Shown: piece after piece, positions 1 to 64,000 of the stretch | Position numbering within the stretch: position 1 is the first letter of the stretch | Layout: each line of letters begins with the position of its first letter | IMG/VR virus record: IMGVR_UViG_3300021602_000006 | Coordinates: 6,490-70,489 of that record | Source of the DNA: a virus | Length of the DNA: 64,000 nt | Strand: one strand, 5' to 3' | The notes under the pieces: model-generated | Databases searched by the model: none | What the model saw: only the letters and a program-made list of their open reading frames with translations | What the model was told of the DNA's origin: nothing | Program-made: the position numbers and the translations under genes

Positions 1-1
1 C

Positions 2-916
2 ACTATCGCAACAGGCAGCGGAAAGATTGAAACAGGTACGAATTACGAGCAAGCATTTGTTTCTGCTGAAACAGATGATGATGCTATGGAGCGTATCAGC
101 GAAACATTCGCAATGCTCGATAAGATCACAGATGCTTGCGCCCAGGGTGTAGTGCGTGGCCTTGTTGTGTCAGGTCCTCCGGGTATTGGCAAGTCTTACG
201 GTGTCGAAGAGCAGCTGAAGAAGGCAAATATGTTTCGTAAAATTGCAGGGCAAGATCCGAAATATGAAGTTGTCAGCGGCGGCGTTTCGAGCATCGGCTT
301 GTACCAGAAGCTTTATTACAATCGCAGCCCGGAACAAGTGCTCGTGTTTGATGATTGTGACGGAATTATGCAAGAGGAAGAGTGTTTGAACTTGCTAAAG
401 GCATCACTGAATAGTGGAGATAAACGGCGTATCTGCTGGAATAAAGAAAGTCGTGTACTCGGCGATGGCGAAATTCCTAATGCGTTTGACTTTGAGGGTA
501 GTATTGTTTTTATTACAAATATCGACTTTGAAAAGACAATTGCACGTGGCTCGCGTATCGGATCACACCTGGGTGCTATTATGTCACGATGTCACTACTT
601 GGACTTGGAGATTGGGTCGATGCGCGATAAATTGCTTCGCATAAAACAGGTATGCAAGGGTGGTATGCTTTCATCATATCACTTTTCTCAAACAGAAGAA
701 GAAGATATTCTGAAATTTGTTGTAGATAACTCCGAATATATGCGAGAAGTGAGTCTTCGTGCAGTCAAGAAGATTGCCGATTTTGTAAAGATGGATTCTG
801 CAGGATGGTTAGAACCGACAGAGGCGACATTACTTATTCGCGAAGCAAAATTCAAGCGACTGTTGCTGAAGAAACAAGAAGCCGCTAAACAAGGCTTGGT
901 ATTGGCAGATGTTTAA
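2..916 (+). CDS. AAA+/P-loop ATPase (5' end lies upstream of the window)
   Basis: Walker A GPPGIGKS, Walker B VLVFDDCD, Arg-finger-like AIMSRC; frame open from position 2. Confidence 0.85.
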   Translation, partial: TIATGSGKIETGTNYEQAFVSAETDDDAMERISETFAMLDKITDACAQGVVRGLVVSGPPGIGKSYGVEEQLKKANMFRKIAGQDPKYEVVSGGVSSIGLYQKLYYNRSPEQVLVFDDCDGIMQEEECLNLLKASLNSGDKRRICWNKESRVLGDGEIPNAFDFEGSIVFITNIDFEKTIARGSRIGSHLGAIMSRCHYLDLEIGSMRDKLLRIKQVCKGGMLSSYHFSQTEEEDILKFVVDNSEYMREVSLRAVKKIADFVKMDSAGWLEPTEATLLIREAKFKRLLLKKQEAAKQGLVLADV

Positions 917-1593
917 TTACTGTCAAATGCATTAGGGCCTTTCGGGGCCTTTTTACATTTGTCTCCATGGTAACGAGTATGATTGCTAGTTGTGATATAG
1001 GCAGAACAATGAGTGCAGGTTAAACGTGGCTTCTGTTTTGCAGCTATAGACATATTTAATTTTGCTTGCTCGGTTTTCGGTCCTCTTTGTTTCTTCCGAG
1101 TCTCTTCAGATACTTTTACCCCCAATCTTGTTCCGGGATGAGTTTTGAAGTGTTCTATATTTGCTTTACTTAGTTTTTCGCGTGTTTCTGGTGTGTGAGT
1201 TATTCCTTTGTTCCACGCAGGCTTGCCATATGAATTTGAATTCGCTCCGGATTGCGCCTCGGCTAATTGCTTTCGAATTATCTCATACTCACGTGAAGAT
1301 ATTTGGTGCCTGTCTTGATTTTGATTATTGGCTTTGGCAAGCATATTCAATGCGAATATCATACTTTTTTTGTGTTTCGTATCCAACACCATCCGAACCA
1401 ACAGCTTATGACAGATGAAATGGACCCTACCCGGTATTCTTACAATGTTTATTTTAGCATTGGTACCGCCTAATGATTTTGGTAGTATATGATGATTCTC
1501 CGAATATGTTTCGTTGCTGTATTCTTTTGATACAAGTGAGAGATACCATTTTAGGTATTTGGTATTCTTCGATATTGATTCTATGTTGTTCAT
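913..1593 (-). CDS. HNH homing endonuclease with NUMOD3-like repeats
   Basis: ENHHILPKSLGG..N..HFICHKLL; KGITHTPETREKLS; C-terminal CxxC; GATAAATA late-type motif upstream. Confidence 0.85.
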   Translation of the reverse strand: MNNIESISKNTKYLKWYLSLVSKEYSNETYSENHHILPKSLGGTNAKINIVRIPGRVHFICHKLLVRMVLDTKHKKSMIFALNMLAKANNQNQDRHQISSREYEIIRKQLAEAQSGANSNSYGKPAWNKGITHTPETREKLSKANIEHFKTHPGTRLGVKVSEETRKKQRGPKTEQAKLNMSIAAKQKPRLTCTHCSAYITTSNHTRYHGDKCKKAPKGPNAFDSN

Positions 1594-1811
1594 ATAGTTA
1601 TTTATCAAATAACATAGGGTCTCGGGTAAAATATTGTTGACATAGCCACTATCTTCCTATATAATGCACACATAGCAACAAGGATCAGAATAAGAATACT
1701 AAACATAGGGAATCATAGAAACTCCCTTTTTATTATAAAGTGCGAAGCGGTAGGAATCCTGACAAGCACGGATTTATACAACCAACGGAGGATGTGTATT
1801 ACAATCCAACT

Positions 1812-1842
1812 AAGCGGCAATTAGAAATGGTTGCCGCTTTTT
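1812..1842 (+). terminator. Intrinsic terminator
   Basis: AAGCGGCAA..TTGCCGCTT hairpin followed by T tract. Confidence 0.75.
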
Positions 1843-1899
1843 CTTGACATTCGTTAGCGAGGCTGCTATAATTAGAACACTTAATAAGGAGTCCATAAC

Positions 1900-2145
1900 A
1901 TGGCATTTACAAAATTAGTCTCGACACAGAAAACATTCTTGGAACAACACTTGCGAGGCACAGGCCGCGCTATGTCGTCTGCCCAAGCTCGTGAAACATA
2001 TGGTATCTTGAATCTCCGCGCTCGCATCTGCGAAATGCGTGCTGCAGGTTTGAAGGTCACCAACACTCGTAACACTGTTGGCAATACTGCTTACACAGTT
2101 AGCCGTAGAGACCAAGCCGGTGTTCAAGGTAAGATTTACGCTTAA
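1900..2145 (+). CDS. Small winged-helix/HTH DNA-binding protein
   Basis: SSAQARETYGILNLRARICEMRAAG; own promoter and AGGAG RBS. Confidence 0.65.
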   Translation: MAFTKLVSTQKTFLEQHLRGTGRAMSSAQARETYGILNLRARICEMRAAGLKVTNTRNTVGNTAYTVSRRDQAGVQGKIYA

Positions 2146-2166
2146 CCTACCAACCGTGTAAAGAAC

Positions 2167-2192
2167 AGCCTACCAAAGGTAGGCTTTCTTTT
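2167..2192 (+). terminator. Intrinsic terminator
   Basis: AGCCTACC-AAA-GGTAGGCT + TTCTTTT. Confidence 0.8.
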
Positions 2193-2308
2193 TGGCTAAA
2201 TTCTTATCAAATCCTATTGACCATAGACTCATCCTATCATATAATAACGACATGGACAGCAAAAACAGTCCAGAAAAGAATTGTTTACTTATCAGCAGAA
2301 AGGTTTAT

Positions 2309-2731
2309 ATGACACAAGGAATTCGTGATTTTACAAATGCCAACTTCAGCAAGTATTTGGCAGAACGTGCTGAGTTGGGCGACACTGGTTTCCGTCGTCG
2401 CGTGATGGAAGAAACTGTGATGAACTTCGGCATTAGCATTGCTTCTGCTGCAACGCATTACAACCACAGCCTGAAGGCAGCTCGCTTGGCTAATCCCAAG
2501 TCGGTTGAAGGCTTGGGTCGTCCGGAAGGCAAGAAAGGTGGCCGCAAACCTTTGGTTACAGTGGACGTCATCAAAGTGAAGACGGGTGAAGTGGTTATCA
2601 GCGGCATTTCCAAAGGCGCGGCCAACTTGCTGATTACCACTGCCGTTGCCAAGCACAAAGCAAAGCTGGCAATCAAGACCCCCGAAGCTGCTACGGCAGT
2701 CGAGGTGGCCACCGAAGCTGCGACAGCTTAA
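2309..2731 (+). CDS. Hypothetical protein, AAT(H/Y)YN-GLGR paralogue family
   Basis: ATG at 2309 after AAGG; similar to 20194-20727 and 4810-5292. Confidence 0.75.
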   Translation: MTQGIRDFTNANFSKYLAERAELGDTGFRRRVMEETVMNFGISIASAATHYNHSLKAARLANPKSVEGLGRPEGKKGGRKPLVTVDVIKVKTGEVVISGISKGAANLLITTAVAKHKAKLAIKTPEAATAVEVATEAATA

Positions 2732-2762
2732 TCCAAACGGTGAAACAAGGCTCGTGGGAGCC

Positions 2763-2868
2763 TTGTTTGGTTAGTGCCTCTAGACTGAAGTCGGGCGAGT
2801 TCCGTATACGGGTCGATGCTATCCATCCGGAGGGTGCAGGCAGGCAGATAAGAGCACTAACTAAACAA
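2763..2868 (+). ncRNA. Candidate structured RNA
   Basis: 15-bp closing stem TTGTTTGGTTAGTGC / GCACTAACTAAACAA around a GC-rich non-coding core. Confidence 0.4.
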
Positions 2869-2909
2869 ATAGGTTGACTTCATCCATTAGCTCAGTATAT
2901 AATACACAC

Positions 2910-3281
2910 ATGGACAAACACTTTACAATTACCTTCCCGAAAGAGTATCTGTCTATCGGGCATTATGATAGCGATATCGGTAAGGTCCCGGTTATCAGGA
3001 CGATCCGGCAATTGTCTGGGTGTGGTCTCAAGGAAGCTAAAGATATTTCCGAAATCACAAGCCCGCAGACAATTGGGTTGATCGGTATATTGAACGATGA
3101 TGCTGTCTTTACTGCCTTCAAGATGTTGGAGCGTAATGGCTGCAAAATTACATCTCCCGTTTATAGCATACTTGCCGAGCTCCGTGTTCTTGCCACTCAA
3201 GCTATGAAGCAGGGCGAGGATGAGTTGGCAAGCGAAATCTTGCAGTTGATTACTGCAGAGAAGCTGCGTCGGAAACAATAA
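2910..3281 (+). CDS. Protein with ribosomal L7/L12 C-terminal-like domain
   Basis: KVPVIRTIRQLSGCGLKEAKDISE matches the bL12 CTD motif; ATG begins 7 nt after the -10 box (leaderless). Confidence 0.7.
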   Translation: MDKHFTITFPKEYLSIGHYDSDIGKVPVIRTIRQLSGCGLKEAKDISEITSPQTIGLIGILNDDAVFTAFKMLERNGCKITSPVYSILAELRVLATQAMKQGEDELASEILQLITAEKLRRKQ

Positions 3282-3298
3282 CCTAAAAGGTGAATAAC

Positions 3299-3466
3299 TT
3301 GCCAGAATCTAATATTCGTGAAGTTACCGATCGTGTTTCGTATTGGAAAGATACGGGTCACTATTTCTTTTACTGGTGTGGTGACGAATTCCTCCTCAAG
3401 GCAACCAACGATGAAGATGCTATCAAAGAATCTTATCGCCTCCAATTTGATTTAGAATCTTGTTAA
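3299..3466 (+). CDS. Hypothetical protein (55 aa)
   Basis: TTG start after AAGGTG, fills the gap between genes. Confidence 0.5.
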   Translation: MPESNIREVTDRVSYWKDTGHYFFYWCGDEFLLKATNDEDAIKESYRLQFDLESC

Positions 3467-3478
3467 AGAAAGCACACT

Positions 3479-3874
3479 ATGAAAATTGATTGCAACCACC
3501 ATGTCGCTTCGTTCTCCCGTGAAGATATTGGTGAGGAAGAACGCTATTTGGTAGATGATACGCCGCTTGGATTGGTGGGTACTTATTCGTTTATGTATCG
3601 TTACCCACTTTCAGTCGAAGTCGGTATCCCCCACCCTCTTATCAGGCTGACAAGCGCAATCGATATCTTGCTCCTGGCAAAGAAGGATTACGAGGATATC
3701 TATGCTGCTGAAGATGCAGCCGTTGGCGAAACACCCAACATTCCGGGTATGCTCAATCGTGACTCGTCCGAAGGTCCCTACGGTATTTGGGGTCACTGCT
3801 TGAGCGATCTTTACTTCGAGCAAATCGAAATCGATACCGTAAAGAAGATCATCAAGTTCTGTATTGGCAGCTAA
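3479..3874 (+). CDS. Hypothetical protein
   Basis: ORF track; PYGIWGH..DLYFE motif. Confidence 0.75.
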   Translation: MKIDCNHHVASFSREDIGEEERYLVDDTPLGLVGTYSFMYRYPLSVEVGIPHPLIRLTSAIDILLLAKKDYEDIYAAEDAAVGETPNIPGMLNRDSSEGPYGIWGHCLSDLYFEQIEIDTVKKIIKFCIGS

Positions 3875-3944
3875 TTATCAAATAGTCATTGACAGGTAGG
3901 GAATTTTCCCTTATAATACACACATCGCAACAAAGGAGTCAATC

Positions 3945-4415
3945 ATGGGTTTGGATATGTATCTGAGTGGTAAGCGTTATCTGTGGAGTTCGGGTGACCA
4001 TCCGGACAAGAAGATTGCTACTGATGTGTCAGCAATGTTCCCGGAACTGACGCCACACATCGAATTTGGCACACCGGGTCCTCGTGTGAATGAAATTAGC
4101 GCACGGGCAATCTATTGGCGCAAGGCTAATGCCATTCATGCATGGTTTGTGAAAAACGTTCAAGACGGAACAGATGATTGCCGTAATTATTATGCCGACC
4201 GCGATTTGCTAATTGAACTTCGCGATCTGTGCAAAGAAGTGCTGGCTGATCACAGCAAGGCAGAAGAACTACTTCCATCGCAATCGGGCTTCTTCTTCGG
4301 AGGTACGGAGTTTGACGAATACTACTTCGGTGATCTGGAACGTACTGCCAAGGAAATCGACGAGTGTCTTGCATGGCCCGATGACTGGAACTTCGAATAT
4401 CACTCGAGCTGGTAA
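3945..4415 (+). CDS. Phage hypothetical protein (MGLDMY...YWRKANAIHAWF family)
   Basis: Cassette promoter 3889 + GGAG RBS; recognisable widespread phage motif. Confidence 0.85.
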   Translation: MGLDMYLSGKRYLWSSGDHPDKKIATDVSAMFPELTPHIEFGTPGPRVNEISARAIYWRKANAIHAWFVKNVQDGTDDCRNYYADRDLLIELRDLCKEVLADHSKAEELLPSQSGFFFGGTEFDEYYFGDLERTAKEIDECLAWPDDWNFEYHSSW

Positions 4416-4479
4416 AACAATTGACAGGGAGGCAACTCCTTGCTATACTACACTCATCACAACACACAAAGGATAGAGA

Positions 4480-4749
4480 ATGAAGAAACTGCTTACCACA
4501 CTCCAGGTCCGCAAAATCATGCGTAAGCATGGCGGCTACCCTGCTTACACGAACAAGACGACGGGCTATGAAGGCCCTAACCGCCGCGTGAAGGCTTATT
4601 ACAACGGCAACAAGAAGATGCTGAAGGCATTGCAGAAGAAGTGTGGCAAGAAGAATGTCACGCTGACGGACGGTGGCTCGAGTTACCCGTCGGGATTCGG
4701 CTATAGTGCCGGCCTGCCGGGTGTCACTGTTCGCTGCGTACTGGCATAG
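4480..4749 (+). CDS. Basic hypothetical protein
   Basis: Cassette promoter 4421; TLQVR motif shared with 18172. Confidence 0.8.
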   Translation: MKKLLTTLQVRKIMRKHGGYPAYTNKTTGYEGPNRRVKAYYNGNKKMLKALQKKCGKKNVTLTDGGSSYPSGFGYSAGLPGVTVRCVLA

Positions 4750-4809
4750 AGTGGTAGACAGGATGGTAACATCCTGTTATAATACACTCATCGCAACAAA
4801 GGAACTGAC

Positions 4810-5292
4810 ATGACTCCAAAAGAAAAAGCAACACGAATTTATGAGCAGCATATTGCTCTTGCTGGCACTGACGGCCGTCTGTTCCGTCGCACTGTGCGCG
4901 AGCAAATCATGGCTGAGATCGGGTGTACAGGGGCCGCTGCCAGCACCTACTATAACAACTGCAAAAAGGCACACGATCCGATTGATGGGCTTGGGCGAGC
5001 ACCAGTACCAAAAGGTGTGCGTAAACCTGGCAAACCCGGTGCCAAAGAACAGCTTCAAGACGACAATGAATGCTTCACAGTGATTGAACTTGTGGACGAT
5101 AAGGTTGCACGGTGCTACCCGTTCCTCATGCAAGGTGATGCAAGCGAAGATTTCGATTCCAAGATAGAAACTTGGGCTAACAAAGAATGGGTGATGATCC
5201 AAGGACTTGGTCCGAATTCAGGTGACGAGTTCAAACTCGAAACAGGCGAAAAGATTATCAAGCGTTACAAGAAAGAAGAAGTAACTGCTTGA
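4810..5292 (+). CDS. Hypothetical protein, AASTYYN-GLGR paralogue family
   Basis: Cassette promoter 4755 + RBS. Confidence 0.8.
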   Translation: MTPKEKATRIYEQHIALAGTDGRLFRRTVREQIMAEIGCTGAAASTYYNNCKKAHDPIDGLGRAPVPKGVRKPGKPGAKEQLQDDNECFTVIELVDDKVARCYPFLMQGDASEDFDSKIETWANKEWVMIQGLGPNSGDEFKLETGEKIIKRYKKEEVTA

Positions 5293-5374
5293 CAGGCTGG
5301 CATCTTGCTGCTATAATTAGTCATTGGTTAGGGAGATTCCAATTCTAATCTCCCAGTGTTAGAAGGTTAGTAAA

Positions 5375-5623
5375 ATGGAAAGTCGGGCATTTATACGTTA
5401 TGCGGCTGGGTTGGTCGAAGTGATTGAGGAAACTCATGATACTATCGGTACTGCGGTGGAATTGCGTGAGCAACGCGATGAAGTGCAGAAGGACATCAAT
5501 CAGCTCTTCGCTGGTTTGAATAACCCTACGCTGCCATCAGCGTTCAAGCTGCGTGATGCAGCTCTGCGTAACGGGTTCCAAGTGAATCCGAAAGTACTCA
5601 ACGACCTGTCTCGTTTCGAGTAA
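5375..5623 (+). CDS. Hypothetical protein
   Basis: Promoter 5289; leader hairpin GGGAGATT..AATCTCCC. Confidence 0.7.
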   Translation: MESRAFIRYAAGLVEVIEETHDTIGTAVELREQRDEVQKDINQLFAGLNNPTLPSAFKLRDAALRNGFQVNPKVLNDLSRFE

Positions 5624-5678
5624 TTGATTTCCTGCACCTGGCAACGGGTGTGGGATTTCTTTTTTGGAGCAAACAATC

Positions 5679-6173
5679 ATGTCTATCATAGAGAAGCTCA
5701 ATAAGCTAGGTGAAGTTGTTTCTGACCTGTACCCTAATATCAATAACGGCGGGTGTTGTGTATTCGCTGCAATGGTCGTGAATGAATTGCAGAAGCAAGG
5801 AATTAAGGCTTCGGGCATTGTAATAGATTCTGGTGCCAGGTCTTCCATACATATCGATGAAGTTCGTCCTTTGATAAAGACTAATACCGTAAACGAATGG
5901 CAGAGCAACGGTGTCTTTTTCTGGCACGTGGCTGTCGAATTTACGATAGGCAATAAGAAACATCACTATGATACAGGTGGTGTCAAAAAGGCTACGAATG
6001 CCTTCGGCGATATTCCTGTCTACAAAGGACGTATGAAGTTGGAAGAATTGAAAGATATATCGGCGCGTCAGCCAGGATGGAATCCGGCATTTCGCCGGAA
6101 AGATATTCCTGCAATTCGTAAACTTGTCAAATTTTATTTAAAGGTTGACAAGACTCCTGTTCTTGCCGTATAA
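5679..6173 (+). CDS. Putative papain/transglutaminase-like Cys-His-Asp protein
   Basis: NGGCCVFA ... WHVAV ... YD; GGAG RBS. Confidence 0.5.
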   Translation: MSIIEKLNKLGEVVSDLYPNINNGGCCVFAAMVVNELQKQGIKASGIVIDSGARSSIHIDEVRPLIKTNTVNEWQSNGVFFWHVAVEFTIGNKKHHYDTGGVKKATNAFGDIPVYKGRMKLEELKDISARQPGWNPAFRRKDIPAIRKLVKFYLKVDKTPVLAV

Positions 6174-6198
6174 TATACACATATAACAGGAACACAAA

Positions 6199-6369
6199 AT
6201 GACTGACGAACAATATGAAACACTTGGTAAATCTATCGTACATTTTCTCGGCCTGAAACCAAACAAGATAACCGGCCGGTACGATACTGAGTGGGGTGAT
6301 AAAACACTTGTTGGAATTGGTCGGTGTGTGGAGCGATGCGTCAACGATGTCGCTTCTGTGGTAATTTAA
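6199..6369 (+). CDS. Hypothetical protein (56 aa)
   Basis: Cassette promoter 6145 + AGGA RBS; below the ORF-track cutoff. Confidence 0.75.
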   Translation: MTDEQYETLGKSIVHFLGLKPNKITGRYDTEWGDKTLVGIGRCVERCVNDVASVVI

Positions 6370-6378
6370 GGAAATCAA

Positions 6379-6585
6379 ATGACCAAAGGCTCGCCGCTAA
6401 GGATTGATATGCGTAGAACTAATAGTGAATGGGGATTCTGGTCCAACGTGATATTTGGCTGGGCCATTTTGCTTGATGCTGTTATTAGTATAGGCACACT
6501 CGGTTTCTATTCCGGCGGTAATCAACTGGATTATGCTCGTTGGCGTACCAAGCGAATGTTTCAAAAGAGAAAGAAGGCATTGTGA
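6379..6585 (+). CDS. Small membrane protein
   Basis: Hydrophobic stretch; AAGGA RBS. Confidence 0.65.
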   Translation: MTKGSPLRIDMRRTNSEWGFWSNVIFGWAILLDAVISIGTLGFYSGGNQLDYARWRTKRMFQKRKKAL

Positions 6586-6845
6586 TGTTTAATACCCGCG
6601 TAGTCGAAACAGTTCACGAATGCACTGAGGGTGACTGGACATACCGTTTCTTTCAAATCGAAAAAGGTGTGTATGTCAAGAGGACACCGTCTAAAGACCC
6701 GCTGTGGTCTCACGGTGTTATAACACAAACCTTTGATTCGGAACAGAAAAAGTTTCTTTCACAGTGCATGGGAGGTTGGGCAGAATATTTCGAATCAGTG
6801 TCCGAAGCTAAACGCGCAATTCAAAAAGTATTGACGGGTATCTAA
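6585..6845 (+). CDS. Hypothetical protein
   Basis: TGATG coupling to upstream gene. Confidence 0.7.
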   Translation: MFNTRVVETVHECTEGDWTYRFFQIEKGVYVKRTPSKDPLWSHGVITQTFDSEQKKFLSQCMGGWAEYFESVSEAKRAIQKVLTGI

Positions 6846-6882
6846 TTTCCTGTTATAATAAACACATCGCAACAAGGAGTAG

Positions 6883-7191
6883 ATGATGGCAATAGATCGC
6901 AACCGCAAGATGATTAGTACTGAAAAAGAGAGTGCTGATCTCGATACATCTTTGGCCTCCGCACTAAACCGAATTCAGTATCTGATCGAAAAGTATGGGC
7001 CCGATGCTACGTTGCAGAACGAATGCGATATGTACGACGAGAGCGAATATCGTTCTTTACGGGTTTATGTTAAAGAACCCGAAAGCGATGCACAAATGAA
7101 AAGTCGTATCATATACGAAGAGAAATATGCAATTGCTTGTGAAGCGAATGATCGCCTTCAATATGAACGCTTGCAAAAGAAATTTGGTTGA
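6883..7191 (+). CDS. Hypothetical protein
   Basis: Cassette promoter 6831 + GGAG. Confidence 0.8.
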   Translation: MMAIDRNRKMISTEKESADLDTSLASALNRIQYLIEKYGPDATLQNECDMYDESEYRSLRVYVKEPESDAQMKSRIIYEEKYAIACEANDRLQYERLQKKFG

Positions 7192-7246
7192 CTGGTAGCC
7201 CTTTTTGCGCTATAATACACTCATCGCAACACAGCAGGAGCAGAAA

Positions 7247-7711
7247 TTGGTTACTAAAGAGTCTATCATCAACCTTCTCCAGACGAATGACCAAGCGGTT
7301 GCTCGTGCCCTTGTAGTGCTTACAGCACGTCAAACAGCCGATGAGCAGGTAAGCGAGCAGACCAAATACTTAAACGGGCAAGGCTATCGTCCGTGTCATG
7401 CGCGTATGGGTGCATCAATGTCCAAGTTCTTTGAACGGAACAAATTTCTTACACCGAAACAAGTGGCCTACTGGCGCATGAAAGACAAGTCCGGAGCAAT
7501 GCGTATCGGTATCTATGCAGGTCAGCTGTTGGAAGTTGCACAAGAAAAGACTGCACAGAAGAATAAGGTAGAGACAGACGAACGGGCTCGCTTGGAATAT
7601 AATCTGGGTATGGTTATCGATAGCGATGATCCTGCTATTGTAGCACCTGCCAAAGATGCGCTGGATGACTTTATTGCAAAGCTTCAGGCAAAAAAATCAA
7701 ATAAATCTTGA
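7247..7711 (+). CDS. Hypothetical protein
   Basis: Cassette promoter 7188, AGGAG, TTG start. Confidence 0.8.
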   Translation: MVTKESIINLLQTNDQAVARALVVLTARQTADEQVSEQTKYLNGQGYRPCHARMGASMSKFFERNKFLTPKQVAYWRMKDKSGAMRIGIYAGQLLEVAQEKTAQKNKVETDERARLEYNLGMVIDSDDPAIVAPAKDALDDFIAKLQAKKSNKS

Positions 7712-7763
7712 CCAGACCCAACCTCTACGCTATAATAAACACATAGCAACAAAGGAACACAAG

Positions 7764-8096
7764 ATGTCGTTCATCAAAGTAGATACACGCAAATCACGTG
7801 CCTATACCTGCGCCGTATTGGAACTGGTAGATCAGGGTGCGTTGGATCAGAAGGATTTGATAAATGATCTGCTCAGCTGGATGGATGAAGCCGATGTTAA
7901 ACAATTCTGCAACCGACATCTGAGCGAACTGTTCGAAGAGGACGAGGAAGAGTCCGACAAGAATGACGACGACGAAGAATGGGACGCAATGGAACCATGT
8001 CTTGAAGATTACGAAACAGAGCCTCTGCTTGTAGACGAACCTGAAGAATGGGGCACAATTCATATCCGTGAATGCTCGACGGGAGGAAAGAAATGA
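7764..8096 (+). CDS. Highly acidic hypothetical protein
   Basis: Cassette promoter 7708; tail EEDEEESDKNDDDEEW. Confidence 0.8.
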   Translation: MSFIKVDTRKSRAYTCAVLELVDQGALDQKDLINDLLSWMDEADVKQFCNRHLSELFEEDEEESDKNDDDEEWDAMEPCLEDYETEPLLVDEPEEWGTIHIRECSTGGKK

Positions 8097-8311
8097 AGTA
8101 CTTACTGATTGAACTCTACACCGGCAAGAGCCGCTACATCAACACATCCTCACTCAAGGAGTGGGTAGGCAGGAAGAAGGGCAAGGTTGGCCCCGATGGT
8201 GTGCGTGTTTGGTTGGTGGACGATCACATCATCGTGCAGTGCCCCAAGTCGTACGATGAAGACGAGACATTCACTGAAGACGAAATCGACGACGCACACG
8301 GCTGGCGATAA
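8093..8311 (+). CDS. Hypothetical protein
   Basis: GGAGG RBS, ATGA overlap. Confidence 0.7.
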   Translation: MKYLLIELYTGKSRYINTSSLKEWVGRKKGKVGPDGVRVWLVDDHIIVQCPKSYDEDETFTEDEIDDAHGWR

Positions 8312-8343
8312 ATTAGTATTATACCACAAACAAAGGAATCAAT

Positions 8344-8517
8344 ATGGCAGGCAAAGCGACATCCGTTCATTTAACAGTTACCCCAAAAGGTAAACTTGGT
8401 AGCGTATTCTATAAGGTGTTCTTTACTGCAAAAGAATACAACGAATACGTGAAGTCTGAAGCGTTTATTGAGAAGTATCCATCTACGCTGTTCGACACCT
8501 TCAAAGAGGTGTATTGA
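8344..8517 (+). CDS. Hypothetical protein (57 aa, MAGKATSVHLTV)
   Basis: AAGGA RBS; below the ORF-track cutoff. Confidence 0.75.
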   Translation: MAGKATSVHLTVTPKGKLGSVFYKVFFTAKEYNEYVKSEAFIEKYPSTLFDTFKEVY

Positions 8518-8798
8518 TGCAAGATATGAAGAAGCTCGACAAGTTCTTAACGGTAGACGAAGCTCGCAGCCTGGCAGCGGTTGCGCGTGGGCTTCTTGGT
8601 GCATACAAGCGAGAACAGACTAAGGTTATATTGCTTTCAGTCAAAGAGGCTGCTGAGAAGGGACAGACTTCTGTCACCATTTATTCCAAAGACTGCACCG
8701 ATCAGGTTATCATCGATCGTCTCACAGGGTTAGGATATGCCTTATCAGTCTTTTCAGATCAGCGTGATGGTGATAGCTTAACTATTAATTGGGATTGA
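8517..8798 (+). CDS. Hypothetical protein
   Basis: TGATG coupling; ends LGY...INWD. Confidence 0.75.
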   Translation: MQDMKKLDKFLTVDEARSLAAVARGLLGAYKREQTKVILLSVKEAAEKGQTSVTIYSKDCTDQVIIDRLTGLGYALSVFSDQRDGDSLTINWD

Positions 8799-8848
8799 CA
8801 ACTCTCAAAAAGGTGCTATAATAAACACATAGCAACAAGGAGTAGATC

Positions 8849-8995
8849 ATGCTTGGTTGGGACGTTTATTTGTATTTCAAGTGGATTGACAAAGTGTTCT
8901 TCAATGATGCTGTCACAGCAGAACAAGTGCGGACTTCACTGATCAATCACGACGGGTATGATCCGCGTATCATCGTCAAGGCTGAAAACGAATAA
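8849..8995 (+). CDS. Hypothetical protein (48 aa, SLINHDGYDP)
   Basis: Cassette promoter 8795 + AGGAG. Confidence 0.75.
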   Translation: MLGWDVYLYFKWIDKVFFNDAVTAEQVRTSLINHDGYDPRIIVKAENE

Positions 8996-9032
8996 GGCAT
9001 ATATTGAACCCGGTATTCAGGAGGAGAAGTAA

Positions 9033-9275
9033 ATGGACGAAGTATGGACAGCACAAGTTGAAGCCAATGCGAAAGCCCTGCAAGTAAAGATGGCGAAAAA
9101 GATAGCTGACCGTCCTTCCGCTAACTGGCAAAACATAGGCGACGTTGATTGGGAAGACATGGACTTCTACGTTGAACAATGTAAGACACGCCCAAGCAAA
9201 GATAACTTTGAAACGGCAATGAAGGTATTGGAATCATTGAAAATTCAAGTGATTGATCGTAAATCTAAGGCTTGA
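9033..9275 (+). CDS. Hypothetical protein
   Basis: GGAGG RBS. Confidence 0.75.
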   Translation: MDEVWTAQVEANAKALQVKMAKKIADRPSANWQNIGDVDWEDMDFYVEQCKTRPSKDNFETAMKVLESLKIQVIDRKSKA

Positions 9276-9330
9276 CTATGTTCTGATCTGAGTATATAAT
9301 ATACACATACAAACAAACAATAGGTCAATG

Positions 9331-9492
9331 ATGCGTACATACAAAGCATTCTACAAAGGTAAAACGGTTACGGTTATCGCCGAAACCAGTTATGCAGCAC
9401 AACAAGAAGCAGCGAAGTTTTTCAAGGCCAAGAAGTCCTACGAAGTAACTGTTCTCCTTGCCGATGTTCCAGTTGATTGTGCTTCACTTTAG
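9331..9492 (+). CDS. Hypothetical protein (53 aa, YKAFYKGK..AETSYAAQ)
   Basis: Cassette promoter 9272. Confidence 0.7.
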   Translation: MRTYKAFYKGKTVTVIAETSYAAQQEAAKFFKAKKSYEVTVLLADVPVDCASL

Positions 9493-9500
9493 GAGTTATT

Positions 9501-9695
9501 ATGATCGATATGGGACAAGCAGATTCTTCACTAAGACGTAATCCTGCCACATATACAATTCGTCCTTGCTGGACGGCCTGTCTTAAGAGAGCAGCAAAAG
9601 AAATGGGATTCGATCATTACATGAATGTTCCTATGGACTTAGATGAGGAACTACGCAACAAAGCATATGAAATTGCCGGCATTGTTATCTGTTAG
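9501..9695 (+). CDS. Hypothetical protein
   Basis: AGGAG RBS before ATG 9501. Confidence 0.65.
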   Translation: MIDMGQADSSLRRNPATYTIRPCWTACLKRAAKEMGFDHYMNVPMDLDEELRNKAYEIAGIVIC

Positions 9696-9757
9696 TAGTT
9701 GACATCATCCAACATCTACTATATAATACACTCATCGCAGCAAACAAAGACAGTTAA

Positions 9758-10015
9758 ATGAAAACTAATACTCTTACTCCATTACTTGGTTGGGTGTACG
9801 AAGAAGTACCTATCTACCAACTGTATGTAGGTGACAAGGTACAATTTACCTGCAACGGTCGCGGTCGTGGCGGTCATTATCAAGTAACGGCAGTCGTCAC
9901 AAAGATAAATCGCAAGACCTTCCAAGCAACCGAAGCTGATAAAAGCTACAGCCCAGGAACACTGTGGCGTCTTAAACTTGACAGCGAAATTTACATTCTG
10001 AAGGGTGTAGAATGA
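9758..10015 (+). CDS. Hypothetical protein (possible SH3/KOW-like barrel)
   Basis: Cassette promoter 9699; VGDKVQF..VTKINRKT. Confidence 0.7.
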   Translation: MKTNTLTPLLGWVYEEVPIYQLYVGDKVQFTCNGRGRGGHYQVTAVVTKINRKTFQATEADKSYSPGTLWRLKLDSEIYILKGVE

Positions 10016-10209
10016 AACTTTCTTCGTTTATTGATTATCTTCGAGAGTTGCCAAATCAGAACGCACAGGTAGAAATTCTCTCTTATGACCCTGCCTCTCC
10101 TACGCCAGTAACTTTGCAGCATGTCAACCCAATCAATATCGAACTCTATATCGATTATGATTCATCCGATAAAGATGTACTCCGTATCGGATATTTTGAA
10201 TGTATCTGA
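10012..10209 (+). CDS. Hypothetical protein
   Basis: ATGA overlap. Confidence 0.6.
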   Translation: MKLSSFIDYLRELPNQNAQVEILSYDPASPTPVTLQHVNPINIELYIDYDSSDKDVLRIGYFECI

Positions 10210-10401
10210 GTGAGCCTATTTGATGTTATAAGATATCCAATAAGCAATCCAGCTACTCTGGAAGAACTTCACGCGATCTCCAATCCATTAAAGGTAGAGA
10301 TACTCAGGGCAATACAAGCATCTGGTGTTCAAATCTTTAGCGAAGAAGGAACTGAGCTAATTAGATGGATGATACTTAGGCACGAAGATGACGATATTTG
10401 A
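10210..10401 (+). CDS. Hypothetical protein, FDVIRYP paralogue 1
   Basis: Shared N-terminus with the next two ORFs. Confidence 0.7.
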   Translation: MSLFDVIRYPISNPATLEELHAISNPLKVEILRAIQASGVQIFSEEGTELIRWMILRHEDDDI

Positions 10402-10660
10402 CACAATACGTTATCCAGTAAGCGATAAGCCTACTGTAGAGGAACTCCAACGAATACCTAAACCCATAATACAGATGTGGCGTGATAATACTATGTGGAG
10501 AGAGCATGGAACAGTTTCGCCCGCCGGCATGTCAGCATGGTACTGGAGACCTCGTACACAAGAGCATGTCAGGACAGAAGATGCTATAGCAGCGGATAAA
10601 GCCGAAGTAGCCTTTCTAAGAAGACTTATTGCTAAGTGGGACGATGATGACCATCTTTGA
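10388..10660 (+). CDS. Hypothetical protein, FDTIRYP paralogue 2
   Basis: MTIFDTIRYPVSDKPTVEELQRIP. Confidence 0.75.
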   Translation: MTIFDTIRYPVSDKPTVEELQRIPKPIIQMWRDNTMWREHGTVSPAGMSAWYWRPRTQEHVRTEDAIAADKAEVAFLRRLIAKWDDDDHL

Positions 10661-10937
10661 TGTTATCAAGTGTCGCATAGACGAAGACTTTCTAATAGAA
10701 GACCTAAGGCGAATACCTCAGCAAATACTATGTGATTGGTGTAGAGAAGAATTAGGTACAGATTCAATGCTGTCTGCTCCAACATGGATACACGAGCATA
10801 TGAAGTTGACTGCTCACTATTATAATGGTGGAATGTTTCAAGCACACTATAGAAGAAGATACTTAGACTCATTAAGAAAGAGAATAAGAGAGTATGAAGA
10901 ACCGTTGAAACAAATGGACGAAGAAGGAATAGATTGA
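10647..10937 (+). CDS. Hypothetical protein, FDVIK paralogue 3
   Basis: MTIFDVIKCRIDEDFLIEDLRRIP. Confidence 0.7.
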   Translation: MTIFDVIKCRIDEDFLIEDLRRIPQQILCDWCREELGTDSMLSAPTWIHEHMKLTAHYYNGGMFQAHYRRRYLDSLRKRIREYEEPLKQMDEEGID

Positions 10938-10980
10938 CACTCAAGTAAGCATAAAAGCTGGGATAAGTCAGGGGTAGCAA

Positions 10981-11105
10981 TAGAGAAAGATAGGGGAAGG
11001 TAGGGGACGTTAGAGCACTGTAAGGGCAGGTAAAAGTGGGCATAGAAGTGTATGCAAGGGCAGGTAGATGTGATGAAGTGCAATAAAGTGCAAAGATGTG
11101 CAATT
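10981..11105 (+). repeat. Purine-rich tract with 10-bp periodicity
   Basis: Six consecutive decamers begin TARRR, the next six mostly end GTG. Confidence 0.65.
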
Positions 11106-11160
11106 TTATCAACGTATATGGTTTGATTGAATTCGAGCTCGCCTCTCTCGGTAGATTTCA

Positions 11161-11260
11161 AGGTCAGATTTGGTCTTTAAGGTAGGAATTCTAGGTAGGA
11201 ATCCTAGGCGACATTTCTAGATAGGGTTTTGGGCGCAGATTCGCACGCGGATTTCGCATT
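11161..11260 (+). repeat. Degenerate 13-bp tandem repeats (AGGTAGGAATTCT type)
   Basis: Units at 11180, 11193, 11206; 18-bp head AGGTCAGATTTGGTCTTT identical to 19185-19202. Confidence 0.7.
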
Positions 11261-11321
11261 CGCGCTCGATAGATGTGTGCGTGTATGCATTTCTACCTAT
11301 CTCATTGGCTATCATTGCTTA

Positions 11322-12005
11322 AGGTAGATACTCTATCTATCGCTATGCACACAAGGTTGCCATAATGCGATGTTGCCAGGTAGATACCCTATACACATAC
11401 CTCTACCTATACACATACGTCTATTTGAACACCTTCTGATACTCTATCGATACTCTATCTTACCATACAGCTACCGTAAACACTGTATCACCTGCACCAT
11501 CATGAAGGCATAGCAACTGGCATCAGGTAGATACTCTATCGATACTCTACTACACTGTGATGCTCTATATGATAAATAACATTGTAGTAAATTAGATAGA
11601 TACTCTATTCTTAAAGTCGCTTACGAGCATTGGCCAGCAGTTAGAAGTTCTATCACATATCTATTACATTTCGCAAACGGGTATAACAGCGAATAATAAA
11701 TGATAAACCAGTAGGTATTGAGTCCTATAGTTAGTTGCGGATATCGAATAATGCAGAATAGTCGATATTGATTTACACATTATGCCTGCACGCGCCTACT
11801 GCTTCGGCATGCGATGGACATAGTTAATTTAAAGGGCATCAAGGCCCTATCGCCATTTGTGAAATCCTATCTATACTATGCCTACAGTTTATACTATGTC
11901 CGCAGAGAATTTCTATCTATCTGATACTCTATAGATACTCTTTGATAGGGTATCATTATGAAATCCTTTTCAATATAGAAACTCGAATGCCGAAACTCTA
12001 TCGAA
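11322..12005 (+). repeat. GATACTCTAT iteron-like cluster
   Basis: About 9 exact or near copies, some as GATACTCTATCGATACTCTA doublets, in non-coding DNA. Confidence 0.75.
11581..11860 (+). ncRNA. Candidate late structured RNA
   Basis: Follows GATAAATA at 11571; stems TGTAGT/ATTACA, GATAGA/TCTATC, CAGTAGG/CCTACTG, ATATCGA/TCGATAT; no ORF. Confidence 0.4.
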
Positions 12006-12305
12006 AGGTGAAATGGGTATCGAGGGTTTCGAATTTCGATAGAAAGGGTTTCGATAGGGTTAGTTGGTGCTTACTTACCGAAGAGTTTCAGTCTCGGTAG
12101 CAGGTTGACCCAGTAAGCTTAAAGTTACCGAGGCTGCGGCCCAGTGTTAATACCTCGCTAACTGTTTTTCCCAGTGCTCGTAGATGTTACCGAGGCCTGC
12201 AAATGTCTCGGTAGACCAGAGCTCATTGCCTGCAGATTGTATAGCGAGGTATGCCTGCATCTCTACCTTGTTGACATTTGCCTAATACTACCTTACAATA
12301 GGAGC

Positions 12306-12716
12306 ATGAAGAACACACTTGTCACGGCCACGACGATAGCATATACAGTGCGTGACTGGGTTGAAAAGGAAGCATTCCGTAAGAACTATCACCCGGATAA
12401 CCTATTAGGGTGGTGTGCAATTGCTTCTGCTGAACTACATAAGCGGCTGAAGAAGGAAGGCATTAAGGCCGATATATGTGTAAGTACGGAGCATTATATG
12501 GGGTCACACTGCTATATCGTAATAGAAGACCATGTTTTAGATGTAACTGCAACACAATTCGATACCTTTAGGAATACGAAAGTAGTTATTATGCACTCTA
12601 AGGAAGCAGAAGTGCATGAAATGTATAGGGCGGAGAAGGTGTTTGGTACAAGCAAGGAGCTTCGGGTGTACCAAAATAAACAGCGTTGGCCATCAAAACA
12701 AATTGCATACGCTTAG
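12306..12716 (+). CDS. Putative transglutaminase/papain-like Cys-His-Asp protein
   Basis: GWCAIAS ... SHCYIVIEDHVLDVTATQF; promoter 12271. Confidence 0.6.
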   Translation: MKNTLVTATTIAYTVRDWVEKEAFRKNYHPDNLLGWCAIASAELHKRLKKEGIKADICVSTEHYMGSHCYIVIEDHVLDVTATQFDTFRNTKVVIMHSKEAEVHEMYRAEKVFGTSKELRVYQNKQRWPSKQIAYA

Positions 12717-12736
12717 ATCTATGCTATAATAAGGCA

Positions 12737-12839
12737 TAGAGGATATAAGACCGCACTGACGTCTTACAAGCGGCTCAGCGGTAACTGGGCGAAGGAAGTA
12801 TTACCGTACATCTAGATTAGTGCTGTCCTATATACTCTA
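12737..12839 (+). ncRNA. Candidate structured RNA/leader
   Basis: Starts just after a -10 box; long closing stem TAGAG..GCACTGA / TTAGTGC..CTCTA; inner CGGTAA/TTACCG. Confidence 0.45.
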
Positions 12840-12850
12840 CGAGGATTTAC

Positions 12851-13003
12851 ATGCAAGTACACTGTCCCGAATGTGGTGAAGATCATGATCCAAAGGATGT
12901 CACGTTCGTTAACATCGAAGAGGATATTAATGGGCGGGACTTGCTGACATTTGTTTGCCCAGTTACCGGAAAAGAAACGAAAGCTTTGGTAACAGGCCGT
13001 TGA
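12851..13003 (+). CDS. Small zinc-ribbon-like protein (50 aa)
   Basis: CPEC ... NIEEDINGRD ... CP; GAGG RBS. Confidence 0.7.
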   Translation: MQVHCPECGEDHDPKDVTFVNIEEDINGRDLLTFVCPVTGKETKALVTGR

Positions 13004-13056
13004 CAGGGTGGCTTCTATCTAGTATAATACATACTCAACAACACACAGGAGTCTAT

Positions 13057-13260
13057 ATGACACTCGCAGCAGCAGGTTACAAGACAAAGAAGGACCTTAA
13101 GGCATCCGTCGGCAAGCCGCTTGGCTTCAACGAAACCAGCATGTTCGGCCCGGAGTACAAGGCAGACGGCAAGTTCGCAGTGGTAGGGCCTAGTGCGTAC
13201 GAACGCAAGTGGTTCGCCGAAGTGACAATGAAAGAAGGCAAGATTGCCAAGGTGAGCTAA
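13057..13260 (+). CDS. Hypothetical protein (YKTKKDLKASVGK..ETSMFGPEY)
   Basis: Cassette promoter 13000 + AGGAG. Confidence 0.8.
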   Translation: MTLAAAGYKTKKDLKASVGKPLGFNETSMFGPEYKADGKFAVVGPSAYERKWFAEVTMKEGKIAKVS

Positions 13261-13261
13261 C

Positions 13262-13585
13262 ATGACAGTCACTAACAAGCAAATTGCACATGTTTTCGGG
13301 GCGTCGCTGAATCATATCAAGTTGGTACGTGACCCATGGGCCGATGGTGTGAAGTTCATCTGCTGGGCAATCGAAGACTCGTTTGCAGGCACACAGGCTG
13401 CACGTGACGCGGCAAAGCGGGTTATCGGCCAGCGAATCTATCCGTACATTTCGATGGACGATTGGCTGCAACAGCAATTCGGTGTACGAAAGTTCAACCG
13501 CGTGTACACTTTCGAGCGTATGCAGCAGCATCGCGTCGCCTGGTTGAAACAACTCATTGAAGAGTTTGAAACAAAGAAAGACTGA
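13262..13585 (+). CDS. Hypothetical protein, tandem paralogue A
   Basis: ICWAIE..RIYPY..RMQQHRVAWLKQLIEEF. Confidence 0.8.
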   Translation: MTVTNKQIAHVFGASLNHIKLVRDPWADGVKFICWAIEDSFAGTQAARDAAKRVIGQRIYPYISMDDWLQQQFGVRKFNRVYTFERMQQHRVAWLKQLIEEFETKKD

Positions 13586-13586
13586 C

Positions 13587-13931
13587 ATGCACAAAACCAC
13601 ACGCGCCCGCATCCACAAGGCACTTGTCAATGCAGTGCCATATCTCGCGGGCCCCGGGGTAAGGCCCACGTGGCATAGCCCGATTGAATCATACATCTGC
13701 TTTGCCATCGAGTCCGGCAACCACAAACTCGACAATTTCGGCGACCGTAGGCCGACACAATCGGCTAGGATGGCAAGACGAATGATCGAAGAGCGTATTT
13801 TTCCTTACTATTCGTTGGGCGGGTGGCTCGAACATCAAGCCGGCATCCGTGAGAGAGATCTGACAAACAACCGGATGCAAGCGTACCGGCATGCCTGGCT
13901 GAAACAACTCATCAAAGAGTTTAGTAAGTAA
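13587..13931 (+). CDS. Hypothetical protein, tandem paralogue B
   Basis: ICFAIE..RIFPY..RMQAYRHAWLKQLIKEF. Confidence 0.8.
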   Translation: MHKTTRARIHKALVNAVPYLAGPGVRPTWHSPIESYICFAIESGNHKLDNFGDRRPTQSARMARRMIEERIFPYYSLGGWLEHQAGIRERDLTNNRMQAYRHAWLKQLIKEFSK

Positions 13932-13989
13932 TCGTTGACAGCGACTCCTTGGTGCGCTATAATACATACATCGCAACAAGGAACCTACC

Positions 13990-14298
13990 ATGCTTAATCC
14001 ACTCGTTACAATCATCAGCGGCGGCCAAGCTGTTCGTCACCCATACAGCGGCGGAGTGAAGAAGGCCACTGTTACAAAGAAGCATCGCCGGTTGATTTGG
14101 GAGTGTATGCTGGGAACAGTGTACGCATTGGATCCTTTGGATAAGGATATCAATCGCACAGAGAAGTATTTCGATTACGACTATACTGCTGCACACCTGC
14201 ACGCAAAAGTCGCGCAATGCACTGACTTGCGGGTATGCAAGCCACGCGGCTACCGTAAGTTCTCCCTGTGGGGCATTCCACCTGCAATAGCAAAGTAA
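13990..14298 (+). CDS. Hypothetical protein
   Basis: Cassette promoter 13935. Confidence 0.75.
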   Translation: MLNPLVTIISGGQAVRHPYSGGVKKATVTKKHRRLIWECMLGTVYALDPLDKDINRTEKYFDYDYTAAHLHAKVAQCTDLRVCKPRGYRKFSLWGIPPAIAK

Positions 14299-14355
14299 TC
14301 GTTGACATATGGTTCCATAGGCCATATAATACATACATCGCAACAAGGAGTCTAT

Positions 14356-14421
14356 ATGCTGTATCCAATATGTGATTGTGCAGAAGAATTTCACGAGGAA
14401 CCTGACTATGAGTATGCTTAA
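14356..14421 (+). CDS. 21-aa acidic peptide MLYPICDCAEEFHEEPDYEYA
   Basis: Directly after the cassette RBS AGGAG; overlaps the next start. Confidence 0.45.
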   Translation: MLYPICDCAEEFHEEPDYEYA

Positions 14422-14656
14422 AGCCAACATTGTTATCCGCGGGATTAACCTGGGCTCACGCGAGGTTAGAAGGGCCTTGCAGGCCGGAGGTTACCCTACC
14501 GATAAGGTAGACGAACGGAAGTTCATTGGGATCAACGGAACTCAGTTCGTGTATTCCATCAACTACCCGGACGACGATGCCCACAAGGGCGTTGGCAATG
14601 CTCTTGTGTATGTTGAGTGGGATGAGAAACTCAACTGCTTTACTGCAGATTATTAG
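14414..14656 (+). CDS. Hypothetical protein
   Basis: ORF track frame; ends FTADY. Confidence 0.7.
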   Translation: MLKANIVIRGINLGSREVRRALQAGGYPTDKVDERKFIGINGTQFVYSINYPDDDAHKGVGNALVYVEWDEKLNCFTADY

Positions 14657-14710
14657 TTGACATTTAATCCAAGTTGCGCTATAATAGCTACTTCGCAACA
14701 AAGGAACATT

Positions 14711-15091
14711 ATGGTACTCCACTTTAATCCAAACGCTTGTGCAAGCAAGGCGATTGAGAATCACTTCAATGCGTGCATCTCGAGCGGCATTGAAGTTAGT
14801 GTTGTCAGCGTAGACAAGGAGGGTGTTACGCTTGCTCCACACCGCTTTGGTGGCGAGCTTCCAAAGGCATTTACCCTTGTGCAACGCATGGCAGGCAGCG
14901 GCGTATGCATTGGTGGTTACCTCAAGCACGAGTACACGGAAGGCTTCGACTTGAAGGGGAAGAAGTGCTTTGTTACGCTGGGCGGGACAATGCGGTCACC
15001 CACTGTGAAGATTATGCTGGACTCAGCGGCAAATCGCATGCCTAATAAGGATGTGCGGTTGGTTAGCTTTGACCCCCATTACAGCGAATAA
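14711..15091 (+). CDS. Hypothetical protein
   Basis: Cassette promoter 14657. Confidence 0.75.
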   Translation: MVLHFNPNACASKAIENHFNACISSGIEVSVVSVDKEGVTLAPHRFGGELPKAFTLVQRMAGSGVCIGGYLKHEYTEGFDLKGKKCFVTLGGTMRSPTVKIMLDSAANRMPNKDVRLVSFDPHYSE

Positions 15092-15151
15092 AAGGTTGAC
15101 TGCGGATACTTTCCGCAGTATAATACACTCATCGCAACAAAGGAGACAGTA

Positions 15152-15430
15152 ATGTCTGATACAAAGAAGCTTCGCCAAGCATTCAAGGATGCTGGCTTCC
15201 GCCAAGCTAATCCCTGGGCGCCCGCTGTGTTCAATGACAAGGCTAAGGACGGTACACGCCGCCTGAAGCTGTGGAATGGCGAGCACATCTTCCATGCTCC
15301 GCTGTTTGCACAACAGGAGTTGGAGCGTCAACTGAAACGTCAGTTCCAGGGCCGCTACCTCTATGGCATGTTTATCCGCGCAACGGATCGCATGGGCGGC
15401 AAGAGTTTTATTGTCCGTCTGGTGGACTAA
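15152..15430 (+). CDS. Hypothetical protein (DKAKDG family)
   Basis: Cassette promoter 15096; motif shared with 18172. Confidence 0.8.
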   Translation: MSDTKKLRQAFKDAGFRQANPWAPAVFNDKAKDGTRRLKLWNGEHIFHAPLFAQQELERQLKRQFQGRYLYGMFIRATDRMGGKSFIVRLVD

Positions 15431-15492
15431 ACGGTAGACAGGGAGGGAACTCCCTGCTATAATACACTTTTACAACAACGTGGAGAGTAAAT

Positions 15493-15642
15493 ATGAAGCG
15501 TCTTTTCAAAGTCAACGGTGAGTTCTATGCATCCAAGGCCGCGGCCAAGGCTGCTCGTGGCGAGCGTGTGAATGGGCCCGATGGTGCACCGGTGTACAAG
15601 TACACTGTCCAAACGGGTCCGGATCACTGGAAGAATCTGTAG
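15493..15642 (+). CDS. Hypothetical protein (49 aa, GPDHW)
   Basis: Cassette promoter 15435 + GGAG. Confidence 0.75.
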   Translation: MKRLFKVNGEFYASKAAAKAARGERVNGPDGAPVYKYTVQTGPDHWKNL

Positions 15643-15742
15643 AAGAGGAGGCGACTGCCGCCGGCTTTCGCATGAGTGGAATAAGTGTTGACTGTCGGTT
15701 CCGATTGCGCTATAATACCTACATAGCAGCAAGGAGCACAAA

Positions 15743-16105
15743 ATGGATTTAGCAGGATGTGACGTTAGTGTATGGTCCTATCTTAAGGACTTTGGCTACA
15801 CTGAGGACGGCGAGTCCTTCATCGGCGAAGTCTATTGTGTCTATGTTACTGATGCAAAAGGTAATCGTTGGGTTCACGGCAAAGAGTTTCCTGGTGTGGA
15901 GAAGTGGGAAAACGAATGGGCAGTAGGATTCAAAGACATTCGCGAAGAGGCCCAAGCACAGTGTAATGCTCTTGCAGCTAAAGTTCTTGAGGCAGGCACT
16001 GTTAATTTGGATTACTGGTGCACTACCCGCCCTGCATACGGGTCGTATGCTTATGAAGCGTATGGGCGCCATGATGATATGGTGTGGGAAAAGGAAGTAG
16101 GTTAA
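15743..16105 (+). CDS. Hypothetical protein (RPAYGS motif)
   Basis: Cassette promoter 15688. Confidence 0.8.
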   Translation: MDLAGCDVSVWSYLKDFGYTEDGESFIGEVYCVYVTDAKGNRWVHGKEFPGVEKWENEWAVGFKDIREEAQAQCNALAAKVLEAGTVNLDYWCTTRPAYGSYAYEAYGRHDDMVWEKEVG

Positions 16106-16106
16106 T

Positions 16107-16310
16107 ATGACAACCGTGGCAAAAATGGGCAACAAGATTGTAGAGATCATGAGGTATGCATGGGAAGTACAGTTCTCGCCGGACAAAGGCTGGGTTCTGG
16201 TAGATCCAGAGCTCGGCGCGCCTGACATGACGGGTTCTACCAGAGCCAATATCAAATGGTATCCAGCCACTACTCGCTTCGAGTGGATAAGAAGTTTCAA
16301 TTTCAGGTAG
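16107..16310 (+). CDS. Hypothetical protein
   Basis: Adjacent, RBS present. Confidence 0.7.
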   Translation: MTTVAKMGNKIVEIMRYAWEVQFSPDKGWVLVDPELGAPDMTGSTRANIKWYPATTRFEWIRSFNFR

Positions 16311-16368
16311 ACACTCGGTTTCTTTGGCCTTATAATAAACACATCGCAACACACAAAGGTCACACAAA

Positions 16369-17199
16369 ATGACAACCCCACAAGCGCAAGTGCTTACAAA
16401 ATGTAAAGCAGTGTTTGAAAAGGCCAAGGAACTGTACGGAGTGGACTTGAGCAAGGTTGCTATCCGCTTCGACTTGAAGGGGCGTGTTGGCGGTACAGCC
16501 GGGGCGCGTGGATTTCCTCGTGCTTACTATATGCGCTTCAATTACGATATGCTGTTGCGTGAAACAGACGAAATGGTTAATGTTGTTGTCCCTCACGAAA
16601 TTGCACACATCGTTTGTTTCATGAAGCCTGCATTGGGACGCAATCATGACAGCGGCTGGGCTCGCGTAGATCGCAGCTTGGGCGGCACAGGCAATCGCAC
16701 ACACAGCATGGATGTCGTGTACGGCAAGGGCACCACATACGAATACACGACGGATCGTGGGCACAAGGTTCGCTTGAATGATCGCCGTCATGCACACATC
16801 CAATCGGGTCGCACACTGTCCTATCGCAAGGGTTTGGGCACCGTTACCCAACAATGTGCATACAGTGTTGTAGGAGCGCAAGGGCGTTCGTTTGCTGCTC
16901 CTGTGGTTAAGCAAGTAGCACCCACAAAGGAGGTGGCTCCGGCTACCATTATCCCTGTGCAAGTACAGCGCCCTGTAGTTATTACACCAGTGCCCCGCAT
17001 TGCCCCTGTAACGCCCGCAGTGACAGGCGGTAGCAAAGCAGACATTGCTCGTGCATTGATGGTGCAAGGACATCGCGCAGGACAGACATACGAACAGATT
17101 ATCCAAGCAATTATGATTGCCAATGGGCACCCGCGCAACCTTGCTGCTTCGTACTACAAGAACAATGCTGCACGCTGCGGCGTTCCACAACACGCATAA
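16369..17199 (+). CDS. SprT-like zinc metalloprotease with C-terminal helical domain
   Basis: VVPHEIAH (HExxH), HDSGW, DLKGRVGGTA; C-terminal GSKAD..AASYYKNN. Confidence 0.85.
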   Translation: MTTPQAQVLTKCKAVFEKAKELYGVDLSKVAIRFDLKGRVGGTAGARGFPRAYYMRFNYDMLLRETDEMVNVVVPHEIAHIVCFMKPALGRNHDSGWARVDRSLGGTGNRTHSMDVVYGKGTTYEYTTDRGHKVRLNDRRHAHIQSGRTLSYRKGLGTVTQQCAYSVVGAQGRSFAAPVVKQVAPTKEVAPATIIPVQVQRPVVITPVPRIAPVTPAVTGGSKADIARALMVQGHRAGQTYEQIIQAIMIANGHPRNLAASYYKNNAARCGVPQHA

Positions 17200-17264
17200 A
17201 ATAGATAGACAGGCAGGATCCATCCTGCTATAATACACTCATTGCAACACACTAAAGGACTTAT

Positions 17265-17462
17265 ATGGACTTGATTAAGATGCTGAAGGATGCCGGTAAT
17301 GACATGAAGGCAGACATGGGCGGCGAAGCTATTGATGACTCAATGGCCTACGAAATGGCAGGCGGGTTGCTCGACGACCCCAAAGTGCTGGCCGCTGCAC
17401 AGAAAATGTGGCCGGGCAAGAGCAAGCAGATCTTGCAAGAGATCATGGCAGATCGCATCTAG
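17265..17462 (+). CDS. Hypothetical protein
   Basis: Cassette promoter 17206. Confidence 0.75.
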   Translation: MDLIKMLKDAGNDMKADMGGEAIDDSMAYEMAGGLLDDPKVLAAAQKMWPGKSKQILQEIMADRI

Positions 17463-17471
17463 GAGTACACT

Positions 17472-17657
17472 GTGGCTAAAGATGTTCTAGGTAAAGAGTT
17501 CAGGGCAGGGCAGAACATTGCTCGCGCTATGTGCCCCAATCGCCTTAGTGCTTACATTGAGGTACAGATTGTTACCCGTGTGGACGGCGACAAAGTGTAC
17601 CTCAACAACAGCAAGCAGCCCATGAAGTTTCCCGAGAGACTGGCAATTATTGGTTGA
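17472..17657 (+). CDS. Hypothetical protein
   Basis: AGGAG + GTG start. Confidence 0.7.
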   Translation: MAKDVLGKEFRAGQNIARAMCPNRLSAYIEVQIVTRVDGDKVYLNNSKQPMKFPERLAIIG

Positions 17658-17706
17658 CGGTAGGATCCATTCCTGCTATAATACACTCATAGTAACAAAG
17701 GACTGT

Positions 17707-18114
17707 ATGGCAAACAAAGTTAAACTGACGCTAGTTGGCATTGATGGCAATGCGTTTTCCCTTATGGGTGCATTCAAGTCTGCTGCGCGTAAGCAGGGCT
17801 GGACAGCAGATGAGATCTCGGATGTGATCTTCAAGTGCATGGCGGGTGATTACAACAACCTGCTCTGCACGTTGATGGACAACACAGAACCCGAGGGTGA
17901 AGAAGGCAACGATGCGGGCGACACTCCAAAGGTAGGCGACCGCTGCTGTGCAGATACAGAAGGGGAAGGCGAATACGGATACGGGGTAATTACTAAGATT
18001 GAAGACGGCCTAGTCTACGCCAATCTGAAAGTGTTTGGTGCAAGCAACTGGGAATTTTGCGGCGATATTCCTACACGCAAAGAAGATGGTGTGTGGATTT
18101 GTGACAGCTTTTAA
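17707..18114 (+). CDS. Hypothetical protein (LVGIDGNAFSLMG..GDYNNLL family)
   Basis: Cassette promoter 17654; widespread phage motif. Confidence 0.8.
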   Translation: MANKVKLTLVGIDGNAFSLMGAFKSAARKQGWTADEISDVIFKCMAGDYNNLLCTLMDNTEPEGEEGNDAGDTPKVGDRCCADTEGEGEYGYGVITKIEDGLVYANLKVFGASNWEFCGDIPTRKEDGVWICDSF

Positions 18115-18171
18115 TTGACAGGATGGAAACATCCTGCTATAATACACTCATAGCAACACAAAGGAAACAAA

Positions 18172-18450
18172 ATGTTCGCAAACACTTTACAAGTTCGTGC
18201 AGTTGTCCACAGTTTAGGCCTTTCACGCCGCAAGACGTGGACAGACAAAGCTAAAGACGGCAGCAAGCTCGTTGCTTTCGAAATCGTGGAAGACGGCGAT
18301 GTTGCTGTTGCACAAGTCCAGAAGGAATTCAAGAAGCTGGGCTACACCAACCGCGTCACTACTACCATAAGCCCTGAAGGCTTACGCTACGGCGGTATTA
18401 CCTACCTGCGTATCAAAGCGGCTCCCCGCCCTTTCAATCGTTTTCGTTGA
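18172..18450 (+). CDS. Hypothetical protein (TLQVR/DKAKDG family)
   Basis: Cassette promoter 18115. Confidence 0.8.
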   Translation: MFANTLQVRAVVHSLGLSRRKTWTDKAKDGSKLVAFEIVEDGDVAVAQVQKEFKKLGYTNRVTTTISPEGLRYGGITYLRIKAAPRPFNRFR

Positions 18451-18492
18451 CATTACCTTAACAAGGTAGTATAATACTATTTTAGGAAAAAT

Positions 18493-18702
18493 ATGCAAAA
18501 CTTTATTCTTGTCATCGGCGGTGTACTACTCTTCGGAGCTGTCATCTGTGCAGCTGGCTTACTGTTCTCCATCCCTGTGTGGGCGCTGTGGAATGGTTGC
18601 TTGGTTGGTGCTGTAGCAGGTGTGTCTGAGATTACTTGGCTGCAGGCCTGGGGTATCTTGATCTTGTCTGGCTTCCTGTTCAAGTCGTCTACAAGTAAAT
18701 AA
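18493..18702 (+). CDS. Small membrane protein
   Basis: WALWN..ITWLQAWGILIL hydrophobic motif. Confidence 0.8.
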   Translation: MQNFILVIGGVLLFGAVICAAGLLFSIPVWALWNGCLVGAVAGVSEITWLQAWGILILSGFLFKSSTSK

Positions 18703-18738
18703 GGTAGACAGGGCATTAATGTCCTGTTATACTAATGC

Positions 18739-18927
18739 ATGAGCACACAACCTAACCCCAAAATAGAGACACTTGTAAACAGCATGATGCTGGAAGGTGT
18801 CCCGCGTTACGAAGCAGAAGCAATTGCCGCTGCGATAGAGTTTGCACTAGACAGTGCCAACTACGCAAAAATTTATGGGGCGAAGTCTGTTGACTCGCTC
18901 AATCATTTCCTTGATCGGCTAACATGA
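18739..18927 (+). CDS. Hypothetical protein (probably leaderless)
   Basis: ATG begins 6 nt after TATACT. Confidence 0.6.
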   Translation: MSTQPNPKIETLVNSMMLEGVPRYEAEAIAAAIEFALDSANYAKIYGAKSVDSLNHFLDRLT

Positions 18928-19172
18928 TCAAGTTTCTGTTTGCACTCTTCTTTATGATGTTTGTCTACGGACTTGTGTCGGGGCAAGTAGTTATAGGTTT
19001 GTTCTGCTTGTTCTGTGGCCTTTGCCTGTGTTACTTTAGTAACAAGATGACTATGCGTGAGGCTGCATGGCGCGCAAGCCCTGCAGCAGCTAAAGCACCC
19101 CCGAGCACGGACAACATGTTAGATAGACATGCATGTGAGTGCTCGTGCCGCATTTGCCACCCTAAGTTTTAA
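18924..19172 (+). CDS. Membrane protein with Cys/His C-terminus
   Basis: Two hydrophobic segments; HACECSCRICH. Confidence 0.6.
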   Translation: MIKFLFALFFMMFVYGLVSGQVVIGLFCLFCGLCLCYFSNKMTMREAAWRASPAAAKAPPSTDNMLDRHACECSCRICHPKF

Positions 19173-19325
19173 AGACAAATCACGAGGTCAGATTTGGTCT
19201 TTTAATTTGGGAATTTGCGACAGATTCCTGCACAGATTTCCTGCCTATGTGCCTAAACAGGCATAGACCTTTGCTCCTATAGGCACTATAATACACTCAT
19301 AGCACACTACACACAGGAGTAACAG

Positions 19326-19520
19326 ATGGCTAAGTTCTTTGTTAAGGTAGCGGAAGTCCACACTCAAGTGATTGAAGTAGAAGCCATCGACGAAGAGGAT
19401 GCACGTAAGAAGGCATCATGGGCCTTGGCAACTGGCATACAGGAAGACGGCTCCGTACTCCCCGATGACACGGGATACGACTACACAATCGAGAGCAGTG
19501 AGTGGCTTGTGTTCCAGTAA
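19326..19520 (+). CDS. DpnD/PcfM-like small protein
   Basis: VKVAEVHTQVIEVEAIDEEDARKKA. Confidence 0.65.
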   Translation: MAKFFVKVAEVHTQVIEVEAIDEEDARKKASWALATGIQEDGSVLPDDTGYDYTIESSEWLVFQ

Positions 19521-19523
19521 AGT

Positions 19524-19740
19524 AGCTGTTTAGATTACCCATTTTTTGGTGAATCTACATACAGCGTGAGCTAAGTATATACCTACAGCAGTATGCCTTT
19601 GATCAGTGGGTTGCTCCCAGGCGCTGATGGGCATCTACGTAAGCCTGTGGTTTGAATATAGAGTCGCGCACGTCCCTGGCATATATGCGGTCATTTAGAA
19701 TACTGCATATCACTGCTTCACGGGAGAGTGGGAAAGGTAG
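19524..19740. ncRNA. Candidate multi-hairpin RNA
   Basis: Stems GCTGT.TAGATT/AATCTA.ACAGC, ATGCC..ATCAG/CTGAT.GGCAT, ATATGCGGT/ACTGCATAT; no ORF. Confidence 0.3.
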
Positions 19741-19955
19741 GTACGGATCTAAAACGTCCTATCTATCTTTCATTTTAAGAATCGCGTTAGTGCATAAAGA
19801 GCGATCTCAGATCACTAAGCGAGATTAACAATCCTAGGATATATCGTAGACTACGAGTTATTAGTCACTATCCTAGTTATTGTTTGGTAAGTGCCTTTAA
19901 TGCTACAACTAGGTAGCCTCTTTCTTGGCCGGCGCGTAGAGTCGCTGACAGGCAC

Positions 19956-20099
19956 CTATCCTTTGTTCTGTTCCACCAGGATCTCCCGGATATGGTAGAG
20001 TGCACGTGACGCGGCTTTCTTCCATCCCTCCATGTACCCTAGCACATATGTCGCGGTCACGCTAATGGCCCATATGATGATTATCCACGAGGCATCCAT
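19956..20099 (-). CDS. Small membrane protein (47 aa, MDASWIIIIWAISV)
   Basis: GGGGA RBS, N-terminal TM segment. Confidence 0.55.
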   Translation of the reverse strand: MDASWIIIIWAISVTATYVLGYMEGWKKAASRALYHIREILVEQNKG

Positions 20100-20163
20100 A
20101 AGCTTTCCCCTTTGTCAATCTCGGTGTGTAGGTAGATGGCCCTGACACTGCAGGACTGCGGTC

Positions 20164-20187
20164 AAAAGGAAAGGGGCCGTAGCCCCT
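20164..20187 (-). terminator. Intrinsic terminator of 20194-20727
   Basis: GGGGC-TACG-GCCCC + T tract on the - strand. Confidence 0.7.
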
Positions 20188-20193
20188 AACCCC

Positions 20194-20727
20194 TTACACG
20201 AAGTACAGTGCCGCCTTCTTAGCAGCTTTGGCCTTTGCCACAAGTGCAGTGGCATCTGCGAAGCTAAACGTGCCAACAACAGTGTCGTCACCCTTCTTCT
20301 TCACTGTGAACACTGTCTGCTCCGGTGCAGTTTCGCCTGCATCGTTGCTGTCGTCTGCCGCCGGGTTAACAGTGACCGTCTGCGTTGACGTGTTCTCCTT
20401 GATGCCTTCCGAAAGCAGCACAGCAGCTTCGGGCGTGTAACCCAACAGCAGCGCCACAGCTTCTGCAACAACAACTGCCTTCTTCTTGCGACCGCCGTTG
20501 TTCTTGCCTTCCGGACGGCCCAGGCCAATGACCAGCTCGGGGTTCACCTTCTTGCACTCCTGGAATGCATGGTTGTAATGCGTTGCAGCAGCAGGGTTGG
20601 TGCAGCCGAACTCCTCCATCACGTAGAACATCACGTTCTTGCGAAACGCAGTGTTCCCGATGTCAGCGCGGGTGGGGAGCAACTCCAAAAACTTGGCGTT
20701 GCACGCGGGGCGGATTCCTTTGTCCAT
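20194..20727 (-). CDS. Hypothetical protein, AATHYN-GLGRPEGK paralogue family
   Basis: Close paralogue of 2309-2731; own inverted cassette promoter. Confidence 0.85.
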   Translation of the reverse strand: MDKGIRPACNAKFLELLPTRADIGNTAFRKNVMFYVMEEFGCTNPAAATHYNHAFQECKKVNPELVIGLGRPEGKNNGGRKKKAVVVAEAVALLLGYTPEAAVLLSEGIKENTSTQTVTVNPAADDSNDAGETAPEQTVFTVKKKGDDTVVGTFSFADATALVAKAKAAKKAALYFV

Positions 20728-20733
20728 TTCTGG

Positions 20734-20783
20734 CTCCTTTGTTGCGAAGTGTTAATTATACTGCAGAAATTACTTTCTGTCAA
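20734..20783 (-). promoter_or_regulatory. Inverted copy of the promoter cassette
   Basis: TTGACA-GAAAGTAATTTCTGCAG-TATAAT-TAACACTTCGCAACAAAGGAG on the - strand. Confidence 0.9.
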
Positions 20784-21014
20784 CTACTTTTTGCATTTTG
20801 TTGCAAACTGTTTTTGAAGTAGTGTGTTTCTGCATGTCTGTATTATGTCCCCATAGGAAGCTTCCGTCAAGTCTTTTCCTACTCTGTTACATCTTAAATA
20901 TCTCGCCCATGCCTAAGCTTATGACCGGTAGATGTATAGCGAGGCCGGCAAATAGATGTTGACTCACAATTCCATTTGCGCTATAATACATACATAGCAA
21001 CAAAGGAGTATCGT

Positions 21015-21245
21015 ATGAAATCACTTGCAAACGTAGCACGTAATATACACAGTATGCGTGACTTCGCAGAAGCTTGCAAAGGCCTCAGCTTTGATCAGAT
21101 CTATGCACTGTTTGAAGACGAGATCTCACAAGACTTACGCGATGAGATTTACAGCACGTTTTGGAGCATCTCGCCCGAACCTTGTCGTGCTGCATTGCAT
21201 CAGCTCGGCGCACGTTATTGCATACACGAATTAGAAGCGTATTAA
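21015..21245 (+). CDS. Hypothetical protein
   Basis: Cassette promoter 20959. Confidence 0.75.
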   Translation: MKSLANVARNIHSMRDFAEACKGLSFDQIYALFEDEISQDLRDEIYSTFWSISPEPCRAALHQLGARYCIHELEAY

Positions 21246-21311
21246 GTGTAACAGTGCTTGACTGCACTGTTCCTTTGCGTTATAATAGCACATCGCAACA
21301 AGGAGTACAGC

Positions 21312-21536
21312 ATGATCAAAACAACCCTCCCTAAATACACTCCGAGTAAAGTAACTGTGGGTGCTCGCGTCGAACTGGGTGAGATGACGGGTGAAGATTT
21401 ACCTCGTGGACTCTGCGGTACTGTCACACATATAGCCGAGATCTTTGACAACGAGCAGGACATTAGCGTTAAGTGGGATAACGGTCGAACCCTTAGCCTG
21501 ATTTACCCGTTAGATGACTTTAAAGTACTCGACTAA
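21312..21536 (+). CDS. DUF4314-like protein
   Basis: GARVEL..M..P.G..GTV..VKWDNG.TLSLI...D.F. Confidence 0.75.
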   Translation: MIKTTLPKYTPSKVTVGARVELGEMTGEDLPRGLCGTVTHIAEIFDNEQDISVKWDNGRTLSLIYPLDDFKVLD

Positions 21537-21602
21537 CAAAATAGTTGTTGACGCACAGTTCTATTTGCGTTATAATAAACACATCGCAACAAGGAGTCTA
21601 AC

Positions 21603-21791
21603 ATGAAGTATGCACTCGTCAGCAAACGCGCAAAGCTTATCGCAGGCACAGACGGCCACCTGTACACACTGGAGCCTACCGTGCTCGTACACAGTGATCC
21701 TGCGATGATCCTGTTCCGCGACAAAGCAGAAGCCGAGCGTATGCAGGCTCACTATGTCAGCCCCAAATTCAAAATCGTAGAAATTGCTTGA
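21603..21791 (+). CDS. Hypothetical protein
   Basis: Cassette promoter 21548. Confidence 0.75.
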   Translation: MKYALVSKRAKLIAGTDGHLYTLEPTVLVHSDPAMILFRDKAEAERMQAHYVSPKFKIVEIA

Positions 21792-21978
21792 CTGCACTGT
21801 TCCAATGCGCTATAATAAACACATAGCAAAGCAAACAAGACATTGTTTGTTATTCTCCGGTTAGTTGTATCGCATTTCGGGGCCGGTGGTTGAACAATGG
21901 AAAAGCGATGTGAAGGGTACTTCCATAAGCGTTGCAGCAATGCAGATGCTTATGATAATATCTTTACAGGAGTCTACC

Positions 21979-22317
21979 ATGGAAAAGGTCCACGCATACA
22001 AACGCTTAACGCACGGTTATGCCGATGGCTGGCGGCACCTGGACAAGGATGTGTACCTGGGTTCTGTCAACATGACACCGGCGGTAGTTACCGAGGAGCC
22101 AGGCGGTTACGATGAGGGCGGGGCCTATGTGCAATATGCACGCGCACCCTCGAAGGTAGACATCAGGCAGCTCATACAAGCATTGCGCGACACACTAGGC
22201 GGTAGCAACTGCCGTCATGAGCATGACTGCTGCGGCTGTGCAATCCGCTATGTTAGCATCAAACATCTGGGCTCGCGTCGTCTGCAAATCCGCACACGGG
22301 TTAGCTACAACTATTAA
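21979..22317 (+). CDS. Hypothetical protein (CRHEHDCCGC)
   Basis: AGGAG RBS; Cys/His metal-binding motif; long structured leader. Confidence 0.8.
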   Translation: MEKVHAYKRLTHGYADGWRHLDKDVYLGSVNMTPAVVTEEPGGYDEGGAYVQYARAPSKVDIRQLIQALRDTLGGSNCRHEHDCCGCAIRYVSIKHLGSRRLQIRTRVSYNY

Positions 22318-22332
22318 GGATGTGAGTAACCA

Positions 22333-22473
22333 ATGATCAACATAATCTGCGCTCTCATCTCCGGTGTCATTGCTGTCTACTGCTTCAAGCTCGGCAATAA
22401 CTTCGGTGGATGGGCCAATCTTGCAGCAAGTTCTTTAAACGTGGCGTTTGCCCTAGTACGGTTGACATCCTAA
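22333..22473 (+). CDS. Small membrane protein (46 aa)
   Basis: Two hydrophobic segments. Confidence 0.55.
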   Translation: MINIICALISGVIAVYCFKLGNNFGGWANLAASSLNVAFALVRLTS

Positions 22474-22518
22474 TTCAGTTGCGCTATAATACATACATCG
22501 CACACTAAGGAACCCACT

Positions 22519-22857
22519 ATGTCAATGAACATTCATATCAGCGCAGAGCGCACAGTCACTGTCAACAAGACGGGAAAACAAAGCACTCAGCGAGTGAGCT
22601 TCGATTGTTACCAAACTCCGACTAAGGTGACTTACGAGATCTTAGCTACGCCAGCACCAATCGAAGCCTATAAGGCATGGGCCCTGTCGATCAGCAAGGA
22701 TGAAGAAGAAGAAGTGTTTGCCGCAGACGACTATATGTGCGACACCCCAATTGGGAAGAAGACTGTCAACTACGGCAAGCAGCATATCACAGAGCTAGAA
22801 GCGTTCGTGGCTGAATGTGAAGCCGAAGGATACGAGATTGAAGTCTACGACCTTTGA
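22519..22857 (+). CDS. Hypothetical protein (QTPTKVTY)
   Basis: Cassette promoter 22462. Confidence 0.8.
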   Translation: MSMNIHISAERTVTVNKTGKQSTQRVSFDCYQTPTKVTYEILATPAPIEAYKAWALSISKDEEEEVFAADDYMCDTPIGKKTVNYGKQHITELEAFVAECEAEGYEIEVYDL

Positions 22858-22914
22858 GGTTGACAGGTCCTTGTTGCGACAGTATAATACATACATCGCA
22901 ACAAGGAGTCTAGT

Positions 22915-23163
22915 ATGAACTTCCGGTCACAACAGTTTGAGTACAACCCAGCAACTAAAACCTATGTTGCGGATGCGAGCGACCTGCAGATTGGCACGCC
23001 CGGCGAGTACATAAGCATAGACGGCTATGCCTTTGTCTTTTCTAGTAAAGACATGGACTCAAGCGGCGAGGATACATATGGCTGGCGTTACAAGCCCACA
23101 GGCAATAGCATTAGCCTTAACAGTGCGCTCGCATACTGCACTGCTCTTATTATAAACGACTAA
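22915..23163 (+). CDS. Hypothetical protein (DASDL..GWRY..IIND)
   Basis: Cassette promoter 22860. Confidence 0.8.
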   Translation: MNFRSQQFEYNPATKTYVADASDLQIGTPGEYISIDGYAFVFSSKDMDSSGEDTYGWRYKPTGNSISLNSALAYCTALIIND

Positions 23164-24142
23164 GCAAGCGGGGCAAGTCACGGGGGCCTAAGCCCCTATT
23201 ATTTTGACTGCACACTCTCGTAAATCAGGCTTATAGTCCAGGCTAACAACCGAGATTGACCTTTGTGTCTAATCTCCGTGCCTAAAACCTGCAGACAAAT
23301 CCCCGAACCAGATTCGCCTTTGTGCGTGCTTTATACACGCGAGTTATGTGCGCGAGTATATACATACACATACGCGCATAAGCATAGTAATCCCTGATGC
23401 CTAAGATGTTTGTTCTCGGTAAAGGATCTGAACCGGCCTCAAGACGGAGAACGAGACATCGTCTGACTAAGTCTAAAGTCTGTCGTCGTTTCCCTTAACC
23501 TTTGACATTTTAGCCTAACATCGCGTTCTTTGTCTTGAACCGGTTCAGAAGTCAGCATCGAGACATCGACTTTGCTAGTCGATCTCTAAAGGATCATAGT
23601 AACATCTCGCTTTATAGCTAAGATGAACCATAGATTCTATCTTACGTTTAGCGAGACTTTAGTTGATTCTTTAAAGATCAATGGCCTTAAATTGTGTATG
23701 TCTCGGCAACGTTGCACGCAATAACCTGTGTTGTACAGACACTACCGAGGCACGTTCCAAGCGTTAGTCAAGGGACTGGCTGCTCACGCATTTATAACGA
23801 AATTATAAGGTAAGACGCAGGTCTTGTCAACGATTTTTGTCATTAACATCTATGTAGTCTCGCTATCTTAGGTATAGGCCTTGTAGGTTAAACTCTAAAC
23901 AGCGAGACTTACTGTTAAAGACTCTAAGGTCCTGTGATTCGCCGGCGATCCTTAGATGATTCAGACTAATATCTCGCTCAGACTTCTTATGGTATCTTAT
24001 GGTGGAGAACGCGAACTTACACAACTCTGATCAACTAACAGACTAACTTGATTCAAAGATTATAGACTAATAGTCATTATACTGGGCCGATAGGGAAGTA
24101 AGCACTAACACACTTAAGAGTTAGTTGGTGCCTACTTACCTG

Positions 24143-24264
24143 TCTCGCTCTCCAAAAAAGGTTCTTCCTGAGAAGTCGTAACTAGCAAGCGAGGTTGGTA
24201 GATAGGGCTATCTCGCTCTCCAAAAAAGGTTCTTCCTGAGAAGTCTAACCTGCAAGCGAGGTTG
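24143..24264 (+). repeat. Direct repeat, two ~55-bp copies, period 68 bp
   Basis: TCTCGCTCTCCAAAAAAGGTTCTTCCTGAGAAGTC..GCAAGCGAGGTTG at 24143 and 24211. Confidence 0.9.
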
Positions 24265-24386
24265 CCCTAACGTCTCGCCCTCTAAGCACGCCCCTAACAC
24301 TGCCACACACGGTTATAAAGATGTAACAGTGCTTGCGTTTGCTTTCATTTTGCGTTATAATAACTGCATAGCAACAAAGGACTTAT

Positions 24387-24554
24387 ATGCTTAACGTCAT
24401 TGCAAACTACGCTCAAAAACACAATACTGTTACATTGCTGCGTACAATAGAGCACATGGGCAACAGCTTTGAGGATCTCACTGCACAAGAGCAACTTGCA
24501 TATGAGAACTTGTACGACGAGATGATGCAGTTTGTGCAGCAGCAAAATAGCTAA
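24387..24554 (+). CDS. Hypothetical protein (55 aa)
   Basis: Cassette promoter 24333 + AAGGA. Confidence 0.75.
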   Translation: MLNVIANYAQKHNTVTLLRTIEHMGNSFEDLTAQEQLAYENLYDEMMQFVQQQNS

Positions 24555-24621
24555 AATAAAGCTTGCGCTTTGTTTCACTTTGCAGTATAATAATTGCATA
24601 GCAACAAACAAAGCGCACAAA

Positions 24622-24912
24622 ATGCAAAACGCAAACACACTGTACTACAGCGTTAGTATGCAAAGCAACAAGCAAGCACTTTTTATAGTGTTTAGCTTTG
24701 CACAGCCCAAACTTACCGTGTCGCAGCGCACAGCGCACGCAGTTATTACTTGCGACAAAAAGCTTACAACTGCAAAGCTTGCACAAATTGTTGCCGAGCA
24801 AGCAAAGTTTGACAAAGCTTATTGCACACGAGAGTGCAACAGCACAAGCATTGCAAAACTGTTGCGTAAAAACGACAACCCTGTCGCGCAGCAAGTTAAC
24901 TACTATTGCTAA
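24622..24912 (+). CDS. Hypothetical protein (Gly/Trp-free)
   Basis: Cassette promoter 24563; no SD. Confidence 0.7.
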   Translation: MQNANTLYYSVSMQSNKQALFIVFSFAQPKLTVSQRTAHAVITCDKKLTTAKLAQIVAEQAKFDKAYCTRECNSTSIAKLLRKNDNPVAQQVNYYC

Positions 24913-25007
24913 AAGCCGCCCGATATAAATGCAAGCATTAGCAAATAGTGCTTGCATTTAGTTTCATTTTGCGTTATAATAACTGCATAGCAGCAAAAAG
25001 GAATTGT

Positions 25008-25163
25008 ATGGATCGTCAAGTTTATGTAATTTATTACAAGTATAAGGGCCGTACGCATACAAGCATTACGCGCCCATGTACGCTTGCAGAAGCAACAGCA
25101 GCATTCCACGAGGAACTAAACAGCTTAAATACATTTAAGTTGTTACGCATTGTTGCAAAATAA
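25008..25163 (+). CDS. Hypothetical protein (51 aa)
   Basis: Cassette promoter 24952 + AAGGA. Confidence 0.65.
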   Translation: MDRQVYVIYYKYKGRTHTSITRPCTLAEATAAFHEELNSLNTFKLLRIVAK

Positions 25164-25221
25164 CAGCTTGACAACTGCACTCCTTTGTGCTATTATAAAT
25201 ACATGTACAAAGGAGTTTGAC

Positions 25222-25566
25222 ATGAAGAAGACACTAATCGCATTTGCAGCAGCACTGGCCCTGGTAGGCGCTGCTCAGGCACAACACAACAACGAACACC
25301 GCCCTGGACACTGGCCAGCATCCAACTACAGGGGTGGACCCGGCGGGATTGGTTGGTTCGTGCCAGCTTTGATCACAGGTGCAATTGTCTACGGCGCGAC
25401 CCGCCCTAGCGAGCCTGCACAGGTGGTAGTTGTCCCAGCCCAACCCCCACAGCAGCAGCCTATCTGCCCCTACGGCACAGACGCAACTTACTCGCGTATG
25501 TATGTCCAGGATGCTTCCGGACGCTTTATCGAGACCTACAAGTTCACAGGATGTTTGGCTCGCTAG
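25222..25566 (+). CDS. Exported/periplasmic protein
   Basis: Signal peptide MKKTLIAFAAALALVGAAQA; Gly/Pro-rich body. Confidence 0.8.
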   Translation: MKKTLIAFAAALALVGAAQAQHNNEHRPGHWPASNYRGGPGGIGWFVPALITGAIVYGATRPSEPAQVVVVPAQPPQQQPICPYGTDATYSRMYVQDASGRFIETYKFTGCLAR

Positions 25567-25567
25567 T

Positions 25568-25669
25568 ATGTCACTAGTTGGCCTCATATTCCTACTCGCT
25601 GGCATCGTACTCCTGGTAGACGGCCACCCTATACTAGGAATACTTTGCCTGTTAATTTTACTATTGTAG
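25568..25669 (+). CDS. Small membrane peptide (33 aa)
   Basis: Entirely hydrophobic, adjacent start. Confidence 0.5.
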   Translation: MSLVGLIFLLAGIVLLVDGHPILGILCLLILLL

Positions 25670-25728
25670 TTGACAGTCACTTCCAGTTGCGCTATAATAA
25701 ACACATCGCAACAAACAAAGGAAAGCAA

Positions 25729-26004
25729 ATGTCACTTAAAAAGTTTATCGACCAGGAGAACCGTGTCGCCAAGTTTTGGGAACCCACAGCACCCGCACTT
25801 GATATCAAGAATCTGTCCGCCGAGGACAAGAAGAACTTGGCCAACCGCCTGCTCACTTGCCTTAGCCCGGAGTGCCTGACATGTGATGGCGAACTGCGCG
25901 GTGCAAAACTCATTGCCAAGTCCCGTATGCTCAACCAAGCGAAGGCCGATCTCGAAGCAATGGGTCAGAAGGTGGAAGAGGACTACTCGGCATACTACGC
26001 CTAA
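25729..26004 (+). CDS. Hypothetical protein (LSPECLTCDGE family)
   Basis: Cassette promoter 25670. Confidence 0.8.
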   Translation: MSLKKFIDQENRVAKFWEPTAPALDIKNLSAEDKKNLANRLLTCLSPECLTCDGELRGAKLIAKSRMLNQAKADLEAMGQKVEEDYSAYYA

Positions 26005-26073
26005 CACAATTGTAACAGGGGTTGACTTAACACTCAATCCCTGTTATACTGACTGCATCAGCAAAGGAACACT

Positions 26074-26361
26074 ATGGACAAGCAACCGGACAATTGGGAC
26101 AAAGCAGAGGACTGGGGCATGAAGAACATCCGCCCTACAGTTGACAAGTGGTACTCCTTGCACATTGTTTTCAAGATATTGCTTATCTATGGTGCAATCT
26201 GCCTGTTCCCTCCCCTTGCAGCAGTCCTTGTCCTGTGGGGTGTATACCGCTGGCTCAAGTGGGCAGCTCACGCAGATCCAGAGAGCACTGCCAGCAAGGT
26301 TGTAGTAGGGCTAGGAGCAGCCGCTGCGCTACACGAGCTAAAGAAGTCCCTGAAGAAGTAG
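26074..26361 (+). CDS. Membrane protein
   Basis: Promoter 26022; central TM segment. Confidence 0.7.
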   Translation: MDKQPDNWDKAEDWGMKNIRPTVDKWYSLHIVFKILLIYGAICLFPPLAAVLVLWGVYRWLKWAAHADPESTASKVVVGLGAAAALHELKKSLKK

Positions 26362-26512
26362 CCGCCCTATCTAGTCTAAGGTTCCTAGGTTGGTCACCGA
26401 GACCAATCTCCGCACAGAAAACAGGTAGATAAAAGTTAAAGATGGATTTGGAATTATAGGCGGAAATCCTAGGCGGAAATCCTAAATAGGCGACAGAATT
26501 GAGAACCTATCG

Positions 26513-26611
26513 CGTTCTCCTCCTTGAGATGCTAAGATTGGTAGGTGCCAGACATTACTAAGGAAGGTAAGCACCACGTTCTCCTCCTTGAGATGCTAAG
26601 ATTGGTAGGTG
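26513..26611 (+). repeat. Two identical 35-bp direct repeats separated by 29 bp
   Basis: CGTTCTCCTCCTTGAGATGCTAAGATTGGTAGGTG at 26513 and 26577. Confidence 0.9.
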
Positions 26612-26704
26612 GTAGGCATTGCATATGTAAATAGATGTAACAGTGCTTGCTTGAAATGTTTTGTTGCAGTATAATAAACACTTAGCAGCAAACAGGAGCA
26701 GCAA

Positions 26705-26893
26705 ATGGAAAACGATGATTACATTGTACTGGATACAGCTGATGCTGGTGCGTACGAAGGCAATAGCTTGACAACGTACACAATACAGTGTAAAGCAACT
26801 GGCGAAGTACGCTTGCTGGAAGCTTGCATGACACTGGACATGGAAGTGTTTGATGCGGAGGATTTTGAACAGTGTGACACTGTTACAAAATAA
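26705..26893 (+). CDS. Small acidic protein
   Basis: Cassette promoter 26647 + AGGAG; D/E-rich; gene has no TC/CC. Confidence 0.8.
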   Translation: MENDDYIVLDTADAGAYEGNSLTTYTIQCKATGEVRLLEACMTLDMEVFDAEDFEQCDTVTK

Positions 26894-26953
26894 AGCTTGC
26901 AATGAAATGCTTTGTGCAGTATAATAAACACTTAGCAACACAAAGGAAGCATT

Positions 26954-27229
26954 ATGTTTAACGCAGCTTACAAAACAAACAGCGGGCTTACAGTGCAAGA
27001 CGTTGACATGGGCGTGCAGTACAGTTACAACAAACACACGATGTTGTTTATTGGCGAGCAAGAGCAAGGCGACGTTGACGTTGACGACAAGCATTACGCT
27101 GATTATGTGTTTGACAGCGCACAAGACGCAATTGTGTTGTACGATAGCAACAATGTTGCATTTGCAACTATTGCTAACACAGATACAGCTTACGAAGCGT
27201 ATGTGTTACAACTGTTACAAAGTTTGTAG
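26954..27229 (+). CDS. Small acidic protein
   Basis: Cassette promoter 26897; EQEQGDVDVDD; gene has no TC/CC. Confidence 0.8.
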   Translation: MFNAAYKTNSGLTVQDVDMGVQYSYNKHTMLFIGEQEQGDVDVDDKHYADYVFDSAQDAIVLYDSNNVAFATIANTDTAYEAYVLQLLQSL

Positions 27230-27598
27230 CATTTAAACAACAGTGTGTACTTTGTTACACACTGTTGCAATTGTAACATTTTGTTACAATTGCTTTGTCG
27301 CGTTTGCAATTAAACCCACTGCGCCGGAAAAGCGAGATACATGCATTGCTTTGTCGCGTTTGCAATTTTGGCACGCACATATTTTACCCCCGAGGCTTGC
27401 CACGTTGCTATGCAAAGTTGTGTTTAGCGTCTTCATGTATGCATTGTATTGCAGAACAACCCTACCTGTCAACTCAGTCGCGCTCGCTAAAATAATCCTA
27501 CATATAGGTTTTTCTGCGTTAGCGAGATTATGTTTTTTGCTACTTTGTTTTTTTATAAAAAGCAATGTTTAGCGAGATTATGTTTTAGTTAGTAAAGT

Positions 27599-27720
27599 CT
27601 CGCTACTGCATTTTTAATCTAAAATTAGCACTAACGCGATACAGCAAAAACTTAACCTCGCTACTGCATCTTTAATCTAAAATTAGCACTAACGCGATAC
27701 AGCAAAAACTTAACCTCGCT
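27599..27720 (+). repeat. 58-bp tandem duplication delimited by CTCGCT
   Basis: CTCGCT at 27599, 27657, 27715; one mismatch between copies. Confidence 0.9.
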
Positions 27721-27859
27721 AACACATACGCAACTAAACTTAGCACACACGATATATATTTGCATTGTTGCACAAATACAACACACGAAACATAAAAAAT
27801 GCGCTATAATACAAGCACTGCACAACATTATGCAGCAACTAGTAAAGCAAAAGTACACT

Positions 27860-28474
27860 ATGCAAAAACAACTTACATTAGCGCAAGCGCAAGCTGCAAC
27901 ACTGTTGCACGCAAACAACAACACCCTAACTGTTGCACAAGTGCAGCAGCTACTTGCTAACGCGAGCGTTACGTTTGCACAAATACTGTATGTAACAGCA
28001 GTCCAAACAGCAGCCGCGCACAAAGCACAAAACATACAAAAAGTAACTAGCGCGAACGTAATACTTTGCAGCAACATTAACGCCCATACAAGCGTATATG
28101 CTAACAAAGTAAAGCGCAGCGCGGCGAAGTACAGCAACAATAATGCAGCAGCAATAGCAGCGTTTACAGCGCAGCAAAACTACTTTGTACATACCGCAGT
28201 GTACAGCATTGTGCAACACGCACAGCACAGCGACAAGTTTTATTTGTATGCAATATACAACAACGCAAACAGCGTGTATATGCACAATAATGCTATTGTA
28301 AGCAAACAACACATTGCACAATACCTTACTGCAAGCGCAGCTAAAGCACTGTTGCAGCCTAGCGACACTGTACACAATGTTACACATAACATAACGCACA
28401 ACGTCGCAGTACGCACTATTGCATTAAGCAACATAGTAAGCGTGACAGCACGTAAGCAGCTACTAACTAAGTAG
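27860..28474 (+). CDS. Hypothetical protein lacking Gly, Glu and Trp
   Basis: Long ORF after TATAAT at 27805; start 27830 or 27860. Confidence 0.8.
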   Translation: MQKQLTLAQAQAATLLHANNNTLTVAQVQQLLANASVTFAQILYVTAVQTAAAHKAQNIQKVTSANVILCSNINAHTSVYANKVKRSAAKYSNNNAAAIAAFTAQQNYFVHTAVYSIVQHAQHSDKFYLYAIYNNANSVYMHNNAIVSKQHIAQYLTASAAKALLQPSDTVHNVTHNITHNVAVRTIALSNIVSVTARKQLLTK

Positions 28475-28729
28475 TGTAGCGTACACGCAACACTGTGCTA
28501 GTGTACAGTGTTGCGCTATAGCAACAAGCAGCGCAGCACACAGTAGCCGCGCTATGCAGTATTGGGTTTGCTATGCAGCGGGCGAGGCTGCATAACACGC
28601 ATTGTCTCGCCCGCCCATGGCAGCGCACATTTTTGCACACACGATATATTTTTGCTTTGTTGCACAAATACAACACACAGCGCAAAGTATTTGCAGTATA
28701 ATAAACACTTAGCAACAAAAAGGGGTTTT

Positions 28730-28924
28730 ATGCTTAACGCAATGCAACAACAACGCGCATGTATGCGTAATGCAATACAGCAGCTCGCGCATTACAACTG
28801 TGCAAGTGTTATGTGGGATAACGTGGAACGCATAGCGCGTGAGTGTGGGCTTGCACACACTAGCGGCCGCGTTAGCGACGACTTGCAAGAGGAACTAGTC
28901 AACGAGGCATTAAAGCAAAAGTAA
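28730..28924 (+). CDS. Hypothetical protein
   Basis: TATAAT + cassette leader + AGGGG RBS. Confidence 0.7.
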   Translation: MLNAMQQQRACMRNAIQQLAHYNCASVMWDNVERIARECGLAHTSGRVSDDLQEELVNEALKQK

Positions 28925-29060
28925 CAACGTGTAACTGTTGTAGCAGCTAATGTAAACTGTTACAACATTAACAAAGTAAAGTCTCGTTATATTTGCGCGG
29001 TCAGCACTATAAATGCGCGAGACTGTTGTTTTTTTACAACAGCGGCATGCCGCGGGACCA

Positions 29061-29240
29061 TTTTTCTATCTAATCTCTATAGGTCCCGATTTTTCTATCT
29101 AATCTCTATAGGTCCGATTTTTCTATCTAATCTCTATAGGTCCCGATTTTACTATCTATCTGACTATAGTGATGGGTTCTACTATCTAATCTCTATAGGA
29201 CCCGGGTTCTGCTACCTATCTAACCATGACCCCAGATTCT
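29061..29240 (+). repeat. ~29-bp tandem repeat (3 near-perfect + ~3 degenerate copies)
   Basis: TTTTTCTATCTAATCTCTATAGGTCCCGA at 29061, 29090, 29118. Confidence 0.9.
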
Positions 29241-29374
29241 AAACTTTGGTCGGTCTATTTTTCCATACCTTAGAAAATTTTTACAGAAATTTTTCTATGA
29301 TGCAAAGGTAGGCCCTACCTACACTACTATATGAACTCTTGAACTACTCAGCTGAAGAGTGTATACTGTACTGC

Positions 29375-29605
29375 ATGATGTCCCCGATCCTATATGGTTC
29401 AGCCAATGTACCTATAACAAAGACTTTATATAAGTTCTATGTTAGACAACGTACTGATATTACTTACTATAAGATAATGCGTGCCTGGTTGGATTCAAAT
29501 TGTACAAAGAACTGGCAATGGTACAGTTTAATCGATAGTATAGTGTTCTGGGACGAGCAGGATGCAATAGCTTTTAAACTCAAGTTTCATGAATTCATAG
29601 AATGA
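29375..29605 (+). CDS. FKLKF-family small protein 1
   Basis: WLDSN..WQW..FWDEQDAIAFKLKF; promoter TTGAAC(29339)-TATACT. Confidence 0.75.
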   Translation: MMSPILYGSANVPITKTLYKFYVRQRTDITYYKIMRAWLDSNCTKNWQWYSLIDSIVFWDEQDAIAFKLKFHEFIE

Positions 29606-29826
29606 CTTACGTAGGACTCTTCAAGAATAAAACGCGGCAGCGTTCTATCACTATGGACTGGAAGTATAGTAAAAAACTGTATGGAGAGTATGTTGAGTGG
29701 TTAAACAGTAATGCTGGGCCAGAAGGGTATGAATGGTGGTGGAAGAGAGGAGACTTGGTAGGGGAAGGTATTCACTTCAAGGATGATGCAGTGGCTATTA
29801 TGTTTAGGTTAAAGTTTGAATTATGA
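29602..29826 (+). CDS. FKLKF-family small protein 2
   Basis: WLNSN..FKDDAVAIMFRLKF; ATGA overlap. Confidence 0.8.
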   Translation: MTYVGLFKNKTRQRSITMDWKYSKKLYGEYVEWLNSNAGPEGYEWWWKRGDLVGEGIHFKDDAVAIMFRLKFEL

Positions 29827-30014
29827 GTATAGGGTGGGTTTATATAGAGGAACCCGAATATGTTCAGCCACCTTTATACTTTATATGGTATATGTGGTTA
29901 AACGATAATGTAGGTAAAGGCAACTGGCGATGGAATAATTGTCAAGGTAGAAATTTTATTACCTTCTCTAATAAGGTAGATGCAGTAGCATTTAAATTAA
30001 AGTTTGAATTATGA
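29823..30014 (+). CDS. FKLKF-family small protein 3
   Basis: WLNDNVG..DAVAFKLKF. Confidence 0.8.
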   Translation: MSIGWVYIEEPEYVQPPLYFIWYMWLNDNVGKGNWRWNNCQGRNFITFSNKVDAVAFKLKFEL

Positions 30015-30211
30015 GTTATGTTAGCTTTTCAAGTAGGCATCGGGATCAGGACGACCGACTCGATAAAGAGTTGGAAGACTGGGTAGTAGATAATGTTACC
30101 GAAATACAAATAAACTATGCTTCGTGGCGAGTAAGCGGTAAAAGAGTAATGGTAGGTGTAATGTTAGATAAAGAGCAGCAGGTATTCTTTAGGTTAAAGT
30201 TTGGAAAATAA
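30011..30211 (+). CDS. FKLKF-family small protein 4
   Basis: WVVDN..VFFRLKFG. Confidence 0.8.
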   Translation: MSYVSFSSRHRDQDDRLDKELEDWVVDNVTEIQINYASWRVSGKRVMVGVMLDKEQQVFFRLKFGK

Positions 30212-30465
30212 TGCGTAAATGGAAGTATGTAGTGCCTTACACCGATGCTATGAGAAGGTGTTGCTCGGCATCGTCTATGTCCCATGAATATCTTCGAATG
30301 CTTAAATGGTTTGCAGATCACGATTTAGAGCGTGGAGAAGATTATGAATGGTCGATGCCGATTACTATATACATAGGAAATATCGAATTTGAAGATATGC
30401 CTTTGTTTGTTTATTTTGATTATGAGGAAGATAGATTAGTTTTTAAATTAATGTTTGGTGTATGA
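30211..30465 (+). CDS. FKLKF-family small protein 5
   Basis: FDYEEDRLVFKLMFG. Confidence 0.8.
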   Translation: MRKWKYVVPYTDAMRRCCSASSMSHEYLRMLKWFADHDLERGEDYEWSMPITIYIGNIEFEDMPLFVYFDYEEDRLVFKLMFGV

Positions 30466-30548
30466 AATTTGAATTGCATGATGACCAGGTTCTATATTTT
30501 GCAAGGGAAGATGACGCTATAGCATTTAGATTAAAGTTTGGATTATAG
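30462..30548 (+). CDS. FKLKF-family minimal peptide 6 (28 aa)
   Basis: MKFELHDDQVLYFAREDDAIAFRLKFGL; ATGA overlap. Confidence 0.6.
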   Translation: MKFELHDDQVLYFAREDDAIAFRLKFGL

Positions 30549-31022
30549 ATGTATAACGTATATTACGAATTGCATAGTGACCATAAATGGGGTTGTAGGT
30601 ACTGGGTCGAAAATAATGTCAGGAATAGTGGTGGTAACGGAATTATCTACCATAACTATACTATGAATATTGCCGATAGGGCTTGGTTAGAAAGTGATTA
30701 TACTGTTAATTTGGTAAAAAATAGGCATGGCGAATCAGGAATATTGCCATCTACTATCTTGGAAGATTTTAAATATGTTAAATTGAAAGCAAGGAATCTA
30801 ACTATGATGTCTATGAGAAAATTTAGTGAGGGTATGGTATATGTTGCCTTCCCGCCTGTAGACAGAAACAATTACAGTGTGGTAGATTGTAAAATACCCG
30901 ACGGAGTCGAGGAATGGTTAACGAAGAATACTAAATGTGATTGGAGTACTATTGGTGATAGACGTACTGGAGTATTTCTGAAAGATGAGGATGCGGTTGC
31001 ATTTAAGTTAAAATGGATGTAG
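30549..31022 (+). CDS. Two-part protein with C-terminal FKLKF-family domain 7
   Basis: WLTKN..DEDAVAFKLKW. Confidence 0.8.
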   Translation: MYNVYYELHSDHKWGCRYWVENNVRNSGGNGIIYHNYTMNIADRAWLESDYTVNLVKNRHGESGILPSTILEDFKYVKLKARNLTMMSMRKFSEGMVYVAFPPVDRNNYSVVDCKIPDGVEEWLTKNTKCDWSTIGDRRTGVFLKDEDAVAFKLKWM

Positions 31023-31101
31023 TTATAAACGCATAGAACCAAGGCGAAAAATTTGCGCTTAACTGCGCTTCGCGCCAGGTACACCGGGCCTAACTCGATA
31101 T

Positions 31102-32775
31102 TTAATTTTCAGGTAGATATTCGACCATAATATTTTTAATCAAGTAAGGCGACGGGATAGCATGTTGAAATAGCATTGTGCCTCTGCTCTTTGCATTAGT
31201 TTCATTATCACTTTCGACTTCAGTAGTATAAGATTTATCTTCGCCATTTCTCACATATTCGAATATTACCTTATACTTGTTCTGCTTTATATCGGCGCGT
31301 CTTTTATCCTGTTTGTCATACTGTGAAGCTTTATGGGTATATTCGTGCCATAATAAATCACTCTGTTTTAATGTATTAAGTATTTCTTCTGGCTGAGATC
31401 TATCTAAGGCATATATCATTACAGCATATCTGCCTAACTGAGATATTTCTTCATGCTTATCCGGTCGTAAATCTCTTGACATAGCATGTTCACCAGCTTC
31501 GAATCGTTTCTTATATGTGTTTCCGTAATAGACGGCAGCTTCTCCTTGGTCTGCAATTTCGTTCAAAACATCCTTCGGTATCTGTAATCTGGCACCGTAG
31601 AATCCCTCTATTAGATAACATAGTTCACCTATACCCATGTCGTCTGAATAATAGTATTTAAGGAGAGATTCTTTTCCAAGTTTAACCATTTCTTCAGTTA
31701 ATGTATATGAGTGCCTGCGTAATTCTCTCAATGTATTGTAGTCATGAGATATAGCTATAAGAATTGCTTTTTCACTTATTTCAATGGTCCAGTTGTTATC
31801 AAGGAATTTCGAAATTACTTCCGATGCATTATTGTCACTTCTATTACACCAGGCTATCTGTACTTGTTCATTCAACAAGTCTTTATCGTCAGCTGCGCCG
31901 ACGGCAAATGCAATGTCAGCTATTTTATGAATACTAAAGTTGGCGCATCTTAATAGTACTTCAGTAGTTACATAACCTTCATGTATCATACTGGTTATTT
32001 TATTAATGTTGCTTAATTGTATTTCTTCTGCTATTTCTTGAGGATCTATGTCTCCGACCATTTTAACAATTTCATCATCGTCATTATATAAGTTAGACGG
32101 AACAACAAATATACCTGCTAATTTCTTAGATGAATTTATTTTGTCAGCCCAATTATTTACTGTCTGTGCAAACCAGGGAGGAGGATTACCGTATACTGTA
32201 TTACTTACACCTAATGCTACGTCACCACTATTTTTATTAATGAAGGGTTTTATTAATACTCGCGCTACGGGTTTACTGATATTATTGTCGCCGGGACCGA
32301 CAAGGTATGCTATAATTGTGCCTTCTTTAACATCTGCTGCTATATACTTTTTATTGGAACCAGTTTCGAGATTCATGCACGACGACCAGCCTCGATCGGT
32401 ACTCATACCTGCAACATCATACGGGTGGCGACTTATAATAATTTTAGATTTATTGCTAAGATTAGAGCCGGCCCTAGCAGGATCATTGGTAAAACGCTTT
32501 ATTATATTTGGATCAGTCAGAATTTTACCTATTCGTATTTGTCTATTATCTTTCTTTGCCAATCCTGCTTTGTAATCTGATATTTCGTAGCCAGCAGCTT
32601 TTATAGCTCTTTCGACATACGGATCTGGTTGGGCAGATGTATTATCTTCCGGAGTAGGTAATTCTATACGATACTTTCCATCAAAGATATCGTTATACTT
32701 AGACTTATCCCATCCTTTCACATATTTTCTATATTGACTAGGTTTGAGTGCTTCGACTAATTCTTGTATTCTCAT
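31102..32775 (-). CDS. Late-expressed protein, possible internal head/ejected protein
   Basis: GATAAATA just upstream; N-terminus MRIQELVEA; ISRHPYDVAGMSTDRGWSSCM motif. Confidence 0.7.
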   Translation of the reverse strand: MRIQELVEALKPSQYRKYVKGWDKSKYNDIFDGKYRIELPTPEDNTSAQPDPYVERAIKAAGYEISDYKAGLAKKDNRQIRIGKILTDPNIIKRFTNDPARAGSNLSNKSKIIISRHPYDVAGMSTDRGWSSCMNLETGSNKKYIAADVKEGTIIAYLVGPGDNNISKPVARVLIKPFINKNSGDVALGVSNTVYGNPPPWFAQTVNNWADKINSSKKLAGIFVVPSNLYNDDDEIVKMVGDIDPQEIAEEIQLSNINKITSMIHEGYVTTEVLLRCANFSIHKIADIAFAVGAADDKDLLNEQVQIAWCNRSDNNASEVISKFLDNNWTIEISEKAILIAISHDYNTLRELRRHSYTLTEEMVKLGKESLLKYYYSDDMGIGELCYLIEGFYGARLQIPKDVLNEIADQGEAAVYYGNTYKKRFEAGEHAMSRDLRPDKHEEISQLGRYAVMIYALDRSQPEEILNTLKQSDLLWHEYTHKASQYDKQDKRRADIKQNKYKVIFEYVRNGEDKSYTTEVESDNETNAKSRGTMLFQHAIPSPYLIKNIMVEYLPEN

Positions 32776-32862
32776 CGACTATTTATCGTACAATACCTAT
32801 TGACATTCTTTATTAAATACTGTACAATATTTAAATGATTTATGTAGATCAAATCTCGAAAT

Positions 32863-33084
32863 ATGGTAATTGTTAAATTCAGTCTATTTAAAGAGTGGAA
32901 GCCGTATGATTTATTCATGTCATTGGAATTTTTTGATAAGGTTACAGTTTTTTGTAAAGATAAATTTGATATGGTTGTATTAGATAACTTGATGGATAAT
33001 TATAGGGATGGAATATGTCCTGATCATATTGAGTTTGAAGATGAGGCAGACGCAATTATATTCATATTAGGATTTTGGGGATGA
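32863..33084 (+). CDS. FKLKF-family small protein 8
   Basis: FEDEADAIIFILGF; promoter TTGACA(32800)-TACAAT. Confidence 0.75.
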   Translation: MVIVKFSLFKEWKPYDLFMSLEFFDKVTVFCKDKFDMVVLDNLMDNYRDGICPDHIEFEDEADAIIFILGFWG

Positions 33085-33305
33085 TTAGATTTGATATCGA
33101 GTGGGACATTCATGGTGCAGAAAAATGGTGTTCGAAAAATATAGGTGAACGAACTTATTGGATACATAATAAGATAGGCGGGCATGGCTGGGAGATAAGG
33201 GAGAATAAAGAAGGATTAGGAAAACCTGATCGTGGGCCAAGATTCTTTATTATATTTCAAGATGAAGCCGATGCTATTGTATATAGACTAGCGTATGGTA
33301 AATAA
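33081..33305 (+). CDS. FKLKF-family small protein 9
   Basis: WCSKNIG..FQDEADAIVYRLAYG. Confidence 0.75.
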   Translation: MIRFDIEWDIHGAEKWCSKNIGERTYWIHNKIGGHGWEIRENKEGLGKPDRGPRFFIIFQDEADAIVYRLAYGK

Positions 33306-33516
33306 TTGGATGTCAGATGAATACTTTATTTCATGTAATGAAGGTGGTGTATTTTTCGAACATCACGACAATAAATACCGAATATGGTTAAACAAGAATA
33401 TAGGCAGACAAAATTGGCAGTTCTATGGAGCGGGTAGTACACATCCTCTTACACTACGCTTCGAGACAAGAGAAGATGCATTAGCATTTAAACTATACTT
33501 CAATTTAAATAACTAA
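33295..33516 (+). CDS. FKLKF-family small protein 10
   Basis: WLNKNIG..FETREDALAFKLYF. Confidence 0.75.
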   Translation: MVNNWMSDEYFISCNEGGVFFEHHDNKYRIWLNKNIGRQNWQFYGAGSTHPLTLRFETREDALAFKLYFNLNN

Positions 33517-33522
33517 AGGAAA

Positions 33523-33687
33523 ATGATGTTAATAAAAAGCGATGTAGAACGCATCATAGAAAATGTTCTAAGGAATCTCAGTATAGAAGTAGTTTCGGCA
33601 GAAGTGCGCGATCCTAATATTCAGACTATCATATTGAAGTTAGAAGATAAGGAAATTTCTCGTACATATATTGATGTGAGTTCTTAA
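33523..33687 (+). CDS. Hypothetical protein (54 aa)
   Basis: AAGGA RBS; fills gap. Confidence 0.65.
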   Translation: MMLIKSDVERIIENVLRNLSIEVVSAEVRDPNIQTIILKLEDKEISRTYIDVSS

Positions 33688-33688
33688 G

Positions 33689-33880
33689 ATGTTTGAATTA
33701 TTAGCATTTATTTTCGTAGTCTTTGTTATGTTCATTCCTGCAATTGTCGCAAGGCAGAGACACTTGGTACGCAGGAAAGCGTGCTTCTGGCTTAACTTAT
33801 TATTGGGTTGGACGGTCATTATATGGCTTCCTTTATTGGTGTGGGCATTGCTAACCAATAGCGTGGAAAAAGAAGTATGA
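33689..33880 (+). CDS. imm: Superinfection immunity protein (T4 Imm-like)
   Basis: FIPAIVA..RH..LNLLLGWTVIIW..LVWA. Confidence 0.8.
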   Translation: MFELLAFIFVVFVMFIPAIVARQRHLVRRKACFWLNLLLGWTVIIWLPLLVWALLTNSVEKEV

Positions 33881-34143
33881 GCGACGCAGAAAAAAGAAAC
33901 ATAGAACAACTAAAGACGTTGCCTATCTCTGAACTTATCAAGTATAGGAGTGCAGCAACAAATACGAAAATAGGAATTAACGTTGTCGGTATTTTCTTTT
34001 TTCTTATTATATTCATATTTTCAGGAAACCTTTTTCTTTCAATACCACTAATATTAGTAATATCTCTGTTAGCTAATATAGGCGTAGGTATAGATAATTT
34101 TCTGGTCGAAATTAAAAAGAATCTCCTAACTAAAATTGGCTGA
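33877..34143 (+). CDS. Membrane protein
   Basis: Two TM segments. Confidence 0.65.
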   Translation: MSDAEKRNIEQLKTLPISELIKYRSAATNTKIGINVVGIFFFLIIFIFSGNLFLSIPLILVISLLANIGVGIDNFLVEIKKNLLTKIG

Positions 34144-34153
34144 TAAATAATAG

Positions 34154-34516
34154 ATGCAATACCCTTATCCAAATTTAGCAGTATCAACAAATCAAAATAC
34201 CATAGCGTTAAATGCTAATGTGGCAGCAGTTGTTAATGCTATCAACTACAAAACAATTATTCCGTATGGCGATTATGGCGGCCCTACTGTATATTATTTC
34301 CAAGTAATAAACAACGGGTTAGGTAATATAATCTATACGATGTTTGATAAAGATACAACACTCGGGCTTGCAAGTTTTATGGTAAGGTATGGTGCAGCTA
34401 CTACAATTAGAGATGTCATTCTAATGCCTTTCCCAAGATCGCAAATAGATTTACAACACTTAATACTACCTTATATTCCTATCCAAACTTTGGAAAATGG
34501 AACTGTAACACCTTAA
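34154..34516 (+). CDS. Hypothetical late protein
   Basis: GATAAATA at 34142 directly upstream. Confidence 0.7.
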   Translation: MQYPYPNLAVSTNQNTIALNANVAAVVNAINYKTIIPYGDYGGPTVYYFQVINNGLGNIIYTMFDKDTTLGLASFMVRYGAATTIRDVILMPFPRSQIDLQHLILPYIPIQTLENGTVTP

Positions 34517-35133
34517 ACTTTCTCTTTACAATTATCAAAGTGCCATCTATTCATATTTCCGATATTTTTACTTGTTAATCCGCAGTGCGGGCAAGTAATT
34601 TCGGGTCTATTTTTCCATGCCGCTTTCATATCATCTTTTGTTTCCGTTGTATGTTTCTTCCCATAAAAGAAATTATTGGATCCAGTATTAGACTCCTTAA
34701 TTCTAGAAATTTGCCATTCAGAAATTTCTTTACCAGTATGTAATTTACTTAAGAGTAATTTAACTTTGTCGGAATGTGTTTTTCCAAACATAGGATTATA
34801 GGCACCTGTGTTATATTCTGATAAACCCTTTCGTAAATACTCAAACTGTCTCGATGTTAGTTTATGTCTATGTTGTCTATATTTGCTTTGAGTCATCTTA
34901 TTTAACGCATTGAACATTTTCTTTTTAGCCATACCGTCTACCATTTTAGTTAATAAATAATGGCATATAAAATGTTCCCTTGCAGTCAATCGAACCATAT
35001 TGTTGGGTGTATTATCGCCGCCTAACGATTTAGGAATAATATGATGATTTTCTGCATAACACGCTAATTGTCTATTCTTAGCGCGTAGAATTAATTTATT
35101 ATACCATAATGTATATTTGCTATTATTAAACAT
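34513..35133 (-). CDS. HNH homing endonuclease with NUMOD3 repeats
   Basis: ENHHIIPKSLGG..LTAREHFICH; MFGKTHS, FYGKKHT; paralogue of 913-1593. Confidence 0.85.
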   Translation of the reverse strand: MFNNSKYTLWYNKLILRAKNRQLACYAENHHIIPKSLGGDNTPNNMVRLTAREHFICHYLLTKMVDGMAKKKMFNALNKMTQSKYRQHRHKLTSRQFEYLRKGLSEYNTGAYNPMFGKTHSDKVKLLLSKLHTGKEISEWQISRIKESNTGSNNFFYGKKHTTETKDDMKAAWKNRPEITCPHCGLTSKNIGNMNRWHFDNCKEKV

Positions 35134-35183
35134 CGGTTGACCTTATTGTTAAAATATTATACAATAATACAAAGGATAAAACA

Positions 35184-35702
35184 ATGAAAAATTCAAGAAA
35201 TATATCTATCGACTGTGAATCAGACGGCCCCTGTCCGGGAATGCATTCACTCATTTGTTTTGGCGCCGTGATTGTTGAAGCTGGGCTTCAACGGACTTTC
35301 TATGCTCAGTTAAGACCTATCTCAGAAATCTATATACCCGAAGCACTTGCTATTAGCGGGTTTTCTCGTGAGGAAACTTTGAAATTCCCCGAACCACGCG
35401 ATGCAATGCAAAATTTTGAAATTTGGCTCAATAAAAATATAGAGGGTCGCCCAATAATGTGGTCTGATAATCCAGGATATGATTCTCAATTTTTAAATTA
35501 TTATTTCTGGCAGCAATTAGGTCGTAACCCATTCGGATGGTCATCTGCACACATAGGTTCTTTCTATAAAGGCATAACCGGTGACGTGCATAAGACATTC
35601 AAACACCTACGTCAAACAAAGCATACACATCATCCAGTAGATGATGCAAAGGGTAATGCCGAAGCATTGCTGAAAATGTTTGAAATGATAAAGAAGAAAT
35701 AA
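35184..35702 (+). CDS. DEDDh 3'-5' exonuclease
   Basis: IDCESDG, DNPGYD, HHPVDDA. Confidence 0.85.
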   Translation: MKNSRNISIDCESDGPCPGMHSLICFGAVIVEAGLQRTFYAQLRPISEIYIPEALAISGFSREETLKFPEPRDAMQNFEIWLNKNIEGRPIMWSDNPGYDSQFLNYYFWQQLGRNPFGWSSAHIGSFYKGITGDVHKTFKHLRQTKHTHHPVDDAKGNAEALLKMFEMIKKK

Positions 35703-35703
35703 T

Positions 35704-35910
35704 GTGACTAAATTAACTCATGTAAAATGGATTAGTAGTAATCTACCTGTTATCATACTTAATAGAAATGATAACAGACTTTATGTGACTAAACTCGAAC
35801 TTAAGGAATTAAGAGACGAGATAGATAAATTCATCACATATTATAAAGAAGATTTCGAAGAGACCAATATTAATTACGACGACTTCGACGAATGGAAAGA
35901 TTATGAATGA
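35704..35910 (+). CDS. Hypothetical protein
   Basis: ORF track, operon position. Confidence 0.55.
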   Translation: MTKLTHVKWISSNLPVIILNRNDNRLYVTKLELKELRDEIDKFITYYKEDFEETNINYDDFDEWKDYE

Positions 35911-36121
35911 TTATGATAGAAGCAATCTGGATTTTCTGTTAACCATTAGTGCAGCTACGTTGAAAGATTGGTATAATAAAATGAGTAATGACGACATCGA
36001 ATATGCTAATGATATAATGGCGCAATATAGTGCAGAACTAGATGTGAAGTCGGCGCTGCTAGACGACGATGTGGACGATATTAGCATTGCTTCAGATCTA
36101 TTAAAGAAGTATAGGTTATGA
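35903..36121 (+). CDS. Hypothetical protein (DRSNLDFLL)
   Basis: Overlapping operon. Confidence 0.75.
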   Translation: MNDYDRSNLDFLLTISAATLKDWYNKMSNDDIEYANDIMAQYSAELDVKSALLDDDVDDISIASDLLKKYRL

Positions 36122-36606
36122 GTCTTGTAGGTCCATGGCTATCTACCACTTCAACAAAGAAACGTAGTGAGAAAATAACTAAGTCGAAGCAGGAAGAATT
36201 CGAGCGTGGGTGGCGTGAAAGAAATATACGGTTAAGAGAAATGCATCTTCCTAAGGAAACATTCGAACAATATATGGAATGGGTTTATGGGCGCGGCAAA
36301 AAAACGAAGAAGGAAACTCGAATGGATGAAGTCTATAAGACGGCCGTTACCAAAACGACTTCGGGGTCGACTAAGACGAAGACGGTTATGGGCACAGAGT
36401 CGTGTTCTACTACTCCCTACATACGTCCCACCGAAAATAAAAAACACTTATCGCGTACGACCCCCGGAACCGGTTCCGGGACGCTTAAACCGACGCCAAC
36501 GTATACGGGATCGAATATCTTAGGTATTTCGCAAATGGCTAAATCAAATGCTGTGCCGGTTTTTAGTAAAGACGAAATGATAGAAATAGCAAGGATGAGA
36601 AGATGA
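36118..36606 (+). CDS. Conserved myovirus hypothetical protein
   Basis: C-terminus YTG..GI.QMAKSNAVPVFS..EIARMRR. Confidence 0.8.
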   Translation: MSLVGPWLSTTSTKKRSEKITKSKQEEFERGWRERNIRLREMHLPKETFEQYMEWVYGRGKKTKKETRMDEVYKTAVTKTTSGSTKTKTVMGTESCSTTPYIRPTENKKHLSRTTPGTGSGTLKPTPTYTGSNILGISQMAKSNAVPVFSKDEMIEIARMRR

Positions 36607-36881
36607 AACAAATATATTTGTCTGAAGATTTCATAGCGCGTGATTATGTAGCAGACATGTTTCTACTAAATCCGGATGCTTCTAAAGAGCGAGAATATTT
36701 AAAAACTATTCCTCGCGAAGATATGATAAAGTTTCATCATACGGAAGGTAGGTATATTAGAAATAAGTATAACCTATGGGATCCGGACCGTCCTCTGACT
36801 AAGGATGCACACCCGGACGACGTTAGCATGAATATATTATATAAAATTTGGGATATACTTAATGGACCTATTACGCAGTGA
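36603..36881 (+). CDS. Hypothetical protein (HHTEGRYIRN..HPDDVS)
   Basis: ATGA overlap. Confidence 0.75.
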   Translation: MKQIYLSEDFIARDYVADMFLLNPDASKEREYLKTIPREDMIKFHHTEGRYIRNKYNLWDPDRPLTKDAHPDDVSMNILYKIWDILNGPITQ

Positions 36882-37092
36882 AAATTTCGATAAAGATGTT
36901 GTGCCGGACAAATGGTTCTATTTTGAAATAATGGATCGAGCACATATGCTATGTAATCATATAGATAGCGCATTTACTGATCATCCAGGATTAGATGAAG
37001 AACACTCGGCCATGGCAATGAAGGCAAGCGAGCTCATCGGTGAAATATATCAGTGGGCCGGCCGCAAGATGGACGAGGTTTGTGATGATTAA
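36862..37092 (+). CDS. Hypothetical protein
   Basis: EIMDRAH..DHP..YQWAG. Confidence 0.7.
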   Translation: MDLLRSENFDKDVVPDKWFYFEIMDRAHMLCNHIDSAFTDHPGLDEEHSAMAMKASELIGEIYQWAGRKMDEVCDD

Positions 37093-37531
37093 GATAGCAC
37101 ATCGCGGCAATTATAGAGGCAGAGACGAACTACGAGAAAATACATCTGCATATATAGAGGAAGCAATTGCGGCAGGATACAATGTCGAAATAGATGTATG
37201 GTTACTCGGCAATGTTTGGTATCTGGGTCACGATTTTCCAAAAGAAGAGATTACTTTATCGTTTATGGAACGTCCCCAGATATGGTCTCACGCTAAAGAT
37301 TTAAGAGGCTATATCAGTCTGTATAATAACCCAAGAGTACATGTATTTTGGCACGACAGGGACGATTTTGTATTCACATCAAAAGGTATCAAGTGGGCAA
37401 GGGCTGGCATAAGAACACATGACGGGATAATGGTAATGCCCAACAACAGCGAGGTTATCGGTAAAATTCGTGACAAAGAACTAACACCTTTGGGAATTTG
37501 TTGTGACGATTTCAAAATTTATGATGTCTGA
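37085..37531 (+). CDS. Glycerophosphodiester phosphodiesterase-like protein
   Basis: IAHRGN, EN, VEIDVW, LGHD, GICCD. Confidence 0.8.
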   Translation: MIKIAHRGNYRGRDELRENTSAYIEEAIAAGYNVEIDVWLLGNVWYLGHDFPKEEITLSFMERPQIWSHAKDLRGYISLYNNPRVHVFWHDRDDFVFTSKGIKWARAGIRTHDGIMVMPNNSEVIGKIRDKELTPLGICCDDFKIYDV

Positions 37532-38249
37532 TATATTCCTCTAAATCTTCGGGAGTTCCCACGCCATCCATGCTATCTACTGTAGAAATAGATATTTTCT
37601 GACCTGCCGATATATTTTCATTATATGTCGGGCATAGATAGAATTCGTTATTTACTCTGATATTCTTTAATATCATAGATTTAGCAGCAGATACAAAGTC
37701 TTCCCCTCGTTTCCAAATATACATTCCGGCAGTTGCGTTGTCTGATATCGGATCTTTTTCGGCAACATCTGTAACATAGCCGTTATTTCCTATACGTGCA
37801 AAACTCCACTTGGGGTCAGTATCTTTGAAACATAATATAAGACCATCTGCATCGCTATTCATAAATTTATCAAATACAATATTTGATTTCCATCCTATTA
37901 TATTATCTGAATTAATGACAATAAGAGGGTTGCTATTGTCGATATGAGATTCAGCAAGAAGGACTGAACATGCCGCACCTTCTGTGACTCCGCCCCCAGT
38001 ATCAATAATTGTACACCCAGGACATATTGCGTTTAATATCTCGTCCAGATTATAGTCTTCCCTGTGTGTTTTTTGCACAATAAAGACCCATTTTCCGTCG
38101 ATGCCCACGCTCTTTATTACGTGCTCTATCATGGGTTTCCCGAAGATAGGAATCAGTGGTTTTATGTTGATATAACCTGCATTACTAAATCTTGTCCCCA
38201 TCCCCGCCATCGGTACTACTATTATTGGTGTTAATTTTGATGATGACAT
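37512..38249 (-). CDS. Sugar-phosphate nucleotidyltransferase
   Basis: PMAGMGTRF..KPLI, NSD, VAEK, GTPEDL. Confidence 0.9.
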   Translation of the reverse strand: MSSSKLTPIIVVPMAGMGTRFSNAGYINIKPLIPIFGKPMIEHVIKSVGIDGKWVFIVQKTHREDYNLDEILNAICPGCTIIDTGGGVTEGAACSVLLAESHIDNSNPLIVINSDNIIGWKSNIVFDKFMNSDADGLILCFKDTDPKWSFARIGNNGYVTDVAEKDPISDNATAGMYIWKRGEDFVSAAKSMILKNIRVNNEFYLCPTYNENISAGQKISISTVDSMDGVGTPEDLEEYIRHHKF

Positions 38250-38844
38250 CTTGAATATTCCTTAGTGTAACATCGGACATATCGTTAACAGGAAATAGAT
38301 ATGCACCCGATGCTATAGCTGCATATTTACCTGAACAAGAGTCTTCTAATATTAGTGTTTCGGAGGGAGTTACATTTTCCCTACTCATAACAGTAAGAAA
38401 TATTTCAGGATCCGGCTTGTGATTTATTACATCGCTGTTTGAAAGAATATTTGAAAAATAGGAAGTTATACCGAGTATACTTAACAAAAGTGTTACATTT
38501 TCTTGTCTGGAGTTGCTTGCTATAGCAAGTTTGTAGTCATTTTTTAGCGTACGAAATATATTATCCTGATCGGGAAGTGTTTTAAGTGGTTGATAGAAAT
38601 GCTCGATCACATTTTTTTGCTTACTGTCGTCGATCAGAGATAATTGTAGATCAGTTAATCCGAAGTTCTGTTTTAATATACTTAGTTTATGTTTAGTTGT
38701 TTTTCCGCCCCGGTCTATAAGATGAACAAACATATCTTCGTCCATACCTGTTATAGATGATACTGCACGAATAAGACACTCTCGGTGAATACATTCGGTA
38801 TCGACGAGTACGCCGTCGAGGTCAAATATTATTAGTTTTATCAT
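38185..38844 (-). CDS. HAD-family phosphatase
   Basis: FDLDGVLVD, ASNS, KPDPE, EDS. Confidence 0.9.
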   Translation of the reverse strand: MIKLIIFDLDGVLVDTECIHRECLIRAVSSITGMDEDMFVHLIDRGGKTTKHKLSILKQNFGLTDLQLSLIDDSKQKNVIEHFYQPLKTLPDQDNIFRTLKNDYKLAIASNSRQENVTLLLSILGITSYFSNILSNSDVINHKPDPEIFLTVMSRENVTPSETLILEDSCSGKYAAIASGAYLFPVNDMSDVTLRNIQDVIIKINTNNSSTDGGDGDKI

Positions 38845-39653
38845 ATGTATTTGTTAAAATATCCGCAATCCCATTTAGTATTAGCATTACTAATAACTTC
38901 TGCAGGCCATATGCTGCCGTCATCGAGCCATTTGGTACCTATTAGATCGATCTCATATAGTAATCTTAAATCGCGCCAGTCGTGGTAAATATTGTGCACC
39001 TCACTAAACGTGTGGTCAGATGTCGCCCAATATCTGCAGAATGTTAAATTATCAAACTCAGAGGAGTTAATTATATTTGGAAAGAGATTATATACAAATT
39101 TGTACCACCATATATGCCAATCATATTCCTTATCGGTTAACCATATATCTATATTTAGCGAATCAAATAATTTAGACATATTATTATATGATGAAATAAA
39201 AAGTATATCCCCTAATTTATTAATATGTAGCGACGTTGCCCATGCAAAACCTATACCATTATCATATTTTTCTAAAGATTTTAAGTCAGGTGGTGATATA
39301 AATTGAAAAAATAAATCAGTCCTCAAAACCAATACATAATTGTACTCGATACCGCTATTTTTAATCATTTCAAATCCAGTCAGCCACCGATCGATCATTT
39401 TGCAGTTATACTTCGTTTCTTTTATATAATTGTGATTATCGATCCTTATATTTGCATATTTTCCTAAGTCTTTTAAGATAATTTCTTTATTAACATCGTG
39501 TTCTTGTAAAAAATTAATTTTATTATTAGAGTATACAGTCTTGTCCCATGTACAAATATAAATGTCGGCATCCGAATTGTCTAGAAACGTCATTGTTTTT
39601 CTTGTTATATCAAATTTTCTATATTCTCCCGATATTAAGATTGCGATTTTCAT
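38841..39653 (-). CDS. Putative glycosyltransferase-like protein
   Basis: MKIAILISGEYR..TW..YNYVLVLRTD..D. Confidence 0.6.
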   Translation of the reverse strand: MKIAILISGEYRKFDITRKTMTFLDNSDADIYICTWDKTVYSNNKINFLQEHDVNKEIILKDLGKYANIRIDNHNYIKETKYNCKMIDRWLTGFEMIKNSGIEYNYVLVLRTDLFFQFISPPDLKSLEKYDNGIGFAWATSLHINKLGDILFISSYNNMSKLFDSLNIDIWLTDKEYDWHIWWYKFVYNLFPNIINSSEFDNLTFCRYWATSDHTFSEVHNIYHDWRDLRLLYEIDLIGTKWLDDGSIWPAEVISNANTKWDCGYFNKYI

Positions 39654-40234
39654 CAGAGTGTAAAACTCCAGACACAACTATTTTTGTGCAGTGTCACCGA
39701 TTTCCCAATCATAATACTTAGCCGATCTATATTTATATTTACATCGGGGTAATGTATGGTATTACTATTCTCGGCAGTATAATAATCGTGCCCGCATATT
39801 ATTCCGCCGTGCTTAATCTTAGGTAACCAATACATTATTGTTTGCCAATCGGTTGGATTTGTATGTGCAGCATCGATGAAGAATAGATCTATGTCGTGGC
39901 CCTCCCAGCGATAATCTAAGTTATTGTCGACTATATTTGGCACAATATTTTGGTATACCTTAGTAAATAATTTGAAAGTATCGAGTGTGTTTGATCTGAT
40001 AATATTATCTGACGCTTTTATATCGTTTCCCGGCCAGTAATCGTAACAATATATTGTTGCATCGGGTGCCGCTGACGCCATACAACATGCCGATTTACCG
40101 TGCATAGAACCCACCTCAACGATAATACCGCCTGCATGAACTAAACTGGCTATGGTCGAAATTGCATCCTGGTCCCCTGTGCCGAGCCATCCAGGAACCA
40201 AATTATTATATATCTTATTCTCTTGTGTCTGCAT
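39653..40234 (-). CDS. Class I SAM methyltransferase (Methyltransf_24-like)
   Basis: VEVGSMHGKS, FIDAAH, GGIICGHDY. Confidence 0.85.
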   Translation of the reverse strand: MQTQENKIYNNLVPGWLGTGDQDAISTIASLVHAGGIIVEVGSMHGKSACCMASAAPDATIYCYDYWPGNDIKASDNIIRSNTLDTFKLFTKVYQNIVPNIVDNNLDYRWEGHDIDLFFIDAAHTNPTDWQTIMYWLPKIKHGGIICGHDYYTAENSNTIHYPDVNINIDRLSIMIGKSVTLHKNSCVWSFTL

Positions 40235-41632
40235 TTAAATTGTCCCTTTTATCGACTTATAGAACTCTTCTAGGCCAGCGAATGTTTTCAAAAAATTTGT
40301 GTTACGACGACTGTCGTGTTCATCGACAAATTTAATAAAGTCTTGGCGGTATTTATTTACTTCTGCGTTCTCTGTATTACTATATATTAAATCTCTGATG
40401 CGTTTCATCTTTTCTGCTTCGAACTTCCCAAATCCGTAATTTATACCGTTTTCGTATTCTTGATTTTTATTTATAAACTCGAGTTGATCGTCGAGATGAT
40501 GGAAAAATTCGGTCGGCATAATAAATATGCTCTGATGAGGGGGATATCGTAGATAAGGGATATCGAGCAATAAACGTGTTTGTGCGGTAAGCCATGCACT
40601 CTTAGACGGGAAGGCCTTCTTTATTTCGTATATGTCTTTAAGAAAATCTTTATACCCCACCACACTAAGAGCATTGTACGTACTCATTACTGTGATATTA
40701 AGTCCCGGGATCTCCTCTAACAACCTATATATATTTCTTAACCAAAGCGCATAATCCATTCCAAAACGAATATATTCTGCCTGCTTGCCTGCGGCTTCTG
40801 CACTAGTAAATATTTTTAATTGCTTTACTTTTCCTTCGTTTATGATGATTTTAATTTTTTCTATAAATGCGTCAAGCAATGCAGCAGGTGGACAAAGATT
40901 AGAATTGATACTAAGATCCAATACTGGGTTCGGATTTTCAATAATATAGTCTAGTACTCTGAATGTATTCTTGCTTAACAAAGGTTCCCCACCGGTTATT
41001 CTGAAATGCTCTAACGAGTTGTACATCCTGGGCCACCATTCCCAGAATGCATCCACGTAAGGATTTTCATCTCTGCTCGGGATAGGAATCATGTTTTGTG
41101 AACGCGGCCAATCCAGGTTATTAAATCGGCCGCTAGTCGGGTACGCCCCGTATTTTTCTAATTCATCTAACCATTGACTACTAGCATGTGGACCACAATA
41201 ACTACATTTGAAATTACATACATTACTGAAGCTTACTTCGACATAGCTAGGATCTACGTTATCATCCCATGATTTAGATGTTATGTCCTTAATATGAGGT
41301 AATGCCCAACTATCCGAACTTTTTACAGTCCTGTCACTGATATTTCCCTGATCTTCTACTCTCCAGCAATAATCACATTCTGGAGGTCGAATACCGCTCA
41401 ACATTAACTTTCGCTGTTGTTTTTTATACTCTGTATTATGTAAGGCAGTGGGGTTACGTTTAATTTCAGATAAGGGAATAAAATGTGTAGATGGGTGGTG
41501 GCAGCTATGTGTGTGGCCATTCTGAAGGTGCATTGTTACTTGCTTCCATTTTGCTACACAGAAACTAGGACTAACTTCGTTTATCTCTTCCCTTACATTT
41601 TCTAAATACTCTGTATATTTCTGGTTACTCAT
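40235..41632 (-). CDS. Radical SAM protein with N-terminal Twitch/SPASM-like domain
   Basis: CNFKCSYC, TGGEP, N-terminal C..SCHH..CDYCW. Confidence 0.9.
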   Translation of the reverse strand: MSNQKYTEYLENVREEINEVSPSFCVAKWKQVTMHLQNGHTHSCHHPSTHFIPLSEIKRNPTALHNTEYKKQQRKLMLSGIRPPECDYCWRVEDQGNISDRTVKSSDSWALPHIKDITSKSWDDNVDPSYVEVSFSNVCNFKCSYCGPHASSQWLDELEKYGAYPTSGRFNNLDWPRSQNMIPIPSRDENPYVDAFWEWWPRMYNSLEHFRITGGEPLLSKNTFRVLDYIIENPNPVLDLSINSNLCPPAALLDAFIEKIKIIINEGKVKQLKIFTSAEAAGKQAEYIRFGMDYALWLRNIYRLLEEIPGLNITVMSTYNALSVVGYKDFLKDIYEIKKAFPSKSAWLTAQTRLLLDIPYLRYPPHQSIFIMPTEFFHHLDDQLEFINKNQEYENGINYGFGKFEAEKMKRIRDLIYSNTENAEVNKYRQDFIKFVDEHDSRRNTNFLKTFAGLEEFYKSIKGTI

Positions 41633-42225
41633 ATCTTTCCTATCACCATATATCTTGTATACATGGGCATTATTAATTTGCCTGAATATAATATATTCGT
41701 AAGGCCTGTTTGTTCTATAAACTCTTCCTCGCTATGAACACAATTAATGTGCCCATTTCCACTATCATAATTATTTGATTGTAAAATTAATAATTTATTT
41801 TCAGGGATTAATGATATCCATCCACAAATGTCTGCAATATGCTCGCAGCTTGTATTAACTATAATATCTTCATTATAATCATATTTATACATGTCCGCTG
41901 TTATGCATCTTATGTCCTGCATGTTATAAATCATGTTATTAATAAATCTTTCACAACGTGGATCTATATCTAACATATTCACTTTAACGCCAGGAAATTG
42001 AGCGTGTATTAACATTCCTAAGGTGCCATACCAAGCACCTGCTATAAGAAATGTTTTATCTTCGCATAGAGGGTATAAATCAATAAGCTTTTCTATCACC
42101 CACTCTTTACTGCGAATTTGCCCAAGACTAAACATATCACGAAATTCGTCATACCTGGGTGCAAATTCGGCAGGTGTTGAATATAAAGCATTAGTATACC
42201 TTATAATAAAATTGGAATCTATCAC
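41629..42225 (-). CDS. SAM methyltransferase-like protein
   Basis: AGAWYG, DID, NTSCEH. Confidence 0.7.
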   Translation of the reverse strand: MIDSNFIIRYTNALYSTPAEFAPRYDEFRDMFSLGQIRSKEWVIEKLIDLYPLCEDKTFLIAGAWYGTLGMLIHAQFPGVKVNMLDIDPRCERFINNMIYNMQDIRCITADMYKYDYNEDIIVNTSCEHIADICGWISLIPENKLLILQSNNYDSGNGHINCVHSEEEFIEQTGLTNILYSGKLIMPMYTRYMVIGKI

Positions 42226-43223
42226 TTATTTGTTTTCCTAAGTTCCGAAAGCTCTGACTCAGTAAACATTTTATTCATGCGCGGTGTATTGTATTGTGCT
42301 GCTTTATAGAACTTACTCTGTATTTCGTCAAGCTCAGCTAATTCCATACCTAACCCTTTTCTGAGTTCGTCGCCCAAACTTTCTATCGCTGCCCATAGGC
42401 GTGTCTTATCCCACCTGTAGTCGGTTTTATAGCATCTTTCAAAATCGTTAGATAATGTATCTGCTTCAAACTTCGGCATAATTTCGCCGGAAAAGAAATT
42501 ATTTAACCAATCGAAGTCTCTTACATTCAAATAGTCCCAGTCAGTCAAGTTAGTCATTTGGCAACCCAATCTTGTACCATACATCGACCATAAACCGTTT
42601 TCAACATCTGCACCAACGCTGCACCAAGTGATCAATCGTTTATAATTTCCAATCCATATTATTTTCTTAAAATTGTCGGCCTCTATCTTTCCGCCCTGAT
42701 TCAATCCCATCTTAACGCCTTCTCTGAATCCTGCACGGAATGCTTGGCGTGGACTACCGTTAGGGTAAGTAATGCTGTATTGGTTAATCATTTGTACATA
42801 GCTATCTTCCCAGCAGAAATCTACCTGATTTCTTTCGTCATCGCTATATGCATTTTCGTGTGTATGCATATCTAATACATATTGTTTTGGCCAGCATTTT
42901 AGCCCGCCATTACCGTATTCCAGCCCGTTTATAACATTCTTAGCTGTCCAGCTAACTGCTTTATCTTTTAGTTTCGGATGTTCGAAATCTAATTCCATAT
43001 CAAAGAAGTCCGGGTCTACGATGTTATCACCGTCAACAGAGATAAATCTGTCAGTATCTGATAAATTTGCTGCTGCTTTATGGGCAGCGTCGGAACCTTT
43101 TACTCCATGAACTCTTTTAGCCCACGGCACTTTGTTTTGTAAATCCGCCCAATTCTCTTCACAATTCTCTTCGTCGTAGCTAATAAAAATAGTATCTAAC
43201 GAATTCATTAATGTAAATGCCAT
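42222..43223 (-). CDS. GT-A-like glycosyltransferase
   Basis: FISYDE, VDGDN, YGNGG, AFRAGFRE. Confidence 0.7.
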   Translation of the reverse strand: MAFTLMNSLDTIFISYDEENCEENWADLQNKVPWAKRVHGVKGSDAAHKAAANLSDTDRFISVDGDNIVDPDFFDMELDFEHPKLKDKAVSWTAKNVINGLEYGNGGLKCWPKQYVLDMHTHENAYSDDERNQVDFCWEDSYVQMINQYSITYPNGSPRQAFRAGFREGVKMGLNQGGKIEADNFKKIIWIGNYKRLITWCSVGADVENGLWSMYGTRLGCQMTNLTDWDYLNVRDFDWLNNFFSGEIMPKFEADTLSNDFERCYKTDYRWDKTRLWAAIESLGDELRKGLGMELAELDEIQSKFYKAAQYNTPRMNKMFTESELSELRKTNK

Positions 43224-43840
43224 TACTCTGCCTTTTCTTTATATTCATAACCGCCTACTAATTTTTTAGTATATGCGCTCACATTAGTGTAGCTGCCAGT
43301 ATAGTTAAAATACAACCTTTCAGTATCGAATAATGCCCTGGGTGCCAAAACAAACGAAAATAATAAATGATAAGGGTTATTTCGTTTAGTTATATAAACT
43401 GTAGACGGTCCTTTATTTAAAAAATCAGAAACACGTTCCTGTTCTTCTTCTGTTCCGTTTTTATACATATCTTTAATATCTGTGGATAACCGTACACTAA
43501 AAACTTTATTTTCTGTGTTATTTGTGATAATAATTCCACTAAAATATTGTTCTTTTGTATCGGTGGTTTCTACTTTGGTAAGATATGAATCTAAAGATCT
43601 GGTATAATTGATGGTAACTAGTTTCTTTAGCAGAACATATGTTATACCGGACGATTTTTCTACTTTCTTTACTTTGTAGTCAAATGTATTGCTTACACCC
43701 GTCAAAAATTTCTCCACCAAAGGGAGAGGGAATGTAGCTACCGAAAAGTGCGCCGAAAAATTTTCATCCAGCGCAGGTGTTATAGCTTTTATGTCGCCGT
43801 TTACATCATAGAAAACATACATTAAAATTAAGGATGCCAT
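43223..43840 (-). CDS. Hypothetical protein
   Basis: Coupled ORF in operon. Confidence 0.75.
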   Translation of the reverse strand: MASLILMYVFYDVNGDIKAITPALDENFSAHFSVATFPLPLVEKFLTGVSNTFDYKVKKVEKSSGITYVLLKKLVTINYTRSLDSYLTKVETTDTKEQYFSGIIITNNTENKVFSVRLSTDIKDMYKNGTEEEQERVSDFLNKGPSTVYITKRNNPYHLLFSFVLAPRALFDTERLYFNYTGSYTNVSAYTKKLVGGYEYKEKAE

Positions 43841-44685
43841 ATATTAACCCTCTTTTCTAAAATAGCAATCATATCGTCAGTTAACCAATCTTTTGTATTA
43901 TAATGGAACGGAAGCGTCTGCTCGTAGTTACCTATCTTAAATGTTCCTTCATCCGTAAAATAGGTAGGGATACATTTTGTCCAATCATCGGTTAAATATT
44001 TCTCGTTTATATTCTGCAAATGTGATTTCATATGAACAAAGGACGGCATTGACGATGCATTTCCGAAACATTCCTTTTCTATTCCCAATAACTTAATAGC
44101 CAATGCATAAGCTACATCGCCCGATAATACTTTTGGGCGAGTTTCGTCTAAATAGTTGTAGTAGAATCTTTCCCAATTTTCAAATATTAGTTCTACCATT
44201 TTAAATAATTCTGCTGTTAAGGTAGTTTTCTTAAAATACATAAATGCAGTGTATACATTAGGTAATTCGTTGGCAACAAAAGTTTCTCTATATTTTGTAG
44301 ATGTAATCACTTCTCCGCGGAATGTTCTCGGTTTATCTGTGATCCAGATATCTTTATGCGACATTATATCCCACCAATCAGTTATATCAGCCGGAAAAAG
44401 CATATCTGCATCTAACACGACAGTTTCGTCGAACGGAGTCATGTGGTAATATTTCCACTTATTGTTTATCTTCCATTTAGAATACAATGCTTGGTCGGTC
44501 CACGGTATATCCACTATGTGATCAAATACATCAGCATACTTATCAGGAACACTGTCTGTAGTTGCTAAAGCAACCTGGTGCACACCGGCTTGTGTATTTT
44601 TAATACTTAGTGCTAAGGCATAAGCAAGCCTGACATAGTCGTCCTTCTTAGTATTCTGTGCTAAAATTAAATATCCACGAGTCAT
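43828..44685 (-). CDS. GT-A glycosyltransferase-like protein
   Basis: GYLILAQN, TPFDETVVLDADM, FVHMK. Confidence 0.75.
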   Translation of the reverse strand: MTRGYLILAQNTKKDDYVRLAYALALSIKNTQAGVHQVALATTDSVPDKYADVFDHIVDIPWTDQALYSKWKINNKWKYYHMTPFDETVVLDADMLFPADITDWWDIMSHKDIWITDKPRTFRGEVITSTKYRETFVANELPNVYTAFMYFKKTTLTAELFKMVELIFENWERFYYNYLDETRPKVLSGDVAYALAIKLLGIEKECFGNASSMPSFVHMKSHLQNINEKYLTDDWTKCIPTYFTDEGTFKIGNYEQTLPFHYNTKDWLTDDMIAILEKRVNIWHP

Positions 44686-45308
44686 ACTTGTTCCTTTTTT
44701 AATCTATTATAGAATGTTTGATAAAGAATATTATGGGCTTTTGCAGCAGATTTAATCGATACGTATTCTTTTCCGTCGTATGTGATAGGTATGGTATTTT
44801 TTGGCAGTTTGCCAAACATAACATTCTTATCCCCTAGTTGTCTTGCTGTCATATATTCTTTACTTTTCTTCGAGTATATTCTTTTGCTGGGCTGCGATTT
44901 TCCAATTTTCAATTTAGTATCTTCTGATTGTTTTGTGCCGAATAGCGGACTTTTATCACCTGTCCGATTAGCGGAAAATATTAACCGTTGCTCATCCGTC
45001 CATACCCGTCCTGTGCCGCCTTCACCGCCGTTGGTTAAATTTAACAAAGGCCCTAGTTTTAAATCTTTTCTGCCAAGTTTTGCTATTAGTTCCTCTTCTA
45101 AGAATAATGCAAATTCTCTGTCCAACTCCGTATAAATTCCTATATTAGGTTTAATATTATTCTTTTTCATAAATTGCAATCGCTGAATGAACGGGCTCTT
45201 TCGTTTAGCTCTCAAATGATCCCAGGCCCTGTTCTTTTGACCCATACCAACATATATGGGTTCGTTGTTTCTCGATGGATCATAATAAATATAAGTGTAG
45301 AAATTCAT
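44682..45308 (-). CDS. GIY-YIG-type homing endonuclease with NUMOD-like tail
   Basis: YTYIYYDP..YVGMG..RAWDH..E..LLNLTNGGEG. Confidence 0.8.
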   Translation of the reverse strand: MNFYTYIYYDPSRNNEPIYVGMGQKNRAWDHLRAKRKSPFIQRLQFMKKNNIKPNIGIYTELDREFALFLEEELIAKLGRKDLKLGPLLNLTNGGEGGTGRVWTDEQRLIFSANRTGDKSPLFGTKQSEDTKLKIGKSQPSKRIYSKKSKEYMTARQLGDKNVMFGKLPKNTIPITYDGKEYVSIKSAAKAHNILYQTFYNRLKKEQV

Positions 45309-46186
45309 TTATACAAATCTATTAAACGGTCTGCCACTCTTACCACGGCCCATTTATTAATGATATGGACATCTGTATTCTTTAATCGTGTTAATAAGAA
45401 TACGCCCGGGTGCCCTTCTTTTTCTACATACAACGTAATGTCATTAATATCGTTTATTTCTTGTATGTCATTGGTATCCCAACTCATTAATAAACCTGTG
45501 ATAGGCAATTCTTGTACTGATGAATCTTCATTAATATAACCATTCATCATATGAATAGCTATGCTAAATGCGTTATCATTCCTGAACATTCCACTTGTGA
45601 AATAATACAGATCTCGATAATATCCATAATTTTCCTGAATATTTTTAACCAAAGAAAATAAATGCTCTGCAACTGGAGATTTTTTAAAATACACCACTGT
45701 CGCCCAATATAGTGTTATACTCATATCATCGATAGTTCTTGTATAAGGTTCACAAGTATCAAACGGTGAAAAGATTTTGTGATTAATCATTACATCATTA
45801 TTGCTTCCCCAACAATTACTTAATGCTGTGCTCATTATCAAATAATCACAGTCTATAAATAATGTCTCATCGTAGGGTGATAGATCATAAATTTGCCAAT
45901 GATTACAATTATAAAATTGAAGAGGTTTTGTACTAAATCTTGTATCAGAAAAATTTCGAGTATTATCGAACATATAGTCTCTATCTACAACAATGGTATT
46001 TTCAAAACAACTATTAACAAAGTCTTCTGTTAATGCAGTCTTCCCCCATTCGAGTGTACCGTTATCTGTAACTAAAGTAACAGGTACGTTCAGATTCTTT
46101 TTTACCATTAATGCATTAGCACAAGCAATCTTAAAATAATCTATTTCAGTATTGTTGTGTGCAACCATTAATACGCCGCGGCTCAT
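45305..46186 (-). CDS. GT-A glycosyltransferase-like protein
   Basis: SPYDETLFIDCDY, FRND; paralogue of 43828-44685. Confidence 0.75.
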   Translation of the reverse strand: MSRGVLMVAHNNTEIDYFKIACANALMVKKNLNVPVTLVTDNGTLEWGKTALTEDFVNSCFENTIVVDRDYMFDNTRNFSDTRFSTKPLQFYNCNHWQIYDLSPYDETLFIDCDYLIMSTALSNCWGSNNDVMINHKIFSPFDTCEPYTRTIDDMSITLYWATVVYFKKSPVAEHLFSLVKNIQENYGYYRDLYYFTSGMFRNDNAFSIAIHMMNGYINEDSSVQELPITGLLMSWDTNDIQEINDINDITLYVEKEGHPGVFLLTRLKNTDVHIINKWAVVRVADRLIDLYK

Positions 46187-46542
46187 TCATTATCCTTTAT
46201 GTCTAGTACAGACTTTACGTTTCTTAATTTTCTGATAGACTGATATTCTTTTAAGTAATCATTAGTTACTTCGAAATATCTTTTTGTTATTTCTTTTAAG
46301 AATCCTGCTATATCAGCGATATGTACCGGCGAATTATCTTTATCGAGAATATTTGTTTCTGTCAACCCAGTTCTAATTAAATAATCCAGGAAACAAATCA
46401 GTTCTTGATTTATTACAAAATTGCCACCGTTTTTAGCAAACAGAAGAAGACCTTCTGCTCTGATTTTTACTTTATGTAATTGATTGTTAAGTGTTTGTCT
46501 GTAGTTAACAAACTCGAGTGCTTTTTCTAATCTTTCTTCCAT
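46183..46542 (-). CDS. Conserved hypothetical protein (ERLEKALEF)
   Basis: GGAGG RBS; GATAAATA upstream. Confidence 0.8.
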   Translation of the reverse strand: MEERLEKALEFVNYRQTLNNQLHKVKIRAEGLLLFAKNGGNFVINQELICFLDYLIRTGLTETNILDKDNSPVHIADIAGFLKEITKRYFEVTNDYLKEYQSIRKLRNVKSVLDIKDNE

Positions 46543-46607
46543 GCAAAACCTCCGTTTACACTATTTATCAATAGCTTTAACGGAGGTTATTTGTTTCGAA
46601 TCAACTG

Positions 46608-47900
46608 TTACGGATTCAGTACGTTACTGTTCATCGACCAAACAACTGGAACATTTGCTGTCTGTGGCGACCCTGCGCTATCTGTTACTGTACATAATGC
46701 GTTTCCAGAAGCAATTTCACCTGATGTCATACTTCTACTGAATGTTGTAGAAGTTGCACCAGCAGTAACCTGATGTTGATTGCTAAACGTAACAGTGCCA
46801 GATTCATTTGTCCAATCGTATGTATATGGTGATGTACCTCCTGCTGCTGTGACAGATACAGACGCCGTTGTTGCTGTTCCGGCGCCATTTATAATACCGG
46901 CAAGCGTAGTAGGAGAACTCACTAATGTCAGCGGCACAGGGGTTGTTCCGGAAGAAGCAATCGAGGATATTCCTAAATTAGTGATAGAAGCGGCAGTGCC
47001 TGCATAAGGTACTGTACCCGCAGCCTGCAGCAATCCTATACTATACGTAATTGCCGACGCAGTTTTTGCATTAGGTGTAGGATCATTATCGATTAATTCT
47101 ATTCTAAATCCAATCTTCCCGGATGTTCCTATAGCATCGGTTAATGTAGCATATACAGCAATATAGTTATTAGAGTAGTTAGGGAAAGGGCCATAAGCAG
47201 CAGTTAGCCTTTCGAAAATCTTTGCCCAACTACCATTCGTTAAACCATAAAAACCTTTTGTAGATGCTGCACCAGCCACCGGATTAGTATTATGCCAATT
47301 AGTCTGCATGGGTGTAGCAGCAAGTGGATCCATAGCCGCAGCCAGCATTGCGGTCCAAAAAATATCCTCACCAGTTGCTCCACTTCCGGTGCCGCCGAAT
47401 GTAACGGAGCCGCCCGTATTAAAGAAATATCGTGCATTATTCCAGGAACCGAAATCTACCTGAAATTCGAATCTCAGACCTGTTGTCCATGCGGAATATG
47501 CACCCGAAGTTATACCTGCTATCACAGATCTTTGGCCTGTCGCAACAATAAGTCTATTTGCAATTAATTTACTAATAACGTCGGTTAATGTCGAAGTTGT
47601 TAAATAATTATTGTAAGCAGCAATCAAGTCACCTGTACTAACCGAAGCAGGTATAGGTGTAACACTGGTACCTTGATGGGTACCGATAGCAGTAATCTTA
47701 GAAAAGAGTGCTGTCCATTGTGCCGCAGTTATGTTATTTCCAATTGCTACATTAGCAACAGTTGCAGCCTGACCATATCCATAGTCCGCAGTAGCTTCTG
47801 TGGTAGATCCCGAATTTGTATCTGCATACAAGCTGTTTATAATGGCTGCATAGGCATTATATGTCCCTGCTTGTATTACTCCGTATTTGTTATAGGTCAT
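46608..47900 (-). CDS. Virion structural/tail-fibre-like protein
   Basis: GYGQ, ARYFFNTGG, T/G/A-rich, GGTSPYTYDW Ig-like C-terminus. Confidence 0.7.
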   Translation of the reverse strand: MTYNKYGVIQAGTYNAYAAIINSLYADTNSGSTTEATADYGYGQAATVANVAIGNNITAAQWTALFSKITAIGTHQGTSVTPIPASVSTGDLIAAYNNYLTTSTLTDVISKLIANRLIVATGQRSVIAGITSGAYSAWTTGLRFEFQVDFGSWNNARYFFNTGGSVTFGGTGSGATGEDIFWTAMLAAAMDPLAATPMQTNWHNTNPVAGAASTKGFYGLTNGSWAKIFERLTAAYGPFPNYSNNYIAVYATLTDAIGTSGKIGFRIELIDNDPTPNAKTASAITYSIGLLQAAGTVPYAGTAASITNLGISSIASSGTTPVPLTLVSSPTTLAGIINGAGTATTASVSVTAAGGTSPYTYDWTNESGTVTFSNQHQVTAGATSTTFSRSMTSGEIASGNALCTVTDSAGSPQTANVPVVWSMNSNVLNP

Positions 47901-47916
47901 TTAATAATTCTGCCTT

Positions 47917-48399
47917 TTAAGAATATATTGCCGGGAATATTTGACGCCAGGATCCGCCAGCAGATATAGAAATAACAGACCCCACTATTTGCATATCACC
48001 ATCTTTAGGTGTTCCTGACGGATTAATAATAGGTACTGTGCCTGTTTCAGAATTACTAACAGATAATAATCTTTCCCAATTTGCTATACCGCCTGAGACA
48101 GCGGCCGATACTCTTACATATAAGTTTCCTGTGGTCGGAGTTAGTATATTAAACCAACACTGCCCTTGTAAAGCAGTATCGTCGCTTGGAAAAGTCAATG
48201 CAGAGCTTGCAAAGTTTTCAGTTATCTGTAAGAAATTTTGAGCAGTTGCGGCGCCATAGTTAATTGTATTTCTGCCAATTAATTGAAATCCTTGCCCAGC
48301 ACCAGTAGTTCCTCCTATAGGGTTGTAATAACTATCGTCAATTGCATTATCGATAATCGTTACCGCGGTGCCATTTGATTTATGAATTGTATATGCCAT
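47917..48399 (-). CDS. Baseplate/tail-fibre adaptor-like structural protein
   Basis: LIGRN..YG..QNF..ENFA..P..GQCWF. Confidence 0.7.
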   Translation of the reverse strand: MAYTIHKSNGTAVTIIDNAIDDSYYNPIGGTTGAGQGFQLIGRNTINYGAATAQNFLQITENFASSALTFPSDDTALQGQCWFNILTPTTGNLYVRVSAAVSGGIANWERLLSVSNSETGTVPIINPSGTPKDGDMQIVGSVISISAGGSWRQIFPAIYS

Positions 48400-48429
48400 A
48401 AACTTAAAATTCCTTTGTTCTGTTATTTA

Positions 48430-49182
48430 TCATATTGCGCCCATTTGTATTCTTAGAGTATATACAATTTCGAGTGATCTGTTAGCAGATTTCTGAATAG
48501 GGTGAAAAACAACATGCGTTAACATTAATTTAGACTTGCTGCCACTTGTGAAATTGGGCCTTTGGAGTATAAAATTTTCTACATCACTCACTGTAGTTGT
48601 ATTGCCGCCGATGAATAAGTCGTTTGACCCGGAGAATAAACCAATTTCATTAAAGACTAGCGTATCGGGATTAAATGTTGGTGGCTGGCTTTCCGATACA
48701 TTTCCCACAAAAGTAGAGTTATCTATTAGCGTCTGCTGAATTGTTGTAGATGATATGGCCCCGGTAGGCGGCTCGTTATATCCAAATACAACATCTACGA
48801 TAATATCTTCATAGTTTGTAGCATAGTTTTCAGATATTATATATGCTTGTCCATAACTAGCATTGTATGTTGCATCATTAGATAGTTTCTTTACATAGAT
48901 TGTGTTATATAAATTAGCAGTAGGATTCTTAATTAAACTGCCGGGGCCACCTAATGAAGGCTTGTATGATATAGTTCCTGTAGGGCCGACATATGCGCCA
49001 CCGTTACCAAATGCCATATAATATAAAAAACTATTACTGTTGCCTATAAGTGAATGTGCTAAGGCAGCTGACATATTTCCATACAATACGTCATTATGTG
49101 TATCTACCAAGATTTCCTTAGTTTCTTTGTCAGTAATTTTGACAAAGCCCTGGATAGAAGCACTAACTATATCTTGCATCAT
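48430..49182 (-). CDS. Baseplate-associated structural protein
   Basis: MAFGNGG, FNEIGL, LTHVVFHPIQKSANR. Confidence 0.7.
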   Translation of the reverse strand: MMQDIVSASIQGFVKITDKETKEILVDTHNDVLYGNMSAALAHSLIGNSNSFLYYMAFGNGGAYVGPTGTISYKPSLGGPGSLIKNPTANLYNTIYVKKLSNDATYNASYGQAYIISENYATNYEDIIVDVVFGYNEPPTGAISSTTIQQTLIDNSTFVGNVSESQPPTFNPDTLVFNEIGLFSGSNDLFIGGNTTTVSDVENFILQRPNFTSGSKSKLMLTHVVFHPIQKSANRSLEIVYTLRIQMGAI

Positions 49183-49184
49183 TA

Positions 49185-49337
49185 TCAACCCCTTTTATTT
49201 ACAATTATTTCGCCTGTTTCTTTATCTTTAATAATTAGATGACACTGAACATCCATATGTGCTGTATCAATTAATCCTGAATCTTTCTTAAGATCAGGTA
49301 TCTCTTTTTTATTATCGTTTTCTTTATTTATCATCAT
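49185..49337 (-). CDS. Small structural protein (50 aa)
   Basis: HLIIKDKETGEIIVNKRG resembles the N-terminus of the next gene (VKITDKETKEILV). Confidence 0.65.
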   Translation of the reverse strand: MMINKENDNKKEIPDLKKDSGLIDTAHMDVQCHLIIKDKETGEIIVNKRG

Positions 49338-49355
49338 TATTATCTACTCATTTAA

Positions 49356-52300
49356 TTAAGGTATACTTTTGCCCATTTCCTCTTTTAAGAATATGGCTTC
49401 GGGTGTTTGGGCATACCAAAGTCCGCCCAACGGAGTGCTCGTTATGCTAGTATATGCAGGATCTACAACTAATGTCCACATTAAGGAATTGGTAACAGGG
49501 TCATATTGATTTTGAAATTCATGTATCAACTCGTTAGCTGAGTAATTATTGCCTAAGTAATATACTCTTGTATTAGGTTGATATGCAATTTTGCTAAAGT
49601 CGTCAGGCCCGGGATCAGGCACAGGACTAGCTGCCCAATCGTTATATGATGCTTCCGTGGTCGGGTCTGCGGTCGGGTCTGCTGCATTCCATACAGTATC
49701 CTCGGCTGTAATTGGCATAATATTATCTTTTTCTACCCATACTGTATCTGATATAATATGTACAGTAGGAGCAGTCCCATTTGTTCCTCTGCGAATTAAA
49801 CCTAATTCCCACGTATTAGCTAATATCGGGTCTGGAGTTTTCAGTCTATATTCTATTCTTTCACCATTTATCCATAAGACACCCGGTATAAGTGTCGGGT
49901 CAGGTAAGATATGGGTTGTAATAGGGTGCGTTATAGGATCTACAAAGACTATAATTGTATCTAAGTTCTCAGTTAATGTAGTAGGTATAGGTATATTATT
50001 CATTAATGTTCCGGAGAATGCATCTGCATTTCTGTAGAAATCCTGACCTGTATTCACATTTGTATTTTCTTTGAAACTTATTGTATTAGGTAACAACATC
50101 AGATATTCGTCTTGCGAACTTTCTGGAGCATCCCACGGTACCGAATCAGTGCCGCCAGCATCTATTAATATCTGTGATACAACAGGGTCACCCACTGCAT
50201 CCCATATTTCTCCCCATCCCACATACGGTGCAACAGTTAATGGTGCCAATATACTACTGATATCGTTAACTGGTAACTTTGTATCTGCATTAGCAACTAA
50301 ATCATCTACTGCATTGCCGATAGCGGTCTCATTTCTATCTACATAATTATTAGCGATTAATAGTTGGCCACCATCAAACCACACAAATGCCACTAAAGAA
50401 GAGGCCCCGCTAGGATCATTATAGAAATATACAGTATATGTACTATCATCATTATACTCTACATAATAGTCCTGACCGTATAATAGTATTATCGAATCTT
50501 TATAGACTGCTACTATATCACGCGGTGTTATAAATGTTTGTGGATTATTTTCAGTCAAAAGACTGAAAGTATAAGGATATAATTGTGAATATCCTTTCTT
50601 TGATGGATCGGGTGTTGTTAATTCGACAGTGAATACATTGTCCATGCCATTTGTAAGACTTCTGTCTACTATTTGGGCAAGTGTATTACCATCCAATATA
50701 TAAGAAGACGGGGAAATAATATCTCCTGCCCAATCTGGCCCGAATTGTATCTTAGATCTTAATTTAGGGTATATACCTAATGCATTAGGGTCAGGATATG
50801 CAACCGGTTGTCCATCTACCATAATATGTAATACACCATCCGATGATCCGCCTGGTGCTAAATCCGATGTTACATAAGCACTGGTATAATCTCGTACCTG
50901 TGTGTGATAAGGTTTAGAATCTGTAATAAAATTAATAATGTTATTGATCTGATCAGGCACATATAATCTGTCTTGAGTCAACGGTATATTATTTTCTTTA
51001 ATATATATGTAAGATGATTTAAATACCCAATCTGGATTCTTTTGCTCGCTGATTACATAGTTTATCATAGAAAAGAATAATTCGTTCTGATCTATTAAGT
51101 ATTGTTCTATCATAATCTGTGTTCTAAATGCATTAAGTAACTCTCTTAATTCGACAGATAAATTATATAAATTCTTTACTGTATATAGTGTGTCTAGTAA
51201 CATAATTGCACTATTTTCAATACCCACCGTTTCGAGACTAAGTACAGGACTTGCTGCATCTAGTTGTACCACAGCATATAATATAAACCGATTGTCTATT
51301 GTTCCGTTAGATACCTCTACTATATCACCTACTTTAAGCTGTGATGTAGTTAGTGCTGTATTTGCTTCAGCCAATGTTTGAAACACTACCGTAGGTATTA
51401 TGTCTTCATACCCGATTGCATACCAATTAGTATATGCCCAGAAGTTATTAGATGACACACTCGAATTCCATCCGGGGTTATTATCTCTGATAGGTATATA
51501 CTTTAATAAAGAATTTGCTGATTGAACAAATACTTTTCTCGAATTGTCTAATGATATAAACATGCTTTGACGAGGACGGTATTCTGCACCGTATTTTTCA
51601 CTGTTACTTAACATAGGATCTGGTATAGCAAATACTTCACCCTGCTCGACAATATCCCAGCCGTATATATCCCACGGCATATCACGGACGATGGTGATAG
51701 CAGACATATTATCTGAGGTCGAGAAGGTTTGTGTATATCCACACAGACTATCGACCATTTTATTCCAGAATTGATCTGTTACTATGGATGTATTATCACC
51801 TTCCCTGAAAAATGCCCACTGAGCATGTTCTTGGTCGTCTCTCTCAGATAACCTATATTTAATCTGTACATTATTACCTTTATATGCTAATATCGACTGT
51901 ACATTATAGAACATATAAGAATTATTTGTCGATGTCTGCTGTATAGGGCAGAAGAATGCAAATCCCTGACTCTTGGGTGACTGTAACATTGAAGATACAT
52001 CTAACGCCGCCATTGTCCTATTTTCTACATTAGGTTTATCTGTAGTATTTAGAACCCAGAAATAATAATTGACCTGTGATATATTAGTAAATCTATTGGA
52101 TGAAGTATATTGGACGTATGTTGTCGTATCTCTCGGAATTCCTGTACCTGTATATAGAGCAGGAGGAACTGAACTCTTCACCCATTCATATATGGCTACT
52201 GTACTGCCCGGGAATAGTTGACCCCAGTGATCTCTCCTGTATATATCATTATCTGTCTCAGTCTCACTGCCATCTAATGCAATCGGCTGTTCATAATATA

Positions 52301-55300
52301 CATATTTTAAGGAAGATAAATCCCACCATAATTGACCTACCTGACGTTCAGCAAATATTATATTCTCGCTGAATAAAGTAGGATCGCCCGTTACATTATA
52401 ACTAGCAGGATCTTGTGGCGAAATGTATGTTATATTTTGTTTTGCAGGCCCAGGTAATATATTCTTAAATGGGTCATAGATAGGTAACTGAATAATTTCT
52501 GTATTATCTAATACTCCGAATATACTTGCACTCTCAAATAAAGATGTATTGATTAAGTCTGCTTGTTGTCTGAAGGGTATTAAAGCATACCACTCGCCAC
52601 TGGGTTCCCACATCGATACATTCCATTTACCGGCTATATCGTCCACCCAAATTTTCTCATTAAGTTGTATATAATCTAGCGGCCAGCCCCAATCCGGACT
52701 GACAGCAAATCGCATAGTCTTAAATAATAACATATTTGTAAAATCTGCATAATTGCCTATATCACTATTTGTTATAGGTACACCGGCTAGTGTTGTTATG
52801 TAGTATGCATTATATGTTATAAGAGTATCGGGGTCTGTGTATGTGCCCGGTGCATTATAATCGGTTGTTGTATAAGGTAATATACCTACGGCATAATTAT
52901 TGGCAGGAATAGGTTTTCCGTTTACAACTTGCTGTAGTGATATCATATTACCAAAATCAGTTCTTTCGCCCGTTGCCGAATCCCATAACTGCGGGATTAT
53001 AGTTACATTAGCAACAGGTGCATAACCGCTATTAGTCGTTGGATTAAGAACGGTTACTGTAAGAATTTCACCGACTACGCCTGTCGTAATCGAGAATGTT
53101 GCATCAATATCTGATAGTGAGCCGGGTGTTGCTCTTGCTGCAACAATAGTATCAGCAACAGTATAATCAATACCTGCTTCTATGATATTAACTGAGACGA
53201 TACGACCAGACCAATCAACGACTGGCTCTAATACTGCATTAGCACCTATACCACCGAATGCTAGATTAATCGATAATGTAGATACTACGCCGTAATCAGT
53301 TAATAATAATAAATCATTATTATTATCTTTAGTAATAGACCAGTTATTATTAAAGTTTGTCATCTTATAGACAGACCAGTCTTCGACAAAATTCTTTGCT
53401 ACCCATACAGTATCATTTTCTGTAGGATTTAAATCTGCTGTACCCCAGCCCACTGCTGTCTGCGTTACATCAAACGATGACCAAGTTACATCATTAAAAT
53501 TTACATATCCAGCATTAGGTAGTGGATAATCTATATTAGTGGTGGTAGGGAATACTAAAGAATATGCAGGATCGGCCGGCCTTACTGTCCATAATGCTGT
53601 ATCATTTATATCTATATCTATAATATTATCTCTAGCTGCATCTTTAATGATGTCGCCCTGCCAAACAGCATATAGGTTATCTAGTGCATGAGATTCTGAT
53701 CCCGAATTAAGATCGATAATGGGTGCCTTCAAATATCCGGCGCCATTATCTGTCATATCTACTCTGGAAATTTTACCTAGATTGTTTAATATAATATAAG
53801 CCTTAGCAACCCGTGTTGTTAAGGTCAGTGTCCAATAAGTACTGGTTGACGATGGTGTATTCCATTGGTTGTCGGCTACATTGCTAGAATAATATAGCTT
53901 ATTGCTATAAATATCCGGATACATTACTACAGCTTTTTCTGCATAATTTACCGATCCATCCCAATCTGTCCATCCCGGTAAAGGTTCGGCATCAGGCTCA
54001 CCAATAACTACTTTAGGTACAGACGTATATATATTTTCTGCATTCAGTACATTAATCCGTTTAACTGTCCCTAATGTCGATGGAACATAGTTTAATCTAG
54101 CAACAATAATATCACCTGTATTTTGCTCGGGTTCTAAAATAAATTCCGTAGATACCTGCTCGATTGTATTACCAAATTTACTAAGTCTTAAAGCCCATTC
54201 TTCGAATACCTGTATAATTTCGTTGCTCTGAATCTTCGTAGACCTAAACAATTTTTCAAATGCCTGCTTAGTACCTTTCTGCCTAATAGCACCTTGATAG
54301 AACAAATATTGAACGTCGTTGGCAACTTGCAGATTATCTAGATAGCTTTTACTTTCATATCCTATCAGATGTCGACCTAAATCTTCTAAAGAAGGGTTAT
54401 CGATTGTCACATTGGGATCATAGTAGTATCTCATATTATCTACTATTGTATCGAAGTTAGGCATAAGCTGATTATCTAATACAAGATAACCAGGAGCTTC
54501 CATTTTGCCGTACCAGCCATTACTTCTAAATCCATTGAATCGAATACGTTGTTGTCTCGATCTTAGTAAAGGAATATAGACAGTGTCATTGAAACTAGTT
54601 ACATTATCTATTATAATTACGTGCTCGGTCTCCGATGTGTTGACTTGCAAATAGTAAATTCCTCCAGATGCAAGTGACGTAGGCTCTACAGATATAGTCC
54701 TACCTTCTCTATCAGTAGTTGTATTATTTGGCGGCATAGCAACACCAAACTTATCTAAAATACTATATACACCGTTAGAGAGTGATTCAACATCGTTTGG
54801 ATATCCTCGAGAAACAGTTAGTGTCGCTTTGTTACTTAAAGGGCTTAATTGAATAGATGCATCTGGTGCCCAACTTGAGTTCAGCCAAAATAAGAATTGT
54901 TTTGCAGAAGTTAACCAATCATTCAATATATTTGTGTCTTGATTCACATCTTGGAATTGCCAACCTCTGGATTCTAAATAGGCACCCCAACCTATTAGAA
55001 AATCAAATACTGCCTGAGATGTCTTTAATACTGTACCGTAAGGAATCTTAGTTATTGTTTGACTCGATACGGGTTTATATATTACAGATACACCACCTTT
55101 TATAGGTAACGATTTAAGCTTTTCAAAACTGCCTGTTCTGAATTGCTGTACTGTCTGTGTAACTAAACTAAGATAATATATACCATTATATCTAACAATA
55201 TCACCAGCATTATATGTGGAACCTGCTACAAAATATAAGAATGGTTCAGGTGTGCCGCCTATAGTTACATCTATTAATATAGAATCTGATCTATCGAGTG

Positions 55301-58300
55301 TTATAAATTCTGCATTAAGTAGGTCATATCCATAGACCGCAAATGTACCGTCAACAAGTGCTCTAACTATAACACCGCTATAAGAATATGTATCGACTAC
55401 CGGACTCTTGTGTAACAATACACTAAAGTCGGTAGATGGAATAATTAGACTATTTGTTGTTGCATTCGGACTAACTGATTCAATATAAATATTTGTCGTA
55501 TCTTTGTTTGTAAAGCCTGCTAATTTATTTGCTAAATTAACATCTAGTGTTCGAATTTTTTGGCCAAAAGTAGATGTAATATCTTTTCCTAAGAAAAGAA
55601 TTCTATCACTAATCCATCGCTGATATCCGTATCTAACCTGAATAATATTATCTACTGATTCTGCATGAACGAGTTGTGTCGAATTTTTTGGTCTCATCCA
55701 AGCAAATAATGGATCGCTATTTGTATAGGTATCATTTTGTACATATTGCCAATTTGTATTTGACATCACTGGACCGTCTTCACCTGGTACCGATAACATA
55801 CCTGCAGATATTTGTGTTCCTGATGTATCCCACATTAATTCACCGTACGATGCTGGCTTCATCAGATATAAAAATTCTTGTATATTGAAGGCATAAGATG
55901 AAGTAGACATCCATGCTTGCTCAACCGGCGATCCATCACCGTATTTCCATTCTTTATCAAAATGCGTAAAGGGTGCTGTATCCGAAGCAATGGCTATATC
56001 AAATAATGCAGGTATTGGTATAATTTGACCAGTACTATCTACAGGTATAATTGCAGATAATCCGGGACGCGCCCATATCGCTTGTTCTTGCGGCAATAGT
56101 GTGACAGGATTATAAATTGCAGAGGGGCCTTGCCGAATAATACCGTATTCCAAATCGTGCCACATTAAAGAATATGTCGGGGTATTCGGCCATACATTAG
56201 ATAAAGCAGGTCCGTCAGGATTTACAATGCCCGGGCCGTATTGACTATTCCACCAAGACGGTTTTTCAGAAAAGCCTAACATCTCCCATGGGCGAGTATT
56301 AGGATAGCAAGTATCATAGTAATACTGATATATACCTTTCCAATTTCCAGGTAAGAAATATGCTGGTGCACCTAAGAGTGGCACTAACCCAATTACGGCA
56401 TCGGTATAATTATATAATTTCCATAACTCATTTGTTGGTGTAACTAAACTCGACGAATACCAATCATTGGCACGATAGTTAGCACGATTTTTTGCACACC
56501 ATTTATTTAGATATGATTCCGTTATATCTAAATATTCCTGTCTCGAATATCTTGTTTCTCTAAAATATCCAGATTTTACTTCTTCCACCCTTACTGGCAA
56601 ATAATATTGATGTCTGAACTTATACTGTATTAAATTATAGATTCGCTTTTCGAGTTCAAGTAATAACTGATCTCTGTAGTCTTTCTCTACAAGTACCTGA
56701 CCGACATATTTACTATATGCTATTGTCTTAGAACCGTCGTGACCTATGATTACGTGTGTAGGTATCGCATAAGACGTATCATATTCAATTCTTGGCAGAT
56801 ATGTCGGGTATGCACCAATTTTAGAAGGTGTAGAAGGAATGTATGCAGGCAACGAGTTTTTATACAGAGCTATGAATAAGGTATTGCCGATTCTATCTGC
56901 ATTAACTTGTATGTCGATAGGTATAGTCGATGATACAATTTCATAATCTTTACCTATAACAAGTAATTCTTCTGCACCGGTGATAGGATCTATATCATAA
57001 ATATACATCGCATTCTTGGGATCCGATAAATCTACGTAACTTGTTACTGTTATACTACCGGATAAAGGTACAATTTGTGTTTCACTAAAACGAGGACTAC
57101 CGTTGGCAATCATATAAGAATATGCAAATGCAGACGAAAATTCGTTAGATATATTAGTAATCTTTAATATTTCTTCTACCCAGGCGCTAATTACTATAGT
57201 ATTATTATGATACTGAACAGGATTGAATCCTTGATTAATAAGTTGTAATGCAGTTCTTAAATATTTATTCTTAAATTTTGTATATTCATCCTGGCTAAAT
57301 CTTTCACTAACAATAAAATCTAAATCGTCAGACGACGATACTAACATAGTCTTTGTTAGTGGTGCAAGATTCTGAAGAATAAACGAACCAACTGACCTAT
57401 TTTTTCTTGTATCTCGATAGTTATTGGCTCCTTCGGGGTTACCCTCCTCTGTCTCCGAGGCATATCCCCCTTCTTCATCTATTTGATTACCTATGATGGA
57501 GGAAAATTGTTCTACTAAATTACTTCCGCTTATTTCGAAAATTTCTTTTTGTAATGGGTTAGCATCTAGTTGTTGAGGTATTTCGAAGTATCCGGGTGCT
57601 AAAGGATCGAGCAATCCTTGTGTGTATGTATATATCTCTACAACAGGTGGCTGAGATTGTGTAACACTTAGTAAGTTAGTCAAATATATTGTTAAATCTA
57701 CATATACATTATTGTTAATAATCTCTGTTGTATATCCGTCGGCTGTTTCGTTAGCATTTTGTACTTTTGTACTATTAACGAATACTAAAATATCCAGGCC
57801 TTCGAACCCTGTACCAGGATAATCATACGGAGTAACACTTAATTTAAATTGATATTCTGACCCGTATCCCACTACAAACTTATCTATAACTCGTTGTTTA
57901 CTAGTTGCTAAACAAGATGCTGGTGTAGGTATATCTATGTTGCTGCATGGACAAGGTTGATATAGGTTCCAATTATTATATAATGTTGTGCTTCCATCTA
58001 TCTTATAATAGTAATAACCATTTATAGGTAAAGATACCGAATCCTGAGTATACGTATACCTGTTGGTCATCAAGTTATTTTGAAAAACAATATCGAGTGA
58101 CTGACCAAGCCCAGTATAAACTATTGGGAAACCTAATACCGGATCAGTAGTTGCGCCTGGGCTTGTATTTATTTTATAGGAAAATATCTTACTTCCTGAA
58201 AAAGTACTTAGCGGATAAGTAACGGGGTCATTTAATCCTACACCGTTATGATCATATAGTTGAAATAAAGGTGCCTGATTTAACGATATCTTATCATTTA

Positions 58301-59654
58301 CCGCTTCTTGCCATACATTTGAACTATAGAACCATACTTGCCCTTTTAAGGCAGCGTCAAACGGTCCGTCTTCTGTAATAAAAACAATATCCCCTTCTAT
58401 TATAGGTGTTGCATAGGATGTATAAGGTATAAAAGTGACAATGCCTCCCGTAACAACTGTCTGAAATATATATTGATTTATAAATGCCGAACCGGTTTCC
58501 CAGCCGTGTATATCCCAGTTAAATTCGTCCCACATGTCGACAGATATTTCTGTATCGTCATTAAAGAAACTAACGAGTTCGCCACCTACTAGCTTTATAC
58601 CTAATACTAGATCAATATATACATCGGTTTGTCCATTATAATCGACTAATCGTAATGGATTGCCAGACCCATTATCTCTTAATCCGTAACTAATAGATGA
58701 TCTAAATTGTGTTCCCGATCCATACAATTCTAATCCTGCTATAAATTGTATGATAGGACGCAGTGCTCTGGTAGCATTAGTAGGTAAAGATGTTCCTGTT
58801 ACTGACATAGATGCAGTAATTGCATCTATGTGAAACCATTTATTTGTTCTTGACCACGAGTTTTTATCAGCAGAACCCCGCTCTATCGTTAAATAATCCC
58901 CCGAACCGGGTTGTGTCTGAGTATCCCACGAATTCCCGTCCCACAGTGCATTATTTATGACTCGGCCTGTAGATAAAGTTGTGGAACCGTCCCACGGTAA
59001 GTATTCAAATATAGTACCTGATGTAAAGTCAGGGAAAGGCGGGATGAGTTGAATTCCTGTACATCCGCCCATATTTTCTACTGTATGTGTTGATCCATAT
59101 ATCGGGTCGCCTAATATAATAATAGACATACCTGTCGTAATTGTTAGATTTAATGGAGTAGCACCTGGTATTTCCGATGTGTTAAAAGCCGGTTTGCCTA
59201 TTATATCAGCACTTGTCACGCCAGTTAATGTGATGGCTGGCAACCCTTGTTCAATCCAGTAATAGTTTTGATAATTAATAAACATATCATAATCTATTGG
59301 TGGGCCAAAACTATAATATTCTGACTCAAATAACCTATCTTGATTAAGAATGTTCCCGCCGTAATATTTGATTCTGTTTAACAGATCGTCATAAAAATAT
59401 ATATTTGATTTAGTTGTATCTTCAGTACGTGCAAAAGCCGTAGCTTCTAATTGCCACCAAGTCCTATCTTTGGATGGTTCTGGCAGATAAAAATCTGTGA
59501 CAGGATTATAGTCTCCTGCTATTCTGCGCCCTAAATATCCCGCTAATAAGTCACTATCTTTCTTTGAAAAGACTTGATCGAATGTTGCGTCGAAGAATTT
59601 CTTTTCAGTTACCGTTTGAAAAACGGCAGGAAGTTTTTTTATATATTGAGTCAT
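49356..59654 (-). CDS. Giant (3432 aa) baseplate/virion structural protein
   Basis: Directly downstream of the gp6-like gene; FYQGAIRQKGT, KPYHT motifs; repeated WD..WD. Confidence 0.75.
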   Translation of the reverse strand: MTQYIKKLPAVFQTVTEKKFFDATFDQVFSKKDSDLLAGYLGRRIAGDYNPVTDFYLPEPSKDRTWWQLEATAFARTEDTTKSNIYFYDDLLNRIKYYGGNILNQDRLFESEYYSFGPPIDYDMFINYQNYYWIEQGLPAITLTGVTSADIIGKPAFNTSEIPGATPLNLTITTGMSIIILGDPIYGSTHTVENMGGCTGIQLIPPFPDFTSGTIFEYLPWDGSTTLSTGRVINNALWDGNSWDTQTQPGSGDYLTIERGSADKNSWSRTNKWFHIDAITASMSVTGTSLPTNATRALRPIIQFIAGLELYGSGTQFRSSISYGLRDNGSGNPLRLVDYNGQTDVYIDLVLGIKLVGGELVSFFNDDTEISVDMWDEFNWDIHGWETGSAFINQYIFQTVVTGGIVTFIPYTSYATPIIEGDIVFITEDGPFDAALKGQVWFYSSNVWQEAVNDKISLNQAPLFQLYDHNGVGLNDPVTYPLSTFSGSKIFSYKINTSPGATTDPVLGFPIVYTGLGQSLDIVFQNNLMTNRYTYTQDSVSLPINGYYYYKIDGSTTLYNNWNLYQPCPCSNIDIPTPASCLATSKQRVIDKFVVGYGSEYQFKLSVTPYDYPGTGFEGLDILVFVNSTKVQNANETADGYTTEIINNNVYVDLTIYLTNLLSVTQSQPPVVEIYTYTQGLLDPLAPGYFEIPQQLDANPLQKEIFEISGSNLVEQFSSIIGNQIDEEGGYASETEEGNPEGANNYRDTRKNRSVGSFILQNLAPLTKTMLVSSSDDLDFIVSERFSQDEYTKFKNKYLRTALQLINQGFNPVQYHNNTIVISAWVEEILKITNISNEFSSAFAYSYMIANGSPRFSETQIVPLSGSITVTSYVDLSDPKNAMYIYDIDPITGAEELLVIGKDYEIVSSTIPIDIQVNADRIGNTLFIALYKNSLPAYIPSTPSKIGAYPTYLPRIEYDTSYAIPTHVIIGHDGSKTIAYSKYVGQVLVEKDYRDQLLLELEKRIYNLIQYKFRHQYYLPVRVEEVKSGYFRETRYSRQEYLDITESYLNKWCAKNRANYRANDWYSSSLVTPTNELWKLYNYTDAVIGLVPLLGAPAYFLPGNWKGIYQYYYDTCYPNTRPWEMLGFSEKPSWWNSQYGPGIVNPDGPALSNVWPNTPTYSLMWHDLEYGIIRQGPSAIYNPVTLLPQEQAIWARPGLSAIIPVDSTGQIIPIPALFDIAIASDTAPFTHFDKEWKYGDGSPVEQAWMSTSSYAFNIQEFLYLMKPASYGELMWDTSGTQISAGMLSVPGEDGPVMSNTNWQYVQNDTYTNSDPLFAWMRPKNSTQLVHAESVDNIIQVRYGYQRWISDRILFLGKDITSTFGQKIRTLDVNLANKLAGFTNKDTTNIYIESVSPNATTNSLIIPSTDFSVLLHKSPVVDTYSYSGVIVRALVDGTFAVYGYDLLNAEFITLDRSDSILIDVTIGGTPEPFLYFVAGSTYNAGDIVRYNGIYYLSLVTQTVQQFRTGSFEKLKSLPIKGGVSVIYKPVSSQTITKIPYGTVLKTSQAVFDFLIGWGAYLESRGWQFQDVNQDTNILNDWLTSAKQFLFWLNSSWAPDASIQLSPLSNKATLTVSRGYPNDVESLSNGVYSILDKFGVAMPPNNTTTDREGRTISVEPTSLASGGIYYLQVNTSETEHVIIIDNVTSFNDTVYIPLLRSRQQRIRFNGFRSNGWYGKMEAPGYLVLDNQLMPNFDTIVDNMRYYYDPNVTIDNPSLEDLGRHLIGYESKSYLDNLQVANDVQYLFYQGAIRQKGTKQAFEKLFRSTKIQSNEIIQVFEEWALRLSKFGNTIEQVSTEFILEPEQNTGDIIVARLNYVPSTLGTVKRINVLNAENIYTSVPKVVIGEPDAEPLPGWTDWDGSVNYAEKAVVMYPDIYSNKLYYSSNVADNQWNTPSSTSTYWTLTLTTRVAKAYIILNNLGKISRVDMTDNGAGYLKAPIIDLNSGSESHALDNLYAVWQGDIIKDAARDNIIDIDINDTALWTVRPADPAYSLVFPTTTNIDYPLPNAGYVNFNDVTWSSFDVTQTAVGWGTADLNPTENDTVWVAKNFVEDWSVYKMTNFNNNWSITKDNNNDLLLLTDYGVVSTLSINLAFGGIGANAVLEPVVDWSGRIVSVNIIEAGIDYTVADTIVAARATPGSLSDIDATFSITTGVVGEILTVTVLNPTTNSGYAPVANVTIIPQLWDSATGERTDFGNMISLQQVVNGKPIPANNYAVGILPYTTTDYNAPGTYTDPDTLITYNAYYITTLAGVPITNSDIGNYADFTNMLLFKTMRFAVSPDWGWPLDYIQLNEKIWVDDIAGKWNVSMWEPSGEWYALIPFRQQADLINTSLFESASIFGVLDNTEIIQLPIYDPFKNILPGPAKQNITYISPQDPASYNVTGDPTLFSENIIFAERQVGQLWWDLSSLKYVYYEQPIALDGSETETDNDIYRRDHWGQLFPGSTVAIYEWVKSSVPPALYTGTGIPRDTTTYVQYTSSNRFTNISQVNYYFWVLNTTDKPNVENRTMAALDVSSMLQSPKSQGFAFFCPIQQTSTNNSYMFYNVQSILAYKGNNVQIKYRLSERDDQEHAQWAFFREGDNTSIVTDQFWNKMVDSLCGYTQTFSTSDNMSAITIVRDMPWDIYGWDIVEQGEVFAIPDPMLSNSEKYGAEYRPRQSMFISLDNSRKVFVQSANSLLKYIPIRDNNPGWNSSVSSNNFWAYTNWYAIGYEDIIPTVVFQTLAEANTALTTSQLKVGDIVEVSNGTIDNRFILYAVVQLDAASPVLSLETVGIENSAIMLLDTLYTVKNLYNLSVELRELLNAFRTQIMIEQYLIDQNELFFSMINYVISEQKNPDWVFKSSYIYIKENNIPLTQDRLYVPDQINNIINFITDSKPYHTQVRDYTSAYVTSDLAPGGSSDGVLHIMVDGQPVAYPDPNALGIYPKLRSKIQFGPDWAGDIISPSSYILDGNTLAQIVDRSLTNGMDNVFTVELTTPDPSKKGYSQLYPYTFSLLTENNPQTFITPRDIVAVYKDSIILLYGQDYYVEYNDDSTYTVYFYNDPSGASSLVAFVWFDGGQLLIANNYVDRNETAIGNAVDDLVANADTKLPVNDISSILAPLTVAPYVGWGEIWDAVGDPVVSQILIDAGGTDSVPWDAPESSQDEYLMLLPNTISFKENTNVNTGQDFYRNADAFSGTLMNNIPIPTTLTENLDTIIVFVDPITHPITTHILPDPTLIPGVLWINGERIEYRLKTPDPILANTWELGLIRRGTNGTAPTVHIISDTVWVEKDNIMPITAEDTVWNAADPTADPTTEASYNDWAASPVPDPGPDDFSKIAYQPNTRVYYLGNNYSANELIHEFQNQYDPVTNSLMWTLVVDPAYTSITSTPLGGLWYAQTPEAIFLKEEMGKSIP

Positions 59655-59659
59655 GTATT

Positions 59660-62600
59660 TTATACTCTTAAATTAGCGTCTGTTAAATTAGCTACTATTG
59701 CCACATTATTGACTGTTGCGGTAGAAATAAATAATTCATTTGGGTTAGAAACTATCTCAAATAAATTGCCGAATAAAGAATTAGCACTGTTTGGTACAAT
59801 AACAACTGATGCTATAACTCTGGAAAGTTGTTGGTGTATAAATGCTGCCAATTCTGTATAAAAGAATTTTTCACCGAAATCCCAGTTTCTAATATCGAAA
59901 TATTGATCTATAGCAGTTATTACCATTGTCTTTACTTCATTATCACTAACCGACGACGAAGCCGATTTAACTACTTTGAATGTTGCTTGTAATTCGGTAG
60001 CCGCCTGTGGACCAAATAAAACTTTAAATGTTCCAGAATTCCATATCATAGAATCACTGACCATTTTATATTGATCTAAGTCTTGAAATTGTATTCTCAA
60101 TTCTTCTGTTGTAGGCGCTGCAGGAAGTGTTAGTGCAGATCCATTAGAATTCTTCCAAATAGTAACATCTCTATAATAACTGTCTGTTATGACAATCATA
60201 TCTATAATATTAGTTACCGAAGGATCTATTCTTTGATCTATTGGAGAATAATGACTCCATTTAAAGTATAACGGTAATTGCTCGAGCGTCGGTACTGTTG
60301 TATTCTGCGTGAATACTTTACCATTTTTATCGAAGTGATATGTATCCAAATAATTCTCTATGACATAACCTGTAGTGTAGCCTGTATCGGCTGTCGACGC
60401 GAATTGAAGTGCATAATAAACACCGAATCCCGGAGTACTAATAGAATAAAGTAAATAACTCTTAGATATAAAGTATGTAGATAGTATATTTGACTTATCG
60501 ATTATCTTATCTATACCGTTTAACCACGAATATGTAGTAGTATCATTATTAAAGAATGCTGTTAGCTGATTAGCAATAGTAATTGCAGGAGTAGACAGTG
60601 GGTCTGTATATTCTATTTGTAATAAATTATTTATGAACAATAGATCTGCCACATCCATATATACATATATGAATGACGGGTTCGATACTTTATATGTTCC
60701 CGGGTCCAATATATCTGAATTACTATATAATTGCATATTAGCTATATATGGTGCACTATATAAGGTTGTATCTGCCCCTGGACTTGCTATAGGAAAATAT
60801 ACATATAGATCACCTGTTGAATCTTGTAAATCTGTTTTCCACATAGATACCCACGGTCTAGTACTCTGGTAACCAGTCAAATCATTTGTATAATATTCGA
60901 ATACAACTCGGTCGTCTGGGCCTACAATATTATCAAATCCTGCAGGGTTATCTGCTATACCGTCACTATTGGAATCTACTAACGATACTTCTACTTTAGC
61001 ACTATCTTGCCAACCATCGTTCTGTATAAATACCCCGGATATATTAAATGAAATTTGCTTCCTTAGAAAAGAATCAACCGGGTTAACTATTATTGGTAAA
61101 TTATTATCTATGAGACTATTTGTATTAACGAACGGCATTATTTCTATAGAATCTCTTAAAGCCAGTCCAGTGGCATTATCGACAACAACTTGGTCTGGTT
61201 CCCAGTAGAATCTGACGTCTCTATAAGATTCAAATACATAAGTCCTACCTCTTGCTGTAAGATCATATACTGTCGTACCAGGTATACTACCACTTGAAAT
61301 ATTAATATATAATAATCCACCAGCAGAATTTAATGGCCAATTCGTAGTAGAATAAATCTGCGGTGTGCCTAATATAACATCGGCAGGAGCATATTCCCAG
61401 GGTTGATTTGACTGATCAGTTAATCCTGGTGTTGTCGCAGTCGATGTATGCCATATATCTTCTAATACATCATAATATAACCAAAAAGATATTCCTAAAG
61501 TAATAGCATCATCTATCTCTAATAATTCGGCATCAGTTAATTTATTTCTAAAAATTGGATATACCTTCATTGCTTGGTAATTTGTATTTTCTTCGATACC
61601 TAATTCTACAGGCCCGACATCTGCATAAGGATTCAACGGATTAATAATCGAAGGTACACCCGCCTCTACAACACTATTAACACCTGCAGAACTAGTCATT
61701 GTTACATCGGCGGGATTATTAAACACGAGTACAGCGCCCGATTTTATAAATCCCCATGGCTGATATGTTCCCGACGGAAAGTTATCGGAGTCAAAGGTAT
61801 TAACCAAAGGTACACCTGGATATGATATGGTTGCATTTGTTACAGTCCCTATACCGGTGGTAGTGCTGTTAAATGTTAAAATATTTGTAGATGAGCTGAC
61901 TACAGCATATGTATTATTATATGCCGCAGTGGTAGTGACACCCGATATCACCACATATGATGAAATAGGGATAGCTGCACCTACGTAATTAACTGTAACA
62001 ACAGAACCGCTGCCCGATATACTTGTAATAGATAAATTGGGTAATGCTGTATTAGTGAAATAGCCTGTACTATTTTTAAATTTTAAAGGCTGTGTCTTCC
62101 AATATAAGGGCAATTGAGAAGGATTATTTATTTCTAATATAGAATAACCATCGGGTGCTAATATCGTAGGATTAACTCTAATCTTGGCTTCAAACTGAGG
62201 CAAGTATTCATCATAGAAGAAAGTGTTTACCTTCGGATCTCGCAACATTGTCTGAATAGTGTCTGTAATTATTGTGTTGATTGTACCTATATTAGAATCG
62301 TCTTGAACAACTTCGGTCAGTACATTCTGGTTGTCTCTAAACAGAGCGCCGTCTTGGCCGAAGATAATTAAGTCTTTATGAAATCCTGTTGGATCATTTA
62401 AATCTATATATCTGCTCTGACCACTATAAGTTCTGTCAAGTGCCTTTATCTTTGTTATCTGATTACCATATATAAGAGGTAAAACATTATAGTCACTACC
62501 GTTAACCATACGAGATTGTGTAGAAAATACTTCGGGTGCTCGTAATTTAATTTGTTCATTAGTTTCGGATGCTGCTGCATTACCGATTGTTTGTTCTAAA

Positions 62601-63799
62601 TTAAAAACAATTCGTAATGTATATGATTGTTGATCTACACCGATATAGGGAATATTAATTTGTAAACCTTGTGCATCGTTCGGGCGAATAACAAGTGCTT
62701 GGTTAGCACTAATGCGTGTCCAAAATCTAAATAATCCAGTCGGCACATTACCGAAATTACCATCAGCAAATCTTATATTAACAGTATCATTGGCTCCAGA
62801 AAGCACATCAAATATATTTCTTTGTGCAAACTGGATACTATTATAGATAACATTTTCTCCTGCAAGTGCAGGAACTCTTAACCATTTATTAATTACGTTG
62901 CCGCTCTGATCTGTTTCCTGAACATATACATCTTCTTGATTAATATTTTGTATGTCGATAGGAAATAATCTATTAGGTACGGGAAAATCAAAATTTATAT
63001 CGGTATTAACTAAATTACCTTGTTTAAAATATAAAAAGAATCCTGTATTTGCAGATGAAACTCCTAAACTATCATTTCTATATATAAAATTAAATGCATT
63101 GGTGGGATCGGGATCTCTCTCAAAAATTGTTTGATTAGGAATAAAATCGGGGTTACATACATCTATCGGGTATTGCTGACCATTGATTGTAATAATTGTC
63201 GGATAAGTTACATTAAGTCGCGTTACATTATTCAGTTGGTATAAGTCGGTAGGAATACTACCTATCTGTCCACTCTTACTCGGACGTCCGAAAGGATTTG
63301 TCTGATTAAATGCAGCATTACAAATTTGTACAAATTGGTCAAACCAGTCTGGATTATTAGGATCATTCCAATAAATAGTATAATCATTAATATTCACACC
63401 ATTGGCATCTGTCAAAGGCTGATCAGTTTGTACTGCTGCAATCTTAAATAGGCCACTAGCGGGTATATTTCTCCTAGGAACATAATTTACCATTTGTGCT
63501 AAACGTATAATACTTTCTCTACGTTCAGCGGTGTCGATGAAGTTTTCTCTGCTATTTAAGTCTGTTCTAAATGCAAGACTTGTACCGAAATAAGCAAGTA
63601 ATTCAATAATAGCAATAAATTCCGAACTTTCAATATAGTCGTTGAAATCTTCAGGATAGTATGTCTGTACATAATTTATTAATGCTTGTTTTAAGGTGTC
63701 AAAATCATATGCCGTATAATCAATAAAGGAATACGCTTTGAATATTTTTTGGTAATCTTCACTGGCGAATAAATTAGAAGTTCTTGTTGATGCTGACAT
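59660..63799 (-). CDS. gp6: Baseplate wedge subunit, T4 gp6-like
   Basis: YDFDTLK..FNDYIESS..ENFIDTAERRES; FADGNFG; ETNEQIKLRAP..QSRMVNGSDY; WDFG. Confidence 0.85.
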   Translation of the reverse strand: MSASTRTSNLFASEDYQKIFKAYSFIDYTAYDFDTLKQALINYVQTYYPEDFNDYIESSEFIAIIELLAYFGTSLAFRTDLNSRENFIDTAERRESIIRLAQMVNYVPRRNIPASGLFKIAAVQTDQPLTDANGVNINDYTIYWNDPNNPDWFDQFVQICNAAFNQTNPFGRPSKSGQIGSIPTDLYQLNNVTRLNVTYPTIITINGQQYPIDVCNPDFIPNQTIFERDPDPTNAFNFIYRNDSLGVSSANTGFFLYFKQGNLVNTDINFDFPVPNRLFPIDIQNINQEDVYVQETDQSGNVINKWLRVPALAGENVIYNSIQFAQRNIFDVLSGANDTVNIRFADGNFGNVPTGLFRFWTRISANQALVIRPNDAQGLQINIPYIGVDQQSYTLRIVFNLEQTIGNAAASETNEQIKLRAPEVFSTQSRMVNGSDYNVLPLIYGNQITKIKALDRTYSGQSRYIDLNDPTGFHKDLIIFGQDGALFRDNQNVLTEVVQDDSNIGTINTIITDTIQTMLRDPKVNTFFYDEYLPQFEAKIRVNPTILAPDGYSILEINNPSQLPLYWKTQPLKFKNSTGYFTNTALPNLSITSISGSGSVVTVNYVGAAIPISSYVVISGVTTTAAYNNTYAVVSSSTNILTFNSTTTGIGTVTNATISYPGVPLVNTFDSDNFPSGTYQPWGFIKSGAVLVFNNPADVTMTSSAGVNSVVEAGVPSIINPLNPYADVGPVELGIEENTNYQAMKVYPIFRNKLTDAELLEIDDAITLGISFWLYYDVLEDIWHTSTATTPGLTDQSNQPWEYAPADVILGTPQIYSTTNWPLNSAGGLLYINISSGSIPGTTVYDLTARGRTYVFESYRDVRFYWEPDQVVVDNATGLALRDSIEIMPFVNTNSLIDNNLPIIVNPVDSFLRKQISFNISGVFIQNDGWQDSAKVEVSLVDSNSDGIADNPAGFDNIVGPDDRVVFEYYTNDLTGYQSTRPWVSMWKTDLQDSTGDLYVYFPIASPGADTTLYSAPYIANMQLYSNSDILDPGTYKVSNPSFIYVYMDVADLLFINNLLQIEYTDPLSTPAITIANQLTAFFNNDTTTYSWLNGIDKIIDKSNILSTYFISKSYLLYSISTPGFGVYYALQFASTADTGYTTGYVIENYLDTYHFDKNGKVFTQNTTVPTLEQLPLYFKWSHYSPIDQRIDPSVTNIIDMIVITDSYYRDVTIWKNSNGSALTLPAAPTTEELRIQFQDLDQYKMVSDSMIWNSGTFKVLFGPQAATELQATFKVVKSASSSVSDNEVKTMVITAIDQYFDIRNWDFGEKFFYTELAAFIHQQLSRVIASVVIVPNSANSLFGNLFEIVSNPNELFISTATVNNVAIVANLTDANLRV

Positions 63800-63833
63800 T
63801 ATATATTTCCTGATTTAAGGCGCATGTATTTCA

Positions 63834-64000
63834 TTAGAAAGATTCCTTATCGGTAAGAGAGAAGGATACAAATAGATTATCTGTTATAGATTCTGGAACA
63901 AATAATAAAACTAATGCAACTGTTAATGCTTGATCCTTTTGAAAAACATCTATTGATACAAACTGGACACGCGGGTCAGATTGCACTCTTACAGCATCTT
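63834..64000 (-). CDS. gp25: Baseplate wedge gp25-like protein (3' part only)
   Basis: ..VQSDPRVQFVSIDV.. immediately upstream of the gp6-like gene. Confidence 0.6.
   Translation of the reverse strand, partial: DAVRVQSDPRVQFVSIDVFQKDQALTVALVLLFVPESITDNLFVSFSLTDKESF

Follow-up and report, generated by a model that had tools for sequence, protein, structure and literature searches.

In an uncultured lake phage, a cluster of small genes with strong promoters is written, down to its proteins, almost without the dinucleotides TC and CC on the message strand, and in some genes also without GA and GG, which means that something in the infected cell reads exactly these two-letter steps. We found these genes in a window of 64,000 nt (the whole stretch of DNA analysed) from a 70,489-bp contig. 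This contig equals ~18% of the genome of a giant phage related to PA5oct, its nearest cultured relative. The zone is built of cassettes, each with a promoter, a small gene and a terminator, that appear to be exchangeable early-gene units. An earlier note on this DNA had spoken of early genes, and small genes behind sigma-70-like promoters were indeed present; that they are early is likely, given the promoter type and the example of PA5oct.

To describe the depletion, we counted YC (TC or CC) and GR (GA or GG) on the + strand and compared observed with expected numbers. A run of 712 nt at 26587-27298 held no YC at all (0 vs. ~53 expected; 52.8), and TC and CC were each 0 in the 710 nt at 26588-27297 that the earlier note had read as free of both. 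The second-longest YC-free run of the window, 208 nt, also lay within the zone. At 27717-28560, YC fell to 12 against ~95 expected and GR to 9 against ~85. The note's further remark that both steps are rare in 27721-28600, and less strictly in 24300-25170, was borne out. The 880 nt of the former contained 10 CC, 2 TC, 9 GA and 6 GG (0.18, 0.05, 0.15 and 0.19 of expectation, a range of 0.05-0.19), and the latter contained 14 CC, 12 TC, 24 GA and 10 GG (0.35, 0.26, 0.42 and 0.31, a range of 0.26-0.42). Flanking DNA at 25222-26361 and 29060-31000 was normal, as it had been described (0.78-1.36). When the 70,489-bp contig was scanned in 300-nt windows, all 18 in which YC or GR was under 0.4 times the expected number started at 24412-28762 (coordinates of the 64-kb window), and the rest of the contig showed no second region with comparable depletion.

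Other short words were not avoided. In the clean run, TGCA (10 vs. 2.5 expected), GTAC (7 vs. 2.5), AGCT (6 vs. 2.5) and TT (67 vs. 52.5) were all above expectation, in agreement with the note. Many palindromes were enriched (TGCA 22 vs. 3 expected in a second count). GATC, GGCC, TCGA and CCGG were at 0 in the two cleanest stretches. Because residual YC sites occurred in every flanking context, with all NTC banned rather than TTC alone, the target of the ban is the dinucleotide.

The single continuous zone that had been proposed gave way to a mosaic built from two kinds of transcription unit. In class i, the message strand lacks YC while GA/GG is at expectation; in class ii, both YC and GR are nearly absent. 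The mosaic is interrupted by a normal island and two repeat-bearing spacers, and its parts are as follows (YC and GR as observed/expected):

24300-24560 (+): first cassette; promoter TTGCGT at 24333, 17-nt spacer, TATAAT at 24356-24361; 55-aa gene at 24387-24554 (+), partly depleted (YC 6/24.5, GR 17/27.3)
24561-24925 (+): second cassette; promoter TTGCGC at 24563, TATAAT at 24586-24591; 96-aa gene at 24622-24912, protein without Gly or Trp; class ii-like, unit YC 12/42.0, GR 7/36.6
24926-25167 (+): third cassette; terminator-like hairpin at 24926-24960; promoter TTGCAT at 24952, TATAAT at 24975-24980; 51-aa gene at 25008-25163 (+), partly depleted (YC 8/20.3, GR 10/24.6)
25168-26361 (+): island of normal composition, GC 52%; three cassettes with -35 boxes TTGACA/TTGACT; genes at 25222-25566, 25729-26004 and 26074-26361 (+), two of whose products look secreted or membrane-bound by eye; unit YC 136/158.9, GR 134/147.1
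26362-26586: spacer rich in YC and GR (YC 30/22.8, GR 33/28.6); 13-bp tandem repeat at 26457-26484; ~35-bp direct repeat at about 26514 and 26578
26587-27298 (+): class-i unit; promoters TTGCTT at 26647 with TATAAT at 26670-26675 and TTGCAA at 26897 with TATAAT at 26920-26925; small, acidic genes at 26705-26893 (62 aa) and 26954-27229 (91 aa), both +, GR 27 and 21 vs. codon nulls of 26.5 and 24.9; terminator-like hairpins at ~27240-27295
27299-27716: spacer in which most of the zone's residual YC lies (YC 29/49.5, GR 15/32.6); 58-bp tandem repeat at 27599-27721; inverted repeats CTCGCT...AGCGAG
27717-28560 (+): class-ii unit; promoter TATAAT at ~27804-27809, leader hairpin, upstream ATG at 27830, no Shine-Dalgarno sequence; 204-aa gene at 27860-28474, protein with Gly 0, Glu 0, Trp 0, Asp 2, Pro 1; YC 12/95.5, GR 9/85.1
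28616-29050 (+): last cassette; promoter, 64-aa gene at 28730-28924, terminator region; YC depleted (6/40.9), GR about half of expectation (25/53.3)
29056-29204: 29-bp tandem repeat in five copies, TC-rich, at the downstream edge of the zone; YC 43/35.4 in 29051-29300

The depletion was real and local and went far beyond what a codon-matched null allows, with the amino-acid sequence fixed and codons redrawn from the remainder of the window (2000 draws). Both clean-run genes held 0 YC, whereas the null draws averaged 5.5 and 11.2 and went no lower than 0 and 2. The 204-aa gene held 11 YC vs. 34.4 (minimum 16) and 7 GR vs. 16.9 (minimum 8), and the 96-aa gene 8 YC vs. 16.6 and 6 GR vs. 14.4. By contrast, the island genes exceeded the null for YC (44 vs. 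31.1, 36 vs. 18.1 and 32 vs. 19.2). The ban also shapes the proteins, overriding amino-acid choice. In both clean-run genes, Ser is encoded only by AGC/AGT and Phe only by TTT, and Pro is absent, just as the note had reported. Class-i genes have no Pro, and the cleanest class-ii genes lack Asp, Glu, Gly, Trp and Pro altogether. GR avoidance was all-or-none: counts were either ~0 or, even at synonymous codon junctions, as expected.

The same architecture was present in related phages (7 IMG/VR contigs and 51 metagenome loci), often cleaner than here, with 0 YC and 0 GR across 600-1400 nt. The sequence is not a chimeric assembly, as the architecture recurs elsewhere and a contig of another lake run (X2 record 14) joins the class-ii gene (27755-28560) to normal DNA (29241-29819). 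Other lake strains skip 29029-29241, and the zone sits within a hyperplastic, recombining region. The 96-aa gene has a homologue in L002 (62% identity), and the 204-aa protein family comprises 775 clusters, existing in clean, half-clean and normal-composition versions. Differences among 204-aa homologues were ~2 times as frequent at third codon positions as at positions 1 and 2, and this gene is therefore coding. Where normal members have E/D/G/P, recoded members have Q/N/H/T/A (Pro to Ala; Glu to Gln, Thr or His). Copies in L001, L002 and L005 kept 0 YC and 0 GR over 564-612 nt despite 147-225 nt differences. Of the possible single changes, 50-53% would introduce a banned step; for synonymous changes the share is 50-52%. 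Because the zone persists across ~25-40% nucleotide divergence, selection maintains it, and the YC/GR ban has been kept through deep divergence.

The note's most important remark was that the template strand has no GA or GG, and the ban does follow the distinction between message and template. Class-i genes had 0 YC vs. codon-null means of 5.5-13.8, while GR was not avoided (27, 21, 50 and 45 vs. 26.5, 24.9, 51.6 and 51.8). A YC-poor, GR-normal sense strand was found in 34 ORFs (24 with a Shine-Dalgarno sequence) vs. 12 with the reverse pattern (1 with one); the reverse-pattern ORFs inspected (L001 by coordinates, L028 by sequence) were antisense shadows of + strand genes. Beside zones, four minus-strand genes carry a Shine-Dalgarno sequence, and in all four the strand poor in YC is the gene's own sense strand (YC 2, 1, 3 and 2; GR 13, 14, 38 and 41), so the ban flips with gene orientation; reading frame plays no part in it. 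Of the 54 YC-free runs of at least 300 nt examined, 9 stop at an intrinsic terminator, 7-16 nt past the T-run; the others have no T-run near their end. At the other side, the start of the ban usually lies 58-104 nt before the -10 box, within DNA absent from the unit's own RNA, with exceptions where YC lies inside the promoter spacer (L029 242, L052 8201). The 300-nt divergent intergenic region of L030 lacks the banned steps on both strands. Relatives with a relaxed ban have normal ORFs, yet their untranslated 5' 100 nt remain free of YC (YC 1 vs. 38 in the ORF in L008; 0 vs. 44 in L042). This strand specificity argues against avoidance of PAMs or restriction sites and for a transcription-linked reader.

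The single most likely reader of YC on the message strand is the host termination factor Rho, an identity we propose tentatively. Selection would have purged the cassettes of the target of a transcription-linked, strand-specific reader, namely 5'-YC-3' on the message strand and thus 5'-GR-3' on the template strand. Each of the six primary binding clefts of Rho takes one 5'-YC dinucleotide of nascent RNA (PMC12360218), and a YC-free transcript would offer no loading site. Without one, RNA polymerase would finish these first, heavily transcribed messages even when it runs ahead of the ribosomes or when translation is attacked, and the YC-free message could serve as a cis-encoded substitute for an antiterminator. 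Coding-strand composition in bacteria is reportedly shaped by Rho avoidance (PMC13323073). Rho, whose primary binding site reads 5'-YC-3' in RNA, was absent from the candidates of the earlier note. Still, Rho needs several YC per ~80 nt, so selection should fade at low density, yet many lineages sit at exactly 0 YC over 600-1400 nt, which looks more like a one-hit target. The ban also covers promoter-upstream DNA outside the unit's own RNA, and only 2-5 kb of the ~27-kb cassette region is affected. Nor does Rho explain the class-ii GA/GG ban, which costs the Shine-Dalgarno sequence and five amino acids; a sigma-70-like antisense promoter downstream of the class-ii gene beat shuffles at 5% in 0 of 21 loci. 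A second reader would be needed for that ban; a CmdT-like ADP-ribosyltransferase acting on GA of mRNA is one candidate, a guanine modification that the phage itself places at GA/GG another.

Selection to exactly zero would fit evasion of a one-hit effector reading dinucleotides in single-stranded RNA, whether a host factor of the abortive-infection type or the phage's own host-shutoff enzyme, with target-free messages staying translatable and all others inactivated. An endoribonuclease or base-modifying enzyme could act on YC and a CmdT-like enzyme on GA. We consider this unlikely, although the ban tracks the message strand from unit start to terminator irrespective of frame and all-or-none GR fits a saturating effector. 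We know of no YC-specific RNA effector, and a literature search found none; the extension of the ban upstream of promoters is also unaccounted for. Recognition of mRNA at a single dinucleotide has a precedent in CmdT, a defence against T-even phages that modifies the A of GA in single-stranded RNA (PMC11618068). Its products with the other purine pairs were only faint, so GG is not covered. Very active units might instead protect DNA that is transiently single-stranded (the non-template strand and, between divergent promoters, either strand) from a YC-specific enzyme, be it an APOBEC/SsdA-type cytosine deaminase, a DarT-like ADP-ribosyltransferase or a T4 EndoIV-like dC-specific nuclease. Such enzymes prefer TC/CC, and both the strand rule and the L030 intergenic region match. 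However, to our knowledge each prefers TC or CC rather than both, no anti-phage single-stranded DNA deaminase with YC specificity was found in a literature search, the Pro to Ala and Glu to Gln/Thr/His replacements are not those of C-to-T decay, and class-ii coding regions are left unexplained, making this quite improbable. Strand asymmetry already disfavours stealth of first-entering DNA through loss of PAMs (type I-F CC, I-C TTC) or restriction sites, analogous to the T5 first-step-transfer region or the T7 leading end, and we give it very little credence. Class-ii units do lack YC on both strands, and the four sites at 0 noted above fit, but the PAM avoidance raised by the note should be strand-symmetric. 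Class-i GA/GG is at expectation and half of the PAMs or sites therefore remain; moreover, the ban flips with orientation, ends at terminators and covers all NTC while many palindromes are enriched. Foreign origin, mutational bias or assembly artefact without dinucleotide selection is hardly credible. The zone does differ in composition from its flanks and lies in a recombining region, but 147-225 substitutions and third-position saturation left the count at zero, the zone occurs in 7 + 51 independent contigs, and other runs join it to normal DNA. Zero-maintenance and normal-composition family members refute this reading for practical purposes.

The strongest alternative, almost as probable as Rho though likewise doubtful, is that the phage avoids its own guanine modification at GA/GG, a bulky 7-deazaguanine-type base as in PA5oct. 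In first-read genes, the strand that host RNA polymerase copies would contain no modifiable G, and in class-ii units and around promoters neither strand would. Incoming, fully modified DNA could then be bound and transcribed without delay, or evade a modification-sensing factor acting during transcription. The avoided template-strand set is exactly GA plus GG, and this reading accounts for class ii, the inclusion of promoter DNA and per-site selection to zero. Against it, GA/GG persist on the non-template strand of class-i promoters, as in the TTGACA boxes of L029, L032, L047 and L052. Genes for 7-deazaguanine, TGT, QueC, PTPS or FolE were found in 0 of 4-5 partial clade records, which do not span the nucleotide-metabolism region. 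A guanine modification, one of the options raised by the note, has been suggested for PA5oct: its DNA resists several restriction enzymes, which was read as a sign of a modified G within GA and/or GG. The same source reports QueE- and PTPS-like genes and an attack by modification-dependent END nucleases at an early stage of infection (PMC12191111). Our own search of PA5oct found GTP cyclohydrolase I and two PTPS genes, and no Pfam TGT match. Yet the early genes of PA5oct, which have TTGAC promoters and depend on host RNA polymerase (PMC7318152), are normal in GR; such modification is therefore not a general barrier to transcription. DpdA targets are given as GA and GGC in CAjan and GA in iggy (PMC7544227, PMC10484667). 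CAjan, which the note itself had cited for modification at GA and GGC, has no such zone (longest YC-free run 112 nt and GR-free run 98 nt vs. ~89 and ~87 simulated). PA5oct itself carries traces of one, if only traces, which count in favour of this reading: gp099 (YC 1 vs. 17.5 expected) and a 311-nt GR-free stretch holding the tandem promoters of its tRNA operon.

The depletion of TC and CC (YC), and partly of GA and GG (GR), in the small-gene cassettes at ~24300-29050 (hereafter the zone) was strong and local. The earlier note had read no TC or CC on the + strand across some 710 nt, and counting confirmed a 712-nt run at 26587-27298, where ~53 such steps were expected. Both genes in this run use only AGY codons for Ser and only TTT for Phe and encode no Pro, and TGCA, GTAC, AGCT, and TT are plentiful. 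We call such units, YC-free on the message strand with normal GA/GG, class i. In class-ii units both kinds of step are nearly absent, as at 27717-28560 (12 YC against 95.5 expected and 9 GR against 85.1). Depletion is milder across 24300-25167, at roughly one-quarter to one-half of expectation, and the supposedly normal flanks, 25168-26361 and all DNA past 29051, are indeed ordinary in composition. In the whole contig, 18 windows of 300 nt fell below 0.4 of expectation, every one of them inside the zone. Counts were also far below a null that kept the amino-acid sequences and drew codons afresh from the remainder of the window. There is strong selection here for a strand-specific dinucleotide ban over whole giant-phage transcription units.

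The zone consists of successive cassettes, each carrying a sigma-70-like promoter, a short leader, and a gene 51-204 codons long, frequently together with a terminator hairpin. Its promoters follow the pattern TTGCNN, 17 nt, TATAAT, and eight of the broader TTGNNN-N17-TATAAT type lie within 24333-26925. The ban is confined to the final 4.7 kb of the cassette region, and three mid-zone cassettes have TTGACA boxes, 52% GC, and YC normal or above expectation. The inter-cassette spacers, packed with direct and inverted repeats, hold the bulk of the YC and GR that is left. The features that separate and introduce the depleted units, here and in two relatives (loci L001 and L005), are as follows.

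29056-29204, no strand assigned: TC-rich 29-bp tandem repeat, five copies with 82% matches, bordering the zone on its downstream side
L001 6540-9900 and 10690-10800, and L005 9650-9830: phage-specific inverted repeats in many copies between clean units
27816-27860, and L001 8615-8663 and 9975-10027: class-ii leaders of shared layout, with a 5' hairpin, then an unstructured region rich in A and C, then an ATG that has no Shine-Dalgarno (SD) sequence

The repeat arms differ by phage (CACGTG in L001, GGGACG/CGTCCC in L005, and CTCGCT/AGCGAG in the window), and in all three the spacer inverted repeats carry nearly all leftover YC and GR. They may be mobile-cassette stem-loops or protein-binding sites. 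Contigs from three other lake metagenome runs (X2-X4) contain joints that skip cassettes (such as 24607>25729, 25714>28697, and 26899>28697). Within 24350-28700, the skips measure 235, 1121, 1797, and 2982 nt, and the joints fall at shared promoter and leader sequences. Because these contigs join cassette straight to cassette, cassettes are evidently gained and lost as modules, and such jumps between related lake strains mark the zone as a hyperplastic region shuffled one cassette at a time. Other strains skip 29029-29241, which spans the 29-bp repeat, where a genome end or terminal-repeat boundary had been suspected. The same contigs from other lake runs connect the depleted gene at 27755-28560 to 29241-29819, which is normal DNA, and so exclude the chimeric assembly that the earlier note had raised.

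In class-i genes, the message strand has no YC, and GR counts of 27, 21, 50, and 45 compare with codon-null values of 26.5, 24.9, 51.6, and 51.8. GA and GG are unavoided even at codon junctions, where avoidance costs nothing, and this rules out a symmetric DNA-level constraint relaxed only for acidic residues. Class-ii units ban YC, GR, and SD, and both of their strands are without YC (27717-28560; L001 9873-10736; L005 8975-10607). Lacking an SD, their messages must use an SD-independent route of translation. Among non-redundant loci, 34 ORFs combined low YC with normal GR on the sense strand (24 of them SD-bearing), and 12 had the reverse pattern (1 with an SD), those inspected being antisense shadows. 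All four SD-bearing opposite-strand genes beside zones were YC-poor on their own sense strand.

At the 3' edge of the ban, the first YC came 7-16 nt past the terminator T-run in the nine runs that have a T-run near their end. The 5' edge was less clear, with most runs beginning 58-104 nt before the -10 box. Between -60 and +16, YC per nt was 0.005-0.014 in 21 diverse zone promoters, compared to 0.02-0.095 in 93 normal cassettes, and one 300-nt divergent intergenic region was free on both strands. The exceptions were two first-in-row promoters (at loci L029 and L052) with YC in the spacer. Residual YC sites were seen with every one of the 32 NYCN contexts, which makes the dinucleotide itself the target and not a longer motif.

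Selection could be followed across relatives of the class-ii gene at 27860-28474, whose 204-aa product has relatives on 7 IMG/VR contigs, at 51 metagenome loci, and in 775 protein clusters, with members also on a 375-kb and a 344-kb contig. Related loci likewise had entire zones of this kind, 2-5 kb long. Third codon positions differ about twice as often between copies of the gene, indicating that it is truly coding and ruling out a non-coding RNA. The copies at L001, L002, and L005 have 0 YC and 0 GR in 564-612 nt despite 147-225 pairwise differences, and roughly one in two possible single changes, whether synonymous or not, would make a banned step. A zero kept through such divergence excludes foreign origin, drift, and mutational decay; C-to-T decay was rejected on the further ground that the amino-acid replacements are of the wrong kind.

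The ban is not uniform within this family. In the 51 metagenome rows, the gene had no YC in 18 and neither YC nor GR in 9. At L047, L052, and L057 it lacked YC but not GR, and its composition was normal at L053, L055, L056, and L042-L046, as well as at L008 (76% amino-acid identity). In the alignment, Glu, Asp, Gly, and Pro of normal members are replaced by Gln, Asn, His, Thr, and Ala in recoded ones, and in the best 120 of the family members 2.25% of residues are Asp, Glu, Gly, Trp, or Pro. These natural 15-letter proteins are a by-product of the ban. The family includes normal, half-recoded, and fully recoded members and offers a natural protein-evolution experiment, which reveals the positions that can do without Asp, Glu, Gly, Pro, and Trp.

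The 204-aa protein had no tblastn match among phage records, and its AlphaFold2 model (pLDDT 72.6) had no Foldseek match in the PDB at E <= 0.001. PHROGs yielded no family for 10 zone proteins and Pfam none for 8 of 9, the ninth (L001 8663-8965) giving only sub-threshold winged-helix-like matches; a function search with normal-composition homologues of zone proteins returned nothing above the cut-off. Proteins retained despite such pressure are especially good candidates for anti-defense roles or first-minute takeover.

The window covers bases 6490-70489 of one 70,489-bp viral contig with a CheckV completeness of 18%, corresponding to a genome of ~390 kb. The baseplate wedge of PA5oct, a Pseudomonas giant phage and the closest cultured relative, shares 54% identity with a 1378-aa protein of the contig, which by tblastn is also related to the wedges of Rak2-like giant phages. 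A 3431-3432-aa ORF, from which an N4-like phage had been guessed, matches a PHROG of virion structural proteins; this and the tblastn matches to PA5oct/Rak2-like myoviruses ruled out the guess. Contig DNA was found again in lake and sediment metagenomes from several studies, and zone DNA had no similarity match among 50,697 phage records. Quite apart from the zone, the two halves of the contig differ markedly in base composition, with 45% GC in the + strand cassette region (contig 1-30700) and 36% in the late - strand region (contig 37590-70489). Two other features lie outside the zone.

37512-42222, - strand: cluster of nucleotidyl transferase, HAD hydrolase, methyltransferase, and radical SAM genes, between structural genes
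44682-45305, - strand: 207-aa ORF with a NUMOD3 motif match (9.1e-08), among late genes

Domain scores in the cluster were 9.4e-11 for the nucleotidyl transferase (PF00483), 3.4e-26 for the HAD hydrolase, and 2.1e-16 for the methyltransferase (PF13578), and the 464-aa radical SAM protein shares 39% identity with one from RsoM2USA, a giant phage of Ralstonia. The cluster could supply a nucleotide-sugar for glycosylation of DNA or virion proteins. The 207-aa ORF is probably a homing endonuclease.

The mechanism is directly testable, and the candidate readers of the banned steps are Rho, a guanine modification, and an RNA effector. The earlier note had proposed that first-expressed genes are kept free of the target of a base modification or of a YC-targeting defense, and this is supported in part. 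Avoidance of PAMs or restriction sites should be strand-symmetric, and it is excluded because GA/GG counts in class-i units match the codon null. That YC-free messages avoid Rho is possible, if rather doubtful. The primary binding clefts of Rho recognize 5'-YC (accessible part of PMC12360218), and Rho avoidance has reportedly shaped coding-strand composition (accessible part of PMC13323073). A universal message-strand YC rule fits this reader, as do depletion restricted to the sense strand in class i and following gene orientation, the boundary at terminators, and the clean leaders of the relaxed relatives L008 and L042. Rho would also leave the antisense strand unprotected, as in class-i units but not in class-ii ones. 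However, Rho leaves the class-ii ban unexplained, and selection by Rho is predicted to fade at low YC density, yet exact zeros were seen. Antisense transcripts were not supported as the cause of class ii, given that an antisense promoter stood out at 0 of 21 loci in a test that is itself weak. If Rho is the reader, this would be the first virus to make its messages termination-proof by sequence alone, and "no pyrimidine before C" would be a simple design rule for Rho-immune transcripts.

We find it doubtful that the zone avoids a guanine modification at GA/GG in phage DNA, although this would explain class ii, the inclusion of promoters, and per-site selection. In the accessible part of PMC12191111, indirect restriction evidence suggests a modified G in PA5oct DNA "in a GA and/or GG motif", and the phage has QueE- and PTPS-like genes and is attacked by modification-dependent END nucleases. 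Our own search of PA5oct found GTP cyclohydrolase I (FolE) and two PTPS genes, with no Pfam match for TGT. A DNA transglycosylase and the preQ0 pathway (FolE, QueD, QueE, and QueC) had no matches in 4-5 partial clade records (13-38% complete), an absence that says little because the nucleotide-metabolism region is uncovered there. CAjan, in which GA and GGC are modified, speaks against this reading, having no zone and no run beyond random expectation. PA5oct has only traces, namely gp099 and short promoter stretches, in its record NC_071039.1.

264942-265154: gp099, a 70-aa early-region gene, with 1 YC against 17.5 expected
267253-267563: stretch before the tRNA cluster, with 311 nt GR-free and 217 nt YC-free and three tandem TTGCAA/TATAAT promoters
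239300-239498: non-coding stretch of the same texture, ~190 nt

The longest runs in simulated PA5oct sequence were ~151 nt for YC and ~118 nt for GR. The PA5oct anti-END gene (locus tag gp052) does not lie in a free stretch, with 16 YC and 19 GR against 20.9 expected of each. A point against a modification is that host polymerase transcribes PA5oct early genes from TTGAC promoters (accessible part of PMC7318152). If a guanine modification is the reader, hypermodified DNA would carry a transcriptional cost, paid by compartmenting the genome. A one-hit RNA effector evaded by target-free messages seems unlikely to us, and we know of no YC-specific one. Exact zeros and all-or-none GR would fit it, and CmdT, which marks GA in mRNA, provides a precedent (accessible part of PMC11618068). 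A single-strand DNA enzyme is very improbable as the reader, and what remains goes to minor or unidentified causes.

Taken more broadly, and still tentatively, we suggest that an unidentified factor in the infected cell recognizes dinucleotide steps on a single strand of the phage genes being transcribed. This could be a new dinucleotide-specific immune effector acting on RNA or single-strand DNA, or a template guanine hypermodification intolerable to host RNA polymerase or a transcription-coupled sensor. A giant-phage clade would then have rewritten whole units, resulting in folded, conserved proteins of 15 amino acids and SD-less messages. If the factor is an effector, the zone would be a footprint giving its specificity (YC and, separately, GR) ahead of the enzyme's discovery. 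Nothing pertinent to such a zone was found in the open-access articles searched.

Several known systems share part of this pattern. PeSL (promoter-early stem-loop) modules are mobile early cassettes of T4-type phages, with tandem small genes, near-identical sigma-70-like promoters, and flanking stem-loops, and strains differ by whole-cassette gain or loss at shared promoter and leader sequences. The same was found here, where repeated promoter and stem-loop modules flank small ORFs and are shuffled between strains. However, a compositional ban is no described property of PeSL cassettes, and in this contig only a subset of cassettes shows it. The first-step-transfer region of T5 and the leading end of T7 are likewise early lytic-phage DNA kept selectively free of a short target. 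Those targets are restriction sites of 4-6 bp in double-stranded DNA at a mapped genome end, whereas the target here is 2 nt, strand-specific, and bounded by transcription units, and the zone is known from an 18% fragment that lacks end repeats. The 39-kb terminal repeat of PA5oct, in which early genes abound (accessible part of PMC7318152), serves as an analogy only.

Phages with motif-specific 7-deazaguanine (CAjan at GA and GGC, iggy at GA, and PA5oct as suggested) involve the same dinucleotides, and the suggested carrier PA5oct is the closest cultured relative by its baseplate wedge. By contrast, no modification-free gene zone is described in them, and a DNA mark alone does not predict a ban that is strand-specific relative to transcription. 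CmdTAC, a defense against T-even-like phages, reads single-stranded mRNA with dinucleotide specificity and ADP-ribosylates it at GA, and a GA-free message would be immune to it. It accounts for GA only, and in class-ii units only, leaving the universal YC ban over, and the accessible part of PMC11618068 reports no escape from CmdT by target depletion. Rho avoidance in bacteria, seen as the purine bias of genes where transcription is of the runaway kind, is also a sense-strand constraint that strips the Rho ligand from messages, shapes codon choice, and affects foreign genes (accessible parts of PMC13323073 and PMC12360218). The zone differs in having an absolute dinucleotide ban rather than a bias, limited to a few phage transcription units. 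Moreover, this ban enters promoter DNA and in some units covers the antisense strand as well, at the cost of five amino acids.
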